Source: Promethearchaeia archaeon (GTDB lineage Archaea > Asgardarchaeota > Lokiarchaeia > Sigyniarchaeales > SOKP01). Taken from it: a stretch of DNA of 10,044 nt. The notes beneath the pieces are model-generated. The model was not told the origin of the DNA and did not search any database. It worked only from the letters and a program-made list of their open reading frames with translations. Both the position numbers and the translations under genes were made by a program. The DNA is taken from NCBI GenBank assembly GCA_046497275.1, contig JAWOFX010000117.1, positions 1 to 10,044 of the forward strand, given 5' to 3'. Shown here one piece after another: positions 1-10,044 of this stretch (positions are counted from its first letter, which is position 1; each line of letters opens with the position of its first letter).

Positions 1-624
1 TTTTGCGGTATTTTCTTTCAATTTAATCCATAGTTCATTTATTTCTTTTCTCACTTCAAGGAATTGCTCAATTTTTTTGAGAAGGATATCTCTTGCTCTA
101 TCAAACTCTCGCTGCACATCATTTAGTTCTTGATCTATTTGATTTAGCTTATCGCCTTCAATCATTTTGTTTTTGGCTTTTTCTACATCTAGAGCTTTTT
201 TAATTACCACTTTTCGTTTTTCTGCTACCTCTTTTAACGCGTCTGCAAATTCTTCTTTCTTTGCTACCAAATAATCTTTTCTCACGGCTAAATCTTTCAT
301 TGCATTGAGATATTTATTATTTGCTTCTATGTATTCATCATTTTGACGGATTAATTGTTCCATAAGATTGACATCTTGTTCTTTTACATTTGATCTATGC
401 TCTCGAGCAAGCATTTGCATTTGTTTGTAGACATCTCTTAAAGTTCGATTGAGTGAGTCCCTTGTAATATTCATATCGGAAATTTTATCCGCGAGTTTTT
501 TTTGATTCTTAATAACTTTGCTCTGCTCTTTAGCTTGGTCTTTTAATTTATCCACAAGCTCATTTTCTAAGCGTGCGAGATCCAGTTCGTCTTCATGCGT
601 AATTATTGGAATGCATATCACCAC
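1..624 (-). CDS. Partial all-alpha-helical coiled-coil protein (>=208 codons, C-terminus beyond the left edge); possible BAR-like fold
   Basis: Translated by hand; not in the ORF track because no stop lies in the window. The frame is open from the in-frame TAA at 643-645 to base 1: VVICIPIITHEDELDLARLENELVDKLKDQAKEQSKVIKNQKKLADKISDMNITRDSLNRTLRDVYKQMQMLAREHRSNVKEQDVNLMEQLIRQNDEYIEANNKYLNAMKDLAVRKDYLVAKKEEFADALKEVAEKRKVVIKKALDVEKAKNKMIEGDKLNQIDQELNDVQREFDRARDILLKKIEQFLEVRKEINELWIKLKENTAK. It has one Pro, one Gly and heptad-like patterning. The start is uncertain (GTG 624/621 or ATT 612). CDS existence is well supported; the BAR call is tentative. Confidence 0.85.
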   Translation of the reverse strand, partial: MVICIPIITHEDELDLARLENELVDKLKDQAKEQSKVIKNQKKLADKISDMNITRDSLNRTLRDVYKQMQMLAREHRSNVKEQDVNLMEQLIRQNDEYIEANNKYLNAMKDLAVRKDYLVAKKEEFADALKEVAEKRKVVIKKALDVEKAKNKMIEGDKLNQIDQELNDVQREFDRARDILLKKIEQFLEVRKEINELWIKLKENTAK

Positions 625-720
625 ATTTTCTTTAATTTTAATTTATATTTTTTTAATTAAAATTGAATTAATCTATGCATACAATAAGAAAATTTAGACT
701 ATTATAATTTTTTCACATTC

Positions 721-1752
721 TTAATAGGGAAAATATGAAGTGATGATACTATCGTAATTAGTCGATTTTAAAACCTTCACATTAATATTTTGCCCAATCA
801 TTTGATCAGAATATTCAAAAGGTTTATTTAACAATATTTTGCATGAGGATATATTATCAATTACTCCTATACATTCATTCTTCCAGCGTCCTGGTGATTT
901 AATCACTACAGAAATAATATCACCTTCCTTAATATCTAATGAAAAGAGGGCTCGATCGTGAATATTAAAATCTTGCGGACCCAATTTAAGTTTTATATCA
1001 TACTTTTTTTCTAAATCTGAAAGTTGTTTATAGAAATATCCCCATGTTTTTGGTCTAATTTTTTTAAGTTTTCTGCCAGTTTTATATATCAAATATTTTT
1101 GGATTCCAATTTGAATATCAACATTAGAATACCCTTTATTTCTTAAATCCACAATAAATTTAATAATTTCTTGAATGTCTTCATCATTTTCACCAGGAAA
1201 CCATACTGGAGCGAGAAGCACATCAATTTCTGTTTCTAATAAGAGATGAATATTATTAATTAATTTTTCCAAATCATAATATTTGCAGTTCGATAAATAT
1301 TGTGCCAGAGATTCGTTTAAGGTGTTTAAACTGATATTTAATCTCGTAATATTAACGTGTTCTAAATTCTTTATAATGGAGGGAGTAAGAAGAAGTCCAT
1401 TGGTTTGGATTGAAATCACTTTTACACCGGTAAGTTCCCATAAATTTTCAATTAGGGTGTAGAGATTTTTATAAAGAAAAATTTCTCCATAGGGAGCTAA
1501 ATGAATTTCAATATCATAAGCACCTTTGAGTTCGATGAGTTTTTTTACCCCATTTATGAAATATTGAGAATCAACAATAAAATTAGTTTCATAGTCACCC
1601 GCACTCACAAAACAATATCTACACGATAAATTACACAGAGTTAATGGTTTGAGTTCGATGAGATTTGTTCCTCTATCAATGATACCGATGAAATCTAAGC
1701 CTAATAGCGGGATACCAGATTTCTCATCTATATATATTATTTCTCGTGTCAT
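721..1752 (-). CDS. Radical SAM protein with C-terminal TRAM-like domain (COG2100-like, function unknown)
   Basis: Canonical CxxxCxxC (CNLSCRYC) is preceded by the GIIDRGTN segment typical of this archaeal family. It also has IQTNG and ISLNTL core motifs and a beta-rich C-terminal ~65 aa (GDIISVVIKSPGRWKNECIGV...IGQNINVKV) consistent with TRAM. Confidence 0.85.
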   Translation of the reverse strand: MTREIIYIDEKSGIPLLGLDFIGIIDRGTNLIELKPLTLCNLSCRYCFVSAGDYETNFIVDSQYFINGVKKLIELKGAYDIEIHLAPYGEIFLYKNLYTLIENLWELTGVKVISIQTNGLLLTPSIIKNLEHVNITRLNISLNTLNESLAQYLSNCKYYDLEKLINNIHLLLETEIDVLLAPVWFPGENDEDIQEIIKFIVDLRNKGYSNVDIQIGIQKYLIYKTGRKLKKIRPKTWGYFYKQLSDLEKKYDIKLKLGPQDFNIHDRALFSLDIKEGDIISVVIKSPGRWKNECIGVIDNISSCKILLNKPFEYSDQMIGQNINVKVLKSTNYDSIITSYFPY

Positions 1753-1766
1753 TTTAATTAGAGATA

Positions 1767-2837
1767 TTAAAATTTATATCTTAAGATTCCAAGTAAGGAC
1801 CCTAAATCTGTTAATTGCTCGCCAGCAGGATGTTTAGTATTAAGAATATCAACGTCCCCTCCAGTATTTTCCACATTTTTAATGATATCTTCGATTTCTA
1901 ATTTTTTTGATTTCGCTGCTCCCCTAATAACTGTATCAGCCACCAACAACTGTTTAATAGCCCCCCTTTGAGCTGCTTTTGAAACTTCGTCAAATCCTAT
2001 CACGATTAAATCAGCATCTTTCCCAAGTTGAGTTAAAACCTCTTCTATCTTTTCTGTTTCTTGTATAATTTTTACATTTTTTCTCATTTTCGCTAATTCT
2101 TGAGATTTTAGAGTTTCAAAGATTGCGCTTTCTGTCCCTGAACTGGCATGGATCGTTCTTATATTTTTTAGATCTAGATTTGAATGTTCTTTCAACCATC
2201 TAACAAATTTATCCTTAGTAGTTCCCGGACCTGAGATTATGATTAGATTAATTTCGCGAGTTTCTACATTAGATTCAATCAGTCTTTGAACATCTTCAAA
2301 AAAGTCGTTCAGAAATTTTCTACGAAATGACTGTTCATATCGTTTTCCGGGTATATTTTTTGTAATTGTCGCTATATTATTATGACTATAATTAGTAATT
2401 AAAGCAACATTTGCTAAACCTGTTTCCATTGCGACAATAAGCATAACAAAATTGGTCGCAAGTTTTGAAGATTCTTTTAATCTCATCAGATCTTGTCTCA
2501 TCCATTCATCTTTAGTAATTGTAATCTTCTGATTAATTTCTAGATTAAAGGTATGATACGAGCCAAAGGAAACAAAATCATCAGGACCCTCAAGAATAGT
2601 ACCTTTAATTCTTAGTCGATTACTAAATTCATGAAAAGCAACATCTTCTACTTTTAAAGTCAGTCTCATTACTTTCCGTTCTCCTTTGCTCCCTTCTTTC
2701 ATTACAACACGCCTTTGGGTTAAAGAGGATACTATATCTCCTTTTGCAATAATGTTGTAGAGGCTCCATAAATCATTCAAATCTTGGACTCTTACAGTGA
2801 TTTGCCCTTGTTTTTTATCTTGATCTAAGATCTTCAA
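1767..2837 (-). CDS. pelA: Pelota (aDom34), stalled-ribosome rescue / mRNA surveillance factor
   Basis: 356 aa. Carries pelota motifs DLNDLWSLYNII, RLRIKG, YHT, IPGK, GPG, GA(I)KQLLVAD and C-terminal GILRY. TTG start with GGAGAT SD at 2849-2844. Confidence 0.96.
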   Translation of the reverse strand: MKILDQDKKQGQITVRVQDLNDLWSLYNIIAKGDIVSSLTQRRVVMKEGSKGERKVMRLTLKVEDVAFHEFSNRLRIKGTILEGPDDFVSFGSYHTFNLEINQKITITKDEWMRQDLMRLKESSKLATNFVMLIVAMETGLANVALITNYSHNNIATITKNIPGKRYEQSFRRKFLNDFFEDVQRLIESNVETREINLIIISGPGTTKDKFVRWLKEHSNLDLKNIRTIHASSGTESAIFETLKSQELAKMRKNVKIIQETEKIEEVLTQLGKDADLIVIGFDEVSKAAQRGAIKQLLVADTVIRGAAKSKKLEIEDIIKNVENTGGDVDILNTKHPAGEQLTDLGSLLGILRYKF

Positions 2838-2932
2838 TTATTTATCTCCAATAGAATTAATTGATTAAATTCAGAGAGTATTTAGTTAAAAATAAGATTA
2901 ATTCTAATTAAAAATAGATCTATTAAAGATTT

Positions 2933-2971
2933 AAAAAAAAGAAAAAAATAAAATATAAGTGCGAAAAAAAA
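2933..2971 (-). terminator. Putative oligo-T archaeal terminator of the micro-ORF
   Basis: On the minus strand a T8 run (2971-2964) starts 5 nt after the TAA stop, and a T7-C-T8 run follows at 2948-2933. Confidence 0.55.
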
Positions 2972-2976
2972 GGATT

Positions 2977-3132
2977 TTATTCTTGCTTTTCTAAAGCTTG
3001 TTTAAGTTTTTCAAGTTCTTCTTGACGTTTCTTTTTCTCTTCCTCGATTTTCTTTCTTTCTTCCTCGCTTAAGCTCTGTAATTTTACTCCCTTTTTGATT
3101 TCGTTCTTAAGCTCATCATCCAGTTGTGGCAT
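2977..3132 (-). CDS. Unannotated 51-aa microprotein: WH2-like motif plus charged single alpha-helix
   Basis: Translated by hand: MPQLDDELKNEIKKGVKLQSLSEEERKKIEEEKKKRQEELEKLKQALEKQE*. ATG at 3132, TAA at 2979-2977, SD AAGGTG 8 nt upstream, BRE/TATA-like element upstream, T-tracts downstream. It is too short for the ORF track. Confidence refers to coding status; the WH2 function is inferred. Confidence 0.85.
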   Translation of the reverse strand: MPQLDDELKNEIKKGVKLQSLSEEERKKIEEEKKKRQEELEKLKQALEKQE

Positions 3133-3140
3133 ATTATCGA

Positions 3141-3146
3141 CACCTT
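3141..3146 (-). promoter_or_regulatory. Shine-Dalgarno (AAGGTG) of the micro-ORF
   Basis: The minus strand reads AAGGTG-tcgataat-ATG, an archaeal GGTG-type SD at 8-nt spacing. Confidence 0.75.
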
Positions 3147-3216
3147 GATATTATTTTTTATATTCTTATCTAACAAATGTAACAAAATTCGTATTTTTAA
3201 GTTTAAGTTTCTCCGG

Positions 3217-3229
3217 TTTAAAACTTTTC
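3217..3229 (-). promoter_or_regulatory. Putative BRE + TATA promoter for the micro-ORF
   Basis: The minus strand reads GAAAAG-TTTTAAA, a purine-rich BRE-like element directly followed by a TATA-like box, about 85 nt upstream of the ATG. AT-rich background limits specificity. Confidence 0.5.
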
Positions 3230-3276
3230 TTTCGCTTATCGGTTTGAGACAAGTTTTTAATTTTTGATTATAAGTT

Positions 3277-3741
3277 TCAAATATTCTCAGATCTTATATC
3301 CAATTTCATTAAATATGCTGCTTCTTGATTTCGATAATAGTTTTCTATTTTTTTAACAATGCGAAATTTGAATTTTTTATACAAACTAATTGCAGTCAAA
3401 TTGTGAATACTGACATTTAATATAATTTGTATAAAATTATTTGATTTAGACTTAATAAGTTCTAAAGCTTTTCCAAGAAGGAAAGACCCATAGCCTTTCC
3501 CTTGATGTTTCGGATTAATAAGCAAGTTAATTAAGTTAGCTCGATCTTTCCTATCTTTAACAATTACAACGAAACCTATTAACTTTTTAAAAAATCCTTC
3601 GGTTTCTATCTTATAAAAAATAAAATTACTTTGGATCAATTTCTTCATTAATTGTTTAGAGAATGCGTTTTCTTTAAATACTTTTTTTTCTAAATTTACT
3701 AATTTTCTTAGATCTTTCATTTGTACTTTTTCAGCTTTCAT
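3277..3741 (-). CDS. GNAT N-acetyltransferase, RimI/Ard1-like
   Basis: Acetyl-CoA-binding motif A (INPKHQGKGYGSFLL) and a RimI-type C-terminus (LNVSIHNLTAISLYKKFKF...IENYYRNQEAAYLM). The start overlaps the upstream stop by 11 nt. Confidence 0.88.
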   Translation of the reverse strand: MKAEKVQMKDLRKLVNLEKKVFKENAFSKQLMKKLIQSNFIFYKIETEGFFKKLIGFVVIVKDRKDRANLINLLINPKHQGKGYGSFLLGKALELIKSKSNNFIQIILNVSIHNLTAISLYKKFKFRIVKKIENYYRNQEAAYLMKLDIRSENI

Positions 3742-4882
3742 TGCCTTCTATCTCATTTTTAAACACATTTATAGGTGTTTTTTCTGCAATTTGTCGATAT
3801 GGTTTTTTCCTAAACGGTAAAACTTCTAATATGAATCCCTTCACCTCATATTGATTAAGAAAATCTAAAAATTTGTCATCAATCATGATATAATAAGGAA
3901 TTTTAATACTGTCTTTTTCAAAAACAAGGAATTCCGATGGTATTTGAGATTCATATAGTAAATCATCAAATAATAATTTTAATTCGAGTTCATCTCCTTC
4001 AATTTGACCATATAAAAGTAAGCCCTCTTCGGTTATCTCTTCATATGGTAATTTAATGTTCTGAGCACGATTAAAATATCGATTTTTTAATTGATAATAA
4101 TCTTTTGCTCTTATAGAACAAAAATGAATCTTTAATCTGGTTTTTGAAGATGTTTTTTGAATCAATTCAAGTGCTTTTTCTCTACTATTATTAACAGAAG
4201 CAAGAGTCCCCTTTTTAAGTGTAAATCCTCTTTTTTTTAATGATTGACTATTAGGAAAGCAATATTCAAATTCGTTCAAATTAATAAAATCTGCGCCAAT
4301 TTTATCCAGATAAAATATAAATTCATATAGTTCTTTTAAGTAGTTTGCTTTGGGAATAATGGGTACTTCAGCTCCCACTACCATCCCTTTATTCATCGCG
4401 ATCTTGATATTTGACCATTTTTCCTTTGATGGGTGAAAACGTATCTCATCCAATCCTGCTTTGGATAAATCTTCAGCAATAGTATGATTGAAATTTATCC
4501 CATTTGTATATAAATGAATATGAAATTTTTCATTAAACTGTGTTTTAACTAAATGAATATATTCTATAGTTTTTTTAATATTTTTTCCAATTAACGGTTC
4601 CCCACCTGTAATACTCATTCCTTTAGATCCAGATTTTTTCAACTCCTTCAAAATGTCAGATTTTTTTTCAATTTTTATTTCATTAATGAAAGAAATATCT
4701 TTTCCTCGCCTTTCCTCTGAGATTGGGCAGTACCAAGAGCATTGATCGGGTTTTTGACAGATTCCATTTAAAAAAAGTACGGATTTTTGTCCTTTTAGGC
4801 ATTGTTGACATCCTTTAGGGATCCCTCTTTCTTTTATAAAATAATTCGATTCCTTTGATTCACTAATTTTCTCATTACCCAT
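3731..4882 (-). CDS. Radical SAM protein (COG2108-like, PFL-activase-related archaeal family) with atypical Cys spacing
   Basis: N-terminal GIPKGCQQCLKG (CxxC), cluster motif CQKPDQCSWYCP, SITGGEP, HIHLYTNG, DEIRFHP, FINLNEFE, and IHFCS...KD..QLKNR. Confidence 0.85.
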   Translation of the reverse strand: MGNEKISESKESNYFIKERGIPKGCQQCLKGQKSVLFLNGICQKPDQCSWYCPISEERRGKDISFINEIKIEKKSDILKELKKSGSKGMSITGGEPLIGKNIKKTIEYIHLVKTQFNEKFHIHLYTNGINFNHTIAEDLSKAGLDEIRFHPSKEKWSNIKIAMNKGMVVGAEVPIIPKANYLKELYEFIFYLDKIGADFINLNEFEYCFPNSQSLKKRGFTLKKGTLASVNNSREKALELIQKTSSKTRLKIHFCSIRAKDYYQLKNRYFNRAQNIKLPYEEITEEGLLLYGQIEGDELELKLLFDDLLYESQIPSEFLVFEKDSIKIPYYIMIDDKFLDFLNQYEVKGFILEVLPFRKKPYRQIAEKTPINVFKNEIEGNES

Positions 4883-4883
4883 T

Positions 4884-5582
4884 TTAATTAATCTTTCTTC
4901 TTATTATCGAATTTTCTCTCGCTAATTTAGTTAATACTGCTTCGGGTGATTCTTCCAGAGATAATTCTCTTTTTAGAAAAACTCCCGTTCTTCCATGTTC
5001 TTCTCTTCTAAGAAGAACCCGCTTTCTTTCATTAATTGTATCAATACTTACACCCACTTTTTTTGCAGCAATACTTTCATTATTTAAAATTGAAAGTTCC
5101 TCGTGACCTTTTGGTAATGGATTAATTAATACCAGTCTTTTATCGATACCTGGGACTCTTTCATTATTTATAAGGTGTTCATAATTTATTTTTCCTCCAA
5201 AATCATAGAATTCGAGTGAAGTTTTATATAATTTAGTTAATGGAATCGTAATTGCGGTTAGTTCATTTAAATATATATAGAGTTTGATTGAGTCCCCAGG
5301 TGTCGCCATTATGAGTTCTCGTCGATAATTTTCATAGTTATTTTGGTTTAATATGAAATCAATTTTATATGTGGGAATTTTATGGAGAAATATTATATCT
5401 ATATCACTATATTGGTCTACATCTCCCCGAGCGACACTCCCATATACAAAAGGAAAGAGATTATTTTTCTTAAATAATTTCAGTAGCTTTTTAGCTTGCT
5501 TTCTTTTTTCTTCAAGTAATTTCCAATGTTTTTTGGAATATTTTACTTTATTATATAAGTCCCTTTGTATATTATCAGGCAT
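4884..5582 (-). CDS. Predicted nucleotidyltransferase, DNA polymerase beta superfamily (COG2413-like conserved archaeal family)
   Basis: Catalytic signature YGSVARGDVDQYSDIDII (GS-x-DxD). Family-typical segments ATP, EFYDFGG, RVPGIDKRL and GVSIDTINERKRVLLRREEHGRTGVF. Confidence 0.88.
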   Translation of the reverse strand: MPDNIQRDLYNKVKYSKKHWKLLEEKRKQAKKLLKLFKKNNLFPFVYGSVARGDVDQYSDIDIIFLHKIPTYKIDFILNQNNYENYRRELIMATPGDSIKLYIYLNELTAITIPLTKLYKTSLEFYDFGGKINYEHLINNERVPGIDKRLVLINPLPKGHEELSILNNESIAAKKVGVSIDTINERKRVLLRREEHGRTGVFLKRELSLEESPEAVLTKLARENSIIRRKIN

Positions 5583-6372
5583 TTTTTTTAATTATTTTTA
5601 TGATATATCCATATAAAATAGTTTCATAATACCGAAAATTATATCGTGATTTTTGAATTGAGATGATATTTTTTTTATCGTGAATAATTTTTGGTTGGAT
5701 TTTTTCAATAATTTTCAATGTTTTGTTTTTTAAGAATAAATAAGAGAAATGGTTAAAAATAAAATACAATTTTTTTTGAGGATTTTCTAAAGACTTATTA
5801 TGAAATGAAATTAGTTTTGATTTAGATAATTTTGGATTTATTGCGATAATTAAATGATTATTTGGATCATCGAAGAGGTTTTGATAGTAATAATTTTTAT
5901 TCGAATAATCAATATAAATATAATACGAGTTATTTATAAGCCCTTTAGTATTAAGAAATTTTGAAAGTTTTGAAAGTGTTTCATTGATTTGCAAAGGATC
6001 TTTTCCTTTTTTAAAATTGTAAATAAAGTCCGGAAAAAGATTGAGAAAGATAACATTATAGCCATTCGAACAAAAAGCTTCAATTAAAACCTTATATAAT
6101 TTTTTAAACCAATAATTTCCAACAAAAAATATATGAGGAGTGTTTCTCGAAGTGAAATTTCTATTTTTAATTAAGAGTATTGAAGAAAAGATTTTTAAAA
6201 TCGGAAGTTCGGATTTTAAATATGTCAAATTAATACTCTTGATATGAGAATTAGAAATAAATCCACGCCATCGCGAAATTGCTTTATATATTCTAACTGA
6301 AATTAGCATTATCAGAAGAAAAATAAGTACTAAGATACTAATTGTAATCCAATCTAATTGAAAAATATCCAT
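5575..6372 (-). CDS. Hypothetical protein with N-terminal membrane anchor; possibly a degenerate alpha/beta-hydrolase-like domain
   Basis: 265-aa open frame in very AT-rich DNA. Hydrophobic N-terminus (WITISILVLIFLLIMLISV) is followed by basic residues. It overlaps the downstream gene by 8 nt and starts 19 nt after cutA. Confidence 0.7.
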   Translation of the reverse strand: MDIFQLDWITISILVLIFLLIMLISVRIYKAISRWRGFISNSHIKSINLTYLKSELPILKIFSSILLIKNRNFTSRNTPHIFFVGNYWFKKLYKVLIEAFCSNGYNVIFLNLFPDFIYNFKKGKDPLQINETLSKLSKFLNTKGLINNSYYIYIDYSNKNYYYQNLFDDPNNHLIIAINPKLSKSKLISFHNKSLENPQKKLYFIFNHFSYLFLKNKTLKIIEKIQPKIIHDKKNIISIQKSRYNFRYYETILYGYIIKIIKKNA

Positions 6373-6391
6373 AGAAAAATTAACTCTTATA

Positions 6392-6709
6392 TTATTCCTT
6401 TATTGAATTCTTTATCCATTTTAAATAGTTGTCAGATCCCATATCGATTTTAAATCCTATACATTCTGGAGTTTCATAGCTATGCATAGTTTCAATGGTC
6501 TGAATTAATTCAGTTGCTTTCTTTTTTATTGTCTTCATTATTAACAAATATTCATTATCTTCCTCAATAGTACCTTTCCACCAAAAAATTGAATGAACAT
6601 CATGTATTATATTCACACAAGCGACAAGCTTACTCTCAATTAATTTATTAGCAATTTTTATTCCTTCTTCTTTTGTTGGCACACTTACAAAAAATACAAA
6701 TGAACTCAT
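6392..6709 (-). CDS. cutA: CutA divalent-cation tolerance protein
   Basis: 105 aa with family motifs LVACVNI, SIFWWKG, EYLLIMKT, HSYETPEC and YLKWI. Confidence 0.95.
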   Translation of the reverse strand: MSSFVFFVSVPTKEEGIKIANKLIESKLVACVNIIHDVHSIFWWKGTIEEDNEYLLIMKTIKKKATELIQTIETMHSYETPECIGFKIDMGSDNYLKWIKNSIKE

Positions 6710-6800
6710 ATGAAAGATAAGATTGAAAAAGATAAAAACTCTAATTAAAATTTGGATAAATTAAATCTATTATTCACTTTTTATTTTTTAATTAAATGAA

Positions 6801-6814
6801 AAGAAATTTAAATA
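6801..6814 (+). promoter_or_regulatory. Putative BRE + TATA promoter of the longin gene
   Basis: AAGAAA followed by TTTAAATA, about 60 nt upstream of the TTG start, in the divergent intergenic region. Confidence 0.45.
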
Positions 6815-6858
6815 ATTGGAATTTTATTTTATATCTATAAAAAACTGGTATAAAATAT

Positions 6859-6864
6859 AAGGTG
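6859..6864 (+). promoter_or_regulatory. Shine-Dalgarno (AAGGTG) of the longin gene
   Basis: AAGGTG lies 10 nt before the TTG at 6875. Confidence 0.65.
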
Positions 6865-6874
6865 TCAGTAAAAT

Positions 6875-7600
6875 TTGATCCACAATGTCTACATAATTGA
6901 CCAGAGAACCGGAATTTGCCTACTCCATCGGAAATATGGGTCCATAGAATTTAATCAAGACCTTGTTAGCGGTTTTCTAACAGCATTAAAAGATTTTAGT
7001 ATCGAATTCTCAAAAGGTTCGGGTGAACTTAAAGTGATTGATATGCAAGTGTTTTATTTAATGCTTGTTTTTCGAGAGGGAGTGCTGGTGACTGCTGCCG
7101 CTGATAAAAATGATGATGCAAAAATAACACATAAAGCATTAAATAATATTATCGACAAGTTTGTTGATAAATATGAGGTTAATCTTGAAAATTGGACGGG
7201 AGATGTGCGAATTTTCCGAGATTTTTCAGGGGAAGTAGATGAAATATTACAATCGGGAAGAGTAGCCGAGATCCCAATAAGAATTCCAATATTAAAGATT
7301 TATAAAAAAGACTTTAAAAAATCTCAATCACGGCTACAAAAAAAGGGCTTAACGCTCACTGAGGATGATCTGCGTTCTGTTCCTGACACTAAACCAGAAT
7401 GGACTTCGAAGAGGTTGCCTAAGCAAGTTATAACGCAAGGATTTTTAGATGAAAAGCAATATGAAATAGCACATTTAGCTGATGGATTTCACACGGTGAC
7501 TGATATTGCCGAAGATGCGGGGATACCAGAATCGAAAATACAAATTATAATAGATAATCTCGATAATCTTGGATTACTTAAATTTATTGAAATAAAATAG
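6875..7600 (+). CDS. Longin-domain protein with C-terminal winged helix (NPRL2-like architecture)
   Basis: The N-terminal ~128 aa follow the longin pattern (IHNVYII..TGICLLHRKYG...DLVSGFLTALKDF...NWTGDVRIF). The C-terminal LADGFHTVTDIAEDAGIPESKIQIIIDNLDNLGLL is a winged-helix pattern. TTG start with SD. Confidence 0.8.
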   Translation: MIHNVYIIDQRTGICLLHRKYGSIEFNQDLVSGFLTALKDFSIEFSKGSGELKVIDMQVFYLMLVFREGVLVTAAADKNDDAKITHKALNNIIDKFVDKYEVNLENWTGDVRIFRDFSGEVDEILQSGRVAEIPIRIPILKIYKKDFKKSQSRLQKKGLTLTEDDLRSVPDTKPEWTSKRLPKQVITQGFLDEKQYEIAHLADGFHTVTDIAEDAGIPESKIQIIIDNLDNLGLLKFIEIK

Positions 7601-7796
7601 AATTAATATTTTAAGAAATTATTAATCTTTTTTGAAATAATTACAGATTTTATAATTTTAACAAGATTTTAAAAATAATTTAAAAAAAACAGATATTAGA
7701 TTTTTTCCATTATAAATTTCTTTAATTATTTTTTAAAGGATGCTATTTTTTTCATAAAAAAATATTATTTACCACAGAAATATTTACATAATTAAT

Positions 7797-9269
7797 ATGA
7801 ATGTGAATAAAATCGGAGAAAACATTTATGAGATTACACCAAAAACATTGATGGCAAGAGTGTTTGGTAAAATCGAAAGTTTTGAAATGAAGGTTCCCGT
7901 TCATATTTACGCAAATGAAGATATTCTTTCCAAGATTCAAGAAGACAGAACTTTGGAACAAATCAGTAATGTTGCGTGTTTAGAAGGAGTTGAAAAGCAT
8001 GTGATCGCTCTTTCCGATGCTCATCAAGGTTATGGTTTCTGTATAGGGGCTGTTGCGGGCACAGAGGCGGAACATGGGATGATATCCCCTGGTGGTGTTG
8101 GGTATGATATTAATTGTGGCGTAAGATTATTAAGTACAAATTTTCGTTATAATAAGATTCAGAAAAAACTTCCATCTTTATTAAATCACATATTTAATCG
8201 TATTCCATCGGGTTTGGGTTCTAAAGGGAGATTAAAAATAAATTATAATCAGTTAGACAATGTTTTAGACTATGGGGTTGAATGGGCTTTAGAAAATGAT
8301 TTTGCAAAGGAAAATGATCTTAATAAATGTGAAGAAAATGGACGATTAAATAACGCAGATTCTAATCTCGTATCAAAAAAAGCTAAACAGAGAGGAATAA
8401 GGCAATTGGGGAGTTTAGGAAGTGGCAACCATTTTATAGAAATACAAAAAGTCGATAAAATATATAATTCAGAGATCGCCAAAAGATTAGGGATTTTTGA
8501 AAAGGATCAAATTTCAGTCATGATTCATACAGGAAGTAGAGCCTTAGGGCATCAAATTTGCACAGAATCAATTAGAAAGTTTGAGAAAGCTATGAAAAAG
8601 TATGAAGTGATGATACCAGACAGAGAATTGTCGTGTGTTCCTGCTCATACCATAGAAGCCCGAGAATATCTCAAACAAATGGCTTGTGCGGCAAATTTTG
8701 GGTTCTGCAATAGACAACTTATCACTTTCTGGATTAGAGAATCATTTAGAGAAGTCTTTGGTCGAAATCACGAGAATTCTGATTTAAGTTTAGTATATGA
8801 TCTTTGCCATAATATCTTGAAGCAGGAGGAACATCTTGTTGAAGGTAAGAAAAAGAATCTGAATATTCATCGAAAAGGAGCAACCCGTGCTTTCCCATCC
8901 AATCATCCAGTTCTACCTCAAGAATATATGAAAATTGGACAACCGGTTCTAATTCCTGGAACTATGGGATCTGCATCTTATTTATGTGTTGGGAAAGAAA
9001 ATGCTATGAATTTAACATTTGGATCAACTGTCCACGGATCAGGGAGGGTTATGTCACGATCAAGGGCGAAATCAACCTATTGGGGTGAAGATGTAAAAAA
9101 CCATCTTAAAAAAAGAGGTATTCTTGTAAAAGCAAGGTCTCAAAAAGTCATAGCTGAAGAAGCGCCCGGAGCCTATAAGGATATTAATCAAGTTGTTCAA
9201 ATAAATGAAGACCTCGATATTATAGAGAAGATAGCAAGAATGATTCCGATAGGAGTGGTAAAAGGATAA
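7797..9269 (+). CDS. rtcB: RtcB 3'-phosphate/5'-OH RNA ligase (tRNA-splicing ligase), archaeal type, no intein
   Basis: 490 aa with catalytic motifs DAHQGYG, GYDINCGVR, LGSGNHF, HTGSR, CHN, HRKGAT, PGTMG, HGSGR (guanylylated His) and EEAPGAYK, ending in VKG. Confidence 0.98.
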   Translation: MNVNKIGENIYEITPKTLMARVFGKIESFEMKVPVHIYANEDILSKIQEDRTLEQISNVACLEGVEKHVIALSDAHQGYGFCIGAVAGTEAEHGMISPGGVGYDINCGVRLLSTNFRYNKIQKKLPSLLNHIFNRIPSGLGSKGRLKINYNQLDNVLDYGVEWALENDFAKENDLNKCEENGRLNNADSNLVSKKAKQRGIRQLGSLGSGNHFIEIQKVDKIYNSEIAKRLGIFEKDQISVMIHTGSRALGHQICTESIRKFEKAMKKYEVMIPDRELSCVPAHTIEAREYLKQMACAANFGFCNRQLITFWIRESFREVFGRNHENSDLSLVYDLCHNILKQEEHLVEGKKKNLNIHRKGATRAFPSNHPVLPQEYMKIGQPVLIPGTMGSASYLCVGKENAMNLTFGSTVHGSGRVMSRSRAKSTYWGEDVKNHLKKRGILVKARSQKVIAEEAPGAYKDINQVVQINEDLDIIEKIARMIPIGVVKG

Positions 9270-9300
9270 AGATAGAGACAAGTATTCTTTTTATATTTAA

Positions 9301-9738
9301 TTAGATATCAAAAACTATTTCTATTTCCCACCGATCATCCTTCTCTTCTATGTTCATATATGAATAGGTTATTGCCTTTACTTCAGTACCGATTTCATGT
9401 TTATTTTTATCAAATTTCTCACCGTTTAGAACTGCGTTCAATTCATAGTCATCATCAATTTCTTTTATATAAATAATAGAGATCTTACTAAAAATTAGAT
9501 GATCAACATCAAAAATGTATAATAGTTCAGAGAGAAAATCAAATAATAAAGCTTCTTTATCTTCTGCTTTTATTGTCAGACTTTTTTCACGTTTCTTAGA
9601 AATTTTACTTAAATCTGGGGATATTGTGGTTATAAGAGCATAGGCACATTGTGCATATGCTTCTTCGATTGTGGATCCATAGGCTCTAACTTTCACGTCT
9701 GCTGTATGTTCTTCAAATTTAAAACCGGGTTTATTCAT
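9301..9738 (-). CDS. Archease (RtcB activator)
   Basis: 145 aa with N-terminal EHTADV, the LLFDFLSELLY helix, C-terminal GTEVKAITY and terminal VFDI. Confidence 0.96.
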   Translation of the reverse strand: MNKPGFKFEEHTADVKVRAYGSTIEEAYAQCAYALITTISPDLSKISKKREKSLTIKAEDKEALLFDFLSELLYIFDVDHLIFSKISIIYIKEIDDDYELNAVLNGEKFDKNKHEIGTEVKAITYSYMNIEEKDDRWEIEIVFDI

Positions 9739-9843
9739 AATATTATGAAATTATTCTGAAATCAAATTGTTAAACATTTTAATCAATTGCTCTAAATTAA
9801 TTTTTTCTATGGGTTTAAAATATTAAAAAATTATCTTTAATTG

Positions 9844-10044
9844 ATGCTCAGTAAATATGCTGAAGATCTGATTTTTTCTAAAAATGTCAAAGTTAAGAAG
9901 AAATTTTCTAATAGAGAATTGAAATTATATAATTATTTTTCTTATAAAACAGGGGGGTTTTTTCCTGATAATATTATTGTTATGAATGATTTCATATTCT
10001 ACTTTATCAATCCAAAATATTACTTCTTATTGTCTGAATATATT
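9844..10044 (+). CDS. Partial ORF (N-terminal 67 codons) running off the right edge; weak resemblance to the N-terminus of archaeal NusA-like KH proteins
   Basis: Translated by hand, no stop in the window: MLSKYAEDLIFSKNVKVKKKFSNRELKLYNYFSYKTGGFFPDNIIVMNDFIFYFINPKYYFLLSEYI. An in-frame TTG at 9841 is an alternative start. It is divergent from archease. Confidence 0.6.
   Translation, partial: MLSKYAEDLIFSKNVKVKKKFSNRELKLYNYFSYKTGGFFPDNIIVMNDFIFYFINPKYYFLLSEYI

Follow-up and report, generated by a model that had tools for sequence, protein, structure and literature searches.

Antiparallel pairing of helix 1 with its counterpart, helix 1', is the core arrangement of BAR dimers. In the SNX-BAR proteins, Vps5 included, the BAR domain is usually preceded by a PX domain, and the I-BAR/IMD domains have a fourth helix and a greater length, about 230-250 aa. 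Lokiarchaeia in culture extend and withdraw membrane protrusions filled with actin. In a 2026 study of motility in L. ossiferum, two 'BAR-domain proteins' were recovered in Lokiactin co-immunoprecipitations, without statistical significance (PMC13716822). Asgard 'Vps5-BAR' homologues have been reported as sparse, being called by their best Pfam match and, in Thorarchaeia, fused to Vps28; they are regarded as BAR-type ESPs that may take part in membrane remodelling (Eme et al. 2023, PMC10307638). In the bacterium Shewanella oneidensis, a BAR domain-like membrane-sculpting activity, experimentally supported, has been proposed for BdpA in relation to outer membrane extensions and vesicles (PMC8687657).

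Here, I describe a Lokiarchaeial protein which, according to structure prediction, follows the BAR building plan in a compact and armless form, with no detectable sequence homology to BAR families. It is encoded at the edge of a stretch of 10,044 nucleotides, analysed as a whole and hereafter called the window. Like BdpA it is prokaryotic, but BdpA is bacterial and its BAR-like activity has experimental support, whereas the BAR-like build of the present family is predicted. Unlike the Asgard 'Vps5-BAR' proteins, the family has neither a Vps5 match nor fusions, and it is nearly universal but limited to one order. In contrast to SNX-BAR proteins it has no PX domain, the chain beginning nine residues before helix 1, and it has no sequence link to the I-BAR/IMD proteins (IRSp53, MIM, Pinkbar). 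Nor is there profile-level homology to arfaptin and the classical BARs (arfaptin-2, amphiphysin, ACAP, APPL), compared with which helix 1 is long (64 aa), helix 3 is short (50 aa), and the predicted monomers overlap almost completely, arms and crescent not being evident.

The BAR-like gene is a real gene and encodes a strongly conserved protein of 210 residues. In the window it is an open frame that begins with a GTG at position 624 and runs off the end (Table 1). The whole window is a single contig of the source genome, C145, whose bases 1-191 are, by exact contig-overlap comparison, the reverse complement of bases 1-191 of contig C131; this 191-bp stretch has no further copy in the 3.85-Mb genome. 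The full gene could thus be retrieved from the adjoining contig, as the first-pass annotation had advised: C131 contributes Leu-Ser-stop (its bases 192-200). The join is supported in three ways: homologues share the C-terminal end (...ELS/KLS), the gene that comes next on C131 also lies downstream in relatives, as a conserved neighbour, and end overlaps are typical of this assembly. As a more general observation on the assembly, C145 and C131 can be joined end to end and ten pairs of contig ends have 100-mers in common, suggesting that it is more contiguous than its 188 contigs indicate.

Table 1. Parts of the BAR-like gene and the candidate promoter element upstream of it, in window coordinates
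Feature	Position	Strand	Description	Basis
BAR-like CDS	1..624	-	codons 1-208 of 210; last two codons and stop on C131	open reading frame and translation
N-terminal peptide	598..624	-	residues 1-9	alignments; pLDDT 59 for the first block
Helix 1	406..597	-	residues 10-73, 64 aa	AlphaFold2 model, dimer prediction, charge analysis
Loop 1	382..405	-	residues 74-81, REHRSNVK, highly conserved	alignment, AlphaFold2 model, dimer prediction
Helix 2	169..381	-	residues 82-152, 71 aa	AlphaFold2 model; charge analysis
Loop 2 (tip)	157..168	-	residues 153-156, MIEG	AlphaFold2 model
Helix 3	7..156	-	residues 157-206, 50 aa	alignment, AlphaFold2 model, conservation analysis
Candidate TATA box	641..647	-	TATAAAT, starting 23 nt upstream of GTG	direct reading of sequence

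The GTG start is consistent, in the alignment, with the N-terminus of the closest full-length homologue (MVISLPIIT). Upstream of it, within an AT-rich spacer of 96 nt, lies a candidate archaeal TATA box. It suggests that the gene has a promoter of its own and a leaderless or near-leaderless message, as far as can be read from the letters.

A word-index search returned 513 homologues at E<=1e-3, which are 66-98% identical and nearly all 206-210 aa long. The initial description of a minus-strand frame of at least 208 codons, almost entirely helical, is therefore upheld by the directly read frame, by these homologues and by the AlphaFold2 helices discussed below; the frame was also described as unlisted, whereas the gene is already public, as a 'hypothetical protein' only. 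That is indeed the name of the family's public copies wherever they have one, and they carry no precomputed Pfam domain. In an exhaustive search of 1.84 billion cluster representatives only 31 clusters were matched, the remotest full-length members being 24-38% identical, and the divergent members of the family are metagenomic singletons. Longer, fused forms of the family were sought and none was found, which is weak evidence.

Among 201 Asgard genomes sampled, 38 of the 40 from the GTDB family of the source genome carry a single copy, as do two of the three from the sister GTDB family of the same order; at E<=1e-5 no copy was detected in the 158 genomes representing 25 other families. Hence, the protein belongs to one order of Lokiarchaeia alone, where nearly every genome has it. 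The 63 named genome loci that carry the gene all derive from uncultured 'Promethearchaeota' (Lokiarchaeia) MAGs, a few of them with other labels. Copies from different genera are 66-70% identical and the mean column identity among close members reaches 77% in the alignment, a conservation that appears unusually high for a coiled-coil protein. Helix 3 is the most conserved helix (DKLN..DQELNDVQR.FDRAR), and the consensus of the N-terminal peptide, M(S)PIITHEDE, is nearly invariant; the latter may act as a docking or capping peptide.

Two observations concern the naming of records. Eight of them (L083, L084, L088, L092, L106, L117, L118 and L119) hold BAR-like copies 65-69% identical to the query and are labelled Thorarchaeota, Hermodarchaeota, Hodarchaeota, Odinarchaeota or even Thermoplasmata; these bin labels are probably wrong, since the family is otherwise limited to one Lokiarchaeal order. 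Furthermore, of two distant family members of 214 aa and ~25% identity (L006:1459-2103 and L007:1289-1933), one is mis-named 'phage infection protein YhgE' in its source.

AlphaFold2, supplied with a 19-sequence alignment covering 23-83% identity, returned a monomer model with a pLDDT of 90.6 and a pTM of 0.75, in which three long antiparallel helices are predicted within ~200-250 aa, as in monomers of the BAR superfamily. The breaks first noticed near EHRSNV and KMIEG coincide with the two loops of the model; of the three to four helical segments anticipated, three are found and a fourth is not. The complete length likewise falls within the BAR size of 200-230 aa expected at the outset, and the basic tip then proposed corresponds to a cluster of basic residues, 131-153, at the H2-H3 tip. 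This cluster occupies the C-terminal end of helix 2 (...RKVVIKKALDVEKAKNK), leading into the tip, and a second one spans residues 26-50 of helix 1. Overall, 40% of the residues are charged and the pI is 7.7, the family median being 8.55. The first nine residues (consensus MSPIITHED), acidic or polar, form no helix in the model, which points to the lack of an amphipathic H0 of the N-BAR type.

Searched against the PDB with Foldseek, the model matches predominantly BAR-superfamily chains (SNX1-SNX5, APPL, amphiphysin, Lsp1/Pil1, arfaptin, Vps5, FAM92A, endophilin and I-BARs), with weak E-values (>= 0.037) and TM-scores up to 0.56-0.60, namely 0.56/0.59 for arfaptin and 0.60/0.55 for the I-BAR of IRSp53. 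An exhaustive structural alignment with 48,161 chains places BAR domains in all of the top five positions, with 164-187 residues aligned in each. Along the same line, the nearest protein language-model neighbours are BAR clusters, the closest of them, an archaeal FAM92/BAR cluster, lying at 0.85; these are to be taken as leads only. A shape search of the ESM Atlas with the model yielded nothing informative.

Being all-helical and of similar size, the protein might also be thought an ESCRT-III/PspA/Vipp1-like or SMC-like coiled coil, which would polymerise instead of forming a BAR-type dimer, and two family members do have sub-threshold Pfam matches to the ESCRT-I coiled coil Mod_r/Vps37 (E 0.0016-0.0035). 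However, no Snf7 or PspA profile matches any of 19 members, the predicted model is a closed up-down-up bundle rather than a hairpin with trailing helices, and the SMC and dynein-stalk matches span two helices only. Folds of this kind, which the first-pass annotation had named as the outcome speaking against a BAR domain, head none of the structure lists, which by itself need not exclude them; such an identity is very improbable.

When two copies were submitted to prediction, the homodimer reached an ipSAE of 0.73 in three runs, with at least 90% agreement in contacts and a pLDDT of at least 84, the best control scoring 0.00. Among proteins of known structure, 20 of 30 one-chain pairs and one of 23 single chains attain this mark; resemblance to helical dimers already solved may account for part of the result. 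The tightest predicted contacts (23:61, 19:65, 16:68 and 44:44) describe an antiparallel H1-H1' pairing with a two-fold axis near residue 43, and residues 77-80 of loop 1 lie inside the predicted interface. According to the prediction, the partner chain is touched by residues 9-75 of helix 1 as well as by helix 2 at its two ends; with the monomers thus overlapping almost fully, there would be no H2-H3 arms left to form a crescent. Thus, of the crescent-shaped antiparallel dimer that was first envisaged, the antiparallel pairing is predicted with clean controls, but the crescent arms are not evident. Residues assigned to the interface are more hydrophobic than the remainder of each helix. Their conservation does not exceed that at other helix positions (p = 0.88) and hence lends no independent support to the predicted dimer.

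The structural resemblance to BAR domains has no counterpart in sequence. Pfam, NCBIfam and PDB sequence searches with the protein gave coiled-coil noise only. No match to BAR (PF03114), Vps5 (PF09325), FAM92 (PF06730) or Arfaptin (PF06456) was obtained in the protein or in 19 family members, and none of the matches from six-frame, genome-wide searches with these four Pfam models falls on the gene. The suggestion of a BAR-like fold therefore stands as far as Foldseek and the top five structural alignments go, but not at the level of profiles. The reading of the protein as a BAR-like dimeric scaffold is supported by the predictions, membership in any BAR family being not demonstrable, and the initial interpretation is upheld in part.

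This applies in particular to the sorting-nexin/Vps5-type BAR domain, to whose helices 2-3 the sequence had first been likened. Such a domain would make the protein an orthologue, or at least a direct homologue, of retromer's SNX-BAR subunits. Yet the Pfam Vps5 profile has no match anywhere in the source genome at E<=0.1 and exceeds its cut-off in none of the 201 Asgard genomes, its best weak match there (L010) being a coiled-coil and winged-helix protein. The SNX1 BAR domain aligns with an rmsd of 7.5 A and 12% identity, and arfaptin, ACAP and Lsp1 match equally well or better. With no PX domain and no fused form, and with no best Pfam hit of the kind by which the Asgard homologues were called (Eme et al. 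2023, PMC10307638), a true SNX/Vps5-type BAR is very improbable, and the motif likeness noticed at first is not supported.

A separate Asgard family of ~215 aa (L027-L040, e.g. L027:617-1264 on the plus strand) is positive for Pfam FAM92/BAR and, having an amphipathic H0, belongs to the N-BAR type. Among the 40 genomes sampled from the GTDB family of the source genome, 13 hold a copy above the Pfam FAM92 cut-off; some members of the family also match BAR or BAR_3, and NCBI names it 'BAR domain-containing protein'. This FAM92/CIBAR-like family occurs in the same order as the BAR-like family, is of similar length, stands alone and has three helices, and the two co-occur in 13 of those 40 genomes. 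It is absent from the source genome (98.9% complete), in which the protein described here is the only BAR-like protein found. The FAM92/BAR control has an H0 (residues 2-12) followed by helices of 37, 71 and 69 residues, against 64, 71 and 50 without H0 in the BAR-like protein. Compared by hhalign, the two families give 23.5%, out of register, which amounts to no homology. A broadened profile of the FAM92/BAR family retrieved only close archaeal relatives among the 120 matches listed, from which no wider BAR profile resulted. The BAR-like protein is thus distinctly less canonical than a genuine Asgard BAR, to which no sequence link could be detected. Searches based on Pfam, such as those of Eme et al. 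2023 (PMC10307638), would miss the BAR-like family.

Upstream of the BAR-like gene, the window encodes a radical SAM protein, Pelota, an ORF of 51 aa, a GNAT, a second radical SAM protein and a nucleotidyltransferase, beyond which lie RtcB and archease; this gene order is kept in relatives. The distant family members in L006 and L007 sit after L37ae and Pcc1 (KEOPS), not after Pelota and radical SAM.

Downstream, on C131, 154 nt from the BAR-like gene, lies a gene for a protein of 146 aa, referred to as the adaptor (L002:355-795, plus strand). It starts with a conserved helical module, continues with a variable Pro/Gly-rich linker (GPPGG-type) and closes with a near-invariant C-terminal end, ...SLRGAIMGELKxLFxKRK. 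Of 28 informative loci, which represent eight genera, 26 have the adaptor gene next after the BAR-like gene and in the same orientation; in a divergent genome (G162) the order of the two is swapped, the genes being still adjacent. The BAR-like gene is, in short, real, conserved and linked to the adaptor gene. The adaptor family itself is found in 122 of the 201 Asgard genomes, in many families and mostly without a BAR-like gene, which indicates that the adaptor does not depend on the BAR-like protein. No diverged BAR-like gene was found beside it in the other Asgard families, where its neighbours are unrelated enzymes (PIG-L, UDG), and the pairing is therefore regarded as an order-specific addition to a pan-Asgard adaptor.

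A profile of the adaptor end peptide, run against the 10,119 ORFs of the source genome, gave one further significant match (E 0.001), located at the extreme C-terminus of a Gtr1/RagA-Arf-like small GTPase ending in ...VRGQVLDELKQLFNKKKQ (L060:3297-4067, minus strand, equivalent to C47:27796-28566). The true start of this GTPase is probably upstream of its first ATG, because its Pfam match begins at model position 26. A weaker match to the end helix (E 0.64) concerns an ORF of 164 aa (C136:14766-15260, plus strand) with a Roadblock/LC7-like N-terminus and ...INEELKELF... near its C-terminus.

Taken together, a compact BAR-like dimeric scaffold, acting at the membrane or the cell cortex with the adjacent adaptor, is the explanation favoured here, with a confidence that falls slightly short of even. 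The protein would be stand-alone and cytoplasmic, of ~207-210 aa, each chain being predicted to form an elongated three-helix bundle ~100 A long. Two such chains would pair antiparallel along the full length of helix 1, giving a dimer built as a six-helix bundle; lysine-rich patches are predicted near its centre and at both H2-H3 tips. The partner would be the product of the adjacent gene, made of a helical module, a floppy Pro/Gly linker and an invariant, basic, amphipathic end helix; the latter would tether the scaffold to the membrane, or to a receptor shared with the Rag/Arf-like GTPase, which is closed by the same type of helix. The BAR-like fold and the dimer are predicted, and from them and from the gene linkage I infer only that the protein might bind membranes, sense or generate curvature, and contact the adaptor physically.

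Some of the same observations would fit a dimeric three-helix coiled coil of a generic kind, serving as scaffold or adaptor and having no part in membrane shaping; its resemblance to BAR domains would then reflect only the geometry common to long helical bundles. It could, for instance, be a structural or regulatory subunit in some cytoplasmic complex, a spacer associated with the cytoskeleton, or a partner of the translation or RNA machinery. A housekeeping neighbourhood (Pelota and radical SAM, or Pcc1 and L37ae beside the distant members) is in line with this, as are the lack of a profile link to BAR families, the armless and fully overlapped predicted dimer, and the very high conservation on all helix faces, as expected of a protein with many protein partners. 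On the other hand, two structure searches using different aligners both put BAR chains first among full-length matches, and in the language-model comparison the closest neighbours are BAR clusters. Moreover, the length, the three-helix topology, the predicted antiparallel, H1-centred dimer and the basic tip fit the BAR plan, and the basic amphipathic end helix of the conserved neighbour, found also on a small GTPase, points to membranes and trafficking. A generic scaffold is accordingly a serious possibility, if one clearly below even.

A bolder form of the favoured membrane-associated scaffold can be envisaged, in which the family would be a sequence-orphan branch of the BAR superfamily, a Lokiarchaeales core gene, and would form, with a pan-Asgard adaptor bearing a GTPase-tail helix, a membrane-remodelling module for protrusions. 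This is unlikely; if it were true, BAR-type scaffolds coupled to small-GTPase-style targeting would predate eukaryotes. Should the protein bind membranes, it would be a concrete candidate, easy to express, for the missing factor that shapes the membranes of Lokiarchaeia, and a BAR-like architecture findable by structure prediction alone. Should it not, it would still be a core Lokiarchaeal protein genetically linked to a pan-Asgard adaptor.

Other features of the neighbourhood deserve mention. The 51-aa ORF between GNAT and Pelota (window 2977-3132, minus strand) reads ...DELKNEIKKGVKLQSL..., then a highly charged helix; it is conserved, being also present in L004 and L005, and is WH2-like by eye only. 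A WH2 reading was considered for this ORF and for the end helix of the adaptor. Neither has a Pfam WH2 match, which leaves an actin-module reading unsupported (not disproved), and in the adaptor the spacing from the helix to the basic residues is unlike that of LKKV-type WH2. Further downstream of the adaptor lies a conserved ORF of ~570-580 aa with no Pfam match (L061:1002-2744, plus strand; orthologue L004:7440-9146), and it is followed, on the opposite strand, by a gene for an Elf1-type zinc ribbon.

Follow-up and report, generated by a model that had tools for sequence, protein, structure and literature searches.

A longin and winged-helix protein of Lokiarchaeia: its relation to NPRL2 and its genomic pairing with a seven-helix membrane protein

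We analyzed a 10,044-nucleotide stretch of DNA (the window) from a Promethearchaeia archaeon, in which one gene (6875 to 7600, + strand) encodes a 241-aa protein with a longin followed by a winged helix that bears an insertion. The longin is of a non-GAP class, without the catalytic GTPase-activating features of NPRL2, and the protein appears to be related to NPRL2 through its winged helix only. We give an even chance to the reading that it is a soluble, non-catalytic longin adaptor docked on a seven-helix membrane (7TM) protein, where it would relay a membrane signal to a small GTPase. Such an adaptor seems more likely than a miniature GATOR1 enzyme because the winged helix alone is common with NPRL2, the GAP features are missing and, across many Asgard lineages, the gene is paired with that of a 7TM protein.

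The gene, its family and its surroundings

The reading frame opens with a TTG codon, and AGGTG (6860..6864, +), which from its letters would act as a ribosome-binding motif, lies 10 nt upstream. The reading frame and the motifs quoted in an initial annotation are both present in the sequence. The layout proposed there, a longin and then a winged helix, is borne out by an AlphaFold2 model (pLDDT 84) with the longin at residues 1-128, a strand at 135-140, the insertion, and the winged helix running to 241. Homologues number 409 at E<=0.001, mostly named Promethearchaeota or Lokiarchaeota, and the best 120 of the 409 are 71-100% identical to the protein. Nearly all 68 genomes of its own Loki family contain full-length matches (about 60-83% identity), as does one sister genus (about 50%); other Asgard families have a form of ~205 aa. 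In one database protein (P0151), probably an assembly chimera, a fragment of the 241-aa protein is combined with an EF-Tu-like N-terminus and a PKD-like domain. In one genome (G038, L014:4038-5249) a second orthologue copy is fused to TPR-like repeats, with kinase-like and TPR genes on its flanks.

The neighboring genes cutA (6392-6709, divergent), rtcB (7797-9269, downstream) and archease (9301-9738, convergent) were confirmed with Pfam and are part of a Loki synteny block that is kept with inversions. Farther upstream, radical-SAM-like (721-1752) and pelota-like (1767-2837) genes, both named by eye, are flanked by a coiled-coil protein that the contig end truncates (1-624) and a 51-aa charged ORF (2977-3132), neither with a significant Pfam match. 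No GTPase gene is linked to the longin-winged-helix gene.

Winged helix and longin compared with NPRL2

The first strand of the winged helix (7277..7294, +) contains the conserved P138-x-L140 and matches the start of NPRL2 172-237 in a structural alignment of residues 6-110 of a C-terminal model with 8fw5_B 172-237. It is followed by a 37-aa insertion (residues 142-178; 7298..7408, +) with an amphipathic helix, a flexible loop and a net charge of +3, present in Lokiarchaeia-type orthologues only. Alignment with the other Asgard orthologues, which are without it, shows that it makes up the difference between 241 and ~205 aa. The supposed charged linker of ~40 aa is actually this lineage-specific insertion inside the winged-helix domain. 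The stretch KDFKKSQ, earlier likened to NPRL2, falls within it and is not conserved in the family; of the region compared, P138-x-L140 alone is conserved. The rest of the domain (7409..7597, +) is an NPRL2-type winged helix with the motif C/A-D-G-x-x-T-x-x-E/D-I-A. Its helix-turn-helix has a net charge of -5 (mean -3.1 over 42 orthologues), which argues against DNA binding.

When checked against residues 195-236 of PDB 6ces_N, the NPRL2 segment given in the initial annotation proved correct and aligns without gaps, with 11/42 identities. The motif identity is partly lineage-specific, however, since F205 occurs in only 14/47 and N228 in 5/47 family members. The closest winged-helix structures are of the strand-first type, NPRL2 and HTH_47. 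The HTH_47 (PF16221) domain of DUF4910-type peptidases (PDB 3k9t) and RRE/PqqD-like domains differ in having a bacterial enzyme context and no longin. Among the top 50 PDB matches, those that align across both longin and winged helix are GATOR1/SEA chains. As in NPRL2/NPRL3 (Npr2/Npr3; GATOR1/SEACIT), a strand-first winged helix bearing a DG motif comes directly after an N-terminal longin, and the winged helix superposes on NPRL2 172-237. By contrast, NPRL2 has 380 aa and at least two such repeats, with a second match at 335-370, whereas our protein stops after one and has no further C-terminal repeat or CTD. Pfam NPR2 (PF06218), NPR3 (PF03666) and HTH_NPRL3 (PF24064) gave no match to it, and across 151 Asgard genomes the only PF06218 match (E 9e-4) is to a longin-winged-helix paralogue.

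The longin (residues 1-128; 6875..7258, +) has invariant G13, G33, A37, F41, D80, F96, F117 and G128. Its best matches by profile and structure are TRAPP, Sec22, Fuz/Mon1 and AP-sigma/mu, and longins of the TRAPP/Mon1/AP-sigma class are closest in both respects, so that a catalytic, NPRL2-like longin is not borne out. The longins of TRAPP Bet5/Trs23, Mon1-Ccz1/Fuzzy-Inturned, AP sigma/mu and Sec22 are all, unlike this one, without a C-terminal winged helix. A GP motif before beta2 is a feature of the catalytic subunits NPRL2, FLCN and SMCR8 (PMC12290439). In our protein the beta1-beta2 turn at this place (6908..6916, +) reads T-G-I, without proline, and GP is found in 0/42 orthologues. The site of the NPRL2 R78 finger loop is occupied by a tight beta4-beta5 turn, R67-E68-G69 (7073..7081, +), which the model draws as a two-residue turn. 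No arginine is conserved in it among the 42 orthologues (K in 14, R in 13 and G in 6 at position 67), and thus no counterpart of the arginine finger was found; the only conserved arginine is R19, where beta2 ends.

As a comparison, GP longins elsewhere in the same genome (9 profile matches) carry both GP and ARG-G and match NPRL2 7-42 (E=0.004), which serves as a positive control. These GP-motif, GAP-type Asgard longins (Traffic 2025, PMC12290439) share the longin fold with our protein but are unrelated to its family by profile (probability 0.8%), and none of them carries an NPRL2-type winged helix. The initial annotation had named generic winged-helix together with AP-sigma/roadblock matches as the result that would speak against it. 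Such best matches were found for the longin but not for the winged helix, whose affinity to NPRL2 is specific, though moderate, and above that to generic MarR/ArsR/Lrp domains. Of the compact prokaryotic NPRL2 relative that it envisaged, the layout and the winged helix stand, and membership of the catalytic NPRL2 family does not.

An NPRL2-like architecture in Asgard archaea was already known, because Liu et al. (bioRxiv 10.1101/2020.10.19.343400) describe an Asgard 'NPRL2-like' family with a longin and a small NPRL2-type C-terminal domain, like our protein. They place it in most Thor and few Loki genomes, whereas the orthologue studied here is in most Thor-type and nearly all f1 Loki genomes. 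Their family may be ours or a homologous Thor longin plus two-winged-helix pair, and the passages of the preprint consulted describe neither a 7TM partner nor loss of GAP motifs. The literature searched contained no variant that combines a non-GAP longin with conserved 7TM pairing.

Gene pairing with a membrane protein and rival readings

At 13/15 non-Loki loci the orthologue lies tail-to-tail with a gene for a 220-290-aa membrane protein, and the other neighbors differ by family. Coordinates compared by eye place the pair in 73/76 non-Loki genomes, a count that overstates independence, given the relatedness of many of them (f9 is Thorarchaeota); in G108 the genes are on different contigs, and G112 and G212 gave no match. 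The pairing spans nine families with gaps of mostly 8-122 bp; one family has the two genes co-directional, 38 bp apart. The partner has six to seven predicted helices, a family search assigned it to no known family, and its named homologues among the matches listed are almost all Asgard. The genome under study has one copy (G000:C49:7828-8721), unlinked to the longin-winged-helix gene, and the 7TM protein is found in 66/68 genomes of this Loki family. Genus g10 and families f5, f7, f16, f24 and f29 gave no match to it, and searches of two single-contig genomes (G001 and G210) with the family profile returned longins only.

The partnership was guessed from gene order before a complex of the 241-aa protein with its own genome's 7TM protein was predicted. 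The prediction scored 0.53 (best control 0.00), with at least 94% of contacts common to the runs and a partner pLDDT of 77 or more. The mark used was reached by 58/80 solved and 2/110 mismatched pairs; of the pairs that passed, just 7 solved ones scored <=0.60, as did both mismatches. The model thus lends the partnership weak support. Loki 7TM proteins (L033:1468-2340 in G000:C49) have an insertion in a probably cytoplasmic loop after helix 3, a parallel to the Loki-specific insertion of the longin-winged-helix protein.

In the adaptor reading, the protein would bind the cytoplasmic face of the 7TM protein, and a longin homo- or heterodimer would present a conserved helix-1 platform to a small GTPase, much as TRAPP, Mon1-Ccz1 and MglB dimers present their first helix (PMC10933270). 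From there the signal may pass to a Rag/Arf/Rab-like GTPase of the genome, on which the protein would act as a scaffold or GEF-type (exchange) regulator rather than as a GAP with an arginine finger. The acidic winged helix would be a protein-protein module, as in GATOR1, and not a DNA binder.

A true NPRL2 orthologue, acting as an arginine-finger GAP for a Rag/Gtr-like GTPase, would have the observed domain order and winged-helix type. The genome's 27 Gtr1_RagA matches above the Pfam cut-off (about 10 strong) and the PF06218 match to a paralogue also favor it, but we consider it improbable given the absent GP motif and finger loop, the unconserved R67, and GP/ARG-G longins that match NPRL2 on separate, winged-helix-free proteins. 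A one-component transcription regulator with a longin sensor and a DNA-binding, TrmB/Lrp/MarR-like winged helix is unlikely. Profile matches do include archaeal transcription factors, and weak TrmB/HTH Pfam matches occur in 36/47 family members, but these are below the cut-off (TrmB in our protein, 20.7 bits vs 25.6). The basic recognition helix or wing of such regulators was not found in it, the helix-turn-helix is acidic, and the closest structures are not transcription factors. Very improbable is an accessory role for the RtcB/archease tRNA-ligation genes: rtcB adjoins in 6/6 Loki-type loci examined, but not always in one orientation, synteny extends over the entire block (cutA, radical SAM, pelota), and rtcB is near none of the non-Loki loci examined.

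A generic longin-dimer platform (a GEF or a fingerless MglB-like GAP) formed with a paralogue, the 7TM adjacency being inherited gene order, is somewhat doubtful but deserves consideration. The longin's best matches are GEF platforms (TRAPP, Mon1-Ccz1, Fuzzy), a GP-longin-Rag fusion is two genes away from a paralogue of the same clade, and the longin-winged-helix and 7TM genes are unlinked in Loki. Against this, the 7TM gene is the only neighbor kept across the nine families while others change, its presence and absence match those of the orthologue, and the complex prediction passes, if weakly.

Returning to the adaptor, we suggest tentatively that stand-alone 7TM sensor and longin-winged-helix adaptor form a conserved Asgard two-protein module that couples membrane signals to small GTPases. 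If so, and given the separate GP/arginine-finger longins, Asgard archaea would keep NPRL2's two halves on distinct proteins, and longin complexes would have docked on 7TM sensors before eukaryotes arose; PQLC2, which recruits C9orf72-SMCR8-WDR41 (PMC12290439), offers a comparison. Assigning partners to Asgard longins is a recognized gap; genome layout seldom pairs GTPases with regulators (PMC10933270). The pair offered here is specific, small (about 205 + 220 aa in insertion-less lineages) and open to testing. The label 'archaeal NPRL2' is also corrected, since the genomes examined encode the NPRL2-type winged helix and the GAP-type longin in separate proteins, a separation that bears on GATOR1 assembly.

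Paralogues and the longin repertoire

About 43 longins of the same class and three longin plus winged-helix paralogues are encoded in the genome; elsewhere among Asgard genomes, one to three NPRL2-type winged helices accompany longin or roadblock domains. In a quick tree, the Loki proteins and all 33 7TM-adjacent proteins form one clade (SH-aLRT 99) apart from the two-helix paralogues, and a diverged 213-aa paralogue of the same genome also falls within it. This insertion-less protein (C172:38110-38748, in the locus L065, G000:C172:38110-41589) is a possible heterodimer partner of the 241-aa protein; two genes away is a fusion of a GP/ARG longin with a Rag-like GTPase. Thor-type tandem pairs (L040:532-1356 + 1483-2334; L047:91-981 + 1099-1914), each protein a longin with two NPRL2-type winged helices, have no GP motif. 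They are a candidate NPRL2/NPRL3-like heterodimer and perhaps the family of Liu et al.

Four proteins (G000:C84:2998-4131, C74:1134-2234, C74:3-1013 and C105:23162-24466) fuse a 6-7TM domain to a C-terminal longin of the same class. They are an architectural parallel only, because no homology was detected between their membrane domains and the 7TM partner; many larger membrane proteins of the genome likewise end in a longin. A 169-aa protein (L067, G000:C140:4362-4868) joins an N-terminal CxxC-containing domain to an NPRL2-type winged helix (E 3e-19) without a longin. In several Asgard families (L041, L042, L043, L044, L045, L046, L048, L049 and L052) a roadblock-like domain is followed by a linker and one or two NPRL2-type winged helices.
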